Shown piece by piece: positions 1-64,000 of a stretch of 64,000 nt of DNA (the stretch's first letter is position 1; the number at the start of each line of letters is the position of its first letter). The DNA comes from Trichormus sp. ATA11-4-KO1 (GTDB taxonomy: Bacteria > Cyanobacteriota > Cyanobacteriia > Cyanobacteriales > Nostocaceae), in NCBI GenBank assembly GCA_019358915.1, contig JAHHIM010000003.1, positions 64,001 to 128,000 of the forward strand, given 5' to 3'. The notes under the pieces are model-generated. The model was given only the letters and a program-made list of their open reading frames with translations, was not told the DNA's origin and did no database searches. The position numbers and the translations under genes are program-made.

Positions 1-206
1 TGGGTTTGCAGCGTTTCCGTATGCTGCATCATCGCTGCTGTATAGGCGTTTTCTGCTTCCAAATAAGCGATAACTTGCGGATTTTCTAGATCGCGCATCC
101 AAAAATATTTATCTATGCGGCGATCGCCATGTAATTCTAAAAGCTGTGGCTGTTGTTCAGCAATAGGTGGCGTGACGATTTTTTGTAAAACATGATCTTT
201 ATTCAT
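1..206 (-). CDS. ptrB: Oligopeptidase B / S9 peptidase, N-terminal part (runs off window)
   Basis: Manual translation MNKDHVLQKIVTPPIAEQQPQLLELHGDRRIDKYFWMRDLENPQVIAYLEAENAYT matches the typical PtrB N-terminus (HGD.R.D.Y.W.R...V..YL.AEN.Y). Confidence 0.85.
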   Translation of the reverse strand, partial: MNKDHVLQKIVTPPIAEQQPQLLELHGDRRIDKYFWMRDLENPQVIAYLEAENAYTAAMMQHTETLQT

Positions 207-236
207 AATTTTTAACCTGTAGCAAATAACCAGCAA

Positions 237-983
237 CTAGCTGTTGGAAACTGAAGATGAACTAGAACTTTTAGTTTGGCGATGAGAGTTTCTTTTTAAG
301 GTACACAAGCCAATTGCTGGTATAACTCCGAGAATCACGGACGTAAATCCTTGTTCACTCCAATACAATATCGGAGTCCGATTCATTTCTGGAATCAAAT
401 TCTGCACAAGAGAAAGCGACCAAACGCAAATACTGATCAAAAAGAAGGAAACAGAAGGCAGAAAATTCCACAACCACGCTTGTTTTGTGTAACGCCGTAA
501 CACTAGCCATTGGCACATCCCTAGCCAAATTCCCGAAAGAATATATGAGATTGTTGACAAAAAGCCCAAGATAACAATTAACTCAGGAGAGACAACTTGA
601 TTTAAAGAGGTGGCAATAGATGAAATATAATTCACCCAGGCGATCGCTATGCTATTGGCAATCAGCCAACCTGCACTAGTCGCCAGCATCCATCGCCAAC
701 CAGAGAGATAGCGACGCAGGACAAGAGCTTGATCGGCGGCAAAAATTACCGCAAACACAATGTTACCGAGTATTTTAACCCAGTGAAAAGAATCGGCAGG
801 TGGTAGGCTTCCCAGGATACTTGTTTCTAAACCTATGCTAGCAATACCACCCACAACCCATCCCAAGACGGTCATCAAGGTAAACAAAACACAAAATTGC
901 CGTCGCTGGGAACGGGGAATCAATAATTTTCCTACTTGAGAAGTAGATGCAACACGAGAAGGACTATTAGAGGATGTTTGCAT
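237..983 (-). CDS. Hypothetical multi-pass membrane protein
   Basis: 248 aa ORF, about 6 hydrophobic segments, repeated Q.LVLRRY motifs. Confidence 0.7.
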   Translation of the reverse strand: MQTSSNSPSRVASTSQVGKLLIPRSQRRQFCVLFTLMTVLGWVVGGIASIGLETSILGSLPPADSFHWVKILGNIVFAVIFAADQALVLRRYLSGWRWMLATSAGWLIANSIAIAWVNYISSIATSLNQVVSPELIVILGFLSTISYILSGIWLGMCQWLVLRRYTKQAWLWNFLPSVSFFLISICVWSLSLVQNLIPEMNRTPILYWSEQGFTSVILGVIPAIGLCTLKRNSHRQTKSSSSSSVSNS

Positions 984-1016
984 ATTGAGGGAGTAGGGAG
1001 TTAGGGAAGAATATTT

Positions 1017-1048
1017 AATTACGAATTACGAATTACGAATTACGAATT
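1017..1048. repeat. STRR heptamer array (AATTACG)x4
   Basis: Four tandem AATTACG plus a partial unit; same family (reverse complement) as 39698-39757. Confidence 0.95.
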
Positions 1049-1131
1049 GGTAATCAGCACTCTCAAAAGCGTAATCCCAGAATGATAAGCTAAACAGTGG
1101 CATAAAAAAGTGACTTAGGATGAAGTGTTAA

Positions 1132-2187
1132 ATGGGTGTTTCGTTAACGGCTCCTCATCTCCTCCGGGCTGCTCGTGGTGAAGTAGTAGATCGTCCCCCC
1201 GTCTGGATGATGCGACAAGCGGGACGATATATGAAAGCATATCGAGACTTACGGGAAAAATATCCTTCTTTCCGCGATCGCTCGGAAATTCCTGAAGTAG
1301 CGATTGAAGTTTCCCTGCAACCTTGGAGAGCATTCCAGCCAGACGGAGTGATTTTATTTTCCGACATTGTCACCCCATTGCCTGGATTGGGCATTGAGAT
1401 GGACATTGCGGAAGGTAAAGGCCCTATCATTCACTCGCCTATCCGTACCCAAGAACAAATTGATCGCCTGCGTCCCTTAGAACCAGAAGCAGCACTCCCT
1501 TTTATTAAGACAATTTTGCAAGCGTTACGCCAGGAAGTAGGCAATCAATCAACAGTTTTAGGCTTTGTGGGTGCGCCGTGGACACTAGCGGCTTATGCGG
1601 TGGAGGGTAAAGGTTCCAAAACCTACTCTGTGATCAAAAATATGGCGTTTTCCGATCCGACCATGTTACATCAGCTATTAGCCAAATTAGCTGATGCGAT
1701 CGCGGTTTATACACGCTACCAAATTGATTGTGGCGCTCAAGTTGTGCAAATGTTCGATTCCTGGGCAGGTCAACTGAGTCCCCAAGATTATGATACTTTT
1801 GCTTTGCCTTATCAGCAAAGGGTTTTCCAGCAAGTCAAGCAAACCCATCCTGATACACCATTGATTTTGTTGGTTAGCGGTAGTGCAGGTGTGCTGGAGA
1901 GAATGCCTAAATCGGGTGCAGATGTTGTAACTGTCGATTGGGCTGTGGACATGGCAGAAGCCAGAGCCAGATTAGGCAAACACGTGAAAGTCCAAGGAAA
2001 TCTTGACCCAGGTGTATTATTTGGCTCTAAAGAGTTTATCCGCGAGCGAATTTTAGATACTGTTCGCAAAGCTGGTAATTGGGGTCATATTCTCAATCTC
2101 GGTCATGGTGTACTACCAGAAACTCCAGAAGAAAATGTCGCTTTCTTCTTTGAAACAGCCAAGCAACTCAAGGCTGTAGGAGTTTGA
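1132..2187 (+). CDS. hemE: Uroporphyrinogen decarboxylase
   Basis: [30 protein letters not shown] motifs. Confidence 0.97.
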
Positions 2188-2191
2188 TTCC

Positions 2192-2245
2192 CTTTGTTTC
2201 TTGGTGTCTTGGTGTTTTTAACCACAAAGACACTAAGACACAAAG
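2192..2245. repeat. Octamer-based palindromic repeat (CTTGGTGT / ACACAAAG type)
   Basis: Inverted arrangement of octamer units downstream of hemE; related to the core of the 14714 and 31287 elements. Confidence 0.7.
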
Positions 2246-2319
2246 AAATATAAATTGGAACTTTTAAATAGATTTTTAAATCTTAAATTTTTAATTACTA
2301 GTTTTATTTACAATTCCAT

Positions 2320-3279
2320 ATGAGCCAAAAAAGAATTTTAGTAACGGGTGCCAGTGGGTGTATAGGTCACTATATAACAGAAACTTTAATTCAAAATACC
2401 AATCACGAACTGTATTTATTAGTCAGAAATCCCAAAAAACTACAAGTTGATACTACAGTGCGCCCTGGGATCAATGTTGTGCAGGGTGATATGCAAAACA
2501 TTAGCCTTTTAGCTAATTTATTACCAACAATTGATACAGCCGTCCTCACAGCTACTGCTTGGGGTGGTGATGAAACATTTGATGTTAATGTCGTCAAGAC
2601 TCTAGAGTTAATGCAATTGTTAGATCCACAACGCTGTGAACAAGTAATTTATTTCTCTACAGCTAGTGTTTTGGATCGTCACAATCAACCTTTAAAGGAA
2701 GCTGGGGAAATTGGTACAGACTATATTCGTTCCAAATATGACTGTTTACAGAAAACTTCAAAATTAGAAATAGCTCCCAAAATTACCAAAGTTTTTCCCA
2801 CTTTAGTTTTAGGTGGCGATGATAATAAACCTTATTCTCATGCAACATCGGGAATTCCCGAAATTGCGAAATATATTAATTTAATTCGTTGGTTGCAAGT
2901 AGACGGTAGTTTCCATTTTATCCACGGACGAGACATTGCGACTACGGTGCAACATTTAATTGAACATCCGCCCCAAGCAAACGAACCGCGCCAATTTGTT
3001 TTAGGACAAGCAGCGTTAACAGCAAATCAAGCAGTGGAACAAGTTTGTACTTATCTGGGAAAGAAAATTTATTATCGTATTCCTTTATCTTTAGCATTGG
3101 CTAATTTGATTATTGCCGTGTTTCGTATTCAAATGGCCGCCTGGGATCGGTTCTGCATGAACTATCGCCATTTTAGTTATGAAACTGTGGTCAATCCAGC
3201 TAGTTTTGGTTTACCAAATTACTGTGCAACTATGAGTGATGTTTTAAAAATTAGCGGTGTCAAAGGTGCAAGAAACTGA
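2320..3279 (+). CDS. NAD-dependent epimerase/dehydratase (extended SDR family)
   Basis: TGASGCIG Rossmann motif and YIRSK catalytic motif. Confidence 0.85.
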   Translation: MSQKRILVTGASGCIGHYITETLIQNTNHELYLLVRNPKKLQVDTTVRPGINVVQGDMQNISLLANLLPTIDTAVLTATAWGGDETFDVNVVKTLELMQLLDPQRCEQVIYFSTASVLDRHNQPLKEAGEIGTDYIRSKYDCLQKTSKLEIAPKITKVFPTLVLGGDDNKPYSHATSGIPEIAKYINLIRWLQVDGSFHFIHGRDIATTVQHLIEHPPQANEPRQFVLGQAALTANQAVEQVCTYLGKKIYYRIPLSLALANLIIAVFRIQMAAWDRFCMNYRHFSYETVVNPASFGLPNYCATMSDVLKISGVKGARN

Positions 3280-3285
3280 ATCAAA

Positions 3286-3330
3286 TACTATGCTGCTGCT
3301 GATGTCTGCGTAGTGCCCAGTCACTATGAA
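3286..3330 (+). pseudogene. 15-codon relic of a GT4 glycosyltransferase
   Basis: Reads YYAAADVCVVPSHYE, the conserved GT4 donor-binding segment, with no surrounding ORF. Confidence 0.6.
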
Positions 3331-3367
3331 CTCTTCCTCTGTGCTGTTGTGCATGTCTAGATTAGGA

Positions 3368-3994
3368 TTAACTTCCACGCAAAAAGCTCCTTAACCACCT
3401 AATCGCCTCACTTGTTGTTTGCTCATTTACAATTTGGAGGCATTGCTGCACAATTTCTCTGAGGTTAGGAAAATAGCTGCTTTCTGTAATTACGTAATTT
3501 TCACCCTGCAATCTATAAATTAATAGCTGCTTATTCTTTAACAGCCAAACCTCTGGCACTTTATAAGGAAGATAGTCATCAATATTGGTATAGCTAGTAA
3601 CATCTACTTCAATCACTAAATCAGGTGGTGGATCTAATTCCCAATTAATTTTCTTTTTACCTACTACTGCTCTCCAGTTTTCAATATAAAAACAAAAGTC
3701 AGGCTCAATGCCGCCGACTTCTGGCAAGCTCATGGTGATGGGCGTAAATGAGTCGTATGTGCAGTTTAAGTGGTCAAGTAAAGCTGTTACTATCAATCCC
3801 AGCAAGCTCGCATCCCTTCCATGCTCTGGTAGCGGTGCCATTAGCAAAATCTCTCCAGGTCGATATTTAATGCGAGGGGAGCAGCGATCGCCAAGTTGCT
3901 GACTCAATGCTTGATAGTCTTGCCAAGATCCCAACATCCTGACAACTGTGCCAGGTGGCAACTCGATTCTTTCAGGTGTAATTACAGTGTGCAT
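3368..3994 (-). CDS. Uma2 family endonuclease (DUF820)
   Basis: IEPDFCFY, PPPDLVIEVDVTS, YKVPEVW motifs. Confidence 0.9.
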   Translation of the reverse strand: MHTVITPERIELPPGTVVRMLGSWQDYQALSQQLGDRCSPRIKYRPGEILLMAPLPEHGRDASLLGLIVTALLDHLNCTYDSFTPITMSLPEVGGIEPDFCFYIENWRAVVGKKKINWELDPPPDLVIEVDVTSYTNIDDYLPYKVPEVWLLKNKQLLIYRLQGENYVITESSYFPNLREIVQQCLQIVNEQTTSEAIRWLRSFLRGS

Positions 3995-4153
3995 ATTCGC
4001 CTACCTTGAGAAACTCCGGCTACACCAAAACGTTTGACTGTTTTTGATGAACCCCTATTATGCGCTCTGCATTTATTTCAATCATCTAAAGTGTTAACGG
4101 TTATATCCACTCAAAAATTGAAGTCGGAAGCAACACTAACGAAATATTCTCAC

Positions 4154-5275
4154 TTATGCTAAAGGTAAGAAAAAACAAAATGTGCTGCCAATTCCCAGTT
4201 CGCTTTCTACATAAATCTTACCGCCTTGCAATTCCACTAAACGGCGGGTGATGGTTAAACCAATACCTGTACCTCCAGAATGGCGATCGCGTGATTGGTC
4301 AGCACGCCAAAAGCGCTCAAACACATGAGGTAAATCTTCTGGGGCAATGCCAATCCCTGTATCCACAACTGCAATCCAAAGTTTAGCTGCTTCAGTCCAA
4401 ACACGCAGAGTAATTGTACCTTGAACTGTGTAGCGTACTGCATTACCTAGTAGATTGACTAGCACCTGTTCTGTGCGATCAATATCTGCCAATACCAAAG
4501 GTAGTGAGGATGGACATTCCCAACGTAAAACAGGGCCATCTTCCCACAACTGATCGCTAAATTTCTCCACTAGTGACTCGAATAAAGGAAACAAATTCAC
4601 AGGTTGGATATTAATTGGCAGATAACCCGCTTCTGCTTTGGAAAGTTCTTGTAAATCGTTAACTAACCGCTCTAAGCGTTTAGTTTCCTTGGCCAACCGC
4701 CGATAAATTTCCGGAGAAGGTTCCATTTGTCCATCGGCGAGTTCTTCTAAGTAACCACGTACAACTGTTAATGGTGTCCGCAGTTCATGGGTCATATCTC
4801 CAATTAATTCCCGCCGCCGTGCTTCTACCCCTTCTAAACTGGCTGCCATTCGATTAAAACTAGTACCCAATCGCTGGAGTTCTGGAATATCAGACAGAGG
4901 TAGCCGTGCTTCTAGTTGACCAGCCGCAAACTTTTGCGTAATTTGTTCCATCTCCGTCAACCGCAGCATAATCCGTCTAGATACCCAGTAACTTAATCCT
5001 CCCGCAGCAGTGCTACCAACTAAAACAGACCAAATAGTACTTCGCCGCCAAGCAGTTTCAAATCCTTGAACTAATTGAGTGCGGATATTAATTAATCTCA
5101 TCCCTCTACTTTCTAATCTTTCCAAATGCAGAATAAAAAGGTGGGGAGAAGAGACTTTGCTGATGATCACAAGACTAATTAATCCCACCATCATGACTAC
5201 CAGGTGAGATAAAAAGAGGCGCGATGCCAAAGGTAAGGATTTTGTCCAACGCCAGCCGATCTTAAACATCCTCAC
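4154..5275 (-). CDS. HAMP-domain sensor histidine kinase
   Basis: 2 TM segments, HAMP, HELRTPL H-box, NAVRYT, DTGIGI, GTGIGL boxes. Confidence 0.95.
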   Translation of the reverse strand: MRMFKIGWRWTKSLPLASRLFLSHLVVMMVGLISLVIISKVSSPHLFILHLERLESRGMRLINIRTQLVQGFETAWRRSTIWSVLVGSTAAGGLSYWVSRRIMLRLTEMEQITQKFAAGQLEARLPLSDIPELQRLGTSFNRMAASLEGVEARRRELIGDMTHELRTPLTVVRGYLEELADGQMEPSPEIYRRLAKETKRLERLVNDLQELSKAEAGYLPINIQPVNLFPLFESLVEKFSDQLWEDGPVLRWECPSSLPLVLADIDRTEQVLVNLLGNAVRYTVQGTITLRVWTEAAKLWIAVVDTGIGIAPEDLPHVFERFWRADQSRDRHSGGTGIGLTITRRLVELQGGKIYVESELGIGSTFCFFLPLA

Positions 5276-5982
5276 GCTACCGGAGAATCTTCAAATTTGT
5301 ACCCTACCCCAACCACAGTTTTAATAAAAGTGGGACTAGCCGGATCAGGCTCAATTTTTTTTCGTAACCGCGCTACATGAGTATCAACCACACGCTCATC
5401 GCCAAAAAAATTATCGCCCCAAAGTTTGTCAATTAGCTGAGTGCGGTTCCACACTCGACCAGGATTACTGACAAAGGTGCTTAATAAATTAAATTCCAAG
5501 GTAGTTAAGTCCAAAGTTTCTGCTGGCTGGGAATTCATCTGACGACTGGCAGTGCGTTGATCTAAATCAACTATAAAATGTTGGGTACGATTCATCTGAT
5601 GCTGTCCCCCTTGGCGGAGACTACGCCGCAATAATGCCCGCACCCTAGCAACTAATTCTCTGGGGCTGAAGGGTTTAACCATGTAGTCATCAGCACCAGT
5701 GGATAAGCCAATCACGCGATCAATTTCCTCACCCTTCGCTGTCAGCATCAAAATATAGGGGTCTTTGGCACCGGGTTGCTGGCGAATCCTCGCACAAACT
5801 TCCAGTCCATCTAACCCAGGAATCATTAAGTCTAAAATGATTAAATCTGGTGGTTGCTCCTGAAACATCCGCAGGGCATTGACTCCATCGCGACTCATGC
5901 GACAGGAAAATCCTTCTTTATTCAAAGAAAGTTGGATTAATTGAGCAATTTCCGGTTCATCCTCAACAATTAAAATATCCAT
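5272..5982 (-). CDS. OmpR/PhoB-family response regulator
   Basis: Receiver domain (VEDE, LDLMIPG, KPF) plus winged helix (VDTHVARLRKK, TVVGVGYKF); 4-nt overlap with the kinase. Confidence 0.95.
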   Translation of the reverse strand: MDILIVEDEPEIAQLIQLSLNKEGFSCRMSRDGVNALRMFQEQPPDLIILDLMIPGLDGLEVCARIRQQPGAKDPYILMLTAKGEEIDRVIGLSTGADDYMVKPFSPRELVARVRALLRRSLRQGGQHQMNRTQHFIVDLDQRTASRQMNSQPAETLDLTTLEFNLLSTFVSNPGRVWNRTQLIDKLWGDNFFGDERVVDTHVARLRKKIEPDPASPTFIKTVVGVGYKFEDSPVA

Positions 5983-6100
5983 CTCAATTAGGATTAAATA
6001 AAATACGCAGAGTAATTCCCTGGTTTGTCATTCTACTCCATTAACCTGATACAGGTCTGGCAGTCATGAATGTAAAATTGGATGGATTCACAATGAGAAT

Positions 6101-6811
6101 TTACAGATGGGAATTGGACAGAGTTCGATAACTATAGCCTAAATGAGAATCCTTTTGAATGTATTGTTTAATGCTATCGAGATCAAGGAAATAGTCAGCA
6201 ACATCAATTAAACTGTCACTGGTCATAGCTCTTAAACTCACAACTTCAACCCGAGATCCTGTACTAGTGACAGCATTAACAGCATAAGCCAAATCTCTAT
6301 CTCCACTGACTAAAATTGCCGTATCGTAGTAGGGAGCTAAAGTAATCATATCAACAGCAATTTCTACATTCAAATTGTGTTTTTTGGTATGATCTGCCAG
6401 TTGCACTTCTTTGGTAACTACACGGTAACCATTCCGACGCATCCAAAAGAGAAAACCTTGTTGTTTCTCACTAGTACGGGGACGTGTAGTCGTTGGTCGG
6501 GAAATATCAACCACTGTGTAAAAGAAAGCACGTAGCAACCGCGAACCAGCAGTTAAACGACAAAGCAATTTGAGATAATCGATTTCCATGCCGAGTTGTA
6601 AAGCTGTATGAAATAGGCTAACGCCATCAATAAAAATAGCTACTCGACCACGATTTAAATCTTTGACCAGGGAACTGTCAGATATAGGCTCCCGTCTTTT
6701 GGGATTTTCACCTTTGATACCATTTTTTATCAGGACTTTCCCTGGTAAATGAGGTTCCTCTTCAGGGCGTTTATATGCATTTTCTGGTTTGGTAAAATTA
6801 GTGATAGTCAT
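6101..6811 (-). CDS. NYN-domain protein (LabA/DUF88 family)
   Basis: IFIDG, IAVDM, LVSGDRD, LIDVADYF motifs. Confidence 0.88.
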   Translation of the reverse strand: MTITNFTKPENAYKRPEEEPHLPGKVLIKNGIKGENPKRREPISDSSLVKDLNRGRVAIFIDGVSLFHTALQLGMEIDYLKLLCRLTAGSRLLRAFFYTVVDISRPTTTRPRTSEKQQGFLFWMRRNGYRVVTKEVQLADHTKKHNLNVEIAVDMITLAPYYDTAILVSGDRDLAYAVNAVTSTGSRVEVVSLRAMTSDSLIDVADYFLDLDSIKQYIQKDSHLGYSYRTLSNSHL

Positions 6812-7942
6812 TGACTCCTCTAGATTTTAAATCTGGAAATGCTTTTGGGTAAATTGGCAATAGATCGACTTGGCTGATTGACCAGCCTAGCCGCAAATAC
6901 AGTCAAATCGTGTTAATTGTGGAGATTCCAAACTTTAACGCCCCAGAGTTTTAACTCTTCTCAGGGCGGATTTTACGAGATATTCCCTTTGCCTACAGTT
7001 ATGCTGCTCTTTACCTACCTCTACATGCAAAAACTTGAGTGCAGAATAGATTTAGGCATGAGCCATCGGCATCTATGTTTATTGTACATCTTTATTTTAA
7101 AAACCTTTAATTAAGGGAATATTTAAATATTGGGGCAATGAAAACTACACCAAATATTAGTACTAAATTCTTGACATAAAAAGATTATTTATTCATTAAT
7201 TTTAAAATATTTAATATCATCAATTTTCAGGTTAATAAGCATTATCAACAAGATTCATACTGGTTATTATATGCTTTCCATGATGAAATTTATTATTTGT
7301 TCTTGACACGATAACTAAACTTTTTGCGGTATTTTAATCTTATAAATAATTAGGTCAGCATAAATAATTAAAATTTTGTAGTGAGGGCTATTTTTTCCAT
7401 CCAAATCAAGCTTACTTTTTTATATTGTTTCACATGATTTGATTTATTCTCGCCGACTCCAAAAAATCGGCGGATGACTATCTCTTCAAAAAGTGGGAAA
7501 GATAGTTGCCTGGCGATTTAGTTACTAGTCATAATGACTTGAAATTTCACAGCTACGACAAAGAGAGTAACAATGTGTTCTTAGCTGTGGGATGACTTAA
7601 AGAAATAGTATTAAGCAATTTGTATTCTTGATTACTGACAAACTTAAACTCCACCTCTCCTTCCGAGGGAGGGAATGGATTTAGCAAAAAGATAAATTTA
7701 TTTTTAGACTAGTCCACTATTAACATGTCTTTGCTCATCTCCTCCTGCGGTGTCTTCACCTTGGAGGTTATTTTTTTGAGCGCGATAAAACTAGCTAGAG
7801 AAGCGTAATCTCAAGAGTGGCTAAATACACATCAACAAGGAACATCTCAGTTTTCGAGGTGTAACTTAAAAAGAGGTAATGTGTTGAGGTAGGATAGCTC
7901 CCAGGACATCAATAGAGCTACATCCTACAAAAAAACATAATT

Positions 7943-9034
7943 ATGACCACTTCCCCAATCCCTGCTCAAGAATCTTCTGCTAGCTGGTATATCTTGCTGC
8001 AACAATTAATGGATGGTCAATCATTATCCCGCGCTCAAGCCACTGAATTGATGCAAGGGTGGTTAACCGAAGCCGTTCCGCCAGAATTATCAGGAGCAAT
8101 TTTAACAGCGCTGAACTTTAAAGGTGTTTCTGCTGAAGAGTTGACTGGGATGGCTGAAGTATTACAATCTCAATCTTCCCCACTTCCTACTCACCACTCC
8201 CGTACGACTACGCTCACGGCAAGCCCACTCCCCACTGTCATAGATACCTGTGGCACCGGCGGCGACGGGTCATCAACTTTTAACATTTCCACAGCAGTCG
8301 CCTTTGTTGCTGCTGCCCACGGTGTACCCGTTGCGAAACACGGCAATCGTTCGGCATCAAGTCTTACAGGCAGTGCCGATGTTTTGGAAGCTTTGGGAGT
8401 AAATCTTAGTGCCTCTAGTGAAAAGGTGCAAGCAGCACTACATGAGGTGGGGATCACGTTTTTGTTTGCGCCTGGTTGGCATCCAGCCCTGAAGGCCGTT
8501 GCTTCTTTGCGTCGGACTTTAAAAGTGCGAACCGTATTTAATTTACTGGGGCCGTTAGTTAATCCCTTGCGTCCGCATGGTCAGGTGGTAGGGCTATTTA
8601 CTCCCAAACTTTTGGCAACTGTTGCCCAGGCTTTACACAATTTGGGTAAACAAAAAGCAATAGTCTTGCATGGGCGAGAAAGACTCGATGAGGCTGGTTT
8701 AGGTGATTTAACTGATTTGGCAATTTTATCTGGAGGTGAGGTGCAGTTAACTACTGTGAATCCCCAGGAAGTAGGTATCACAACTGCTCCCATAGCGGCA
8801 CTCCGGGGTGGGGATGTTCAAGAAAATGCAGTAATTCTCAAGGCAGTGCTGCAAGGTAAGGGAACTCAGGCACAACAAGACGCAGTGGCATTAAATGCCT
8901 CATTGGCACTGCAAGTGGCGGGTGTAATTCCGTTGTTAGATCATGCCCAAGGTGTGAGTGTGGCTAGGGAAATTCTCCAGAGTGGTTCCCCTTGGGAAAA
9001 ACTGGAACAGCTAGTTCAGTTCCTCCAGAATTAA
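7943..9034 (+). CDS. trpD: Anthranilate phosphoribosyltransferase
   Basis: [27 protein letters not shown] motifs; linker contains repeat-derived insertion. Confidence 0.97.
8200..8223 (+). repeat. Small dispersed repeat (stem-TCGACTTCGCTC-stem-CAAG family) inside trpD
   Basis: CCGT-ACGACTACGCTC-ACGG-CAAG; relatives at 26588, 38406, 52722 (minus) and 52798. Confidence 0.75.
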
Positions 9035-10061
9035 TTTCCGAGTGTGACTGGGGGCGAAATTCCACGACATCACGTTTAATGGTGACATCGTAGTTGCCAA
9101 AAAAGTCGTGCCCTAAAAGTCCGGTTTCTAGTTCTGCACCTGCGATCGCTACTGCTACTTTGTTGACCATGACTCCAGCAACTGCCATAGAATCAACATA
9201 GCCAACGGGAAATTCTACAGCTTTGGCACTGGCGGTATTTGCCTTAGCTGTCCCCACTGGCACTACTCCCAAGGCATTGGCCATGCGTTGGGTGATTACT
9301 GTTCCACTGGCTCCTGTATCCACAATCATCTCGAATTGCCGTTGGTTGTTGAAGGTGACTTCGACAATTGGTGTTCCACCAATTCGGCGTTTGATCGGGG
9401 CGATAAAAACTGCTGTTTCAGGAGACTGCAATTCTGAGGCAGAAAAAATAGGCTTTACTGGTGACAGTTTTATGGATGCCGGTGGTGTTGGGGTGGGTTG
9501 AGGCGTGGTTTTAGCTGGGGGCACAACCACTACTATGCTTTTATTATCTACTTTTGGTGATGATACAGGGCGGGGCGTGGCTTTCTGGAGAGCATTTTTA
9601 ACTTGACGGCGATATTCTGAGATTTTGGTTTGGGCAGTAGCAAACTCAGGGCTTTGTTTTGGCACTTTTCGCATCAGGGCGATCGCATCTTGAAACTGAC
9701 TCGCCACCAAATTCCAATCATCTGGCGATTGAGCAGATTGGCTGATGCTCCAGGCTCCTACAGCTTTATCTAGCGCGAGTTCAAAAGAATTTACTTCCGG
9801 TGCCAACGATGGCAGTGCTGTAGGTGCTGGAATAGCTGGTGGTGTTGCTTGTTCCACAGAAGGCGATTCTGCCAGATTGTCAGTGACTATAGAATTTTGA
9901 TTGCTAATAGTCCCAGCAGTCTGTTTTCCTTCATTGCAAGCAACACCCAAAACCGCTAGAGTGCTGGAGATAACAATAAGCGTTGCACGAGATAAAAGAA
10001 ACTGAAGCATAATTAACTTCAAATTTACCTGCTTAAGGGACTGCAAATCTACTTTTGCCAC
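8964..10061 (-). CDS. Retropepsin-like aspartyl protease, likely lipoprotein
   Basis: MIVDTGAS and GLLGHDF motifs; LGVAC lipobox-like; true start probably downstream of 10061. Confidence 0.85.
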
Positions 10062-10309
10062 TGATTCCCCTTGATAAATTTTAACTGTTTGATTTTTAAT
10101 TTTTAATTAATTCCCACCAGAACAAGTAAATCCTGAACTCATGGGATAATTAACATTCGCAGTATTGACTAAATTGGTGACTAAAGACTGCTCACTATTA
10201 ACTGTTGACCTGTAAAAGGGACTAGGGAGCAGAGAGGATTACTCAAATATTTCCCCAATGCTCCATGCCCCATGTCCAATTCCCAATTCCTATTTTAATT
10301 TCATCAACT

Positions 10310-11476
10310 ATGCCCCTGTCTGACACAATACCTGCTCTACTTGTCTTGGCAGATGGAACCACTTATCACGGTTGGTCTTTTGGTGCGACGGGAACCACAA
10401 TCGGAGAAGTGGTATTCAACACTGGCATGACTGGATATCAAGAAGTCCTGACTGATCCTAGTTACTGCGGTCAAATTGTCATTTTTACCTATCCTGAACT
10501 GGGAAATACCGGCGTCAATCCTGAAGACGAGGAATCAGATCGGCCGCAAGTGCAAGGAGCGATCGCTCGCAATATTTGTTACCAACCAAGTAACTGGCGA
10601 TCAACACAATCCTTACCTGATTACCTTAATCAGCACCAAATACCAGGGATCTACGGTATCGATACCCGTGCCCTCACCCGCAAAATCCGCATGTTTGGAG
10701 CCATGAACGGTGGCATTTCCACAGAAATTCTGGATGAAGCGGAATTACTTGAGCAGGTACAGGGAGCACCCAGCATGGCTGGGTCAAATCTGGTGCACCA
10801 AGTTACCACCCCTACGGTGTATGAATGGTCAGATCCCACAATTCCCGCATGGGAATTCAACGCAAAATCCGTACCAACTGTTGAGGAAGCTTTCACTGTT
10901 GTCGCCCTTGACTTTGGTGTAAAACGCAATATCTTGCGCCGCCTAGTCAGTTACGGTTGCCGGGTAATCGTTGTTCCGGCTCATACGCCACCAGAGGAAA
11001 TTCTTAACCATAACCCAGATGGCATCTTTCTTTCCAATGGACCTGGTGATCCTGCCGCAGTAACTGAAGGCATTGCAACTGCCAAGGCATTGCTGGAAAG
11101 CCAAAAACCCATGTTTGGCATTTGTATGGGACACCAAATTTTAGGTCATGCCCTCGGAGCAGCAACTTATAAACTCAAATTTGGCCATCGTGGTTTAAAT
11201 CAGCCGGCAGGACTACAGCAAAGGGTAGAAATTACCAGCCAAAACCACAGTTTTGCCATTGACCCAGATTCTTTACCTGACGGACTTTTGGAAATCAGCC
11301 ACCTCAACCTCAACGATCGCACCGTTGCTGGGGTACGTCACAAGTCCCTGCCCATATTCTCCGTTCAATATCACCCAGAGGCAAGTCCCGGCCCTCACGA
11401 TGCTGACTACTTATTTGAGCAGTTTGTCCAAGCAATGCGAACAGCACGTACATCGCAGACAGCCGAGATGAGGTAA
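10310..11476 (+). CDS. carA: Carbamoyl-phosphate synthase small subunit
   Basis: [39 protein letters not shown]. Confidence 0.97.
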
Positions 11477-11819
11477 AAAGGGAGTGGGGAGTAGGGAGTG
11501 GGGGACAAGGGGACAAGGCGAGATTACTAATATTAAGTTCTTCCCCCCCCCATCCCCCCAGGGCTGTTTCATTCGCTTGTGTTGGAGATTTGTCAAGAGG
11601 ATAATCTCACGCAAAGGCGCAAAGACGCAAAGAAAAATCAGGTATTTCGGACTGAAGATGCCAAAATTTTCGGTTTTAATTGTGGATTTGCCCTTGCAAT
11701 TTTAACCCTTTTAGGGAACGAATCAGCCCTGCCCATCTCCCTTACCCCAGCAGATTGTAGACAAATTGTCCCAAAACCATCTATACTGGAGCGTTCACTT
11801 TAACCATGAGGAGGGAATT

Positions 11820-12182
11820 ATTGCTGAGCCACTGAATCTAACCGTGAGCCTGAGAGGCACTCGTGAAGCCCGGGATAACTGTCAGCTATTCCGCCTCACA
11901 GGTTTGTTAGACGCATTTTCTGAGCCGACATTTCGCAAAGTACTTGGCAATAAAATTGATGAGGGTCCAAAGCATATTATTCTGGATCTTTCACAAATTG
12001 ACTTTGTTGATAGCTCCGGCTTGGGCGCTCTGGTGCAGCTAGCCAAGCAAGCTCAAACTGCCGGCGGTACTCTGCAAATTGTCACGAATGCCCGAGTGAC
12101 TCAAACGGTCAAGCTTGTTCGCTTAGAGAAGTTTCTAGCGCTGCAAACTTCAGTTGACGCAGCTCTAGAAAACATCAAGTAG
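11820..12182 (+). CDS. STAS-domain anti-sigma factor antagonist (start codon uncertain, possibly ATT)
   Basis: LDLSQIDFVDSSGLGAL motif; GAGGAGG at 11808-11814 precedes in-frame ATT. Confidence 0.88.
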   Translation: MAEPLNLTVSLRGTREARDNCQLFRLTGLLDAFSEPTFRKVLGNKIDEGPKHIILDLSQIDFVDSSGLGALVQLAKQAQTAGGTLQIVTNARVTQTVKLVRLEKFLALQTSVDAALENIK

Positions 12183-12589
12183 TCATGATCGTTTGTTGGG
12201 AGAAATCAATTTAGCTATCCGTTGTTTTATCTGGTTAGCTTAATTTTTAGAAACGCTGACAAAAGACCTCTCTCCTTGCGAGAGAGGTTTACAAATCCAG
12301 GAGACCAAAATACTGATAAAATAAATGAAGAATACCTCTTGCTCAAAGGAGTGTGGCTTTTAGATGGTATTCATAAACAATCATTATTGGTAGACAAAAC
12401 TAGCAAATTTATTCTCAAAATTTAGCAAAAAGAAATTTCAGTAAAATAGGTAGGTAAGCGTATATAGTAGAATACTGATCAATGTAATTCCTTCCTCTTC
12501 TTACTCAGCAATCAGAACTGAGTGAGGTAAATCAGCAATTAAAAAAGATAAAATTAGTAAATACTATTTGATCGTCTTGATTATGCTAG

Positions 12590-13153
12590 GTGTACCAACA
12601 TGGCTGGCTTCAGGAAAAACAAGTCTCAGGAACGATGCCTGCCAACTGTAGCCCGTTAAGGAATGATGAATTTGTGAGATCCCAGGAGAACGAGCTACTA
12701 GATGGACAAGATGAAACTTCCACGCCAGATTCATCTTGGAATCAAGCACTGTTGGCAACCGCAGGTCCATTAGCCCTAGAGATTTCTCGGTCGCAAATCC
12801 AGCAAATTTCTCCCACTGCTTTAGCTTATTTAGGCGATGCAATTTATGAACTGTATGTTAGGATGTTCTATCTGCTGCCTATGCAGCGCACAGACACTTA
12901 CCATCGTTTAGTCGTGGCACAGGTAAGAGCCGAAGCGCAAGCGCTACATTTGCGATCGCTTACTCCTCATCTGAGTCCAGCCGAACTAGAAATTGTCCGA
13001 CGAGGCCGTAACGCCACCTCAGGTCGCCCTAAGCGGGTTGATCCCGAAATTTATCAGCAAGCAACAAGTTTAGAGACTTTAATTGGCTACCTTTATCTTA
13101 CCGATTCCCCACGATTAACCGAATTGTTGCAAAAACTCCATCTAGAGAAATAG
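12590..13153 (+). CDS. mrnC: Mini-ribonuclease III
   Basis: LAYLGDAIYELYVR, RRGRNA, ATSLETLIGYLYL; upstream of rlmB; start uncertain. Confidence 0.9.
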   Translation: MYQHGWLQEKQVSGTMPANCSPLRNDEFVRSQENELLDGQDETSTPDSSWNQALLATAGPLALEISRSQIQQISPTALAYLGDAIYELYVRMFYLLPMQRTDTYHRLVVAQVRAEAQALHLRSLTPHLSPAELEIVRRGRNATSGRPKRVDPEIYQQATSLETLIGYLYLTDSPRLTELLQKLHLEK

Positions 13154-13249
13154 TCAGCGACTCAATCTCATGATAGGAAAATCAGCACTTGAGGTTCAGT
13201 AAATTCAAAGAATCGGCATGTTCATTCATCAGCTATAACCGAAACTCAT

Positions 13250-14218
13250 ATGACTAGTAAACCAAGGAAAATTCAAACTCCTAGTGAGCCGAATCGTGGA
13301 CAACCCCTAAAACTGAAGGGCAAGCGTGTGATTACTAATTCTATTCGCAGCCCTCGACATGAAGATAGGGAAAATAAACCCGTCTCTGGTAGTTCACACC
13401 CACATCGCCACTTCTCTCATGCAGCACCATCTCCAAAACAAGCAGAAGATAGCGATCTCATCTATGGTCGCCATCCAGTTTTGAGCGCCTTGGAAAGTCA
13501 ACGCAATCTCAACCGCATCTGGATTACTACCCGTTTGCGCTACGATCACCGCTTTCATCATCTGATTCTCCAAGCCAAGGAACATGGTACAGTCATTGAT
13601 GAAGTAGAACCTAGACGCTTAGACCAAATTACCGATGGGGCAAACCATCAAGGTATAGCAGCCCAAATTGCCCCCTATGCTTACATTGAATTACCTGATT
13701 TAATTGCCCAAGCAAAATCTGTAACTGATCCCGTAATTGTGGTAGCTGATGGGATCACTGACCCCCAGAACCTGGGAGCAATTATTCGCACTGCCGAAGC
13801 CATCGGTGCACAGGGATTGGTGATCCCCCAACGCAGAGCAGCTGGGATCACTTCCACCGTGGTCAAAGTCGCAGCAGGTGCTTTAGAAAACTTTCCTGTA
13901 GCTAGAGTAGTTAATCTCAGCCGTGCCTTAGAAGAATTGAAAGAGGCTGGTTTTTGGATTTACGGCACCGCCGCTACTGGCAGCGAACCTCTGCACACAG
14001 TTAATTTCAGTGGCCCTATTGTTCTGGTAGTTGGCTCTGAAGGCGAAGGTTTGAGCATGTTAACACAACGCTCCTGCGATGTCTTGGTGTCAATACCCCT
14101 GCTGGGTAAAACCCCTAGTCTCAATGCCTCAGTGGCGGCGGGTATGGCGCTTTATGAAATCTATCGCCAACGGTCATTAAACACTTTATACCTAGATAAA
14201 TTACAAAAACCTCTTTAA
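13250..14218 (+). CDS. rlmB: 23S rRNA (G2251-2'-O)-methyltransferase, TrmH family
   Basis: [32 protein letters not shown]. Confidence 0.93.
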
Positions 14219-14317
14219 AAAATAAGAGTAAAAGAGTATAAAGAAATGTAAAAGAAAAAACATCACCATATCCTTTCCTTTAATATTCAGTACCACATTG
14301 ATAAATCGGCGACAACC

Positions 14318-14620
14318 ATGAAAACGATTTGGGATAACCTGAAGGAATCTTTGATTAACACATTTCACAACCTAGGCTTAGCTTGGTGGGTTGAGATTGT
14401 CACGCAAAATCCCCGTTGTACCTACTACTTCGGGCCATTTCTGAGTTCTGCTGATGCCAAAGTAGCCCTTAAAGGCTACGTAGAAGATTTGGAGGTCGAA
14501 GGGGCACAAGGAATACTTGTGAATGTGAAGCGCTGTAAACCTGGTAATTTAACCATTGCCGAAGACTTGGGGGAAAGGATTGACCGCAAAGTAAAGCCTG
14601 CCTTTAGCGGTCAGATTTAA
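14318..14620 (+). CDS. DUF1816 family protein
   Basis: WWVEIVT..P.CTYYFGPF...GYVEDL..EGA..I...VKRC.P pattern. Confidence 0.85.
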   Translation: MKTIWDNLKESLINTFHNLGLAWWVEIVTQNPRCTYYFGPFLSSADAKVALKGYVEDLEVEGAQGILVNVKRCKPGNLTIAEDLGERIDRKVKPAFSGQI

Positions 14621-14713
14621 TTGAAATTCACAGGCTCTTATAGTTCCCAGGCTGAATTGGGAACTATGGACTCAAAAATTCAGCGAAATTGGACAAAATT
14701 TGAGGCTTTCCAC

Positions 14714-14853
14714 CTTTGTGCGCCAGTTGCTACAAGTCGGCGGAGCCGCCCAAAGCACTGGCTCGTCTTAGTGTCTTTGTGGTTCAAAAGTTATTTTTTA
14801 CCACTAAGACACTAAGACACCAAGAAGAATACATTACACCTTGAAAGGGCTAG
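14714..14853. mobile_element. About 140-nt MITE-like composite repeat, copy 1
   Basis: Closely similar to 31297-31438; contains the GCCAGT...ACTGGC hairpin and ends ACATTACACCTTGAAAGGGCTAG. Confidence 0.8.
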
Positions 14854-14872
14854 TTTTAGCCTTAACTAGCTT

Positions 14873-16606
14873 TTATTCAGTATATATACGTGGGGTATAC
14901 ACAAAGATTTCACCATTATGGCGCAGTATAGTTCGGGTTTGCGTAGAACCAACTAAAATCACTGTCCGCATATCGGCTACTTCTGGTATTAACTCCTGAA
15001 GTTTGATTACCTTGACCATTTGTCCTGGTCTGCCAAGGTTCCGTGCTACTACTACAGGAGTATCAGGGGTTCTATACCGCAATAAGATATTTCTTGCTGC
15101 TGCCAGTTGCCAGGTGCGCTCTTGGGAAACAGGATTGTAGAAGGCGATCGCCAAATCAGCTTGGGCTGCCGCCGCAATTCTTTGTGCGATAATTGACCAG
15201 GGTTTTAAAATGTCAGACAAGGAAATCGCGCAGAAGTCATGCCCTAAAGGCGCACCGATTGCCGCAGATGCAGCTTGCATTGCGGAGATACCCGGTGCAA
15301 CATGAATTTCGATACTTTCCCATTCTGGTTTATTGTGGCGATCGCATACCTCAAATACAGCCGCAGCCATTGCATAGATACCCGGATCACCAGAGGAGAC
15401 AACTGCTACATATCGCCCTGTTGCTGCCAAATCTAGTGCCATTGTTGCTCGGGAAATTTCTTGGCGGTTGTCTGATTCATGGCGTTGTTTGCCATCAGCG
15501 AGAGAACCAACTAAATCTAGGTATGTTTTGTAACCCACTAGATCAGTTGCCGACTTGAGTATTTCTTTCACTTCCGGAGACATCCACTGTGAACCACCAG
15601 GGCCAGTGCCAATAATTGCTAATCTTCCTTGTGGTTGACCAATGGTGTGGGGATCGATGGGTGCAGGGGCAATGGCTATGGCTACATGGGGAGATGTCGA
15701 TGCGATCGCGGCTGACCGCAGGGTGGGAGATGCGGAAGTTACAGTGTAGGCTATGGCTTGGGCAGGGCTATAACCTTGTGATAGGAAACTTTTTAATTGA
15801 TTTGGGGTGAAGAAGCGGGTAGGCACATTGAAGGCTTGAGCAATGGCTTTTATGGCTGGGTTTGCTGCTATGGTGATGGGAGCAAAAAGCCCGGCTACTG
15901 ATGCGGGGGCGAGTTCAGCATCGGTTAGTAGCTGTTGTACTAAAGCTACATCCACAGTGTCACTAATGGCGATCGCTATGGTTGCTGGGTGATAAACCAA
16001 GCAGTTGGGTGTGAGAGTTACTAAGCGTTCTGTAATCTGGATGGTCAAATTGCCGTTGGGGTCTATGGGTAGTTGACTATTACTCAACCAGGGCGCTGTA
16101 CCTTCAAGCTTCACCTGTGCCCCAGCTAGTAAATCTGAGATAAATTTCTTGGCATCGTCTGGGTTGGCTAAATAATATCCAGGGGGCGGAGATAGTAACG
16201 CTGTGTGGAAACGAATATCACCTGTAGTGGTAATTGCAGGTTTAACATGCAGGGACTCAGCAATCCGCCGCGCCAAATCATTCACGCCACTAAGTCCGCC
16301 CAAAAGCGGCACAACAGCACTACCATCTTCAGCTACAGCTAACACTGGCGGTTCCTGCTTTTTATCGGCAAGCATTGGTGCTAGTGTTCTAATCAGGATA
16401 CCAGTGGCACAAATACCAATTAGAGGCGTTCCCTGTGCAAATAACTCCCGCAGTGTGTCACCAAAATTTGTGAAGCTGACATCCACGTCAGATGTGCGAC
16501 CTGCCAACCCGTATAATGTCGCCCCTGGGAGGACGCTGATGATTTTACGGGCGACTGACACACTATTTTGTCCCAGGATCACAACGGCAGGTGCCATCTT
16601 GGTCAT
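14873..16606 (-). CDS. cobJ: CbiG/CobJ fusion, precorrin-3B C17-methyltransferase
   Basis: N-terminal CbiG-like (EPPVLAVAEDG, AITTTGD); C-terminal IGTGPG, SSGDPGIY, PLGHDFCAISLSD. Confidence 0.92.
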   Translation of the reverse strand: MTKMAPAVVILGQNSVSVARKIISVLPGATLYGLAGRTSDVDVSFTNFGDTLRELFAQGTPLIGICATGILIRTLAPMLADKKQEPPVLAVAEDGSAVVPLLGGLSGVNDLARRIAESLHVKPAITTTGDIRFHTALLSPPPGYYLANPDDAKKFISDLLAGAQVKLEGTAPWLSNSQLPIDPNGNLTIQITERLVTLTPNCLVYHPATIAIAISDTVDVALVQQLLTDAELAPASVAGLFAPITIAANPAIKAIAQAFNVPTRFFTPNQLKSFLSQGYSPAQAIAYTVTSASPTLRSAAIASTSPHVAIAIAPAPIDPHTIGQPQGRLAIIGTGPGGSQWMSPEVKEILKSATDLVGYKTYLDLVGSLADGKQRHESDNRQEISRATMALDLAATGRYVAVVSSGDPGIYAMAAAVFEVCDRHNKPEWESIEIHVAPGISAMQAASAAIGAPLGHDFCAISLSDILKPWSIIAQRIAAAAQADLAIAFYNPVSQERTWQLAAARNILLRYRTPDTPVVVARNLGRPGQMVKVIKLQELIPEVADMRTVILVGSTQTRTILRHNGEIFVYTPRIYTE

Positions 16607-16633
16607 TTACTTACCTTTATTCTCAAAAGTGGG

Positions 16634-17230
16634 CTAATTTGCCCAACCTACATAAGGTAGTTTCGCAGCTGTTGCCCGAACTTGGTTAGCATTAGCTACT
16701 AACTGACCACAAGCATCCCAAGTCCCAGCAATGAAAGTGCTTCTTGTCCCTTCACCCATGACAACTGGGGCAATATAATCACCAACTTGCACTTGTAAAT
16801 TTTCTAAATTCACTGTCACACTTACTTGGGGATTGGCAGCTACGAGTTCTTGTAGTTGTTTAACGGTGGCTGCATCAGCTGTGACGCAGGGTATCCCCAT
16901 GGCTACACAGTTACCAAAAAAGATTTCTGCAAAGCTTTCACCTATTAAAGCTTGAATTCCCCATTTAGCGATCGCTTGGGGTGCGTGTTCTCGTGATGAA
17001 CCACAGCCAAAGTTACGGTTAACTATTAAAACTTTTGCCCCTTGGTATTGGGGTTGGTCAAAGGGATGCTCTCCGTTTAAGGCTTTGCGGTCATCGATAA
17101 ATGCACCTTCACCTAATCCATCAAAGGTGATAGCTTTTAAATAGCGGGCGGGAATGATGCGATCTGTATCGATGTCATCGCCAACTAGGGGTACAGCACG
17201 CCCAGAAATTTCTTTAACTTCACTGACCAT
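16634..17230 (-). CDS. leuD: 3-isopropylmalate dehydratase small subunit
   Basis: [27 protein letters not shown]. Confidence 0.97.
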
Positions 17231-17329
17231 AGATTTAAATTTTTACGGGAATGATTGCTTTGTGATTGAGGCAAAATTTTGAAAAAATCAACCGCAGAGG
17301 ACACAGAGGAAACGGAGATCAATGTAAGG

Positions 17330-18733
17330 TTACAGCAACTCACGCACATCAGATACTTCTCCTTTAATCGCCGCAGTAGCAACCATTGCCGGACTCATGA
17401 GTAATGTACGACCAGAGGATGAACCTTGTCGTCCTTTGAAGTTGCGGTTGGAGGAAGAAGCGCTGATTTGTCTTCCTTGTAATTTGTCGGGGTTCATGGC
17501 CAGACACATAGAACATCCTGGTTCGCGCCACTCAAATCCGGCTGCTTGGAAGATTTTGTCTAGTCCTTCGGCTTCGGCTTCTTGCTTCACTCGTTCGGAA
17601 CCAGGAACCACAAAGGCTTTGACTCCCTCAGCGACGCGACGACCTTGAGCAATTTTCGCAGCTTCCCGCAGATCGCTGATTCTGCCATTGGTGCAGCTAC
17701 CAATAAAGCAGACATCAATTTTAGTGCCCTTTATCGGTTGACCGGGAAACAAATCCATGTATCGGTAAGCTTCTTCGGCAACAAATCGGTCTTCTTCTGG
17801 CAGTTCTTCAGGTTTGGGGATGAACTGGTTAACTCCAATACCTTGACCGGGAGTAATTCCCCAGGTCACTGTTGGGGGAATATCAGCAGCATCAAATACT
17901 ACGACATCATCATATTCCGCATCAGCATCACTCTTGATGGATTCCCACCAAGCTACGGCTTGCTGCCAATCTGCGCCTTTGGGGGCAAAGTCTCTATTTT
18001 TTAAGTAATCATAGGTGACTTGATCAGGGTTGACGTAACCACACCTGGCACCACCTTCAATTGCCATGTTACAAACGGTCATCCTCTCTTCCATGTTCAT
18101 TTGGGCAAAGGTGGTGCCGGCATATTCGTAGGCATAACCTACACCACCTTTCACGCCCAGTGTGCGAATAATATGCAGAATGACATCTTTGGCGTAAACA
18201 CCAGGATTTAAAGTACCGTTGACTTCAATTTTGCGGACTTTCAGTTTAGATAAAGCTAGAGTTTGAGAGGCGAGAACATCGCGCACTTGACTAGTACCAA
18301 TCCCAAAGGCGATCGCACCGAATGCCCCATGACTAGATGTGTGGCTATCTCCACAGGCGATGGTCATACCTGGCTGGGTCAGTCCTTGTTCTGGGGCGAT
18401 GACGTGGACTATACCTTGACTACCAGAACCAATGTTATAAAAAGTAATATTATTTTCTTGACAGTTTTGTTCCAGTGCTTGGATCATCTCTTCTGCCAAG
18501 CGATCGGCAAATGGCCGTGCCTGATTTTCCGTAGGTACTATGTGATCAACTGTGGCCACAGTCCGCTCAGGAAACAGTACTTTTAGACCCCGCTCGCGTA
18601 ACATCGCAAAGGCTTGGGGACTTGTGACTTCATGAATCAGGTGAAGTCCAATAAATAGTTGTGTCAGTCCTGAAGGAAGTGTACCAACAGTGTGTAAGTG
18701 CCAAACTTTATCAAACAGGGTACCTTTGCTCAT
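17330..18733 (-). CDS. leuC: 3-isopropylmalate dehydratase large subunit
   Basis: [32 protein letters not shown]. Confidence 0.98.
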
Positions 18734-18877
18734 AGGTTAATGTAACTACTCATAATCAAATTTTTAACGCTGTCACAACTAGGCGCGTTCTGAAGATATC
18801 CAGACCATCAAAAAGCTTTAAGGGTGCTAACTGCTACTATACAACCAGTTAACACCCTATAAAACATTTCATTAAAG

Positions 18878-18950
<73 letters not shown>

Positions 18951-19084
18951 ATTTCTCTTACAGTTAAATATCATAGCAAAATATTTTTGATCGCGCTAGT
19001 ACTTTTGGGAAAAATATTTTTTTAGCTTATAATCACTCAGGAAGGAAGCACGGGTTTACACCCGCGACGTTAACAACACTGAGA

Positions 19085-19675
19085 ATGCCCTCTGGTCGAA
19101 CGCACGATCGCATTACTTTATATGCTCTGCCGTTCATTGCTGGTGTGACTTTCTGGCAAACTGGCAGTAGCAATGTGACTTTATTGGTTGCCGGTGGATT
19201 TATGTTTGGTGGGCTGATGTTCGGCCCCGATTTAGATATTTACTCGCGTCAATTCCAACGCTGGGGTTTTTTGCGCTGGATTTGGCTACCTTATCAAAAA
19301 AGTCTTCGTCATCGCTCTTTTTTATCTCACGGGCCGATTATTGGTACTACACTGCGAGTAATTTATCTGGGTTGCTTGCTGGCTATTTTGGCGATTGTAA
19401 TGCTGATGATTGCCCAAAAGTTGGGGAATATTACTTTTACTTGGCAAGATTTAGGTGGGATTTTGGGGCGATCGCTTGCGGTATACGGTACAGAATATCT
19501 GGCTTTATTTTTAGGTTTAGAGTTGGGGGCGATGAGTCATTCTCTTAGCGATTGGGGGGGATCGGCTTATAAGCGGGTGCAAAAGCAGGGGGTTCGGGGG
19601 TGGCTGGCTGGTGGCAAAATTAAGAGGCGTAAAGTGATGAAAAGTGGCGTACGTCGGGCTAGGTCAAAGAGATAA
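19085..19675 (+). CDS. DUF2227 putative metal-binding membrane protein
   Basis: MPSGRTHD, GPDLD, HRSFLSHGP, SHSLSD. Confidence 0.85.
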   Translation: MPSGRTHDRITLYALPFIAGVTFWQTGSSNVTLLVAGGFMFGGLMFGPDLDIYSRQFQRWGFLRWIWLPYQKSLRHRSFLSHGPIIGTTLRVIYLGCLLAILAIVMLMIAQKLGNITFTWQDLGGILGRSLAVYGTEYLALFLGLELGAMSHSLSDWGGSAYKRVQKQGVRGWLAGGKIKRRKVMKSGVRRARSKR

Positions 19676-19706
19676 TTTTTCTAACGCAAAGGTACGCGGA
19701 GGTTTT

Positions 19707-20510
19707 ATGGATGAGAGTTTGGTGGCGTTGCAAGAGTTGATTGAGGTGGTGGCAAAGTTGCGATCGCCTGATGGGGGTTGTCCTTGGGATTTGGCACAAA
19801 CGCCTCAAAGTTTGATTCCTTATGTAATTGAGGAAGCTTATGAGGTGGTGGATGCGATTCGGGAAGGGGATCAAGAGGCGATCGCTGAAGAATTAGGGGA
19901 TTTACTTTTACAGGTGGTTTTGCAAGCTCAAATCGCTGGGGAATTGGGGCAATTTGGTTTGCAGGAAGTCGCTAGGGGGATTTCTCAAAAGTTGATTCGC
20001 CGTCATCCTCATGTGTTTGGTGATGTGTCGGTGGAAAGTGTGGATGAGGTACGGCAAAATTGGGAGGCAATTAAGGCGGCGGAAAAGGGGGAAACTCCAG
20101 AGAAGCATCAACTTAGTGCTAAACTCGCTCGTTATGGCCGGACTCTTCCCCCGTTGATGGCGGCGATGAAGATTTCCCAGAAGGCGGCGGCTGTAGGGTT
20201 TGAGTGGGAAAACATCGATGGGGTCTGGGCGAAGTTTCACGAAGAGTTGGGGGAGTTTCAACAGGCGTTGGCTGAGGAAACACCGGCACGTCAACAAGCT
20301 GAATTAGGTGATTTACTGTTTGCGATTATGCAACTTGCCCGTTGGCATAATCTCGACCCCAGTGCTGCTTTGCAAGGGACAAATCAGCGCTTTGTGCAAC
20401 GTTTACAAAAAATGGAGGCAGTTGTTGACCGCCCCCTTTCTGATTACAGTTTGGATGAGTTAGAGTCTCTATGGCAGCAGGCAAAAGCCCAAATTGCCAA
20501 AGAGCAGTAA
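19707..20510 (+). CDS. mazG: Nucleoside triphosphate pyrophosphohydrolase
   Basis: LRSPDGGCPWD, EEAYEV, EELGDLL, KLIRRHPHVF; tandem MazG domains. Confidence 0.95.
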   Translation: MDESLVALQELIEVVAKLRSPDGGCPWDLAQTPQSLIPYVIEEAYEVVDAIREGDQEAIAEELGDLLLQVVLQAQIAGELGQFGLQEVARGISQKLIRRHPHVFGDVSVESVDEVRQNWEAIKAAEKGETPEKHQLSAKLARYGRTLPPLMAAMKISQKAAAVGFEWENIDGVWAKFHEELGEFQQALAEETPARQQAELGDLLFAIMQLARWHNLDPSAALQGTNQRFVQRLQKMEAVVDRPLSDYSLDELESLWQQAKAQIAKEQ

Positions 20511-20520
20511 TACCTCTAAT

Positions 20521-20721
20521 TTATAATTTGATTGTAACAGTCTTAACTTCGGTGTATTGCTGCCAGCCATATTCGCCTAGTTCGCTATCATTGTGAGGAA
20601 TTGTACCGCCAGTCATGGCAAAAACTTTGCCATTGATGTATTCATAGCGGCAGACTTGTAATGGTTCCCATGCCAGATATTGGTCGATACTCATTGTTTG
20701 AGGTTGAGGTGTGGCAATCAT
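20521..20721 (-). pseudogene. Internally deleted Uma2 family gene
   Basis: Uma2-like N-terminus (RYEYINGKVFAMTGGTIPHN) joined directly to a short tail; only 66 aa. Confidence 0.75.
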
Positions 20722-20787
20722 TCTATCAAGACCACAAATAATTAATCACAAATTCTTGATTATCATGCCGATTTTGGCAAATTTCTC

Positions 20788-21651
20788 ATGCGTCGAGATT
20801 CGATATTTTATAAACTGTTTCAGCAATCACCCAGTTTGTTATTTGAACTATTGACAAATCCACCGAGTAATGCAGATGAATATATATTTGATTCAGTAGC
20901 AGTCAAAGAACCAAAATTTGAGATTGACGGGGTATTTTTACCACCACAAAATCAAAGTCCTGGGGTGGTGTATTTCTGCGAGGTGCAATTTCAAAAAGAC
21001 GAAAGGCTTTACGAGAGAGTATTTGCGGAATCTTGGTTATATTTCTACCGCAACCGTGACAGGTTTAGTAATTTACAAATAGTGATAATTTACCCATCCC
21101 GGAGTCTGGAACAGAGCGAGATTAATCCTTATCTCAGTCAACTCAACAGCCCCCAGGTCAATCGGATATATTTGGATGAGTTGGGTGATATTCGCTCTTT
21201 ACCCTTGTGGGTTGCATTGATGGTATTAACTACGCTGGAGGAAGAACGCACTACTGAGGAAGCAAGGTATTTGTTAGCGAGAAGTCAGCAGGAAGCACCT
21301 CAAGCCGAAAATCGTGCCATCATAGATTTATTAACAACGATAATGGTTTATAAATTTGAAGGCAAGAGTCAACGGGAGGTAGAAGAGATGTTGGGAATTA
21401 CACTCCAAGAAACCCGCGTTTACAGGGAAATTAAGCAAGAAGGAATACAAGAAGGAGAACAAAGAGGATTACAAAGAGAAAAATTGCTCGTTTTGCGTCT
21501 ATTAACCCGTCGCGTGGGAGAGTTACCGCAAGATGTTCGTCAGTGTGTTGAATCTCTTTCTTTGGAACAATTAGAAAATCTCGGCGAAGCGTTGCTTGAT
21601 TTTACCAATATGACCGATCTACAAGCTTGGTTGGAAGCATTTGAAAGTTAA
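20788..21651 (+). CDS. Rpn-family PD-(D/E)XK nuclease (DUF2887 + DUF4351), copy 1
   Basis: MRRDSIFYKLF, IDGVFLP, FCEVQFQ; C-terminal EQLENLGEALLDF...WL. Confidence 0.9.
   Translation: MRRDSIFYKLFQQSPSLLFELLTNPPSNADEYIFDSVAVKEPKFEIDGVFLPPQNQSPGVVYFCEVQFQKDERLYERVFAESWLYFYRNRDRFSNLQIVIIYPSRSLEQSEINPYLSQLNSPQVNRIYLDELGDIRSLPLWVALMVLTTLEEERTTEEARYLLARSQQEAPQAENRAIIDLLTTIMVYKFEGKSQREVEEMLGITLQETRVYREIKQEGIQEGEQRGLQREKLLVLRLLTRRVGELPQDVRQCVESLSLEQLENLGEALLDFTNMTDLQAWLEAFES
21388..21651 (+). CDS. Predicted internally initiated small Rpn C-terminal protein, copy 1 (87 aa)
   Basis: GGAGGT at 21375-21380, 7-nt spacer, in-frame ATG at 21388. Confidence 0.55.
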   Translation: MLGITLQETRVYREIKQEGIQEGEQRGLQREKLLVLRLLTRRVGELPQDVRQCVESLSLEQLENLGEALLDFTNMTDLQAWLEAFES

Positions 21652-21867
21652 GTGATAACTGTTAACTATTATTTAGTTTTCCCCAGCTAGTTTTTTGGGG
21701 TTCCGCTTCTCTCCACTCAACCTATGCTCGGATTGCGATCGCCTATATTAATTATGGTTCTTTCGGTAGTTTTATGGTGAATATTAAAAGCTTGGTTGGA
21801 AGCACTCTATCAGTGAGATAATCAATCACAAATTTTTGATTATCATGCCGATTTTGGCAAATTTCTC

Positions 21868-22734
21868 ATGCGTCGAGATTCGATATTTTATAAACTGTTT
21901 CAGCAATCACCCAGTTTGTTATTTGAACTATTGACAAATCCACCGAGTAATGCAGATGAATATATATTTGATTCAGTAGCAGTCAAAGAACCAAAATTTG
22001 AGATTGACGGGGTATTTTTACCACCACAAAATCAAAGTCCTGGGGTGGTGTATTTCTGCGAGGTGCAATTTCAAAAAGACGAAAGGCTTTACGAGAGAGT
22101 ATTTGCGGAATCTTGGTTATATTTCTACCGCAACCGTGACAGGTTTAGTAATTTACAAATAGTGATAATTTACCCATCCCGGAGTCTGGAACAGAGCGAG
22201 ATTAATCCTTATCTCAGTCAACTCAACAGCCCCCAGGTCAATCGGATATATTTGGATGAGTTGGGTGATATTCGCTCTTTACCCTTGTGGGTTGCATTGA
22301 TGGTATTAACTACGCTGGAGGAAGAACGCACTACTGAGGAAGCAAGGTATTTGTTAGCGAGAAGTCAGCAGGAAGCACCTCAAGCCGAAAATCGTGCCAT
22401 CATAGATTTATTAACAACGATAATGGTTTATAAATTTGAAGGCAAGAGTCAACGGGAGGTAGAAGAGATGTTGGGAATTACACTCCAAGAAACCCGCGTT
22501 TACAGGGAAATTAAGCAAGAAGGAATACAAGAAGGAGAACAACGGGGACGAGAAGCGGAAGCGTGTCAACTGGTTATGCGTCTATTATCCAGAAGGTTAG
22601 GGAAATTACCGCAGGAGGTGCGTCAGTGCGTTGAATCTCTTTCTTTGGAACAATTAGAAAATCTCGGCGAAGCGTTGCTTGATTTTACCAATATAACCGA
22701 TCTACAAGCTTGGTTGGAAGCACTTGAAAGTTAA
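21868..22734 (+). CDS. Rpn-family PD-(D/E)XK nuclease (DUF2887 + DUF4351), copy 2
   Basis: Tandem copy at +1080 nt; identical to copy 1 up to 22542. Confidence 0.9.
   Translation: MRRDSIFYKLFQQSPSLLFELLTNPPSNADEYIFDSVAVKEPKFEIDGVFLPPQNQSPGVVYFCEVQFQKDERLYERVFAESWLYFYRNRDRFSNLQIVIIYPSRSLEQSEINPYLSQLNSPQVNRIYLDELGDIRSLPLWVALMVLTTLEEERTTEEARYLLARSQQEAPQAENRAIIDLLTTIMVYKFEGKSQREVEEMLGITLQETRVYREIKQEGIQEGEQRGREAEACQLVMRLLSRRLGKLPQEVRQCVESLSLEQLENLGEALLDFTNITDLQAWLEALES
22468..22734 (+). CDS. Predicted internally initiated small Rpn C-terminal protein, copy 2 (88 aa)
   Basis: GGAGGT at 22455-22460, in-frame ATG at 22468. Confidence 0.55.
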   Translation: MLGITLQETRVYREIKQEGIQEGEQRGREAEACQLVMRLLSRRLGKLPQEVRQCVESLSLEQLENLGEALLDFTNITDLQAWLEALES

Positions 22735-23013
22735 CTGATAACTGTTATTTAGTTTTTCCCAGCTAGTTTTTTGAGGTTTCATTTCTCTCCACTCAACCTA
22801 TGCTCGGATGGCGATCGCCTATATTAATTATGGCTCTTCGGTTCATTTTATGGAGTTGAATAATAAATAAAATCTAATCATAGCCTGTGTTCCTTGCTGT
22901 GACTGGATTTTAAATTTTTGAGACTTTCCATTAAACTGCGATTTTAATGCCGTGCCATAAAACCAACGCAAGAACCTTAATTATTTTGTGTTCGCTAATT
23001 TCATCTTCTCCAT

Positions 23014-23502
23014 TTAGCAGCCAAATTCGACAATTTTGCTGAGGGCAAACCAAGTGCGATCGCCCACAATACCATCTATTGCTAAACGATGGCGGCATTG
23101 AAAAGATGTAACTGCTGCTTCTGTATCTGATCCGAATTCTCCATCACATTCGCCTGTGTAGTCGCCTGCAAACAATAGTCTTTGCTGTAAAGCTTGCACT
23201 AATTCGCCTTGGCTACCTTTGTGAAGCGTCGGTAAATCAACAGGGCCACCATGCTCAAGTGCCTGCCAAGTTTTATACCCAACAACTCCGTCTTCCGGTA
23301 AAAAAACACGGTGTTGAAATAAAATCACACCCCCAGTCGTCTCTTGTCCAAAGATCCCATCAATGGGAGCAGAATAAATCAGGTAACTTCTCAACAGTCG
23401 TTGTAATTTTTTAACTGCCTCACCTGTAGCACCTTCCCTGAGTATCGGTTGATTTCGAGGATCAGTGCCATTAGATGGATTAGTAATGAATGTCATTTTC
23501 AT
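23014..23502 (-). CDS. Peptidoglycan-binding domain protein (2x PG_binding_1)
   Basis: Two repeats of L..G..G..V..LQ..L...DG.FG..T...V..FQ....L..DG.VG..TW.AL; AAGGAG SD before ATG 23502. Confidence 0.9.
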   Translation of the reverse strand: MKMTFITNPSNGTDPRNQPILREGATGEAVKKLQRLLRSYLIYSAPIDGIFGQETTGGVILFQHRVFLPEDGVVGYKTWQALEHGGPVDLPTLHKGSQGELVQALQQRLLFAGDYTGECDGEFGSDTEAAVTSFQCRHRLAIDGIVGDRTWFALSKIVEFGC

Positions 23503-23721
23503 TACTCCTTGTTCACTCGTATTTGATAGATTCTTACAATGTAGTTTTATTGACTCTGATAAAACTTCACCCAATTTGAGTAACTATGTACTATCCAAGT
23601 GGTTCACCCGGTTGTAGGAAGACAAGGGGAAGTGATTTTCCTCATGACCAATGACTAGCGAAGGTTGGTAGGATGGGAAAAATCCGAAGATTTGTGCTAC
23701 AACTGGGAGTTATTTTTTGAT

Positions 23722-25029
23722 ATGACTGTTCTTCAAGATGCTTCGTTCCTGATTGCGATCGCCCAAAAAACCCGCCAAGCTGCTAGTAAGTTGGCACTTC
23801 TCTCGACTGATGCAAAAAATCAAGCAATTGCAGCGATCGCCCAAGCTTTAGAATCATCCCAGGATGAAATTTTGCAGGCAAATATCGCTGATTGTCAAGC
23901 GGCATCGGCTGAAGGTATTGCCAAACCATTGTATAAGCGCTTGCAATTAGATGAACATAAATTACGAGATGCGATCGCTGGGGTGCGAGATGTCGGTAAA
24001 CTAGCAGATCCAGTGGGTCAGGTGCAAATACACCGCGAACTTGATCAGGGTTTGGTTCTCAAGCGGATAACTTGTCCTTTGGGTGTTTTGGGGATTATTT
24101 TTGAAGCACGTCCAGAGGCCGCAATTCAAATTGTCTCGTTGGCAATTAAGTCAGGTAATGGTGTAATTCTTAAAGGCGGTAAGGAAGCGATTCGTTCTTG
24201 CGAAGCCATAGTTAAGGCAATTAAGCAAGGATTATCTCACACTGCTGTTAATCCTGATGCTGTGCAATTGCTGACTACTAGAGACGAAACTAGAGAACTG
24301 TTAAATTTAGATAAATATGTAGATTTAATTATTCCTAGGGGTTCCAATTCATTTGTAAAATTTGTCCAGGATAATACCCGCATTCCCGTATTAGGACACG
24401 CTGACGGAATTTGTCACTTATATATAGATAAAGCTGCTGATATGCAAAAAGCAGTGAGTATTACAGTTGATGCTAAAATTCAATACGCCGCAGCTTGTAA
24501 TGCTATTGAAACCTTGTTAATTCATCAATCAATAGCCGCCGAATTTATCCCCAAAGTTGCTGAAGCTTTGCAAGCTGTGGATGTGGAATTAAAAGGTGAT
24601 GAACGCACTTTAGAAATTTTACCTAATCTTGCCCCGGCAACAGCAATAGATTGGGAAACAGAATATAGCGATTTAATTTTGTCTATTAAAATTGTAGACT
24701 CTATCTCAGAGGCGATCGCTCATATAAATACATATGGTTCTCGGCATACCGATGCCATTATTACAGAAGATTTAGCTGCTGTAGAAACCTTCTTTGGACT
24801 TGTCAATGCTGCTGGAGTATTTCACAATTGTTCTACCCGTTTTGCTGATGGTTTCCGTTACGGTTTCGGCGCAGAAGTAGGAATTAGTACTCAACAAATG
24901 CCTCCCCGCGGCCCAGTCGGTTTAGAAGGATTGGTAACCTACAAATATCAAATGACTGGTGATGGTCATATTGTCGCTACTTACACTGGGGCCAATGCTA
25001 AATCCTTTACTCATCAGGATTTAGTGTAA
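23722..25029 (+). CDS. proA: Glutamate-5-semialdehyde dehydrogenase
   Basis: [47 protein letters not shown]. Confidence 0.97.
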
Positions 25030-25065
25030 ATCTACTCAAATAATTCACCTGAAAGACGATAGAAT

Positions 25066-25092
25066 TACACCGACAAGTACGGTGTATTTTTT
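25066..25092 (+). terminator. Rho-independent terminator after proA
   Basis: TACACCG-loop-CGGTGTA followed by a T run. Confidence 0.65.
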
Positions 25093-25114
25093 CGTATTCT
25101 TGTGAGAATTTCGG

Positions 25115-25996
25115 ATGAATGTTGAAAAACTTAGTTGGTTTCGAGTGGCTTTACAACTAAAAGGTTCTGTAGTTCCTGCTATTTTTCTTCGACTAATTTT
25201 ATGTACTAGTTTAGGATTTATCATCTCTGTAATCCACTATTACGGCTATGATTTACCACAACAGGTTTTTAGTAGTGTAATTAGTAATGTAGCCTATAAT
25301 CTGGTCTTAGGTTTATTAATGGTATTTCGCACAAACACTGCTTATAGTAGATATTGGGAAGGACGGCAAATCTGGGGAAACATAATTATTAATAGTCTGA
25401 ATTTGGGCAGAAAGATTCGGCTATTGGTGGTAGAGAATGAATCTAGTGATCAAGCAAATAAAGCAGCAGCAGTCAGGTTATTAAATGCTTTTTCCATTGC
25501 CACTAAATTACACCTGCGCCGAATATCTGTTAATAGCGAATTAGAAATATTACTCACACCAGCACAATATTTAGCACTCAAAGACGCAACAAGTCCCCCA
25601 TTAAAAATTGCTTTATGGATTGGCGATTATCTCAAACAACAGCAAATGCAAAATTGCCTTACTACATTAGAATTAATAGAGATGAACACTTCATTAGATA
25701 AAATGGTAGAAGGATTCATCGGTTGTGAACGTATTTTAACAACACCTATTCCCCTAGCTTATACGATATATCTCAAACGAGTTTTATTAATATATTGCCT
25801 AATATTGCCATTCCAACTTGTATATAATTTAAATTGGTGGACAGCCCCCATAGTCGCAGTAATTAGTTTTATTTTGTTGGGTGTAGAAGAAATTGGTAAC
25901 CAAATAGAAAACCCTTTTGGTCTTGAACCCAATGATTTACCAGTAGATGAAATTTGTCAGAAATTAGGCAAAAATTTAGAAGATTTAAATGTGTAA
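25115..25996 (+). CDS. Bestrophin-family ion channel
   Basis: VFRTNTAYSRYWEGR, ERILTTPIP, IENPFG..PNDLP. Confidence 0.92.
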   Translation: MNVEKLSWFRVALQLKGSVVPAIFLRLILCTSLGFIISVIHYYGYDLPQQVFSSVISNVAYNLVLGLLMVFRTNTAYSRYWEGRQIWGNIIINSLNLGRKIRLLVVENESSDQANKAAAVRLLNAFSIATKLHLRRISVNSELEILLTPAQYLALKDATSPPLKIALWIGDYLKQQQMQNCLTTLELIEMNTSLDKMVEGFIGCERILTTPIPLAYTIYLKRVLLIYCLILPFQLVYNLNWWTAPIVAVISFILLGVEEIGNQIENPFGLEPNDLPVDEICQKLGKNLEDLNV

Positions 25997-26208
25997 TTTT
26001 TTTAATTTCGGGAAGTTGCTAAAGCATCTGTATGTGTGGTTAAGAGCCTTTTTGCCTTGTATAAATTTATAATTTTACATGACTATTAAAATATCAATTT
26101 CAAGAATGTGGTTTTAACTACGATATGAAATTGAATTAGTAAGATAAACTAGCCGTATGCATGTCATCAAAATGCTGGCTTTTATCTAGTAGAAAAACAG
26201 GATCAGCC

Positions 26209-26445
26209 ATGAGTAGAGAAGTAGTTAAAGTAATATTATGGGAAGAAAAACAAAAAGATTATCTAAAAAAGTTTTATGACATACAATTTACTCCCAGAAT
26301 AGGAGAGGAAATTTACATAAACAAAGAAAATTGGCGAGTAACCAGAGTTGAGCATGATTTAGAAGTTAGTGAGATTAATGTCTATATGGAATTAATCAAA
26401 AAAGTGAAGCCGGAGAAATCATCTAACTCAGCAAATAAAATTTGA
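26209..26445 (+). CDS. Small hypothetical protein
   Basis: 78 aa from ATG 26209; PRIGE.I...W.V..V.H beta-rich pattern. Confidence 0.6.
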   Translation: MSREVVKVILWEEKQKDYLKKFYDIQFTPRIGEEIYINKENWRVTRVEHDLEVSEINVYMELIKKVKPEKSSNSANKI

Positions 26446-26457
26446 TTTAGGATATTT

Positions 26458-26507
26458 TTCAGAAATGACGCGCCAAATCCTGGAATTTCGCCTGCGTCAT
26501 TTCTGAA
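26458..26507. terminator. 14-bp perfect inverted repeat
   Basis: TTCAGAAATGACGC...GCGTCATTTCTGAA directly after the stop at 26445. Confidence 0.55.
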
Positions 26508-26753
26508 TCACTAAATATTCCCAATGAAACGAGTTTCATAGTCAAGGTATGAAAGAAGGACTAAAGAAACTTCTCTGCGAGACGCTCCCCTTCGACTTCG
26601 CTCAGGGTAAGCGCACTCAGCACTTTCCCATCAGTAGGATTTTTGAGATTAGAGGTAATCCATCCTTTGTACAAAGAAAGCGAAAAACTTGTCATTTTCT
26701 TAGGTGATAACTTTCGGTACAATACATAAGCCTCATCCTTTTTCCTCAATATC

Positions 26754-27851
26754 ATGGGCAATACTTTCGGACATTTATTTCGCATCACTACATTTGGTGA
26801 GTCCCACGGTGGCGGCGTGGGGGTTGTAATTGATGGCTGTCCTCCACAACTGGAAATTTCCGCAGAAGAAATTCAAGTAGAATTAGACAGAAGACGACCG
26901 GGACAAAGCAAAATTACCACACCACGTAAAGAAGCTGATAGCTGCGAAATCTTGTCTGGAGTATTTGCTGGGAAAACTCTGGGAACACCCATAGCTATTA
27001 TGGTGCGGAACAAAGACACTCGTCCCCAAGACTATGACGAAATGGCCCAGAAGTATCGCCCTTCCCATGCAGATGCAACCTATGATGCTAAATATGGCAT
27101 TCGGAATTGGCAAGGTGGCGGTAGATCGTCAGCGCGTGAGACAATTGGTAGAGTCGCAGCAGGTGCGATCGCTAAAAAAATTCTCCGTCAAGTTGCCAAT
27201 ATTGAAATCATCGGTTACGTCAAGCGCATCAAGGATTTGGAAGGCGTAATTGATCCCAACACCGTCACCTTAGAACAAGTCGAAAGCAACATTGTGCGCT
27301 GTCCCGATGCCGAATGCAGCGATCGCATGATTGAATTAATTGAGCAAACTGGCAGACAAGGTAATTCCATTGGCGGTGTAGTAGAATGCGTAGCGCGGAA
27401 TGTGCCCAAAGGTTTAGGCGAACCAGTATTTGATAAATTAGAAGCCGATATTGCTAAAGGTGTCATGTCTCTCCCTGCTAGTAAAGGATTTGAAATTGGT
27501 TCGGGTTTTGCTGGGACGCTGTTAACAGGAATTGAGCATAACGACGAATTTTATATTGATGAAAATGGGGAAATTCGCACCGTAACTAACCGTTCTGGGG
27601 GAATTCAAGGGGGAATTTCTAACGGAGAAAATATAATTTTAAGAGTTGCATTTAAGCCGACAGCAACAATTAGAAAAGAGCAAAAAACAGTTACTAATGA
27701 GAAAGAAGAAACAGTATTAGCTGCCAAAGGTAGGCATGATCCTTGCGTATTACCCCGTGCAGTACCAATGGTTGAGGCGATGGTGGCCTTAGTACTGTGT
27801 GACCATTTATTAAGGCATCATGGGCAGTGTGGGGTGATAGGGGACAGGTGA
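26754..27851 (+). CDS. aroC: Chorismate synthase
   Basis: [32 protein letters not shown]. Confidence 0.98.
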
Positions 27852-27998
27852 TAGGCTTTGCCGTTTCAGCCGTGTTAAAAAATGTCTAAATATTTATGCT
27901 GAGGTACTTATGGGGACAAATAAAACATTAAGATTGTGACCAGATCCAAAGTCTTCTACACTGACTGGATAAGTTTTAACTATCAACAGCCCCTTGCG

Positions 27999-28889
27999 AT
28001 GGTCAACGATTCTGAATACATCAGGCAAGCTGAAGCCACTCGTGTACGCGTACTAAGCGAAGCACTACCTTACATTCAACAATTTACAGGCCGCACTGTT
28101 GTTGTGAAATATGGTGGTGCAGCAATGAAAGATAGCGTCCTGAAAGATAAAGTTATCCGCGATATTGTATTTTTATCCTGCGTTGGCTTGCGTCCCATTC
28201 TTGTGCATGGTGGTGGCCCAGAAATTAACAGTTGGTTAAATAAACTGGGCATCGAAGCGCAATTTAAGAATGGTCTGCGAGTCACAGATGCTCCCACCAT
28301 GGATGTGGTGGAAATGGTTTTAGTCGGTCGAGTTAATAAAGAAATTGTTTCTTTAATTAGCCGGGCTGGAGGCTTGGCGGTAGGACTTTGCGGTAAAGAT
28401 GGTAACCTGCTTAAAGCTCGTCCCCAAGATCAAGAAGGCATTGGTTTTGTGGGGGAAGTCAGTAATGTGAATATCAACATTTTGGAAACCCTCTCTAGTA
28501 ATGGCTATATTCCGGTAGTGTCTAGCGTAGCCACAGACGAGAAAGGACAAGCCTACAACATTAATGCTGATACTGTAGCTGGGGAAATCGCCGCCGCCCT
28601 AGGGGCAGAAAAGCTGATTTTACTAACCGACACACCAGGTATTTTAAAAGATTATCAAGACCCTTCTACCTTGATTCCTCAAGTAGATATTCGGGAAGCC
28701 CGCGAGCTGATTGCCAATGGTACCGTTAGTGGTGGGATGATTCCCAAAGTTAATTGTTGTGTGCGATCGCTTGCTCAAGGCGTAAGTGCAGCACACATTA
28801 TTGATGGTCGCATTCCTCACGCCCTACTATTAGAAATCTTTACCGATGGTGGTATCGGCAGTATGATTCTCGGTTCTAAATACTCCTAA
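27999..28889 (+). CDS. argB: Acetylglutamate kinase
   Basis: [34 protein letters not shown]. Confidence 0.97.
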
Positions 28890-28890
28890 G

Positions 28891-28957
28891 AGTGCTGAGT
28901 GCTTTCTAAGTGCTGAGTGCTTTCTAAGTGCTGAGTGCTGAGTGCTGAGTGCTGAGT
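28891..28957. repeat. STRR heptamer array (AGTGCTG)n
   Basis: Repeated AGTGCTG with a higher-order 18-nt duplication. Confidence 0.9.
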
Positions 28958-29010
28958 AAAAAACTAGTTCCTACTCACTACTTCACTACTCCCTATTACC
29001 TACTCCCTAA

Positions 29011-29520
29011 TCACCACCCTCTCCAATACCGCGAATTATTGATAATCACCCGCGATCGCCCTCTGAATGGTGTATGATACCGCGAATTATTGATAATCAC
29101 CCGCGATCGCCCTCTGAATGGTGTATGATACCGCGAATTATTGATAATCACCCGCGATCGCCCTCTGAATGGTGTATGGTGCCGCGAATTATTGATAATC
29201 ACTGGATTAACCAAGGTTGAGTCACGAATTATCGGATTAATTAAAGTTGGCTTAATTAACCTGGAATTATTGACCGTAGGATAAGAGTGATAGTGGCTAT
29301 TGCGACTTGGTATTAGTCCCGTCGCTGGGTCTACAGGCATGGGAGTAGGAATAGGACTACCATAAATAAAAGAACCAACAGCAGGTGGCTGACTAACTCT
29401 AGAAGCGCCATTAATTATGATGATGCGCTGGGCAAAAGCTGGGGTACTCATAGCACTCATTATTGCCAGAGTTATGCCTGCTCCTAGCCAATTCAGTTGC
29501 GAATGCTTAATTTTCAGCAT
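29011..29520 (-). CDS. Secreted hypothetical protein with 17-aa C-terminal repeats
   Basis: Signal peptide ending PAFA; repeats of VIINNSRYHTPFRGRSR. Confidence 0.75.
   Translation of the reverse strand: MLKIKHSQLNWLGAGITLAIMSAMSTPAFAQRIIIINGASRVSQPPAVGSFIYGSPIPTPMPVDPATGLIPSRNSHYHSYPTVNNSRLIKPTLINPIIRDSTLVNPVIINNSRHHTPFRGRSRVIINNSRYHTPFRGRSRVIINNSRYHTPFRGRSRVIINNSRYWRGW
29026..29202. repeat. 51-nt tandem repeat x3 plus partial, each full unit with a HIP1 site
   Basis: Units 29026-29076, 29077-29127 and 29128-29178 are identical. Confidence 0.97.
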
Positions 29521-29651
29521 ATTTTGCTCACCTGCATTTGATAACCTGAATTTTTATTAAGAAAATAGCCACAGCTACTTGGTTAAAATTTTAAAAGTTT
29601 ATCGAGTTGAATTTTGCCAGCTTTTAAAAAGATTCTAAAAAGATTCCTGGC

Positions 29652-30200
29652 ATGAACACAACTAAAGCAGAGCAAAACGTGAGTACAGAAACTTTAGAAA
29701 TTGCCAAAGTTCTCTACCAGAGCGGAAAACTTGCCTTTGAAAATGGAAAATATCGAGAGGCTGTAGAAAATCTGGAAAAGGCCAGCGCCTTGTTGTCTCG
29801 CAATTCTCGCCTTGGGGGTGAGGTGGAAATTTGGCTAGTGACAGCTTATGAAGCAGCTGGGCGCACAGAAGAAGCGATCGCCCTTTGTCAACAACTCCAA
29901 CGCCATCCCTTCCCAGAGACTAGTAAACAAGCAAAGCAATTACTCTACATTTTAAAAGCGCCAAAACTCCAACGACCAAGCGAGTGGATGACCGAAATCC
30001 CCGATTTAGGTACACTACCTGATAATGAGGCCAAAATTCGGGCATCTGGCAATCCTCGCAAATCTTCTGGACAAAAGACGACTGCTGAACCAGAATTGGT
30101 TGATCTTAGCCAGGTCAATACCAGAGATAATCGCTTTATCTGGGTGGCGTTAATTGTTATTGGGTTAACACTTTCTTACTTGGCTTGGTTGCGTTTTTAA
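29652..30200 (+). CDS. TPR protein with C-terminal membrane anchor
   Basis: TPR-like helices (G.Y.EAV..LEKA; AYEAAGR.EEAIAL) and a C-terminal TM segment. Confidence 0.8.
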   Translation: MNTTKAEQNVSTETLEIAKVLYQSGKLAFENGKYREAVENLEKASALLSRNSRLGGEVEIWLVTAYEAAGRTEEAIALCQQLQRHPFPETSKQAKQLLYILKAPKLQRPSEWMTEIPDLGTLPDNEAKIRASGNPRKSSGQKTTAEPELVDLSQVNTRDNRFIWVALIVIGLTLSYLAWLRF

Positions 30201-30281
30201 TCAACCTCTTGTAGATACCAACGTCGCCATGTTGTAGAAGTCAAGATTGGTTAAGATATTTGACTTTTTGGGAGAGATATA

Positions 30282-31178
30282 ATGATGAATTTTTCAATTC
30301 TCGGCCAGCTTTTAATAGGGTTGATCAGACCATTTAGTTTTGTGTTGACAAAAGTAAGATTTCTTCAACCACAAAAAAGTCGAAATCGGATGAATTCCAT
30401 CTTGCCGCTCAAAAATCCTATTTTGTGGCTGGTACTGTTAACATCGTTGCTGCTATCTGGTTGTGTTCAGTATGACGTAGGGGTGAACTTTGACAGTTCA
30501 AATCGTGGCGAACTGGTGCAGCACATTAAGTTGGGCGAACGACTTACCACTTTTAGTGGCGACTATGTATATGAATGGTTAAACAGCATAGAACGTCGCG
30601 CCCGTCAACTAGAAGGAAAAGCACAACGGCTTTCTCAAGAAGAAATTATTGTGAAGATTCCCTTCAGTAATGGTCAGGAGTTACAAGAGAAGTTCAACGA
30701 ATTTTTTAACTCTCGTGCTAATCAAAAAGCTGAAGCTGTACCAAGCGAATCTGAATCAGAACTACCAAAAATTGAATCTAACTTACTCCTAGATCAAAAC
30801 AATTTTTTACTGTTAGTCAAGAATCGCTTAATTTATGATTTAGACTTGCGATCGCTCTCGCTGATTGCCAGTAAAGGTAACGTCCTCGCTGATCCTGGGT
30901 CAATTCTCGATTTGGAATTTAGCTTAAAAACCCCTTGGGGAGCAAGGAACATTCAACAAACAGAAACTGCTATTCAGCCAGAAAAAAAAGGCAAGCAATT
31001 GATATGGCAACTCAGACCTGGTGAACTTAACCACATAGAAGTAGTTTTCTGGTTACCTAGTCCCCTCGGTATTGGTAGTTTGTTGATTATTCTGTTTATC
31101 TGGGGAGGAATTTATCTCAGATACACTTTCATGCCAGATCCCAGAATTCAGTTTTCTCCCAAAGCAGCTACAGAATAA
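30282..31178 (+). CDS. DUF3153 family lipoprotein
   Basis: LLSGCV lipobox, DLDLRSL, LEFSLKTPWG, WQLRPGELN, WLPSPLGIG; start uncertain. Confidence 0.8.
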   Translation: MMNFSILGQLLIGLIRPFSFVLTKVRFLQPQKSRNRMNSILPLKNPILWLVLLTSLLLSGCVQYDVGVNFDSSNRGELVQHIKLGERLTTFSGDYVYEWLNSIERRARQLEGKAQRLSQEEIIVKIPFSNGQELQEKFNEFFNSRANQKAEAVPSESESELPKIESNLLLDQNNFLLLVKNRLIYDLDLRSLSLIASKGNVLADPGSILDLEFSLKTPWGARNIQQTETAIQPEKKGKQLIWQLRPGELNHIEVVFWLPSPLGIGSLLIILFIWGGIYLRYTFMPDPRIQFSPKAATE

Positions 31179-31286
31179 ATAGACCAATTAATTTAGCGAT
31201 CGCGTGTGGTTTGCTTATGGCAAAAGATGCGATCGCTCCCTAGATTATCTTGAATATCTGCAACAAGAAATCAGTAGGTATCGCAA

Positions 31287-31438
31287 CTAATCCTTTCTTT
31301 GTGAGCCAGTTGCTACAAGTCGGCGGAGCCGCCCAAAGCACTGGCTTGTCTTTGTGCCTTTGTAGTTCAAAAGTCATTTGTTTAACCACTAAGACACCAA
31401 GACACCAAGAGAAACACATTACACCTTGAAAGGGCTAG
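31287..31438. mobile_element. MITE-like composite repeat, copy 2, with imperfect terminal inverted repeats
   Basis: CTAATCCTTTC...GAAAGGGCTAG ends; body matches 14714-14853. Confidence 0.8.
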
Positions 31439-31578
31439 GTAATCTCAGAAGTATTATAATCTGCCACAAATACCGTGTATTCCGGTGAAAGATAGTCTGC
31501 TTTCACTAATTTTTACTTGGTTTACGAGGAAATTTTCCCTAGCAAGTTTACAAAAATCCGTAATCTCCCGGTTACGAC

Positions 31579-32184
31579 TTGAATAAAGCTTTAGTCACAA
31601 CTACGGGAGATTACATGATGTACATGACATGGCTGAACAATCCGATGCCAATGGCTAACTTATTAGGTTGTTTGGCAGTAATTAGTTATATTTTAACATT
31701 GCTTCCCACTTCTTTAAGAGTAGTTTTTCCTGCTTTAAAGAAGACTAAACTTCCCATTCAATTATTGAAATATCGTCGTCAATTAGGGGTCTTGGCTTTT
31801 GTTTTAAGTTTGGGTCATGCCTGGCTTTTAATAGTCAAAAGAAATTTCGATTTTTTTGATTTGAGTACCTATAGAGTATATGTGCATGGTTCAGCAACAT
31901 TTATTATTTTCACACTACTAGCAGTTACATCTAACGACTGGTGTGTCAAAAAAATGAAGAAGAATTGGCGACAGTTGCATCAACTAACCTATCTAGCAAT
32001 GTTCTTATTGTTTTGGCACATTAATGACAAAATGTCTGGTCATTGGAATTTTATGACTCCTGTAGTAGTTGTGGGCATGGCAACAATGATCATTTTATTC
32101 TTACGCAGACGCTGGCTAGAACGGCAAATGAAAACAAAGCCAAATATTAAGCAACAGGAATCAATGCAACCAATGTCTGATTAA
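31579..32184 (+). CDS. Ferric reductase-like transmembrane protein (MsrQ-like)
   Basis: YRRQLG...H, LLAVTSN, WRQLHQLTY....WH heme-ligand pattern; start uncertain. Confidence 0.85.
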   Translation: MNKALVTTTGDYMMYMTWLNNPMPMANLLGCLAVISYILTLLPTSLRVVFPALKKTKLPIQLLKYRRQLGVLAFVLSLGHAWLLIVKRNFDFFDLSTYRVYVHGSATFIIFTLLAVTSNDWCVKKMKKNWRQLHQLTYLAMFLLFWHINDKMSGHWNFMTPVVVVGMATMIILFLRRRWLERQMKTKPNIKQQESMQPMSD

Positions 32185-32234
32185 TCACCATATTTTAGTT
32201 CTATTACTTGCCATTAATTAGTTATTCAATTAGT

Positions 32235-33245
32235 ATGAAACTCAACCTAATTAACAGAAAAACAAAAACTGGCTTAACAGGTATTATATTTTCCACGCTG
32301 CTCGGACTAAGCAGTATCCCTTTAGTTTTAGGTAACTCCACAAATAAATTACTTGTAAATGATGAACAAACAGGCACTTTTAATACTCAGTCTGTGTGGG
32401 TTTATTCAGTCGCAATTAGTCCCGATGGTCAACAACTTGTTACGGGAAATTATGATAAAAGTATCAAGGTTTGGAATCTTAACACTGGTAAGTTGATTCA
32501 CACACTCCGGGGACATGGAAACTCTGTAGCATCCGTTGCAATTAGTCCCGATGGTCAAACTCTAGCTAGTGGTAGTTGGGATTTCCAGGTTAAATTATGG
32601 AATTTGAAAACAGGTGAACTAATCCGCACTTTATCTGGACATACCAATGATGTTAAAGCAGTCACGTTTAGCCCTGACGGTAAAACTGTTGCTAGTGCTG
32701 GCTGGGACAAAAAGGTGAATTTATGGAATGTAGAAACTGGTGAACTATTACAAACTTTTAGTCCATCACAACCAGTGAGAACAGTAGCTATTAGTCCCGA
32801 TGGACAGACTTTAGCTAGTGGCGATGAAGGTGGTCAAATCATGCTTTGGCAAATAACTACTGGTAGGTTAAGAACACCTTTAGCAGCTCATGACCAACCA
32901 ATTTGGTCTATAGCCTTCAGTCCCGATGGACAGACTCTAGCTAGTGGTGGTTCTGACCGCATGATTAAGTTGTGGAATTTAAAGGATGGGCAGTTACACT
33001 GTGTGATGAAAGGGCATAATAAAGCAATTTATTCTCTAGCTTTCAGTCCTAATGGAGAGACTTTAGCTAGTGGTAGTTATGACCAAACAATTAAGTTGTG
33101 GAATATACAGACAGGACAGTTAATTGATAATCTCAAGGGTCATAATAAGGCTATTTGGTCTGTAGCTTTTAGTCCTGATGGACAAACTCTAGCTAGTGGT
33201 AGTTCTGATGAAACTGCCAAGATTTGGCAAATTCCTGCTAATTGA
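32235..33245 (+). CDS. WD40-repeat protein with N-terminal signal/TM segment
   Basis: Seven GH...SVAxSPDG..LASGS.D..IK.W repeats. Confidence 0.93.
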   Translation: MKLNLINRKTKTGLTGIIFSTLLGLSSIPLVLGNSTNKLLVNDEQTGTFNTQSVWVYSVAISPDGQQLVTGNYDKSIKVWNLNTGKLIHTLRGHGNSVASVAISPDGQTLASGSWDFQVKLWNLKTGELIRTLSGHTNDVKAVTFSPDGKTVASAGWDKKVNLWNVETGELLQTFSPSQPVRTVAISPDGQTLASGDEGGQIMLWQITTGRLRTPLAAHDQPIWSIAFSPDGQTLASGGSDRMIKLWNLKDGQLHCVMKGHNKAIYSLAFSPNGETLASGSYDQTIKLWNIQTGQLIDNLKGHNKAIWSVAFSPDGQTLASGSSDETAKIWQIPAN

Positions 33246-33478
33246 GGCAAATTTTTGAGCTAAGTTGAATAAACCTCTTACACAAATCTTTAATAATCTG
33301 AATAGATAACTTACAACAGTTATTTTTTATCCGTCTTCTTTGCAACTTTGCAAACTTCTAAATAGTAGTATTCAGCAACATTACAGCATTTGTGCAAGCG
33401 GTTTAATCTCAAGCTCTCAATGGTTTTGCATCATTTAGGCGATCGCTCTTTGTCAGAGAGCGATCGCTATTTTGGTGG

Positions 33479-33766
33479 TTATTGCATTAAAATCTGACGG
33501 ATTAAAATACTCATCACCTCACCTGGGTTAGCGGTGGGAAGTAGAGGACTCCAGTCCCCAGTACTGGCGTAACCAATCACCTGCAAATAATGAATCGTAC
33601 TGGTGACGGCTTTGGGTGAACCAATCAGTAGATGTTTGATTGCTTCTCTTTTGGGTAAGAGGTTTTCAGGTGATTGATTTTTAGTGGCTGTCTCAAAATC
33701 TGCATCGCGCAAATCTGATGGGGTGAAATTTTGATACTCTACAAATTTTTGTACTTGTGCCATCAT
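33479..33766 (-). CDS. Small hypothetical protein
   Basis: 95 aa ORF with GGGAG SD, candidate promoter and flanking hairpins; KHLLIGSPKAV...GYA...DWSP motif. Confidence 0.75.
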   Translation of the reverse strand: MMAQVQKFVEYQNFTPSDLRDADFETATKNQSPENLLPKREAIKHLLIGSPKAVTSTIHYLQVIGYASTGDWSPLLPTANPGEVMSILIRQILMQ

Positions 33767-33852
33767 GGTAATTATCTCCCATTGTGGAGTTTTGGTGAAA
33801 GGCGATCGCAGTCTCTTGTCCGGAGGGCGATCGCCTTTCTTTGTACATTTTT

Positions 33853-33881
33853 ATTAAAGTATAATTTTATACTAGTGTCAA
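33853..33881 (-). promoter_or_regulatory. Candidate promoter with palindromic operator
   Basis: TTGACA (33881-33876) followed by palindrome AGTATAA-TT-TTATACT (33858-33873) and an AT-rich -10 region. Confidence 0.5.
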
Positions 33882-34195
33882 TACCCAAAGACAAAAAAAT
33901 TAAATTTGGTTTGAATCAGTTTCAAGTACCTCAAATTAGTAGTACAGCACAAGCGATCACCTGTGTTTTACCATACACCTCTTCTCTGCGCCTTTGCCTC
34001 TCTGCGTGAAGTTTAAATAATATTTTTTTTCAGCCTCTTGATATTCTGTAATAACTTTAATTTCCATTTCATAACTCAAAAATAAAATTATTAGGATTGA
34101 TGAGTGTGTGTGATAAGTTCTGGCATCAGTTGATTAATCTCCTGTCACAAGTGATAAGATAGGGAACAGGAAACTGATAACACAAAACAGGAAAA

Positions 34196-34390
34196 ATGAA
34201 AACTGATTTTCTTATTGATGAAAAGCTTTTAGATGAAGCTATTAAAGTGACCGGACTTCAGACTAAACAAGAAGTAATTGAACTTGGACTGAAAACGCTA
34301 ATTAAATTAAAGCAACAAGAAAAAATAAAAGCTTATCGAGGTAATCTTCAATGGGAAGGCAACCTTGATGAAATCAGAATCAATTCATGA
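34196..34390 (+). CDS. vapB: VapB-type antitoxin
   Basis: IDEKLLDEA...TG..TK.EVIE.GL..L; ATGA overlap with PIN toxin. Confidence 0.88.
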   Translation: MKTDFLIDEKLLDEAIKVTGLQTKQEVIELGLKTLIKLKQQEKIKAYRGNLQWEGNLDEIRINS

Positions 34391-34788
34391 TTATTGTAGA
34401 TTCAAGTGTATGGATAGACTATTTTAACGGTAGGGAAACCCCAGAGACAAATAAACTAGATACACTCTTAGGAGTAGAACCGCTTGGAATTGGTGATCTT
34501 ATATTAACTGAAGTGCTGCAAGGATTTCGTTCTGATGGCGATTATCAAACAGCAAAGGAACTGCTGAATTCCCTGACGATTTTTGAAATGTTAGGTATTA
34601 ATCTTGCTGTCAAGAGTGCTGATAATTATAGAAGTCTCCGAAAATGTGGCATTACTATCCGTAAAACGGCTGATGTGATTATCGCTACTTTTTGTCTTGA
34701 AAGCCAAAACTCACTTTTATTTAGCGACAAAGATTTCTTGCCATTTGTTCAACATCTTGGCTTACTTACCGTTTCCACAAAAATATAA
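34387..34788 (+). CDS. vapC: VapC PIN-domain toxin
   Basis: IVDSSVWIDYF, EVLQG, DVIIA, DKDF. Confidence 0.92.
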   Translation: MIIVDSSVWIDYFNGRETPETNKLDTLLGVEPLGIGDLILTEVLQGFRSDGDYQTAKELLNSLTIFEMLGINLAVKSADNYRSLRKCGITIRKTADVIIATFCLESQNSLLFSDKDFLPFVQHLGLLTVSTKI

Positions 34789-34829
34789 AAATTCTAATTA
34801 TTGATGAGTTAGGAAATGAGAATTTCGGA

Positions 34830-34896
34830 AGCGATCGCCATCGTTAACGCCAGCTAATTTCACCCTGCACTATGACCTTTGTCTGCGATCACACCT
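34830..34896. repeat. 67-nt imperfect direct repeat, copy A (copy B at 35622-35688)
   Basis: CAGCTAATTTCACC...CTATGACCTTTGTCTGCGATC shared by both copies, which flank the DUF29 gene. Confidence 0.85.
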
Positions 34897-35111
34897 TTGG
34901 ACAAAAGAAAGCCAACGCCTCAACTTTTTCTCATCCATTGCTTGTCTCGCCTACAACTCCAACTCTGGCAAATCCAGTGCGGGGCTTTGGTTTAACTGCA
35001 AATACTGAAGTATCGACAGACACACAAAAAATCCAATCTGCTGATGAGCGATCGCTCTTGAAAATCCCTATATAATGTAATCATCATCGTATCGAATTAG
35101 GAAAAGTTTGT

Positions 35112-35567
35112 ATGCTAACCTCTAATACAAATAAAGCATTATATGAACAAGATTTTTATTTATGGATACAAACCACTGTTAAATTATTAAAAGAGAGAAA
35201 TCTAGAGCAATTAGATATTGATAATTTGCTTGAAGAAATCGACAGCATGGGTCGGAGTGAAAAGAAAGAATTAAAAAATAGATTAATAGTGTTAATTGAA
35301 CATTTATTAAAACTGCAATTTTGGATTGTAGAGAAAGATGATAATGCTAGAGGTTGGCGTAAAACTGTTGTTGAGCAACGAAGACAAATATTGTATATTC
35401 TTGCCGATAGCCCTAGTTTGAAATCTATTCTCAATAATATATTTATAGACTGTTATACAGATGCAAGAAAAGATACAATTAGAAAATATCAACTCTCCTC
35501 TGAACTATTTCCTCAACAGCCACCCTTTTCTCTAGAACAGGTTCTCAACGAAGATTTCATACCCTAA
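35112..35567 (+). CDS. DUF29 family protein
   Basis: LYEQDFYLW, LD..NL.EEI.SMGRSEK, HLLK, SPSL, FP...PFS.EQ.L. Confidence 0.92.
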   Translation: MLTSNTNKALYEQDFYLWIQTTVKLLKERNLEQLDIDNLLEEIDSMGRSEKKELKNRLIVLIEHLLKLQFWIVEKDDNARGWRKTVVEQRRQILYILADSPSLKSILNNIFIDCYTDARKDTIRKYQLSSELFPQQPPFSLEQVLNEDFIP

Positions 35568-35959
35568 ATTTTAGTATTATTGATGTTTATCAAGCCGAGC
35601 GATCGCCTAGCGTTTGTTTTAAGCTATCGCCACCGTTAGCGTCAGCTAATTTCACCATACTCTATGACCTTTGTCTGCGATCGCACCTCATTTTATACTT
35701 TGAACAGGAGGGAGTGTAGAAGCTGGATTAATGAGGTTGGTAATTTGAATTTTACTGTTGTGAGTTGAGGCGATCGCTTGAGTTAGTTCTGAATTCATGG
35801 TAAGTTTTCATTAATTGATTATTGATGTGATCATTCTACATTTAAGTCGAGTGATCGCTATTATTATCTCTCAATTTGCACAGGCGATCGCTTGAGTCAG
35901 TTCTACTGTAGCGCAATGAGCTTTAATAATTGCCTGAACAATACCATCAATAATTTTTA

Positions 35960-36586
35960 TCATAAATTTTTTTGACGACAAGCTGCTAGATGGTTACGTA
36001 CAGTAATGGTATTGTGATGATGAACTCCAAACCTTTGTTCACAAATATCTAAAGCTTGTTGATAAAGGGTTTCGGCTTCTTCATACTTACCTTGAGAAAA
36101 GTATAAATATGCTAAATTATTCAAACTATTAGCAATATCTGGATGTTTCTTAGGGAGTAAATTTTGTCTCATCTTCAAAGCTTCTCTGTGATTAGTTTCT
36201 GCTTTTTCATAAAGTTTTTGTGATTGGTAAAGTACAGCAAGATTATTCAGACTATTGGCAACATCAGGATGTTCCTGACCGAGAAAGTGTTTTCTCATGT
36301 TCAAGGCTTTTATAAAAAGGCATTCAGCGTCTTGGTAGCGATTTTGTGAACTGTAGACTAATGCCAGATTGTTAAGGCTAGTAGCAACATCAAGATGTTT
36401 CTGACCTAGTAAGCGTTGTCTCATTTCCAAAGCTTCTTTATGACGAAGTTCAGCTTTGTCATATTGACCTTGGGAACGGTAGAGTTCCCCTAAGTTATTG
36501 AGACTTTGTGCTACAAGAATGTTTTCTTGTCCTAATAAATTTTGCCTGATTGCAAAAAGCTTCGATAATAATGAGACATCGCACAT
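35960..36586 (-). CDS. TPR-repeat protein (42-aa kinesin light chain-like repeats), probably truncated
   Basis: Four HPDVA.SLNNLA.LY.SQ..Y..AE repeats; no N-terminal domain. Confidence 0.8.
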   Translation of the reverse strand: MCDVSLLSKLFAIRQNLLGQENILVAQSLNNLGELYRSQGQYDKAELRHKEALEMRQRLLGQKHLDVATSLNNLALVYSSQNRYQDAECLFIKALNMRKHFLGQEHPDVANSLNNLAVLYQSQKLYEKAETNHREALKMRQNLLPKKHPDIANSLNNLAYLYFSQGKYEEAETLYQQALDICEQRFGVHHHNTITVRNHLAACRQKNL

Positions 36587-36676
36587 TCTTATGAAATCAT
36601 CATATCAGGGCGATCGCCTGACAATTTAACTTTCTCACAATGCTAAATTTCAAAGTTTATCGTAACCAAAAAATCT

Positions 36677-36787
36677 GGCGTTGCTGATTGAAAATATGAA
36701 TTTATCTCGCGCAAAGGCGCAAAGGCGCAAAGGTACAAAGAAAAATCAGGGTGATTTTAGCATTTCATATTCTGATTCAGCAACGCC
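36677..36787. mobile_element. 111-bp MITE with terminal inverted repeats and 8-bp target-site duplication
   Basis: GGCGTTGCTGA...TCAGCAACGCC; AAAAATCT at 36669-36676 and 36788-36795. Confidence 0.88.
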
Positions 36788-36850
36788 AAAAATCTTATAT
36801 ATCTCGCGCAGAGGCGCAGAGAGTAAGAAAACTCCTACTCCCTACTCCGA

Positions 36851-38227
36851 TTAAACGTTGACAGGTGTACTTGCTCTTGTTACCTGAACTGTGGGTATCA
36901 TTTGTAACCCTGATGGTGCGGCTAAAGTTAACCCACGACGCACAGGATACAAAGGACGCTTGTTAACCATGGATAATTGAAATTCTGACAAAATTGTCGC
37001 TAAAGCAATTTTCATTTCATACTGAGCAAATGCCAAGCCAATACAACGGCGATTTCCTCCGCCAAAGGGTATATATTCATAAGGGGAAAATTGCCTTTCT
37101 AAAAAGCGTTCTGGTTTAAATTGCTTGGGTTGTGGGTAAACTTCTTCTCGATGATGGGCTAAATAAATACTAGGAACTATGGCTGTTCCTACTGGCAATT
37201 TGTAACCCATAATTTCTATTGGTGATTTGGCAACTCGGATAAAACCATTCGCCACAATTGGGTATATTCTTAAGGTTTCTTGGCAAACTGCTGTCAAATA
37301 AGGTAATTTGGCAATGCTACTCGGTTCTGGGTTGACACCAAGGGTTTCTAGTTCTCGTTGTAACTTTTCTCGTACCTCTGGTAATTGATCAATCCAGTAA
37401 AAAGCCCATGTTAATGCAGAAGCGGTAGTTTCATGTCCTGCAACTAACATTGTCATTAATTCATCACGTAACTCCACGTCTGACATTGCCTGTCCGTCGT
37501 CATAACGAGCAGATATTAATAAACTGAGGATATCTTGGCGACTTTCCCCAGGTTCAGCCCGACGTTCAGCAATCAGAGTATAAATAAGTTGATCAATTTG
37601 TTGAATCAGGCGCAAAACCCGTCCCCAAGGACTCCACGCACCTAAATCTTTTTGCAGAAAACTAAAAAAGAAAGCGCTGGACATCAAGGAAGAACCCATG
37701 AAATCCAATACAGAAGTGAGTAATCGTCGCAGTTCTTGAAAAAGCGGCCCCTCATCTACACCAAACACTACCCGTAAAATCACCCGCAAGGTAATTTCTT
37801 GCATGGAGGCGCGGATATTAAAAGGTTGACCAATAGTCCATTCGTTACTTACCTGTTGGGTAATTTCTTGGATAGTTTCACCGTAGGCTCGCATTCTTTC
37901 GCCATGAAAAGGCGGCGTTAATAATTGACGTTGGCGCTGGTGGCGATCGCCATCTAGTAAAATTACAGAATTATCGCCTAGCAAAAACCCTAAAATTCCG
38001 GTTCCTCCACCAGATTGAAAGTAGCTAGCATTGGTAAAAATCTGCTCCAGTGCTTGGGGATGGCTGAAATATACAATATGCTTATCCCCTCGATTCCAAA
38101 TAGTGAAGGTGTCACCATAAACTTTGGCAAAATCTTCTACATATTTCACTGGCTGGGTGATAAACTTTATCATCCGTAGATAGCGTGGCAATCTTGGCCC
38201 ATCAGGCAAGTTATAAGTTACTGTCAT
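36851..38227 (-). CDS. Cytochrome P450 (CYP110-like)
   Basis: AGHETTA, ETLR, PERF, FGGGNRRCIG. Confidence 0.96.
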   Translation of the reverse strand: MTVTYNLPDGPRLPRYLRMIKFITQPVKYVEDFAKVYGDTFTIWNRGDKHIVYFSHPQALEQIFTNASYFQSGGGTGILGFLLGDNSVILLDGDRHQRQRQLLTPPFHGERMRAYGETIQEITQQVSNEWTIGQPFNIRASMQEITLRVILRVVFGVDEGPLFQELRRLLTSVLDFMGSSLMSSAFFFSFLQKDLGAWSPWGRVLRLIQQIDQLIYTLIAERRAEPGESRQDILSLLISARYDDGQAMSDVELRDELMTMLVAGHETTASALTWAFYWIDQLPEVREKLQRELETLGVNPEPSSIAKLPYLTAVCQETLRIYPIVANGFIRVAKSPIEIMGYKLPVGTAIVPSIYLAHHREEVYPQPKQFKPERFLERQFSPYEYIPFGGGNRRCIGLAFAQYEMKIALATILSEFQLSMVNKRPLYPVRRGLTLAAPSGLQMIPTVQVTRASTPVNV

Positions 38228-38467
38228 AGGAGTTTTTTAGAAGTGACGGCTTCTAATTTTTATTTTTACGGGTTTTCATGTTTTTGGGTGTCACATAAAG
38301 CGGTATATTCATTTAAGGCAGTTCCGATGAAACGAGTTTCACAGCCAAGTATGAAAGAGAGACTAGAAGCTAGAGACTGGAATTTTTACTCAGCACTCAG
38401 CACTCCCCTTCGACTTCGCTCAGGACAAGCGCACTCAGCACTTTCAAGTCAGGGTCGGAAGTAAGCA

Positions 38468-39100
38468 GTGCCAAAAATCATCGCTATCCTCAACGGTAAG
38501 GGAGGAGTCGGTAAAACGACTACCGCAGTCAATCTAGCTGCACAGTTTGGCAAAAAGAAAAAAGTTATTCTCGTTGATGCAGATATTCAAGGTTCTGCTA
38601 GCTGGTGGGTGGGAAGAAACCAGGATGGTATGGGGTTTGATCTCTCCCAAGAAAGCAATCCTCAACTTTTAGGTGATTTAAGAAAGATAACAGGTTACGA
38701 TTTAGTAGTGGTGGATACGCCTCCGGCGCTGCACTCTGAAGCATTAGCGACAGTAGTAGCGATCGCCGATTATCTAGTTTTGCCTACACCACCATCTGCT
38801 ATGGACTTAGCTGTTCTTGTTGAGACAGTCAAAAAGGCTGTTGTTCCTGCGGGAGTTCCCCATCGGGTGCTGCTCACTAAAGTCGATGCGCGGTGTGTGG
38901 GCGAAGCGCGAGAAGCACAAGATACTCTCCTGCGGCTAGGAATACCTGCTTGCAAAGCTTTTATCCGTACCTATAAAGCTCACGAACGAGCCGCATTGGA
39001 GGGTTTAGCGATTACTCAATGGCGAGGTAGGAATGCGCGGGAGGCGGAGTTAGACTACCGCCGCGTGGCTGATGAATTACAGCGAGATTGGAGGAAATAA
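38468..39100 (+). CDS. ParA-family ATPase
   Basis: KGGVGKTT deviant Walker A, DADIQGS, VVVDTPP. Confidence 0.92.
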
Positions 39101-39696
39101 TGGTTAAGAAACGTCTTTCTGATTTAATACAAGAAGAAGCACAAAAATTGACATCAACTGAAAGTGAGTCTGTAATTGAAGTTGCATCTGAAGAAATCAC
39201 TGAACCAAATGCTTCAGCAACTGAGGACTCGTCAACGGAAACACCAGAACCTACTTCTGCTAGGCGTACCAATCCCACTAAGGCTGATTTAGAAAACATG
39301 CTTAAAGAGTTAAAAGAAACTCTAGAACAAGCTCAAGACAAAGAAAAAAATTTGCAAAAGCAAATTGTGAATTTGCAATCAGCTTTGTCAGAAAAACAAG
39401 CGTCAGCAGAACGACTAACAAAAGAACTACAAGAAGCTAAAAAAGCAGCGCTACACCTGGCACAAGCTAATTCTCAACTTATAGAAGAAAATAATTCATT
39501 GAAACAAGAACAAGAAAATAAATCCGCGATCCAAGTAAAAGAAAAACAAGAACAAGAAAATAAATCCGCGATTCAAGTAAAAGAAAAATATAACCCAGTT
39601 GGCTATAGAAAATCACATCGAGTCCCTGAACATCTTTTGGAACGACAAACAGAAGATCATGATGATTTTAACGCTAATACTTGGTTATACGACTAG
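39100..39696 (+). CDS. Coiled-coil protein coupled to ParA
   Basis: TAATG stop/start overlap; heptad-rich; 42-nt duplication at 39502-39585. Confidence 0.8.
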   Translation: MVKKRLSDLIQEEAQKLTSTESESVIEVASEEITEPNASATEDSSTETPEPTSARRTNPTKADLENMLKELKETLEQAQDKEKNLQKQIVNLQSALSEKQASAERLTKELQEAKKAALHLAQANSQLIEENNSLKQEQENKSAIQVKEKQEQENKSAIQVKEKYNPVGYRKSHRVPEHLLERQTEDHDDFNANTWLYD

Positions 39697-39697
39697 A

Positions 39698-39757
39698 TAA
39701 TTCGTAATTCGTAATTCGTAATTCGTAATTCGTAATTCGTAATTCGTAATTCGTAAT
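39698..39757. repeat. STRR heptamer array (TAATTCG)x8
   Basis: Eight perfect units. Confidence 0.97.
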
Positions 39758-39802
39758 AGCAGCCCACGACACGCTACTTGACATAGACAAATAGTTTTGC
39801 GG

Positions 39803-39869
39803 GTTTGTAGTAAGCACTTTAGTGCTGATTAGTGCTGAAAATATTAAGGACTAAAGTCTTTGCTACGAA
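39803..39869. repeat. REP-like inverted doublet
   Basis: GTAG-TAAGCACTTTAGTGCT...AAGGACTAAAGTCTTTG-CTAC; related element at 41406-41567. Confidence 0.7.
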
Positions 39870-40762
39870 AAAAAACATTTACGAAATTCTAAAATATGTT
39901 GGGCGGTAATTTGTGGCTGCTCTAAATGTGGGACATGTCCAGAGTCTTGAATCCAAATGAGTTTACTGTTGGGAATTACCCTGTGAAACTTATTGGCATC
40001 TCCTGTACCCAAAATCTGATCGCTATCGCCCCATAAAATCAGTGTTGATGACACAATATCTGCCATCTGCTGCAAACTAAAAGCACTGTAACCACCACTT
40101 TTAGTAAAAGCAATCAAAGCTTGATGCCAATTAGACATTTCTAAGTGTAAAGCAGCACATACTTGAGCATCCAGTGACGCTAGTAACTTGTTTTTGTAAG
40201 CAGTGCGGGAAATGCGATCGCGTACTTTGGGATTACGCAAAAAATTAGCTGCTAAATAATCCAAAGGGGGAAACATCAATTTGCTGATTGGTGAACCTCC
40301 TTGCAAACCAGCACTGTCAATTAATACTAGTTTTTGCACCACTTCTGGATAAGTGAGGGTGAAATCAATTGCTGCTGCACCCCCCATGGAAGCACCCACC
40401 AAAATCACAGGTTGGTTAATTAAAGTTTTCCAGAAATAATACAGATGAGTTTTAATGGCCAGTGGGCTAAATTGTATACCTGCAATTCTGTCTGTAAACC
40501 CAAAACCTAACAAATCCACGACCCAGGTTTCATTATCCTCTGCCAGCAGTGGCAACAAACGACGGAACTCGAAAACAGAACCATCGAAGCCGTGAAGTAA
40601 TAAAATAGGCGTGCCACCACTACCTTGATGTACATAGGTTGTGGTAATTAGTTGATTAATTAAGGGAGTAGCGATCGCTTGACTTTGAATACTTTGAGCC
40701 AAGGCGATCGAGGTAGGTTCCGTTAGTTGCTCAACTGCGGCTGGTAAAAAATTAGGAAACAT
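39863..40762 (-). CDS. Alpha/beta fold hydrolase
   Basis: LLHGF, GASMGG nucleophile elbow, GHVPHLE. Confidence 0.93.
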   Translation of the reverse strand: MFPNFLPAAVEQLTEPTSIALAQSIQSQAIATPLINQLITTTYVHQGSGGTPILLLHGFDGSVFEFRRLLPLLAEDNETWVVDLLGFGFTDRIAGIQFSPLAIKTHLYYFWKTLINQPVILVGASMGGAAAIDFTLTYPEVVQKLVLIDSAGLQGGSPISKLMFPPLDYLAANFLRNPKVRDRISRTAYKNKLLASLDAQVCAALHLEMSNWHQALIAFTKSGGYSAFSLQQMADIVSSTLILWGDSDQILGTGDANKFHRVIPNSKLIWIQDSGHVPHLEQPQITAQHILEFRKCFFS

Positions 40763-40889
40763 AAGTTTTAGTTTACGTTGTCATCTTTAGCGAATCAAAA
40801 ATTTTGGGTTCTGCTTGCCGCCTAAAAAATTTATACTAAAAAACCTGCCAATCTTTAAAAAAAGACTAGCAGGTAGGGTCTTTTGTCAA

Positions 40890-40963
40890 TCGGAGCGGCG
40901 GGATTCGAACCCACGACCTCCACTACCCCAAAGTGGCGCGCTACCAAGCTGCGCTACGCCCCG
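40890..40963 (-). tRNA. trnP: tRNA-Pro(GGG)
   Basis: CGGGGCGTAGCGCAGCTTGGTAGCGCGCCACTTTGGGGTAGTGG...GGTTCGAATCC...CTCCGA; anticodon GGG. Confidence 0.97.
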
Positions 40964-41013
40964 GTCAGAATTTCCATTATACTGCAAATTTATCGGGTAA
41001 TCAAGAGTTAAAT

Positions 41014-41379
41014 TTAAAAAACTTTGAGCATCCCCGCCCCATGTAGCAAACCCTCGACAGCAGAAGCATTCCATTTACCTTCCGCACAGCGTCCTGTATT
41101 TAGAATCAAGCGCAGATTGTAGGCGTGAGGATAGCCTTCCACCTCCATCCATAATAAATCGCTTTCGGCTTCACAAGCAATCTTCTCCTCATCCATTAAT
41201 TCAGTTGCGAGTTGCTTCATAGTGTCTGCTAGCTGTGTTAGTAGTCGGCAAAAATCATTCAATTCGGCTTCGGTTAACTCGATTGCCCAATCATCTGTAC
41301 CTACTAACCCTTTAAATTCGAGTGCATGAGGATTCCAGCCAATACGCCAACCCAAGCCACTTTTCAACAAACGTTCCAT
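41014..41379 (-). CDS. DUF1818 family protein
   Basis: G.GWRIGW.P....F..LVG..DWA.ELTE.E pattern. Confidence 0.82.
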   Translation of the reverse strand: MERLLKSGLGWRIGWNPHALEFKGLVGTDDWAIELTEAELNDFCRLLTQLADTMKQLATELMDEEKIACEAESDLLWMEVEGYPHAYNLRLILNTGRCAEGKWNASAVEGLLHGAGMLKVF

Positions 41380-41405
41380 ATAAGAATTTTTGAGGATAAT
41401 TAAAG

Positions 41406-41567
41406 GTTTGTAGTAAGTTAGCGCGGTCTTGGGGGTTTCCCCCATGAGCGACTAATGTAAAGCCCTGACGGGCATAGCTGCGCTTACCGCGCAGCGTGCC
41501 GGAGGCATTACCCGTAGGGTAAGGACTTTAGTCCTCAAAAAAAGGGCTAGAGCCGCTTACTACGAAC
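41406..41567. repeat. REP-like doublet interrupted by nested small dispersed repeats
   Basis: GTAGTAAG|insert|GACTTTAGTCCT with GTAAG duplicated at 41413-41417 and 41519-41523. Confidence 0.7.
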
Positions 41568-41574
41568 TCAATTT

Positions 41575-43020
41575 CTACTGTTGCGCTTCTGTGGGACGCT
41601 CATTGGGAACAAACTCTCCAGGAGTCGTTTCAATTGCTGGTTTGGTAACTTCAATTCCAGGTACAGGCAAATCGAAATTTGGCCCTCTACGAATAATTCG
41701 ACTACCAAAATAAATGTATGCCACTAGTAACAACATGTAACTGATTGTAAAACCCGTGAGGGATACAAGAACATTACTAGGGGGAAGATGAGAGACAGAA
41801 TCTACAGTGCGAATTTGGCGATAGAGTGTCCACGGCTGTCGCCCAACGCAACGCACAATCCAACCCGTATCGATCGCAATAAATCCTAATGGAGCTGCAA
41901 ACATCCAAGCACGCATCAACCAACGCTGCTGAGTAATATTATCTTGAGAAAGCCTGCCTAGTAACCAATAAATAATGCTGCCAAACATTAATCCGGCTAA
42001 TAAAAAACCAATACCAACCATTATGCGGAAAGAATAGTAAATTAAACCCACAAGGCGGGGACGATCCTCCGGTTTCCATTCCTTCAAACCCAGTACTGGC
42101 TCAGATAACTTTTCTTTAAATTCCAAAATATATCCTAGTGCATTGGGAATGACAAATTCCCAGTCGTTTTTCTCGGCTTTGTTGTTTGGTAATGCCAAAA
42201 GGCTCCAATTGGCAGGCTGTCCACCGGGAATTGTATTCCACTGGGCTTCCATTGCTGCCAGTTTTTCCGGTTGATAATGGTAGACTTGTTCAGCATTCAA
42301 ATGTCCGATATAAATTTGTAGGGGAGCGATCGCGATTACCGCCGCTAGAGCAATCTTGAAAGATTTGGCAAAGAAATCAGGATGACGATTTTTGAGAATA
42401 TACCAGGCACTAATTCCACCTATCACAAATAATGATGTTTCCAGCGTTGCCATAAACATATGGAGAACGCTTTTCACCATGAATGGGTTGACGATCGCCT
42501 GAAAATAATCATGAACCACAAACTTACCATTTACCATTTCTCCGCCTGCTGGTGATTGCATCCAGGAATTCGCTGACAAAATCCAAACCGTGGATAAGTT
42601 AGCACCAATTGCTACCAGAATCGTAGAAAGATAGTGAATTCTCGAATTAACACGCTCCCAACCAAATAACATAATCCCCAGAAATGCGGCTTCTAGCATA
42701 AATGCCCAAGATGCCTCAAACCCAATAACGCTGCCAAAAAAGTTACCAACAGCTTCCGAAAAAGCTGCCCAGTTAGTACCAAACTGAAATTCCATAGGAA
42801 TACCCGTTGCTACACCCACACTGAAGTTGAGGGCATAGAGTTTAGCCCAAAAACGAGCATGATAGTAATATTGAGGATTGCGGGTTTTTAACCATAGTCC
42901 TTCAATCATGACTAAATAAATCCCCACACCTGTTGTCAGTGTAGGCCAAAGCATATGAATAGAAGCCGTCAGCGCAAATTGCATCCGCGACAGTACGACG
43001 GTATTAGATAAAAATTCCAT
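41575..43020 (-). CDS. cydA: Cytochrome bd ubiquinol oxidase subunit I
   Basis: SRMQFA..H, EFQFGTNW, QPEKLAAME, SFRIMVG, GRQPW. Confidence 0.96.
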   Translation of the reverse strand: MEFLSNTVVLSRMQFALTASIHMLWPTLTTGVGIYLVMIEGLWLKTRNPQYYYHARFWAKLYALNFSVGVATGIPMEFQFGTNWAAFSEAVGNFFGSVIGFEASWAFMLEAAFLGIMLFGWERVNSRIHYLSTILVAIGANLSTVWILSANSWMQSPAGGEMVNGKFVVHDYFQAIVNPFMVKSVLHMFMATLETSLFVIGGISAWYILKNRHPDFFAKSFKIALAAVIAIAPLQIYIGHLNAEQVYHYQPEKLAAMEAQWNTIPGGQPANWSLLALPNNKAEKNDWEFVIPNALGYILEFKEKLSEPVLGLKEWKPEDRPRLVGLIYYSFRIMVGIGFLLAGLMFGSIIYWLLGRLSQDNITQQRWLMRAWMFAAPLGFIAIDTGWIVRCVGRQPWTLYRQIRTVDSVSHLPPSNVLVSLTGFTISYMLLLVAYIYFGSRIIRRGPNFDLPVPGIEVTKPAIETTPGEFVPNERPTEAQQ

Positions 43021-43313
43021 GATGATATCTCTATGATGAAGTTAGATCCTATGGCGCTACTCAGATCCACATGATTAAGCTGAGGCGATCGCATCTTCAT
43101 CTATCATCAGACTCATTGCCAAATTGTTATGCTATCTGCTGCTGTGCCTGTTTTGTCGATAAACTCTTATGCAGATGTGCTTTTTATGGTACACCTTAGC
43201 TCGACTTTATCCATTGTGGCTTATCTGCTTAATGTATAACCGCATACTTGATATATGGTTCCAGAAAATTAGGAGTTACGTAGACTCCTTGCGTTGGTCT
43301 GAGGGAAACAAAT

Positions 43314-44300
43314 ATGAAGAATCTAAAAAAAATTCTTTGGATTTTACCTACAAGTGCCGTATTGGTAGGGCTGTATTCTAGCAAAGTAATTGCAGATAAC
43401 AATATTTCGCCTCCTGTTACACAAAATGGCGTGACTTCTTTTATTTCATGTCTAACTGAACCAGGTGGCTATTATGTTGGGTCTTGGACTGTACGGCATG
43501 ACCCAACGAGTGACAAAATAACTTACGTTGATATTGTTGAGTACTTTCAAGGAGGCGTTTATCAAACATTTTCATATTTGGTTAATCCACCACTAACAGT
43601 AGTAAAAAACGTAGAAAACCTTGTGCAACAAGCAATGAGCAAATATGAACAAGACAACTATCAAGGGGCATTGAGCGATTACAATCAAATTATCCAGCTT
43701 GAGCCAAACAATGAATGGCATTACTTCAATCGTGGTCAAATTCGGCGATTAATGAAAGACAAGAAAGGAGCAGCAGAAGATTTTCAAGAAGCGATAAAGC
43801 TTAATCCAACAGAGGCATCAGCATACAACATGCTAGGTATCACTCTTCAAGAACTGGGAAAAATAGAAGAAGGTGTTGAAATTTTTACTCAAGGTATAAG
43901 AACAGTTCCTGAACTAAATAAAAAAGAAAGAAAATCTCTTTATGCCAACCGAGCAAGCGCATATATGCGTTTAAACAACTGGCAAGCAGCTCTAGAAAAC
44001 CTTCATAAAGTAATCGAACTTGACCCAAGTGCTGCCCATTATTACACAAGCAGGGGAAAAGTACGCGGAAAATTAGGCGATATGCAAGGAGCAGAAGCTG
44101 ATTTAAGTGAAGCAGACCGAATGAAGCCAGATAATAGCTCTCTGCAATTATCAATAGGCACTATATATGAAGAGATGGGAATGAAGAAAAAAGCAATAGA
44201 GCATTATCAAAAAGCGACTCAAATTGCTACAAAAGAAGGTGACACACGAATGCAACAGTTGATACAGGAAGCGTTGCAAAGCGCGTATCTGGGACTTTAG
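43314..44300 (+). CDS. Secreted TPR-repeat protein
   Basis: Signal peptide, a unique domain of about 70 aa, then about 6 TPRs. Confidence 0.85.
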   Translation: MKNLKKILWILPTSAVLVGLYSSKVIADNNISPPVTQNGVTSFISCLTEPGGYYVGSWTVRHDPTSDKITYVDIVEYFQGGVYQTFSYLVNPPLTVVKNVENLVQQAMSKYEQDNYQGALSDYNQIIQLEPNNEWHYFNRGQIRRLMKDKKGAAEDFQEAIKLNPTEASAYNMLGITLQELGKIEEGVEIFTQGIRTVPELNKKERKSLYANRASAYMRLNNWQAALENLHKVIELDPSAAHYYTSRGKVRGKLGDMQGAEADLSEADRMKPDNSSLQLSIGTIYEEMGMKKKAIEHYQKATQIATKEGDTRMQQLIQEALQSAYLGL

Positions 44301-44349
44301 TCCTCTTTCTCCTGTGGTCGTCGTTGAGCGCAAAGCACACGCTACCCGT

Positions 44350-44409
44350 ACCCACACCGAAATTGAGGGCATAAAGTTTAGCCCAAAAACGAGCATGATA
44401 GTAATGTTG
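44350..44409 (-). pseudogene. 60-nt relic of a cydA copy
   Basis: 56/60 identical to 42814-42873; reads QHYYHARFWAKLYALNFGVG. Confidence 0.9.
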
Positions 44410-44462
44410 TATACCTTATTTATTTGAAATTTGCTGTATTATGTGATTTGGGCACTAAAGCT

Positions 44463-44588
44463 TCACCGTTGCGCGATCGCCTTTTGATTAATCTGTGAAT
44501 AGCCAGTAACCGCGATCGCCGCACTAACCCCAACAATTCCCATCAAGTGAGTCAACTTTTTAGCCAAGTTTTCATCTGCTAAATTCAT
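44463..44588 (-). pseudogene. 41-aa ORF consisting only of a signal-peptide-like sequence; probable truncated secreted-protein gene
   Basis: MNLADENLAKKLTHLMGIVGVSAAIAVTGYSQINQKAIAQR; starts 13 nt after the coxA stop and ends just after an AIA motif encoded by a HIP1 site. Confidence 0.5.
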
Positions 44589-44601
44589 GTAGTTAACATT
44601 C

Positions 44602-46326
44602 CTATGTAGACGATTTTTGTTCAGAGTTTTGGTTGTCATCGGCATGACTTGCAACGGCTAGATCAGGCTGAGGATTTTCTTGATCTGAGCGGCCGTTCGC
44701 TGCAGATGCACGCACGCCGTAATGGTAAGGGTGTACGGCTAAAACTGGTTGAGTTTTAAAGTTTTCTGGTGGTGGTGGTGAGGTTGTCATCCATTCAAAA
44801 GTCAGACCTTGCCAAGGGTTATCAGGTGCTTTTTTGCCGTATAGCCAGCTATGGCAAACATTAACCAGGAAAGGTAGGGTAGAAATTGCCAGTAAGACTG
44901 CACCGATAGAACAAATAAGATTGAGGTCGGCAAATTTAGGGTCATACACAGCAATTCGCCTTCTCATCCCTTGCATACCCAACTCGTGCATAGGGAAAAA
45001 TGCCAGATTGAAGCCGATATATGTCAGGACAAAGTGAATTTTGCCTAAGGTTTCATCTAACATTCGCCCGGTCATTTTGGGAAACCAATGATAAATGCCG
45101 GCATACAAACCAAAGACACTACCACCAAATAAAACGTAGTGCAGGTGAGCCACAACGAAATAGCTATCATGGACGTGAATGTCGAAGGGAACCGCAGCTG
45201 TCATCACGCCACTAATTCCACCAATGACAAACACGGAAATCAAGCCCATGGCAAATAACATCGCAGTCCGAAAGTGGATTTTGCCCGACCAGAGGGTTCC
45301 TAACCAGCTAAATACTTTAATCCCTGTGGGTACGGCAATAACCATGGTGGTAATCATGAAAAACATTCGCACCCATCCAGGTGTCCCAGTGGTAAACATA
45401 TGGTGCGCCCAGACAATGAGAGATAAACAGGCGATCGCAATACTGGAATAAGCAACGGCTAGATAACCAAAAATTGGCTTGCGGGCGTGAACTGGCAAGA
45501 TTTCTGAGATCATCCCTTGGACTGGGAGAATCATGATATACACAGCCGGGTGTGAATAATACCAGAACATGTGTTGGTAGACTACAGGGTCTCCGCCACC
45601 TGTGGGGTTGTAGAATGTCGTACCCGCCAAAAGGTCAAAAGCCAGTAAAATCAAAGCCGCAGCGAGTACAGGGGTTGCTAGCAGTGTTAAACCAGAAGTT
45701 CCTAACATTGCCCAGCAAAATAAAGGCATTTGATTTAGCCTCATTCCTGGTGTCCGCATTTTGAGAATCGTTACCAGAAAATTTAGCCCTGCCATGATTG
45801 AGGAGGTTCCCAGTAAAATCAGGCTGAAAATCCACATGGCTTCACCGGCTTGACTCATGATCAGACTTAGCGGTGGATAGGATGTCCAACCAGCCTGGGG
45901 TGGATCTACAAAGAAACTCGCTAGAAGCAAAAGGCCAGCTGGCGGGACAAGCCAAAAGGCGATCGCATTCAATCGCGGGAAAGCCATATCACGCGCCCCA
46001 ATTAATAGCGGCACTAAAAAGTTACCAAATCCCCCCGTCCCAGCCGGGATAATCCACAGAAAAATCATCACAGTTCCGTGGAGGGTAAATAAACCGCTAT
46101 AAAATTCAGGACTAACTAAGTCTGACTCTGGTGTTGCTAGTTCACTACGAATTAAAGTTGCCAACGCACCACCAAATAGATAAAAAACAAAACTTGTAAC
46201 TAAGTATTGAATGCCAATAACTTTATGGTCAGTGCTAAAACTAAAATATTCTCGCCAATTTCTCACTGGCAATTCTTCACCATGAGCAGCAATATTAGCA
46301 GTTTCTTGTACTTGTATTTGTGTCAT
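44602..46326 (-). CDS. ctaD: Cytochrome c oxidase subunit I (A2-type), stand-alone paralog
   Basis: DHK.IG, HGTVMIF, DMAFPRLN, YSHPAVY, WAHHMF, PTGIK, VAHLHYV. Confidence 0.96.
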   Translation of the reverse strand: MTQIQVQETANIAAHGEELPVRNWREYFSFSTDHKVIGIQYLVTSFVFYLFGGALATLIRSELATPESDLVSPEFYSGLFTLHGTVMIFLWIIPAGTGGFGNFLVPLLIGARDMAFPRLNAIAFWLVPPAGLLLLASFFVDPPQAGWTSYPPLSLIMSQAGEAMWIFSLILLGTSSIMAGLNFLVTILKMRTPGMRLNQMPLFCWAMLGTSGLTLLATPVLAAALILLAFDLLAGTTFYNPTGGGDPVVYQHMFWYYSHPAVYIMILPVQGMISEILPVHARKPIFGYLAVAYSSIAIACLSLIVWAHHMFTTGTPGWVRMFFMITTMVIAVPTGIKVFSWLGTLWSGKIHFRTAMLFAMGLISVFVIGGISGVMTAAVPFDIHVHDSYFVVAHLHYVLFGGSVFGLYAGIYHWFPKMTGRMLDETLGKIHFVLTYIGFNLAFFPMHELGMQGMRRRIAVYDPKFADLNLICSIGAVLLAISTLPFLVNVCHSWLYGKKAPDNPWQGLTFEWMTTSPPPPENFKTQPVLAVHPYHYGVRASAANGRSDQENPQPDLAVASHADDNQNSEQKSST

Positions 46327-46352
46327 GATCAATAAAAATTAGCTACTAGCAA

Positions 46353-46958
46353 TTACTGATTAGTATCATTGGTATCTTCTACAGCTTGCTGTAAAATCTC
46401 CGTTGGTAAAACACCAACTCGATGAGCATCATCAGGAACTCCGTGAGGATCTAAGACTCCTTGAGGCAAGTACACTAATTCTCGTAGTGGTGTCACCATC
46501 GGATCTTCGGTAACTTTGTAAGGTAGTCTTCCCATTGCCACGTTGTCATGATTCAATTCGTGGCGGTCATAAGTACAAAGATCATATTCCTCAGTAAATG
46601 ACAGACAGTTTGTTGGACAAAATTCCACACAGTTGCCACAGAAAATGCAAACTCCAAAGTCAATACTGTAATGCTTGAGTTCTTTCTTTTTATATTCTTT
46701 ATTAAATTCCCAATCTACCACTGGGAGGTTAATAGGGCAGACTCGAACACAAACTTCGCAAGAAATACATTTATCAAATTCAAAGTGAATTCTCCCTCGG
46801 AAGCGTTCAGAGGGAATCAGTTTTTCGTAAGGATATTGCACAGTAATGGGACGACGACCCATATGGTCGAAAGTCACCGATAATCCTTGTCCAATATAGC
46901 GACCTGCTTGCAAAGTTTGTTTGGCGTAATCACCAACTGGTTTGAGAAACTTAAACAT
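46353..46958 (-). CDS. ndhI: NDH-1 subunit I (2x[4Fe-4S]), stand-alone paralog
   Basis: [32 protein letters not shown]. Confidence 0.96.
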
Positions 46959-47443
46959 GAGTAAACTAGTCTCAGCTAAGAACACTACTAATCAGCACGG
47001 TAATAGTTGCTGTTAACAGTAACTTCCGTCAAACGGCAGGCTAAATGTTAAGTTTGAGTGTGAGTCAAAATACAAATTTCTGTTTAAATATTGCCTGTTT
47101 TAGCAAAAAATATTGTAGTAGCGTGACCAGACTAAAATAGAGCAATAAGATTTTCTTGTGGAACAGGCAGCTTGACTGTTCTATAAGAATTATTTTTATG
47201 CATTAAATTAGTCTGATCTCGCCAGTAGTTAAAGCAAATAAGTTATGAATTTATTCAAGAAATAAATGCAATATTTATATCAGCAGAAAATACTACATTT
47301 TAATTAAGCTAAAGATAAAACTCAGCCAAATATTTATTTTGGTAATTAATTCGGAGGTGATAAATACAACTTATGAGTGTAAATTTTATTTTACTTGTTG
47401 ATTTCAGGCGATCGCATAGCTATAGAATTCTTTGATATCAAAG

Positions 47444-47480
47444 AAAAATCTGAGTAACGACAACCGTTACTCAGATTTTT
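47444..47480. terminator. Bidirectional terminator-like hairpin
   Basis: AAAAATCTGAGTAACG-ACAAC-CGTTACTCAGATTTTT, perfect 16-bp inverted repeat. Confidence 0.7.
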
Positions 47481-47578
47481 AGTGTTGTTCTGTGTCTTGA
47501 GTAACTACATCGGCAATTATTGAAATTTCGCCAAATCGATCAATTCAGGCTAAAACAAAATTTTTAGTCACATTTAGG

Positions 47579-47608
47579 TTGACTTAACTTTAATTTATAG
47601 AGTAAGAT
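47579..47608 (+). promoter_or_regulatory. Candidate sigma70-type promoter of rplU-rpmA
   Basis: TTGACT-18 nt-TAAGAT. Confidence 0.5.
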
Positions 47609-47753
47609 TATAGATTGTCTGTCTAATTCCTGCTCGGATCAGGTAGACATATATTACAAAAGCTAGCAACAGCGATTCATTAAAGCAAGATGAATCGCAT
47701 CTCTACAAGAGATAAAAGCCAGCTACCTGTACGGCAACTTCAAGGACAATTCC

Positions 47754-48152
47754 ATGACCTACGCAATTATTGAAACTGGTGGCAAGCAACTCAAAGTTGA
47801 GCCAGGGCGCTTTTACGACATAGAACTGCTGCATATCGAAGCGGACGAAAAAGTTACAATAGATTCAGTATTACTAGTACAGCACGATGGTGAAGTCACC
47901 ATTGGACAGCCTTTAGTAGCAGGGGCGACTGTAGAAGGAACAGTGGTCAGGAATCTTAGAGGTCGCAAAGTCCTGGTATATAAAATGAAGCCGAAAAAGA
48001 AAACCCGCAAAAAACGGGGGCATCGCCAGGAAATTACTAGACTAATGATTAATTCCATCACCCTCAATGGTACGGTGTTCGCAGCAGATGAATCTCTATC
48101 TGCTGAGTCTCCCGTCACTGATGATCTCCCCGTAGAAGCTACTGTTGAATAA
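47754..48152 (+). CDS. rplU: 50S ribosomal protein L21
   Basis: YAIIETGGKQ, KKRGHRQ. Confidence 0.98.
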   Translation: MTYAIIETGGKQLKVEPGRFYDIELLHIEADEKVTIDSVLLVQHDGEVTIGQPLVAGATVEGTVVRNLRGRKVLVYKMKPKKKTRKKRGHRQEITRLMINSITLNGTVFAADESLSAESPVTDDLPVEATVE

Positions 48153-48180
48153 TTAAAGAGAAGAAACAAAAGAGGAAATT

Positions 48181-48462
48181 ATGGCTCATAAGAAAGGAAC
48201 AGGTAGTACACGCAACGGTCGTGACTCTAATGCCCAGCGTCTGGGTGTTAAGCGTTACGGTGGTCAAGCTGTGCGGGCGGGAAACATTCTCGTGCGTCAG
48301 CGTGGCACCAAATTCCATCCTGGTAGCAATGTCGGCATCGGTAGTGATGATACTTTGTTTGCCTTAGTTGATGGTGTGGTAACGTTTGAGAGAAAAGGCA
48401 AAACCCGCAAAAAAATTAGTGTTTATCCAGTTGCTGCCGCAGTTGAAGCAGTGGCTGTTTAA
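48181..48462 (+). CDS. rpmA: 50S ribosomal protein L27
   Basis: [21 protein letters not shown]. Confidence 0.99.
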
Positions 48463-48532
48463 AGTATGAGGGTGGGTGTTTCCCACCCTGCAACCTACTG
48501 GTAAGAGTAAAATTTGTCACTTTGGCAATTAC

Positions 48533-49000
48533 TTACCATAGCTGCTGTAAAAATCCCATGTGCAGGACTTTACCCAAAGCTAAACCGACTAAGGAAAATA
48601 TAAAAGTAAATAGAAAAGCTTGCCCTTGCGTAAACCCAGCTGTCTGAAAGTCAATTCTCGCTAAGATAGCCGCAGAAACAATGAGCAAGGTATCAAGAAA
48701 TAAGCGAAACCAAGCAAGCATGAGGAAAAATAAGAATGCGCCCACAACAGCAACGGCAAAAGACTTAAGATTTGACCGAAATAGTAAAGTATAGTAATTT
48801 GCCATTGCTGACCAAGGAGTAGTCAAGCTTCCCACTAATAGCAAGATACCAAGCATCAAGACTATCCATACCAACACAGGGGCTTGTGTTTCGGATAAAA
48901 ACCAACCCAATGTACTGTAGCTAAGTAACACAAGTACCAAGGAAATCCAGGGAAGTCTTTTGACAATTGACATGGATTGGTGTGGCCATGAGCGGCTCAA
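48533..49000 (-). CDS. Hypothetical membrane protein
   Basis: 155 aa, 4-5 hydrophobic segments. Confidence 0.7.
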   Translation of the reverse strand: MSRSWPHQSMSIVKRLPWISLVLVLLSYSTLGWFLSETQAPVLVWIVLMLGILLLVGSLTTPWSAMANYYTLLFRSNLKSFAVAVVGAFLFFLMLAWFRLFLDTLLIVSAAILARIDFQTAGFTQGQAFLFTFIFSLVGLALGKVLHMGFLQQLW

Positions 49001-49219
49001 GCTGTTATCTCACAGGTTTTTGGTGCAACCAAAGGCCTTGTTTTACTTTAATTTTTATCTACTCTAAAATATACTGCTGTATATAGATTTTGACTACTAT
49101 GGCTTAGACTATAAGTCTATCATCCTATTTTTTCTAGATTCAATCAATGGGCTGTTATGCTCTGGGCACGAAAGCCAAACTACTTTCCAGAGAATTACAG
49201 CATGAACTAGTTAAATATT

Positions 49220-49237
49220 TTCGTAAATATTTGTAAA
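49220..49237 (-). promoter_or_regulatory. HLR1-like (RpaB) direct repeat upstream of cruFG
   Basis: TTTACAAA-TA-TTTACGAA on the minus strand; one mismatch to KTTACAWW-N2-KTTACAWW. Confidence 0.55.
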
Positions 49238-49285
49238 CTGTTAGCAGCCGAGTAGCCACGTGTCACATCTTGTTAAGGACTTATC

Positions 49286-50194
49286 ATGAAACAACTTGTT
49301 ATCGCCGAACGCGTATGCCTCATTGGTCATATCGTGTCAATGGTGTTTGGTTTAGTAGGCATACTACTAGTTATACCTAACGCCGAAGTAATTTTACACC
49401 TGTCTGAGGTGGGACAGACCGCCATGCAGTGGAGTATGGCTGGTGGTGGTGTAGTTTATATCATCTTGGGTACAGCAGCCGTATTTTTGTATGGTTTGCG
49501 GACGTTGGGTTTGGGTCGCATTTTGGCATTTATGCTGCCCGCAATTTTGATCTCCTTAACTAGTGAATTACTAGGAACCAGTACGGGATTTCCGTTTGGT
49601 CACTACAGCTACCTGAGTGGCTTGGGCTATAAAATTGGTGGTTTAGTACCATTTACAATTCCCTTGTCATGGTTTTACGTGGGATGTGTTTCTTATTTGC
49701 TAGCGCGTGCTGGTTTAGAAGTGGATACAAAGCCTAGTTGGTGGCGTCACATAGGTGCAATCAGTTTAGGTTCTTTGCTGCTAACTTGTTGGGATTTTGT
49801 GCTTGACCCGGCTATGAGCCAAACCTCTCTCCCCTTTTGGTATTGGCAACAACCAGGTGCTTTCTTTGGTATGCCTTATCAAAACTTTGCTGGCTGGTTG
49901 GGTACTGGAGCAGTGTTTATAACTGTGGCAGCCTTGCTATGGAAAAACAATCCTGTTAAATTTGAGCGATCGCAGCTCAATTTACCCTTGGCGGTTTATT
50001 TAAGTAATTTTGGCTTTGCTACAGTTATGAGCTTGGCTGCTGGATTCTCCATTCCTGTATTACTAGGTTTGCTGCTAGGTGTAGCTCCAGCTATGGTGTT
50101 TTGGTTAAAAGGATCAGCTGCATCTGCTCAAGTTAATCCTGAGCCAACAAATAATGAAGTTTCAGTAGCAAGTATCAAAGTTGCTTTGAAATAA
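49286..50194 (+). CDS. cruF: Carotenoid 1'-hydroxylase
   Basis: ELLGTSTGFPFG.YSY, VP.TIPLSW, WDFVLDPAM, GMPYQNF.GW; adjacent to a GT2 gene. Confidence 0.9.
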   Translation: MKQLVIAERVCLIGHIVSMVFGLVGILLVIPNAEVILHLSEVGQTAMQWSMAGGGVVYIILGTAAVFLYGLRTLGLGRILAFMLPAILISLTSELLGTSTGFPFGHYSYLSGLGYKIGGLVPFTIPLSWFYVGCVSYLLARAGLEVDTKPSWWRHIGAISLGSLLLTCWDFVLDPAMSQTSLPFWYWQQPGAFFGMPYQNFAGWLGTGAVFITVAALLWKNNPVKFERSQLNLPLAVYLSNFGFATVMSLAAGFSIPVLLGLLLGVAPAMVFWLKGSAASAQVNPEPTNNEVSVASIKVALK

Positions 50195-50276
50195 TTAGAA
50201 ACTGGGGACTAGGGGGACAAAAAAAGAAATTTTACTTCCCCAATGCCCAATGCCCAATGCTCAATAACATTCCCCA

Positions 50277-51485
50277 TTGCAAAATACTTTTACTGTGGAC
50301 AACGCTTTAATAGTAGAAAGCGTCATATCTTTTATATTGCTACTTCTCCAAGTACCAGCAACAGCGATTCTACTCTCGCGTCTAGTCAAGGGGCCAAGAC
50401 GCCATCCCCCCATTCAACCACAACAGCCAACACCTGAGCTTTTGGGTAGTGTCAGTGTTGTCGTTCCCACGCTGAATGAGGCACTTCGCATTAGTCCTCT
50501 GTTATCTGGCTTGAGTCGGCAAAGCTACGAAGTTCGGGAAATAATTGTGGTAGATAGCAATTCCCAAGATGGCACCCCGGACTTAGTGAAAACCGCACAA
50601 CAGCAAGACCCCCGTTTTCGCCTCATGACAGATGACCCACTACCTTCTACTTGGGTGGGTCGTCCTTGGGCACTGCATAACGGCTTTTTGCATAGTTCAG
50701 ACGCAAGTCAGTGGTTTTTAGGGATGGATGCTGATACTCAGCCACATCCGGGTTTAGTGGCTGGTTTGGTGAAGACCGCACAAGCACAAGGATATGATTT
50801 GGTTTCCCTCTCACCCCAATTTATCCTCCAGTACCCAGGTGAATGCTTGCTGCAACCAGCGCTATTAATGACTTTACTTTATCGATTTGATCCGGCTGGG
50901 ATCAACACCGAGCAACCAGAACGGGTAATGGCCAATGGTCAATGCTTTTTATGTCGTCGCTCAGTTTTAGCTGCTGTGGGTGGTTATACCAGTGCCAGTA
51001 ATTCCTTTTGTGATGATGTGACATTGGCGCGATATATTGCTGCCCAGGGCTTTAAAGTAGGCTTTTTAGATGGCGCTAAGGTGTTGAAGGTACGGATGTA
51101 TGAAGGAGCGGTAGAAACGTGGAAAGAATGGGGGCGCAGTCTCGATTTGAAAGATGCATCTCCATCTGCTCAAATTTGGGGAGATTTATGGTTACTCTCA
51201 GCAGTTCAGGGTTTACCTTTGCCAATTGTATTAACCTACCTGCTGCTTTCTCCCCATCTCCCCATCTCCCCATCTCCCCATCTCCTTTTATTGGGACTGA
51301 ATCTATTTTTGTTGGTGATTCGCTTTGCCATGTTATTGGCGATCGCGCCTTCCTATGATCGCCAAAGCGCTAAAGGTGGTTGGTTATTCTGGCTTTCTCC
51401 TTTAGCTGACCCCATAGCAGTGCTACGCATCTTCTTATCTGCATTCCACACTCCACGGGAGTGGCGAGGAAGGAAGTATGAGTGA
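50277..51485 (+). CDS. cruG: Carotenoid 2'-O-glycosyltransferase (GT2)
   Basis: VVPTLNEA, W.GRPWA, DAD, MANGQC, DDVTLAR; synteny with cruF; likely GTG start at 50295. Confidence 0.88.
   Translation: MQNTFTVDNALIVESVISFILLLLQVPATAILLSRLVKGPRRHPPIQPQQPTPELLGSVSVVVPTLNEALRISPLLSGLSRQSYEVREIIVVDSNSQDGTPDLVKTAQQQDPRFRLMTDDPLPSTWVGRPWALHNGFLHSSDASQWFLGMDADTQPHPGLVAGLVKTAQAQGYDLVSLSPQFILQYPGECLLQPALLMTLLYRFDPAGINTEQPERVMANGQCFLCRRSVLAAVGGYTSASNSFCDDVTLARYIAAQGFKVGFLDGAKVLKVRMYEGAVETWKEWGRSLDLKDASPSAQIWGDLWLLSAVQGLPLPIVLTYLLLSPHLPISPSPHLLLLGLNLFLLVIRFAMLLAIAPSYDRQSAKGGWLFWLSPLADPIAVLRIFLSAFHTPREWRGRKYE
51251..51285. repeat. (TCCCCATC)x4 octamer array inside cruG
   Basis: Four perfect units encoding SPHLPISPSPHL. 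Confidence 0.92.
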
Positions 51486-51515
51486 GTGCTGAGTGCTGAG
51501 TGCTGAGTGCTGAGT
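51485..51515. repeat. STRR (AGTGCTG)x4
   Basis: Tandem heptamers between the convergent cruG and rnhA genes. Confidence 0.9.
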
Positions 51516-51545
51516 AGGAGTTTCTTCCCCTGCTCCCTTGCTCCC

Positions 51546-52454
51546 TCAATCTTCTTCACCTCCCAAGCGATCGCCTCGTTCTAGTTCCCAGAGAATTTGA
51601 TTACCTTCGCGTCTTACCCGTGATACAATCCAGTTCCGCCAGCGCCATTGGTCTCCCCGACTAGTGACTGCGCTGGCGTGGACATCCATCAAGTCTGCTA
51701 GTTCAGAACTGGTGATTAAGTAACCTTTGTGAGAAATTTCGTCAGCTATATGTAGAGTTTCCACCAAGTTGCGGAGTTGTTCGACTCTCGTGGCGGGCGG
51801 TTTTTCTTCATTTGCGGCCGCAGCTTGTGCGGTGGATGGTTCCATAACGTCTATATCTAATGCAGAAGTACTGTTATCTTGTGTACTTGTGTTAATTATT
51901 GTAAAATTTTTATCATATTCAGCTACTTTTGCTACATTTGTTTCACTTGGATTCGGTAAAGATTTGTAAGATTCCGGAGAAGATAATTGTTGTAGGGATG
52001 GGATTTCACCGCTAGCAAAGGAGCGAGCAATCACATCACAACGCTCGTTACCTATGTTACCAGAATGTCCCCGCACGTGTTGCCAATTTACAAGTCGGCT
52101 ATTGAGTTCATCAAGAGTTTCTAAAAGGTCTTGGTTCTGAACAGGTTTACCATCTGCTTTTTTCCAGCCTCTGTTTTTCCAGCCTGGTACCCACTTAGTG
52201 ACGCAATTAATTAGGTATTCGCTATCGGTGTAGAGGGTAATGGGTTGAGTTTGTGCTGATGCTTCCAGAAATTTTAGGGCGGCGATCGCGGCTTGCATTT
52301 CCATTTTATTATTGGTGGTATAGCTAGCAGCATCACCCATTTCGTGAATTGAGCCATCACTGAAATACACTACAACACCCCAACCTCCAGGGCCAGGGTT
52401 ACCAGTGCAAGCGCCATCAGTGTAGATACTTTGAATTGTGCGTTGATTGGACAT
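51546..52454 (-). CDS. rnhA: Ribonuclease HI with C-terminal extension
   Basis: YTDGACTGNPGPGGWG, TTNNKME, TDSEY, HVRGHSG..GNERCD. Confidence 0.95.
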   Translation of the reverse strand: MSNQRTIQSIYTDGACTGNPGPGGWGVVVYFSDGSIHEMGDAASYTTNNKMEMQAAIAALKFLEASAQTQPITLYTDSEYLINCVTKWVPGWKNRGWKKADGKPVQNQDLLETLDELNSRLVNWQHVRGHSGNIGNERCDVIARSFASGEIPSLQQLSSPESYKSLPNPSETNVAKVAEYDKNFTIINTSTQDNSTSALDIDVMEPSTAQAAAANEEKPPATRVEQLRNLVETLHIADEISHKGYLITSSELADLMDVHASAVTSRGDQWRWRNWIVSRVRREGNQILWELERGDRLGGEED

Positions 52455-52721
52455 AGTGAAGATAACCGCAAGGTACGCAGAGGAATTTAGCGGTGAAAGA
52501 TGCAAAGTAAGATAAAGCAATATATAGGTTAACGCAACAAAAAGAAAAATCAATAGCAATCACTGAAAAGAATGTAGAAATGTAGTATTGCTAAGTCTGT
52601 ACAGATTTTCTGGAAAAAAATATTTAATTTTAAAGATAAGTGACGTAATTTACACAAAAAACGGCAAAAGCCATATGATTTCTATTGTCTTAAAGAAGGA
52701 AGTGCTGTTGGAGTCAGAAGG

Positions 52722-52821
52722 CTTGTACTGAGCGTAGCCGAAGTGAAGAAGGAAAATTGGTGGTCACTGAGCAGTTCGACAGGAGTTCGGCGAAGGCTAC
52801 TTCGACAAGGCTCAGTACAAG
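52722..52821. repeat. Cluster of small dispersed repeats
   Basis: CACT-TCGGCTACGCTC-AGTA-CAAG (minus, 52722-52745) and TACT-TCGACAAGGCTC-AGTA-CAAG (52798-52821). Confidence 0.75.
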
Positions 52822-52958
52822 TCACTCGAGCCGCTCACTGTATCACTTGTCAAAGTGGGGATTTAAACCCGTTTGACAAGAAGAAAGAAGACTTCTTCCT
52901 TATATCTTCTTCCCCCTTCCTTCGTTAAAGTCTGATTTTAGGTGGAGGAGAATACTTA

Positions 52959-54803
52959 ATGCGCTCACCGAATCAACACCAACGACACGAAAAATTAATT
53001 GAGCAATATGTTTTGTCACGCCGGACTATGCTGGCTTTATTAGGTTTAGTTTGTGCCCCTGGCTTAGAAAGCTTGATAGTAGGGGATACTCAACCACCAA
53101 TACCAAAACCTCCAGCTAATCCGCAGATTCCCACTTTACCGCAAGATGATTCACTAACAACCCAGCAAGAGCGGCAACAGCAGTTACAACAAGCACGTCA
53201 AGCATATCAGGTAGCATTGCGACTACCAACTTCTGTGCGGGTAGCAAGTTTACCTGTCCAAGAGTTTTTTTCTGAGGGATATAACAACAACCGCGACATC
53301 CAAACAGAGAAAATAGTAGCGAATCAACAAGCATTTTTCCAGAATCCGCAGTCTTTTCTCAGGTTAGACGACTACGCTAGCGTCTTTCCCGTCCTACCTT
53401 TACCAGATATTGCTAAAACATTCCGCAATGATGCTACGTTCGCTCAACAGAGGCTTTCTGGCCCCAACCCGATGGAACTAACCAATGTTTTAGCGCTCGA
53501 TTATTCTTTAACTCAAAAACTGGGAATTACAGATGAGATTTTTCAAACTGTATTGAGATCAGTACACAGAGGCAGAAACGTTAGAGAAACTATTAAAAGT
53601 GCCACTCAAAAAGGCAGTTTATTTGTCACCGATTATGCTTCACTTGCCAGCGATAAGATTACCGCCAAACCAAATCAATATCTTACCGCACCCATCGCTC
53701 TTTATTATGGCGATCGCCTGAGGGGAAATTGGCAATTAATTCCGATAGCTATCCAACTCGGACAAATTCCCGGAGTCAGTCTACTGTGTACGCCTCTGGA
53801 TGGTGTGGACTGGACTTTGGCGAAAATAATTATCCAGATGGCTGATTTTTATGTCCATGAATTGGTACGTCACTTAGGTCAAACTCATCTAGTTTTAGAA
53901 CCTATCGCCTTAGCTACCGTTCGAGAACTAGCAGCGCGTCATCCTGTCAATGTGCTACTCAAGCCCCACTTTGAATTCACAATGGCGATTAATGCTGTTG
54001 GTGATCAGGTACTCATCAATCCTGGAGGCTTCGTAGAGATCATCCTCGGAGGTACCCTGGAAAGCTCAAGGAATCTTGCTAATCAGGGTGTTGCTGATGT
54101 TTTCAACAACTTTAGCGACTTTGCTCTGCCTAACAATTTACGCCTACGCGGTGTCGATGACCGTTCTGGATTGCGAGAGTTTCCTTATCGTGATGATGGG
54201 TTGCTAATTTGGCAAGCTTTAGAAGATTATGTAAGTCAATATATTGGCATTTACTACAGATCCAACCGAGATGTTCGTGAGGATTTTGAACTGCAAAATT
54301 GGTTACAAACTTTACGTAACCCCATCAGTGAACAAGGTTTTGGTGTAGTTTCCCTACCATCGCAACTGACCACCCGTGACCAATTGATTGATTTACTCAC
54401 ACAAATTATTTTTACTGCTGGGCCGCAACACTCAGCTATTGCCTGGATTCAATATCAATATATGGCTTTTATTCCCAATATGCCTGGAGCAATTTATCAA
54501 CCCATTCCCACAATTAAAGGCATCATGCGGGATGAAAATAGCCTAACTAGTTTCCTCCCTGGTGTGGCTGCAACCTTTACTCAGGTCAACCTCATGGCAG
54601 GAATTGGCACTAAACGCGATCCTAAGGCATTTACAGATTTTGGTGAAAATAGTTTTCAAGACCATCGCGCCATTGCTGTTCTCAGAAGCTTGCAGAATCG
54701 TCTTCAAGCTTTAGAAAAACTCATCGAACAACGCAATAAACGCCGACAAGAATGCTATCCTGGCTTTCTACCTTCCCGCATGGCTAATAGTACCAGTGGT
54801 TGA
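52959..54803 (+). CDS. Lipoxygenase-family protein
   Basis: FAQQRLSGPNP, PIAIQL, W.LAK, HELVRHLGQTH, HPV..LL.PH, FPYRDDG, IIFT...QH. Confidence 0.92.
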   Translation: MRSPNQHQRHEKLIEQYVLSRRTMLALLGLVCAPGLESLIVGDTQPPIPKPPANPQIPTLPQDDSLTTQQERQQQLQQARQAYQVALRLPTSVRVASLPVQEFFSEGYNNNRDIQTEKIVANQQAFFQNPQSFLRLDDYASVFPVLPLPDIAKTFRNDATFAQQRLSGPNPMELTNVLALDYSLTQKLGITDEIFQTVLRSVHRGRNVRETIKSATQKGSLFVTDYASLASDKITAKPNQYLTAPIALYYGDRLRGNWQLIPIAIQLGQIPGVSLLCTPLDGVDWTLAKIIIQMADFYVHELVRHLGQTHLVLEPIALATVRELAARHPVNVLLKPHFEFTMAINAVGDQVLINPGGFVEIILGGTLESSRNLANQGVADVFNNFSDFALPNNLRLRGVDDRSGLREFPYRDDGLLIWQALEDYVSQYIGIYYRSNRDVREDFELQNWLQTLRNPISEQGFGVVSLPSQLTTRDQLIDLLTQIIFTAGPQHSAIAWIQYQYMAFIPNMPGAIYQPIPTIKGIMRDENSLTSFLPGVAATFTQVNLMAGIGTKRDPKAFTDFGENSFQDHRAIAVLRSLQNRLQALEKLIEQRNKRRQECYPGFLPSRMANSTSG

Positions 54804-54838
54804 TACTCCGCTTGCCTGACTTAGAGACTCCTTAATAT

Positions 54839-55228
54839 TTAGGGTTTTGCGACTTGGCAGTTTGTTAGTCCCCTAGCTCGTTTGATAAATTTTTCATCAA
54901 ATGTGTACAGATGAGTATATGTTTTGGCATGAGCAAGATGAAAAGCATCTGCAAAATCTAACCCAGCCTCATGCCAATGCAATACTTGAGCCATTAAATG
55001 TGCATTAGTCAGATGGACATTCGCCAAACCACATAGCTTGTGTAGAGCTATACATATCTCTTTTGGTTTAAATTTATAGGCGAATCTCAGTACCCATTCT
55101 GTTTCAAGAATTACTGTTTCTGGGATAAAAATTTGATAGTTGTTAAAAATTTCTAAACTTTTTTCATACTGTAACTCGTCATCTTGAGTTAACAGCCTGA
55201 CCACAATATTAGTATCAACAGCAATCAT
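54839..55228 (-). CDS. PIN-domain toxin (VapC family)
   Basis: AVDTNIVVR, ETEWVL, DFADA, TFD. Confidence 0.9.
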   Translation of the reverse strand: MIAVDTNIVVRLLTQDDELQYEKSLEIFNNYQIFIPETVILETEWVLRFAYKFKPKEICIALHKLCGLANVHLTNAHLMAQVLHWHEAGLDFADAFHLAHAKTYTHLYTFDEKFIKRARGLTNCQVAKP

Positions 55229-55478
55229 GCCACGATTCCTCTATACCTTGTCGAATAGCATCCTCCATATCTTCCAGAGACTTTGGTGTACCTTGATATT
55301 TCAAACACCCTGCAACATCATCTAATTGTGTTTCAGGGAATAATTTCTTTGGTTTTAAAAGAATACCATCACCCATTTCAGTCAATATTAATTCCTGCCC
55401 TACCTCCCAACCATAAGCTTTTCTTAAGCTTTCAGGGATAATTACTTGCCCTTGATCAGATAATTTTGTAGTTTCCAT
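55215..55478 (-). CDS. AbrB/MazE-type antitoxin
   Basis: GQVIIP..LR...GW..GQEL; overlaps the toxin start. Confidence 0.9.
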   Translation of the reverse strand: METTKLSDQGQVIIPESLRKAYGWEVGQELILTEMGDGILLKPKKLFPETQLDDVAGCLKYQGTPKSLEDMEDAIRQGIEESWHDCC

Positions 55479-55600
55479 TTCAGTGATCAGCTAGGAAAGC
55501 TGTGATGATGTGGATATTATAGCTATGAAGTTATGACGCGATCGCCTAATTCTAAATTCTGCTATTTATCCTTTGAAGGAATTTATACTTAGTCATCAGC

Positions 55601-55936
55601 CTATAAATATTCAATCCAACCCTGCATTTCGTTAGGACTGAATACTTCGTAAACTAAAACCAAACTACGAATGATTTCACCTAATGAACGGGTGTTATTC
55701 TTACAAAAAGCAACTCCCCAATGCTCTGTACTTTGACTAGCTAATCTGAGAAAATCTGTATCATGGGTAACAATTACTCGACGTTGTTCACAGGCAAACG
55801 CTAACTGCGCCTCATCAGTTTTACCCAGTAAATTCATCTCAAGAGTTGTGGTTACATCAATGCCTTGACGACGTAAAGCCAAAGCAACATCTGGATCAAC
55901 ATTTTCATCCAAATGGTATTGAATGCGGTCACTCAC
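55601..55936 (-). CDS. DUF5615 PIN-like protein
   Basis: LDENV, G.DV, D..QL..A....RVIVT.D.DF. Confidence 0.88.
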   Translation of the reverse strand: MSDRIQYHLDENVDPDVALALRRQGIDVTTTLEMNLLGKTDEAQLAFACEQRRVIVTHDTDFLRLASQSTEHWGVAFCKNNTRSLGEIIRSLVLVYEVFSPNEMQGWIEYL

Positions 55937-56240
55937 CGCTTAACTCCTTTAGCTTTGCTTGTAACCGGGATGGATAGTTACTCTGCAACGAGTCAGCAAA
56001 AGCTTCATCATCCTGAATACTCTGTTCAATTTCATCTCGATGATCGTAATAGTATGCCATCGCCGCATACACAGAAGCTAGAGACAGATGATATTTACCA
56101 GCTATCAATTCTAAAGACTGTCCCATCCGTAAATACCAAGTGGCAATATCGCTGACTGTGATGCGAGTGTTGGTAATTCGCGGTTTACCACCTCTAATTC
56201 CTGGTGTAATTTCAATATGTTGATTGATTGTGACTGCCAT
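55929..56240 (-). CDS. DUF433 family protein (putative antitoxin)
   Basis: TPGIRGGKPRI..TRITV, L....VYAA.AYY. Confidence 0.9.
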   Translation of the reverse strand: MAVTINQHIEITPGIRGGKPRITNTRITVSDIATWYLRMGQSLELIAGKYHLSLASVYAAMAYYYDHRDEIEQSIQDDEAFADSLQSNYPSRLQAKLKELSGE

Positions 56241-56369
56241 AATTATATGATTTTAGTCAGGCTGTAATAACTCTATTGTCTCTCAATAATCACAAAGACA
56301 ATGGGTATGATTCCATCCGTGATCTAAGATGATTGGGTATTGTATAGTCTGACGATCGCCTAATCAAAG

Positions 56370-57365
56370 ATGATTGAAGTAGAACATCTGAGTAAAACCT
56401 ACGGTTCTACCCCTGCGATTACTGATGTGACCTTTAGCGTCGAGCCAGGGGAAATTTTAGGGTTTTTGGGGCCGAATGGTGCTGGTAAAACCACAACTAT
56501 GCGGATTTTAGCCGGGTATCTCCCCGCGACTAATGGTAAAGCCAAGATAGCCGGCTTTGATGTCAATGATGATTCCCTCGCTGTTCGCCAACGCATTGGC
56601 TATTTACCAGAAACACCGCCGTTATATCCAGACATGACAGTGGAGGGGTTTTTACATTTTGTAGCACGAATTAAAGGCATATCCGCAGGCGATCGCGCCA
56701 ACAAAGTTACAGCCGCCATCGCTCGCTGCAACTTAGAAGATAAGCGTAAAGTCATTATTCGCAAATTATCTAAAGGATATCGCCAAAGAGTTGGCATTGC
56801 TCAAGCGATCGTCCATGATCCACCAGCGATTATTTTAGATGAACCCACAGTAGGACTTGACCCCCGACAAATTATTGAGGTACGTAATTTAATTAAAAGC
56901 CTGGCGGGAACGCACACCATTATTCTGTCTACGCATATTTTGCCAGAAGTGAGTATGACTTGTAGCCGCGTCGCCATTATTAATCGGGGGAAAGTAGTAG
57001 CAACTAATACACCAGAAAATTTAATGACTCAGTTGGCAGGCGGGTCAGGATATGAAATAGAAATTGAAGGAGAAGCTGGTTTAGCCAAACAGGTACTGCA
57101 AAATGTATCTGGTGTAAGTTTGGTAGAATCTGTTTCTAGTCATCACTCATCTAGCGACAGCCGCGCCTACTTGCGGGTAATATCGCAACCAGGAATTGAA
57201 CCAGGAAAAGATATTGCGATAACCTTAGTACGTGCAGGATTTGGATTACATGAAATGCGGCGTGTTAGCGCTACCCTGGAAGATGTATTTTTGCAACTAA
57301 CCACAGCCGAAAAGAATTTAGATTCCCTTGCAGATTCAGAAACTACCGAAGGAGAAGCAGCATAA
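56370..57365 (+). CDS. ABC transporter ATP-binding protein (GldA-like)
   Basis: GPNGAGKTT, LSKGYRQR, ILDEP, STH. Confidence 0.95.
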   Translation: MIEVEHLSKTYGSTPAITDVTFSVEPGEILGFLGPNGAGKTTTMRILAGYLPATNGKAKIAGFDVNDDSLAVRQRIGYLPETPPLYPDMTVEGFLHFVARIKGISAGDRANKVTAAIARCNLEDKRKVIIRKLSKGYRQRVGIAQAIVHDPPAIILDEPTVGLDPRQIIEVRNLIKSLAGTHTIILSTHILPEVSMTCSRVAIINRGKVVATNTPENLMTQLAGGSGYEIEIEGEAGLAKQVLQNVSGVSLVESVSSHHSSSDSRAYLRVISQPGIEPGKDIAITLVRAGFGLHEMRRVSATLEDVFLQLTTAEKNLDSLADSETTEGEAA

Positions 57366-58178
57366 ATGGGTATAGTAATGAGTAATATTATTGCCATTTA
57401 TCGCCGAGAGTTACAGAGTTATTTTGTCTCACCCTTAGCTTATGCGATCGCTAGTGTATTTTGGTTTATTGCTGGGTTATTCCTGGTGACAATTTTGCTG
57501 GGGCCAGATGGGATTTTACCGGCCGTGGCACAATTAGATTCCCAAGGACAACAACTAGGCATACCAATTCCACCAATTGATGTTCCTTACGAATTTGTCC
57601 GGGCATTTTTGGATCGCATGGGTTGGCTATTATTATTTATTTTACCTATTCTCTCAATGGGATTGTATGCCGAAGAACGCAAGCGCGGTACTTTGGAACT
57701 TTTAGCCACGTCACCAGTTACTAATTGGGCAGTAGCCGTAGGTAAATTATTAGGAGTACTCACATTTTTTACCACGCTGATTGTACCCTTATTCATATTT
57801 CAGGCGATCGCGATCAGTGCGTCAAATCCACCCATTTCGCCGACAATTTCCTTAGTGGGTCATTTGGGATTAATCTTGCTAGCAGCAGCAATTCTATCTT
57901 TGGGAATGTTTATTTCCTCACTTACAGACAGCACTATTTTGTCTGCTGTCCTCACCTTCGCTCTGGTTTTATTGCTGTTGTTAGTTGATGTGATTGCCAA
58001 AAGTATTGGTGGCCCAGTGGGTGCAGCCTTGGGTCATTTGTCGTTATTAAAACATTACAACACTCTAATTCAAGGAATTTTTGATACCAGCGCTGTGATT
58101 TTATTTGCTAGTTACATTTTTTTGGGCATTTTTCTAACAGCCCAATCAATTGATGCATTGCGATTTCAGCGTCAGTAG
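57366..58178 (+). CDS. ABC-2 permease (GldF-like)
   Basis: RELQSYFVSP.AY, AEERKRGTLELL; multiple TM segments. Confidence 0.92.
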   Translation: MGIVMSNIIAIYRRELQSYFVSPLAYAIASVFWFIAGLFLVTILLGPDGILPAVAQLDSQGQQLGIPIPPIDVPYEFVRAFLDRMGWLLLFILPILSMGLYAEERKRGTLELLATSPVTNWAVAVGKLLGVLTFFTTLIVPLFIFQAIAISASNPPISPTISLVGHLGLILLAAAILSLGMFISSLTDSTILSAVLTFALVLLLLLVDVIAKSIGGPVGAALGHLSLLKHYNTLIQGIFDTSAVILFASYIFLGIFLTAQSIDALRFQRQ

Positions 58179-58401
58179 TTAATGAAGAGTGCGGAGTTAA
58201 AAAACCGCCACACTTCGCGTTGCTTGTACCGAGTGCGAAAGTCCTTCCTTCTTCTTCTTTTGACTCAGCACTCAGCACTGATTAATGATCCATGACCGAA
58301 ATAATTCAAAATCGCTAAATTCGAGTTTCCATCCTGCGAATTTACTCATGGGCATAATTTTTAATTTTTAACTAATAATTTGCAATTAGTAGTGAAGTAA
58401 T

Positions 58402-60099
58402 ATGAAAATCAGTAAAAAAAAGCAACTTTGGAAATATTTGTTTTGGCTGGGCCCATTCCTGATTGCTGTGGGCTTAACATCTGGGTTAGTTTCTGGAAAC
58501 TGGGGACTAATTCCCTTGGTATTTCTAATTACAGGGCTTGTTATTAGTGGGTTGTGGATAGTTTGGCAAAGTCAGCAAACTAAATGGTGGAATCGTCGTT
58601 CTACTCAAGCTGGTACTAATGCTTTGGTGGCGATTTTGGCTGTTTTGGTAATTTTAGGGTTGATTAATTTTTTAGGTACTCGCTACAACCTGCGGACAGA
58701 CTTAACTGAGGCTCAATTATTTACCCTTGCACCCCAGTCCAAACAATTAGTGCGTGATTTACCACAGCCAGTAAAAGTTTGGATATTTGATGTTAATCAA
58801 AATCCCCAAGACCGGGAGTTGCTGGAAAATTATCGGCGACAAGGCTCAAATTTTCAGTTTGAATATGTTGACCCGGATAATAGACCAGGACTAGCAAATA
58901 AGTTTGGGATTAAAGATTATGGGGAAGTTTACCTGGAATCTGGAGATAATCGCCAACTAGTGCAAACAGTCAATGTTAATGAACGCTTATCCGAAATTCG
59001 CTTAACAAATCGCCTGCAACAACTTACTAGTGCAACCACAACTCCAGTTTACTTTCTTCAAGGTCACGGCGAACAGGCGATCGCATCTGGTCAAAATGGC
59101 ATGTCACAAGCAGTGCAAAGCTTAGGTGACAGAAGTTATACGACATCGCCACTGAATTTAGTAGAAAAGTCTACAGTTCCTGAAGATGCGGCTGTGGTTA
59201 TAGTCGCTGGCCCCAAACGAGAATTATTTGATGGTGAGGTTAAAGCCTTACAAAATTATCTCAATGGCGGTGGTAACGCACTACTAATGATTGATCCCAA
59301 TACCGAAACCAATCTCGACAACTTGTTACAAGAGTGGGGAGTTCGCCTGGATAATCGTTTAGTAGTGGATGTCTCTGGTGCAGGTGTGGGACTTGGCCCG
59401 GCTGTTCCCATAGTCACTGAATACGGAGGACACCCGATTACAAAAGAGTTTGGTAATGGTATTTCTTTTTATCGGTTAGCAAGACCTGTGGAAACTACTC
59501 CTGTAGCTGGGATTGAGGCTACTCCATTACTGCGAACCAAACCTTATCCCAACAGTTGGGCTGAAAGCGACCAAGAAAACGAAAAACTAGAGTTCAATTC
59601 TGAAGTAGACCTTCCAGGCCCTCTGACCTTGGGTGTGGCTTTGACAAGAACACAACCAGCTAAATCAGCAACCACATCTAGTCCCACGCCTGAAGCAGCG
59701 CCGCTACCCTCACCCACAACTGAAGGTCAAGCTATTCCTACTCCCCAGGCTTCACCGACACCCTCACCCACAACCGCAGGTCAAGCTAACCCCACTATTC
59801 CAACAGCAGAGAAACCTGAACAACCCGCCATTGAGTCACGGTTAGTGGTGATAGGAGATTCAGATTTCGCCACCAATGGACTATTTGAACAACAACTCAA
59901 TGGCGACGTATTCCTCAACTCAGTCACATGGCTAAGTCAACAGGATCAGCAACCTCTTTCAATTCGCCCTAAAGAACCGAGAAACCGTCGGATTAACCTG
60001 ACAATTGTACAAGCTAGTCTTTTAACATGGTCGTCTTTGTTGATATTACCCCTAATTGGATTAGTAGCTGCTGCGATTATCTGGTGGCAACGCAGATAA
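58402..60099 (+). CDS. GldG-family ABC auxiliary protein
   Basis: DLT...FTL, VYF.QGHGE, YLNGGG, RLVVIGDSDF, NSV.WL. Confidence 0.9.
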   Translation: MKISKKKQLWKYLFWLGPFLIAVGLTSGLVSGNWGLIPLVFLITGLVISGLWIVWQSQQTKWWNRRSTQAGTNALVAILAVLVILGLINFLGTRYNLRTDLTEAQLFTLAPQSKQLVRDLPQPVKVWIFDVNQNPQDRELLENYRRQGSNFQFEYVDPDNRPGLANKFGIKDYGEVYLESGDNRQLVQTVNVNERLSEIRLTNRLQQLTSATTTPVYFLQGHGEQAIASGQNGMSQAVQSLGDRSYTTSPLNLVEKSTVPEDAAVVIVAGPKRELFDGEVKALQNYLNGGGNALLMIDPNTETNLDNLLQEWGVRLDNRLVVDVSGAGVGLGPAVPIVTEYGGHPITKEFGNGISFYRLARPVETTPVAGIEATPLLRTKPYPNSWAESDQENEKLEFNSEVDLPGPLTLGVALTRTQPAKSATTSSPTPEAAPLPSPTTEGQAIPTPQASPTPSPTTAGQANPTIPTAEKPEQPAIESRLVVIGDSDFATNGLFEQQLNGDVFLNSVTWLSQQDQQPLSIRPKEPRNRRINLTIVQASLLTWSSLLILPLIGLVAAAIIWWQRR

Positions 60100-60158
60100 G
60101 GTAAAAAGTGAAAATCTTTTTCAGCTTTTACTTTGATTAAAATCAGGATTTATTAACA

Positions 60159-60761
60159 ATGAAATTACCACGAACGACTTTAGTTTTAGTATTGCTAGCG
60201 TTGGGGTTGGGTGGGTTTGTCTATTTTTACGAAATTCGAGGTGCAACTCAGCGAGCAGAAATTAAGGAGCAAAAACAGCAAATTTTCTCGTTTGCAGAAG
60301 ATGATGTGCAGTCTTTGATAATTAAGACAAAAGATATCACTCTCAACTTACAACGTAACACTCAATCGAAGAATCCCAAGTGGTTGCTTACGTCCCCAAC
60401 ATCAGAACCAGCAAATGATGGTGTTGTTGCATATTTACTGGATTTATTGGTAAAAGGTACAAGCGATCGCACTTTATCAACACCAGCTAATCAGCTAGGG
60501 AATTTTGGTTTAGATCAACCTCTGGCAACTATTAATATTAATTTGAAAAATCAGCAAACTCATCAGTTAATTTTAGGTAATCCTGCTTTTAATCGTCGTT
60601 TTTTATATGCTCAAACTGGTTCAGATGCTCAACCAAATGGTAATGTAGATGTACTGCTAGTCTCTACAGATTTTGAAAATGCAGTAAATCGGGAAATTTC
60701 AGAATGGAAACAAGCCGCAGAGCCAAGCACTGCTGAAACAACTCCAGAAAAAGACCAATAA
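60159..60761 (+). CDS. DUF4340 family protein
   Basis: N-terminal TM, W.L..P...PA, FGL..P; usual fourth gene of Gld-type operons. Confidence 0.8.
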   Translation: MKLPRTTLVLVLLALGLGGFVYFYEIRGATQRAEIKEQKQQIFSFAEDDVQSLIIKTKDITLNLQRNTQSKNPKWLLTSPTSEPANDGVVAYLLDLLVKGTSDRTLSTPANQLGNFGLDQPLATININLKNQQTHQLILGNPAFNRRFLYAQTGSDAQPNGNVDVLLVSTDFENAVNREISEWKQAAEPSTAETTPEKDQ

Positions 60762-60801
60762 AACATGATATGAGGGATAACAAAGGCGATAGTCCGCAGT
60801 T

Positions 60802-60987
60802 ATGTACCCAAAAATACCAACTCCCAAGCAAACCTTTGAATTTTTCTTAGTTTGCGTCAGATTAAGTAATGTACTTCAACCAATTAACGTGGTCAGGCTA
60901 GATGAGAGAACAAATCAAATCTATGTCTTAGCTGGCGAGGGGACAGAAATACTGATTTACCCAAATGGTAAAGTGAGGTTTTTATGA
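60802..60987 (+). CDS. Small cyanobacterial protein (DUF6888-like)
   Basis: PT..Q....F..C..LSN...PI..VR.DERT...Y.LAG......I...G pattern. Confidence 0.7.
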   Translation: MYPKIPTPKQTFEFFLVCVRLSNVLQPINVVRLDERTNQIYVLAGEGTEILIYPNGKVRFL

Positions 60988-61178
60988 CCGAGATCAATTT
61001 TGCCGCAATGAACAGAGAGCAACTCAGAGAATATGTGAAAACACATCCGCAAGACCAAGCTGCATTCTATGCATACATGGACAGACTGCAAAGCGAACCG
61101 GGAATTGAGATAACTTCAATGGATCAATTTGAGCGACTGGTTAGAGAAAAAATTAGACAATCCCCAGCAGAGGAATAA
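60984..61178 (+). CDS. Small cyanobacterial protein (DUF6887-like)
   Basis: NF..M...QLR.YV..H..D..AF.AY.DR pattern; ATGA overlap. Confidence 0.7.
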   Translation: MTEINFAAMNREQLREYVKTHPQDQAAFYAYMDRLQSEPGIEITSMDQFERLVREKIRQSPAEE

Positions 61179-61192
61179 CCCAAAATTAGAAT

Positions 61193-62047
61193 ATGACGAA
61201 TCCAACTGCAACTTTGCTCATTTCCTGCCCTGACCAAAGAGGATTAGTAGCAAAATTTGCCAATTTTATTTATGCTAATGGTGGTAATATTATTCATGCA
61301 GACCAGCATACAGATTTTGCTGCTGAATTATTTCTTACCCGGATTGAATGGCAGTTAGATGGATTTAATTTGCCACGAGAATTTATTGCTCCGGCATTTA
61401 ATGCGATCGCTGGGCCTTTGAATGCTAAGTGGGAACTACACTTTTCTGATACCATTCCGCGCATTGCTATTTGGGTTAGTCGTCAAGACCATTGTTTATT
61501 TGATTTAATTTGGCGACAACGTGCTAAAGAGTTTGCAGCAGAAATTCCCCTAATTATCAGTAACCATCCTCATTTACAGGTAGTAGCAGAGCAATTTGGC
61601 ATTGATTTCCACCATATTCCGATTACTAAAGATAACAAAACTGAACAGGAAGCCCAACAATTAGAATTACTGCGACAATACAAGATTGATTTGGTAGTTT
61701 TGGCAAAATATATGCAAGTTGTTAGTGCAGATTTTATTACCCAATTCCCGCAAATTATTAATATTCATCATTCATTTTTGCCAGCGTTTGTCGGAGCAAA
61801 TCCCTACCATCGAGCATTTGAACGTGGTGTGAAAATTATTGGAGCAACGGCTCATTACGCCACTGCTGACTTAGATGCAGGGCCGATTATTGAACAAGAT
61901 GTGGTGAGAGTTAGTCACCGGGATGAAGTTGATGATTTAATTAGAAAAGGTAAAGATTTAGAGCGGGTGGTATTAGCAAGAGCAGTGCGTTTACACTTGC
62001 AAAATCGTGTTTTGATATATGCAAATCGGACAGTAGTATTTGGGTAA
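61193..62047 (+). CDS. purU: Formyltetrahydrofolate deformylase
   Basis: CPDQRGLVA ACT domain, LAKYMQ, INIHHSFLP, GVKIIGATAH, LDAGPIIEQD. Confidence 0.97.
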   Translation: MTNPTATLLISCPDQRGLVAKFANFIYANGGNIIHADQHTDFAAELFLTRIEWQLDGFNLPREFIAPAFNAIAGPLNAKWELHFSDTIPRIAIWVSRQDHCLFDLIWRQRAKEFAAEIPLIISNHPHLQVVAEQFGIDFHHIPITKDNKTEQEAQQLELLRQYKIDLVVLAKYMQVVSADFITQFPQIINIHHSFLPAFVGANPYHRAFERGVKIIGATAHYATADLDAGPIIEQDVVRVSHRDEVDDLIRKGKDLERVVLARAVRLHLQNRVLIYANRTVVFG

Positions 62048-62055
62048 TTGCAAAT

Positions 62056-62445
62056 TTAATAAGATTTACCATCACTACCAAAATATTCCCGATAGCTACA
62101 AATTTTATCTCCACGCACATCAAAAGAAACTGCTACTCTATTTTTGTAAGGCTGTCCTAATAAACACCCCTCATCCCGAAACTCAAAAACAACTGTGGTC
62201 TCATTGCTGGTAATACGGTCTAAGGAAGTTAGTTGTAGTCCTGGATTGAAGGATGCAGATACATAATTAAAAAATTCTTTAGCTCTTTCTTTTCCCTCAT
62301 TCAATCCGTGGAATTTTCCCATAGGAAACCAAAAGGTAAAATCTTCTGTGAGCATATCAAGAAATGCTTCCCATTCCCCTGTAGCTAAACCGTGTGTAAA
62401 TTTATCAAATGCCTCTTGAGCGATTTTTAAAGTGTTTTCTAGCAT
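62056..62445 (-). CDS. SnoaL/NTF2-like protein
   Basis: 129 aa NTF2-like pattern ending KI..YREYF. Confidence 0.82.
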   Translation of the reverse strand: MLENTLKIAQEAFDKFTHGLATGEWEAFLDMLTEDFTFWFPMGKFHGLNEGKERAKEFFNYVSASFNPGLQLTSLDRITSNETTVVFEFRDEGCLLGQPYKNRVAVSFDVRGDKICSYREYFGSDGKSY

Positions 62446-62541
62446 TTTTACTACTCTTTAGTATCTAATAGGACTTACGCAACTGGCACAACATTTTAGT
62501 TTGCCAATAAGATAGGCTTTCCCGCACACGGTTTAGTAGTC

Positions 62542-62949
62542 ATGTTTAGTGAATCTCCTCAATGTAGTCAGCAAGTTATTAAAGGGATTATTACAGCAGA
62601 AAAACTTGTAGAAGCTGTAAATTTCGTGCTGGAAAATTCGCCGACAGGTAAAGCGCATCTGGAAACAGATATGCGGGCAATGTATAATCCTACACGTATG
62701 AATAATATTGCCAAAGCTACTCAAGATTTGGTCAGAAAAATTAAAAGTCTTTGTCCAAAATGTTCTACGCCTGGTTTTGAAATTAGACAAAGAATTCCGG
62801 GGTTACCTCGTGCAATATGTTACATGCCAACTTCTTTGACGCTGACCGTGATTTATCAATGTCAAAAATGCGGTTTTAGTCAAGAAAGACCATTTCCCCA
62901 TGACAGTAAATATGCCGACCCAGCACAATGTATGTATTGTAATCCATAG
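62542..62949 (+). pseudogene. C-terminal part of a DUF6671-like protein, 5'-truncated
   Basis: ETDMRA..NPTRM, CP.C..PGF, C.YCNP; one Cys pair appears degenerate (PRAIC); preceded by TAGGACTTACGCA, a probable IS/MITE end. Confidence 0.65.
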
Positions 62950-63128
62950 ATTTGATGGGCGTTGTGCAAAATCAATGCAAGATTTAATGATAAAAATAGA
63001 TAAATATGATAATTATTTAGTTTTAAATAACTAATGAGTTTCTTAAAGAATTGACATTTTACAAACCTAGTGCAATTGGATAAACATAAGAGTTAAGAAT
63101 ACTCAAAGATGTTTGGAGGTAGCAATGT

Positions 63129-64000
63129 ATGGTTGCACTCACTACTCAACAGCAAGGTCGCTTGACCATGCAAACAGTCGAGATTGGCGCTCAAACCACA
63201 GCTATTCGCTCTCTTGACTGGGATCGCGATCGCTTTGATATTGAGTTCGAGTTGCACAACGGTACAACCTATAACTCGTTTCTGATTCAAGGTGAAAAAA
63301 TAGCCCTGATTGACACCTCTCACCGCAAGTTCCAGCAGTTGTATTTGGATATATTGACAGGGTTAATTGATTTCTCAACCCTGGACTATTTGATTATTAG
63401 CCATACCGAACCAGATCACAGTGGTTTGGTTAAGGAAGTATTGCAGTTAGCTCCCCAAGTAACGGTAGTTGGGGCTAAAGTTGCCATCCAGTTTCTGCAA
63501 AATATGGTGCATCAGCCATTCTCATCCCTGATTGTCAAAAATGGCGATCGCTTGGATTTAGGTAATGGACATGAGTTGGAATTCGTTTCTGCTCCCAATT
63601 TGCACTGGCCAGATACTATTTTCACCTACGATATCAAAACTCGTATCCTGTTTACCTGTGATGCCTTCGGGATGCACTACTGTGATGACCACACATTTGA
63701 TGAAGATCCAGAACTAATAGCAGCAGATTTTCAATATTACTACAACTGTCTCATGGCTCCAAATGCCCGTTCTGTTCTGTCTGCCATTAAGCGGATAGAA
63801 AAATTAGATGTGGAGATGATCGCCACAGGACACGGGCCTTTATTGCAATATTACCTGTCAGACTGGGTGAATCGCTACCAGCAATGGAGTCAGGAACAGG
63901 CAAAAGTAGATACTTTAGTTGCCCTATTTTACTCGGAAGATTACGGTTGGAGCGATCAATTGGCAAGGGCGATCGCCCACGGTATCCAGAGGAATGGCGT
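63129..64000 (+). CDS. flv4: Flavodiiron protein, Flv4-like (Flv3/4 class), runs off window
   Basis: Manual translation MVALTTQQQGRLTMQT...SLDWDRDRFDIEF..NGTTYNS...SHTEPDHSG...APNLHWPD...CDAFGMH; GGAGGT SD. Flv4 versus Flv3 assignment is from recalled similarity. Confidence 0.85.
   Translation, partial: MVALTTQQQGRLTMQTVEIGAQTTAIRSLDWDRDRFDIEFELHNGTTYNSFLIQGEKIALIDTSHRKFQQLYLDILTGLIDFSTLDYLIISHTEPDHSGLVKEVLQLAPQVTVVGAKVAIQFLQNMVHQPFSSLIVKNGDRLDLGNGHELEFVSAPNLHWPDTIFTYDIKTRILFTCDAFGMHYCDDHTFDEDPELIAADFQYYYNCLMAPNARSVLSAIKRIEKLDVEMIATGHGPLLQYYLSDWVNRYQQWSQEQAKVDTLVALFYSEDYGWSDQLARAIAHGIQRNG

Follow-up and report, generated by a model that had tools for sequence, protein, structure and literature searches.

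This locus raises the question of why core subunits of three respiratory complexes stand together without their partners. The window is the whole 64,000-nucleotide stretch of Trichormus sp. ATA11-4-KO1 DNA that was analyzed. An earlier note took ndhI, coxA, and cydA within it to be second copies that are swapped into existing complexes. The features of the locus are listed here, and G001 is a sister genome.

47023..47040, minus strand: promoter dyad 5' of ndhI2, CCTTTC-N4-GAyAGARG, ~85 nt before the ATG (de novo motif from 40 upstream regions)
46997..47005, minus strand: second conserved element TATTACCGT, ~21 nt downstream of the dyad (second-best motif)
46353..46958, minus strand: ndhI2, 201 aa, extra 2x[4Fe-4S] subunit of NDH-1
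44602..46326, minus strand: coxA*, 574 aa, A2-type heme-copper oxidase subunit I, the fourth in the genome
44463..44645, minus strand: 5' stub of a DUF4142 gene, ~60 codons, by comparison with G001
44407..44470, minus strand: remnant of the methyltransferase-cydA spacer, flanking the deletion on its right, 95% to G001
44350..44409, minus strand: 60-nt copy of cydA* coding nt 148-207 (93% identity with the cydA of the window)
43314..44300, plus strand: TPR-repeat gene, on a ~1.2 kb insert not in G001
43098..43110, minus strand: cydA* promoter half-site C-N4-GATAGATG, TA 20 nt later, at 7/10 cydA* genes
41575..43020, minus strand: cydA*, 481 aa, PF01654, cytochrome bd subunit I of a clade without a partner

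The ndhI, coxA, and cydA of the window are real, intact genes and are co-oriented. NdhI2 scores 335.6 bits against TIGR00403 (cut-off 302.35) and contains both CxxCxxCxxxCP motifs reported earlier, at residues 64 and 104. The coxA* ATG is indeed 26 nt past the ndhI stop. CoxA* scores 707.7 bits against TIGR02891 (cut-off 670.75) and possesses every residue first claimed for it: the His ligands (H83, H259, H308, H309, H394, and H396), YSHPAVY (residues 257-263), the D-channel Asp (D113), and the K-channel Lys (K337). The roles of these residues are taken in part from PMC6616624. The cydA gene is full-length, as described, and the absence of ndhA/G/E, coxB/C, and cydB near the three genes was borne out. 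The genes do not, however, form a single contiguous run. The interval between coxA and cydA is made up of the DUF4142 stub, the 60-nt cydA fragment, and the opposite-strand TPR gene.

Comparison with G001 suggests how this interval arose. The order in G001 is ndhI2-coxA*-DUF4142-ndhH2-(ndhK2)-methyltransferase-cydA*. Relative to it, the window lacks ~3.5 kb at ~44470, comprising the DUF4142 remainder, ndhH2, ndhK2, and the methyltransferase. The DUF4142 stub breaks at ~44470, just past a GCGATCGC site, which we take to be HIP1. Judged from this alignment, the window's cluster is what a deletion left of a larger cluster, and the module is partly deleted in this genome. The TPR gene is ruled out as a module member because it is not present in G001; it is probably unrelated.

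The view that all three genes are second copies holds for ndhI and coxA. Their housekeeping counterparts, with partners, are located elsewhere in the genome as ndhAIGE on contig C73, whose canonical NdhI is 79% identical to the window's NdhI2, and as three coxBAC operons. The genome's own operons include nif-linked Cox2 and ARTO-type operons (types assigned from portions of PMC6616624). For cydA the claim is ruled out here, as cydA* is the sole cydA of a 99.9%-complete genome. The search for a canonical cydAB operon found no other cydA and one lone cydB on a different contig (C65:55001). This genome thus has two spares, ndhI2 and coxA*, and cydA* as its last remaining copy.

At least two ndhI genes are found in 46/389 family genomes. 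Lone ndhI copies form one clade (43/43) against 68 canonical sequences (FastTree 0.997); these 43 are the sampled copies, with the extra ndhI of G003, G008, and G175 and the third of G402 left out. Both CxxCxxCxxxCP motifs are kept in 43/43. In other families, 6/283 genomes have two ndhI matches, of which one genome was looked at (5 left out). An ndhK2-ndhI2 pair is present in G519, also outside the family. Neighbors of ndhI2 are ndhH2, ndhK2, psaB2, coxA*, and stress-type genes. Another lone core subunit is located at 26/43 ndhI2 loci, and DUF4142, YflT-like, SDR, DUF4383, or sugar-turnover genes at 28/43. A psaB2 of one clade divergently adjoins ndhI2 at 13/43 loci, with a promoter half-site in common. 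The ndhH copies of the clusters (9/9, plus one at a contig end) fall in one clade (0.999), as do lone psaB genes (16/16; 1.0). This genome has no psaB2.

Family members with coxA* are rarer (5/389 genomes), and the gene is always positioned right after ndhI2. This adjacency, seen in 5 genomes of 4 genera, is above chance given its recurrence across genera. At locus L036, in Cylindrospermum sp. NIES-4074, the order is ndhI2-coxA*-ndhH2. The five coxA* form a clade (5/5; IQ-TREE 99/99), and all five proteins keep the six His ligands, YS-HPAVY, D-channel Asp, K-channel Lys, Arg pair, and Mg-site HD. CoxA* is 67-70% identical to Cox1 subunit I. No coxB or coxC belonging to coxA* was found in 5/5 genomes, and the A-type coxA count exceeds that of coxB or coxC by exactly one in each, a weak 765-aa COX1 match in G001 not being included. 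In the trees, neither ndhI2 nor coxA* falls inside the canonical clades of the family.

The cydA* gene is found in 10/389 family genomes and is adjacent to cydB in none. All ten group together (1.0, FastTree); L236, lone by neighborhood and canonical by tree, was entered as canonical cydA. Only 4/10 of these genomes have ndhI2, which is linked to cydA* in 2/10, and the neighbors of cydA* vary between genomes. Each of the ten has exactly one cydB. In 8/10, including this one, cydA* is the sole cydA, and an extra copy is observed only in G125 and G130. Because it is the sole cydA in 8/10 genomes, with one unlinked cydB, CydA* is argued to pair with CydB in trans. In those eight the canonical cydA seems to have given way to this clade, and in this genome cydA* has likely taken over the housekeeping role alongside the lone cydB. 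H19, E99, E107, H186, K252, E257, M393, W441, and R448 are functional residues of E. coli CydA. Their equivalents, numbered from the 6rko alignment, are invariant in 10/10 CydA* and 36/36 others. At the position counted as E445, each of the 46 CydA has Cys, which is therefore not special to CydA*.

Lone copies have median dN/dS values of 0.095, 0.109, and 0.076, versus 0.056, 0.048, and 0.052 for canonical copies. The ratio of ~0.1 persists at synonymous distances up to ~1, consistent with purifying selection on lone copies in clades of their own. The duplicated subunits observed are cofactor- or quinone-site ones only and come from four different complexes. The patchy spread (12% of the family), doubled dN/dS, and deletion in this genome show that the module is dispensable. 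By number of clade-specific changes, NdhI2 (2) and CydA* (20) look like near-equivalent spares, and CoxA* (62) may also be retuned. The idea that the copies spare amino acids (fewer Cys/Met) is ruled out, as compositions are alike.

The subunit-swap idea of the earlier note gains from these results where ndhI and coxA are concerned. Housekeeping operons exist for both, the copies form their own clades with dN/dS of ~0.1, the layout recurs, and dedicated partners are missing. The adjacency survey, trees, and dN/dS returned none of the three genomic results said to count against it, i.e., sole copies, a layout unique to this strain, or dN/dS near 1. The idea does not extend to cydA here, which is not a second copy.

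The promoter dyad is likely a regulator site. At 13 bits or more, it is found at 40/43 ndhI2 genes (mostly the training set), 0/61 canonical ndhA upstream regions, and 2/409 other genes. The TATTACCGT element, at a median of 51 nt from the ATG, is a putative -10. This promoter is conserved across genera, and the ndhI2 matrix reaches at least 10 bits before 7/12 psaB2 versus 12/409 other genes. On cydA* promoters the ndhI2-only matrix scores 1-4 bits, with the right half-site alone in common; the cydA* half-site pattern was composed after viewing those sequences (background 33/3172).

The ndhI2 motif did not yield a regulon, either against shuffle controls or at OrrA-target homologues. Genome-wide, a symmetric scan gave 57 matches versus 57.5+-17 in 20 shuffles, which is no enrichment, and an asymmetric scan gave 63 intergenic matches versus 19-46 in 5 shuffles. 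The composite pattern precedes 1/14 homologues of OrrA-induced genes (p=0.14), and matrix percentiles at OrrA-target homologues are mixed (12-94). A sigma-70 consensus scan gave no excess (13 vs 16+-3.6). With at most 2 mismatches, the NfSrr1 motif ATMAGTAARCYYAAT (PMC11962455) is present in only 3/40 ndhI2 and 1/10 cydA* upstream regions. The passages of PMC9804601 searched contain no definition of an OrrA binding site.

Published data on psaB2 point to a condition. In Anabaena PCC 7120, salt raises alr5314 (second psaB) 6.0-fold and dehydration 4.7-fold, against 2.2 and 1.8, respectively, in the orrA mutant (PMC9804601 Table S1). Salt/dehydration ratios of the housekeeping genes are 0.33/0.16 for ndhI, 0.48/0.40 for ndhH, 0.54/0.49 for ndhK, and 0.24/0.97 for psaB (PMC9804601). 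The same data have no repression of canonical cydA and coxA1, so the rationale that the housekeeping copy is off is without support for the oxidases. The equation of psaB2 with alr5314 rests on clade and synteny: at locus L293, a psaB2 of the ndhI2-linked clade is convergent to an avaK-like gene, the order implied by tags alr5314 and all5315. Among 60 matches listed in a PDB search, PsaB entries are labeled only 'A2' or 'A2 1'.

On balance, the genes are probably water-stress spare cores, predicted to be made for insertion into housekeeping complexes. The family-wide set would be composed of ndhI2, ndhH2, ndhK2, psaB2, coxA*, and cydA*. It is likely turned on by water stress, i.e., dehydration, salt, and possibly akinete formation. 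Under this stress, housekeeping ndh and psa genes would be repressed and Fe-S, heme, and Cu centers damaged. Second copies would keep up the supply of exactly those subunits and likely assemble with partners from the housekeeping operons. Continued supply of cores would in turn allow NDH-1-dependent and respiratory electron flow to be maintained or restarted. Indirect evidence points to dehydration/salt (and possibly akinete formation) as the trigger more than to low O2 or heterocysts, and this condition rests on one companion gene (psaB2) in another species, tied by synteny. A bolder version is possible but tentative. It holds that a co-regulated modular kit gives NDH-1, PSI, aa3, and bd oxidase cofactor cores with altered properties for drying or dormancy in heterocyst-formers. 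The kit would parallel FaRLiP, but for respiration and water stress; its activator site would be undescribed, and it would include a fourth cytochrome oxidase, a hybrid of CoxA* with Cox1 B and C.

The same alternative cores could instead be a low-O2 or dark set, like psbA1/acsF2/ho2/hemN, that retunes PSI, NDH-1, and the oxidases. Some neighbors fit: pyruvate:ferredoxin oxidoreductase adjoins ndhI2-psaB2 in G015; acsF-like, heme oxygenase, and HemN-like genes adjoin cydA* in G403; and chlL/chlN-like genes are ~4 kb off ndhI2 in G019 and G171. Such neighbors occur at 1-2 loci each, however, versus 15/43 for DUF4142. Linkage of the acsF2-ho2-hemN/psbA1 type is seen at 1/10 cydA* loci, and among the neighbor families tallied at the 43 ndhI2 loci, none of this type recurs. 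In PCC 7120, psaB2 is up with salt and dehydration, whereas the acsF-like, heme oxygenase, and chlL genes, whose tags we take to be the low-O2 copies, are not. A model in PMC4582080 predicts greater anaerobic efficiency of PsaB2-PSI, but that review gives the conditions favoring PsaB2 as undetermined. A low-O2 set is unlikely.

A heterocyst-specific set, giving N2-fixing cells alternative cores, is highly improbable. Heterocyst proteomes of N. punctiforme gave the first evidence of PsaB2, but its transcripts are found in both cell types (PMC4582080, in part). The clade is nearly limited to the window's family, as the 6/283 count indicates, yet G519 lies outside it. This genome already has its Cox2 and ARTO-type operons, and nif genes are not recurrent neighbors at the 43 ndhI2 loci. 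It is also quite doubtful that these are old, horizontally moved duplicates, expressed or decaying, in hitch-hiking clusters of no common program with cydA as a displaced housekeeping gene. Patchy distribution, dN/dS ~2x canonical, the deletion and unrelated insert in this genome, branching outside the canonical clades, and the variable neighbors and frequent sole-copy status of cydA* fit that account. Against it are the low dN/dS at large synonymous distances, retention of all ligands, the conserved promoter, and the restriction to cofactor- or quinone-site subunits.

Under the water-stress reading, linkage puts PsaB2 into a larger set whose promoter and trigger can be tested. It also supplies named genes for asking how respiration and cyclic electron flow survive in cyanobacteria that tolerate desiccation or form akinetes. 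A lone coxA, cydA, or ndhI need not be a relic, even if annotated as one. No description of ndhI2, coxA*, or cydA* was found in the literature searched, which took in few subscription papers, nor by term searches in the main texts of PMC7699953, PMC9035410, PMC4046671, and PMC13131328.

Condition-specific paralog swapping is familiar from photosystems, as with psbA/D1 forms, and from petC copies. Within the literature searched, such swapping would be new for cyanobacterial NDH-1 Fe-S subunits and terminal-oxidase cores. PsaB2 of Nostoc punctiforme, or alr5314, is likewise a lone second copy of a core subunit that carries cofactors, encoded apart from its partner (PMC4582080, PMC9804601); it is photosynthetic and, in the parts consulted, described alone, without ndhI2, ndhH2, ndhK2, coxA*, or cydA* as companions. 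In the OrrA regulon, psaB2 is salt- and dehydration-induced in an OrrA-dependent manner and adjoins avaKb (PMC9804601), but the ndhI2 composite pattern precedes just 1/14 target homologues. NdhK2 of Synechocystis PCC 6803 is also a second copy of an NDH-1 Fe-S subunit, but comes as one gene, in a unicellular organism (PMC7058544). The Cox1, Cox2, Cox3/ARTO, and CydAB enzymes of PCC 7120 belong to the same families, with CoxA* nearest Cox1 subunit I; they are encoded by complete operons, whereas coxA* is a fourth subunit I without partners and cydA* lies away from cydB (PMC6616624). Close in kind are psbA, petC, and FaRLiP (PMC4658448, in part), where core paralogs likewise lie apart from housekeeping operons, have their own clades and promoters, and are expected to replace subunits within existing complexes. 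In the present case NDH-1 and two terminal oxidases would be the targets, each genome has only 1-5 cores of a modular set, and the predicted swapping appears to answer water stress rather than light quality.

Re-examination of the window confirmed the positions and strand of the three genes in the earlier note.

46353-46958, minus strand: ndhI (ndhI2), passing the NCBIfam equivalog cut-off
44602-46326, minus strand: coxA (coxA*), starting 26 nt after ndhI and passing the NCBIfam equivalog cut-off
41575-43020, minus strand: cydA (cydA*), a PF01654 match

The encoded NdhI, CoxA, and CydA retain every named ligand. A Cys at CydA residue 391 is found at the equivalent position in all 46 aligned cyanobacterial CydA proteins; by our count from the 6rko alignment it matches E. 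coli CydA E445, which we take to be a heme ligand. The genome (5.97 Mb, 99.9% complete) carries canonical ndhAIGE and three coxBAC operons elsewhere, and the window ndhI and coxA are therefore extra copies. The proposal that all three genes are second copies thus holds for these two and fails for cydA, the only cydA of the genome. Its sole cydB is solitary, on a different contig, and lies upstream of an ABC gene whose counterpart trails cydAB in a relative. Downstream of cydA (41396-41574) is a dispersed repeat present many times in the genome, a perfect 16-17 bp hairpin lies upstream of ndhI2 (47444-47480), and a tandem heptamer, (TAATTCG)n, is read between convergent genes (39700-39757).

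The sister genome G001 has the order ndhI2, coxA*, DUF4142, ndhH2, ndhK2 (opposite strand), SAM methyltransferase, and cydA*. The window DUF4142 ends after ~60 codons and is fused to the pre-cydA spacer, a deletion of ~3.5 kb relative to G001. By gene order, the window locus is a remnant of a G001-type cluster. A 1.2-kb insert between coxA and cydA contains a TPR gene and a 60-nt cydA fragment. This coding copy, at the insert edge (44350-44409), is 95% identical to G001 cydA and 93% to the window's own.

A profile made from 18 lone ndhI copies gave at least two ndhI matches in 46 of 389 family genomes and two matches in 6 of 283 sampled genomes outside the family. Forty-three ndhI2 loci, from 42 genomes besides the window's, were inspected, and none has an ndhAIGE context. 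Neighbours within ~8 kb are DUF4142 (15 loci), psaB2 (13), ndhH2 (10), ndhK2 (9), a UDP-galactopyranose mutase fusion (8), a GH1-RmlD fusion (7), a YflT-like gene (6), coxA* (4), and a methyltransferase (3); another lone core subunit is present at 26. All 43 distinct lone NdhI form a single clade against 68 canonical sequences (support 0.997), a count in which unrelated ndhI duplicates may be under-sampled since the profile came from the lone copies themselves.

Galactose-turnover genes (GH2, galT, galK, M24-like, UDP-galactopyranose mutase, GH1-RmlD) recur near ndhI2 (L185, L190, L173, L197, L313, and other loci), and in G519, the one genome outside the family fully inspected, ndhK2-ndhI2 lies behind such genes. 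This suggests sugar recycling that fuels respiration in the same programme. The SAM methyltransferase accompanies ndhI2-DUF4142 at three loci (including L026:12929-13675 and L027:5983-6744), and a quinone-modifying role for it is conceivable. A conserved 71-aa ORF precedes psaB2 (L285-L294) and lies between psaB2 and ndhI2 where both occur. A third ndhH type, distinct from canonical and cluster copies, is found in the window's genome (C42:17599-18783) and at L343. It is 75% identical to NdhH2 and forms its own branch (support 1.0), with similar 76-77% matches in G001 and G008; the gene ahead of it is presumably AraC-like.

With three candidates scored per genome, coxA* was found in 5 of 389 genomes (86-100% identity; next-best matches at most 73%), always immediately after ndhI2. 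It is one clade (99/99). In all five, A-type coxA exceeds coxB and coxC by one (4/3/3 in four, 5/4/4 in one). CoxA* differs from Cox1 subunit I by 62 clade-specific changes, among them an F-to-Q substitution at 270 in helix VI. For cydA*, the count is 10 of 389 genomes (86-100% identity; next-best at most 80%); it is one clade (1.0) and is linked to ndhI2 only in the window's genome and G001. Each of the ten has exactly one cydB, never adjoining cydA*. Two of them pair that cydB with a canonical cydA, which makes cydA* a genuine additional copy; the other eight have no cydA besides cydA*, and their cydB is solitary. On the simplest reading, cydA* would have begun as a spare, paired with CydB in trans, and permitted loss of the canonical cydA.

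Median pairwise dN/dS was 0.095 for ndhI2 (84 pairs; canonical 0.056), 0.109 for coxA* (10 pairs; canonical 0.048), and 0.076 for cydA* (45 pairs; canonical 0.052). Judged from these ratios, all three genes are functional, their constraint somewhat relaxed or shifted. A strain-unique arrangement with dN/dS near 1 does not describe ndhI2 and coxA*, which are paired in five genomes, and the separate clades that the earlier note proposed to look for were recovered for all three.

A dyad, CCTTTC-N4-GAyAGARG, is common to the ndhI2 promoters and lies ~85 nt ahead of the start (window 47023-47040), with TATTACCGT ~21 nt past it (46997-47005). The dyad matrix matched 40 of 43 ndhI2 regions at 13 bits or more, most of these regions having trained it; at that score it matched none of 61 ndhA regions and 2 of 409 other genes. 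Independently, at 10 bits or more, it matched 7 of 12 psaB2 regions vs 12 of 409 other genes. Only the right half-site precedes cydA*, in 7 of 10 by a pattern drawn up from the same sequences (background 33 of 3172). Genome-wide scans and homologues of genes induced by OrrA, a salt/dehydration regulator, supported no wider regulon for the motif.

The companion psaB2 offers the best lead on a condition of use. All 16 lone psaB genes form one clade, which takes in the ndhI2-adjacent copies and a copy that converges on an avaK-like gene. In PMC9804601, alr5314, the second psaB of Anabaena PCC 7120, rises 6.0-fold under salt and 4.7-fold under dehydration, and only 2.2 and 1.8 without OrrA; the gene tagged adjacent is avaKb, an akinete-marker homologue. 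Canonical ndhI, ndhH, and ndhK fall to 0.16-0.54, and canonical cydA and coxA1 are nearly unchanged (PMC9804601). That the set instead serves low-O2 or dark conditions seems less likely. Low-O2-type genes adjoin its members, at single loci, and PMC4582080 predicts anaerobic suitability for PsaB2, reporting its conditions of use as undetermined and its transcription in both heterocysts and vegetative cells. In Table S1 of PMC9804601, alr1911 (nifJ2, pyruvate:flavodoxin oxidoreductase) is 5.3-fold up on dehydration (p=0.045), so the PFOR gene near ndhI2 in G015, a candidate counterpart, would be as compatible with water stress as with low O2.

PMC6616624 places the three Fe-S clusters of NDH-1 in NdhI and NdhK and describes NdhH as lining the quinone site. 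It assigns hemes a/a3 and CuB to CoxA and credits CydA with binding all three hemes. The duplicated set is NdhI, NdhK, NdhH, CoxA, and CydA plus PsaB; CoxB, the CuA holder, is the exception without a duplicate. We lean towards a role in water stress, in which housekeeping transcription would fall, metal centres would be damaged, and the spare copies would deliver replacement cores to housekeeping complexes whose remaining subunits come from the normal operons; for this we infer expression, regulator, and assembly.

The set resembles known paralog swapping, as in D1 forms, PsaB2, and FaRLiP. In copies, clades, and selection, ndhI and coxA behave as swap paralogs; cydA is no second copy in the window's genome. 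The literature searched, largely papers free of subscription, yielded no account of the respiratory members or of their cluster. The swapping principle is known, as is PsaB2, one member of the set; the respiratory members and their clustering are apparently the new part.
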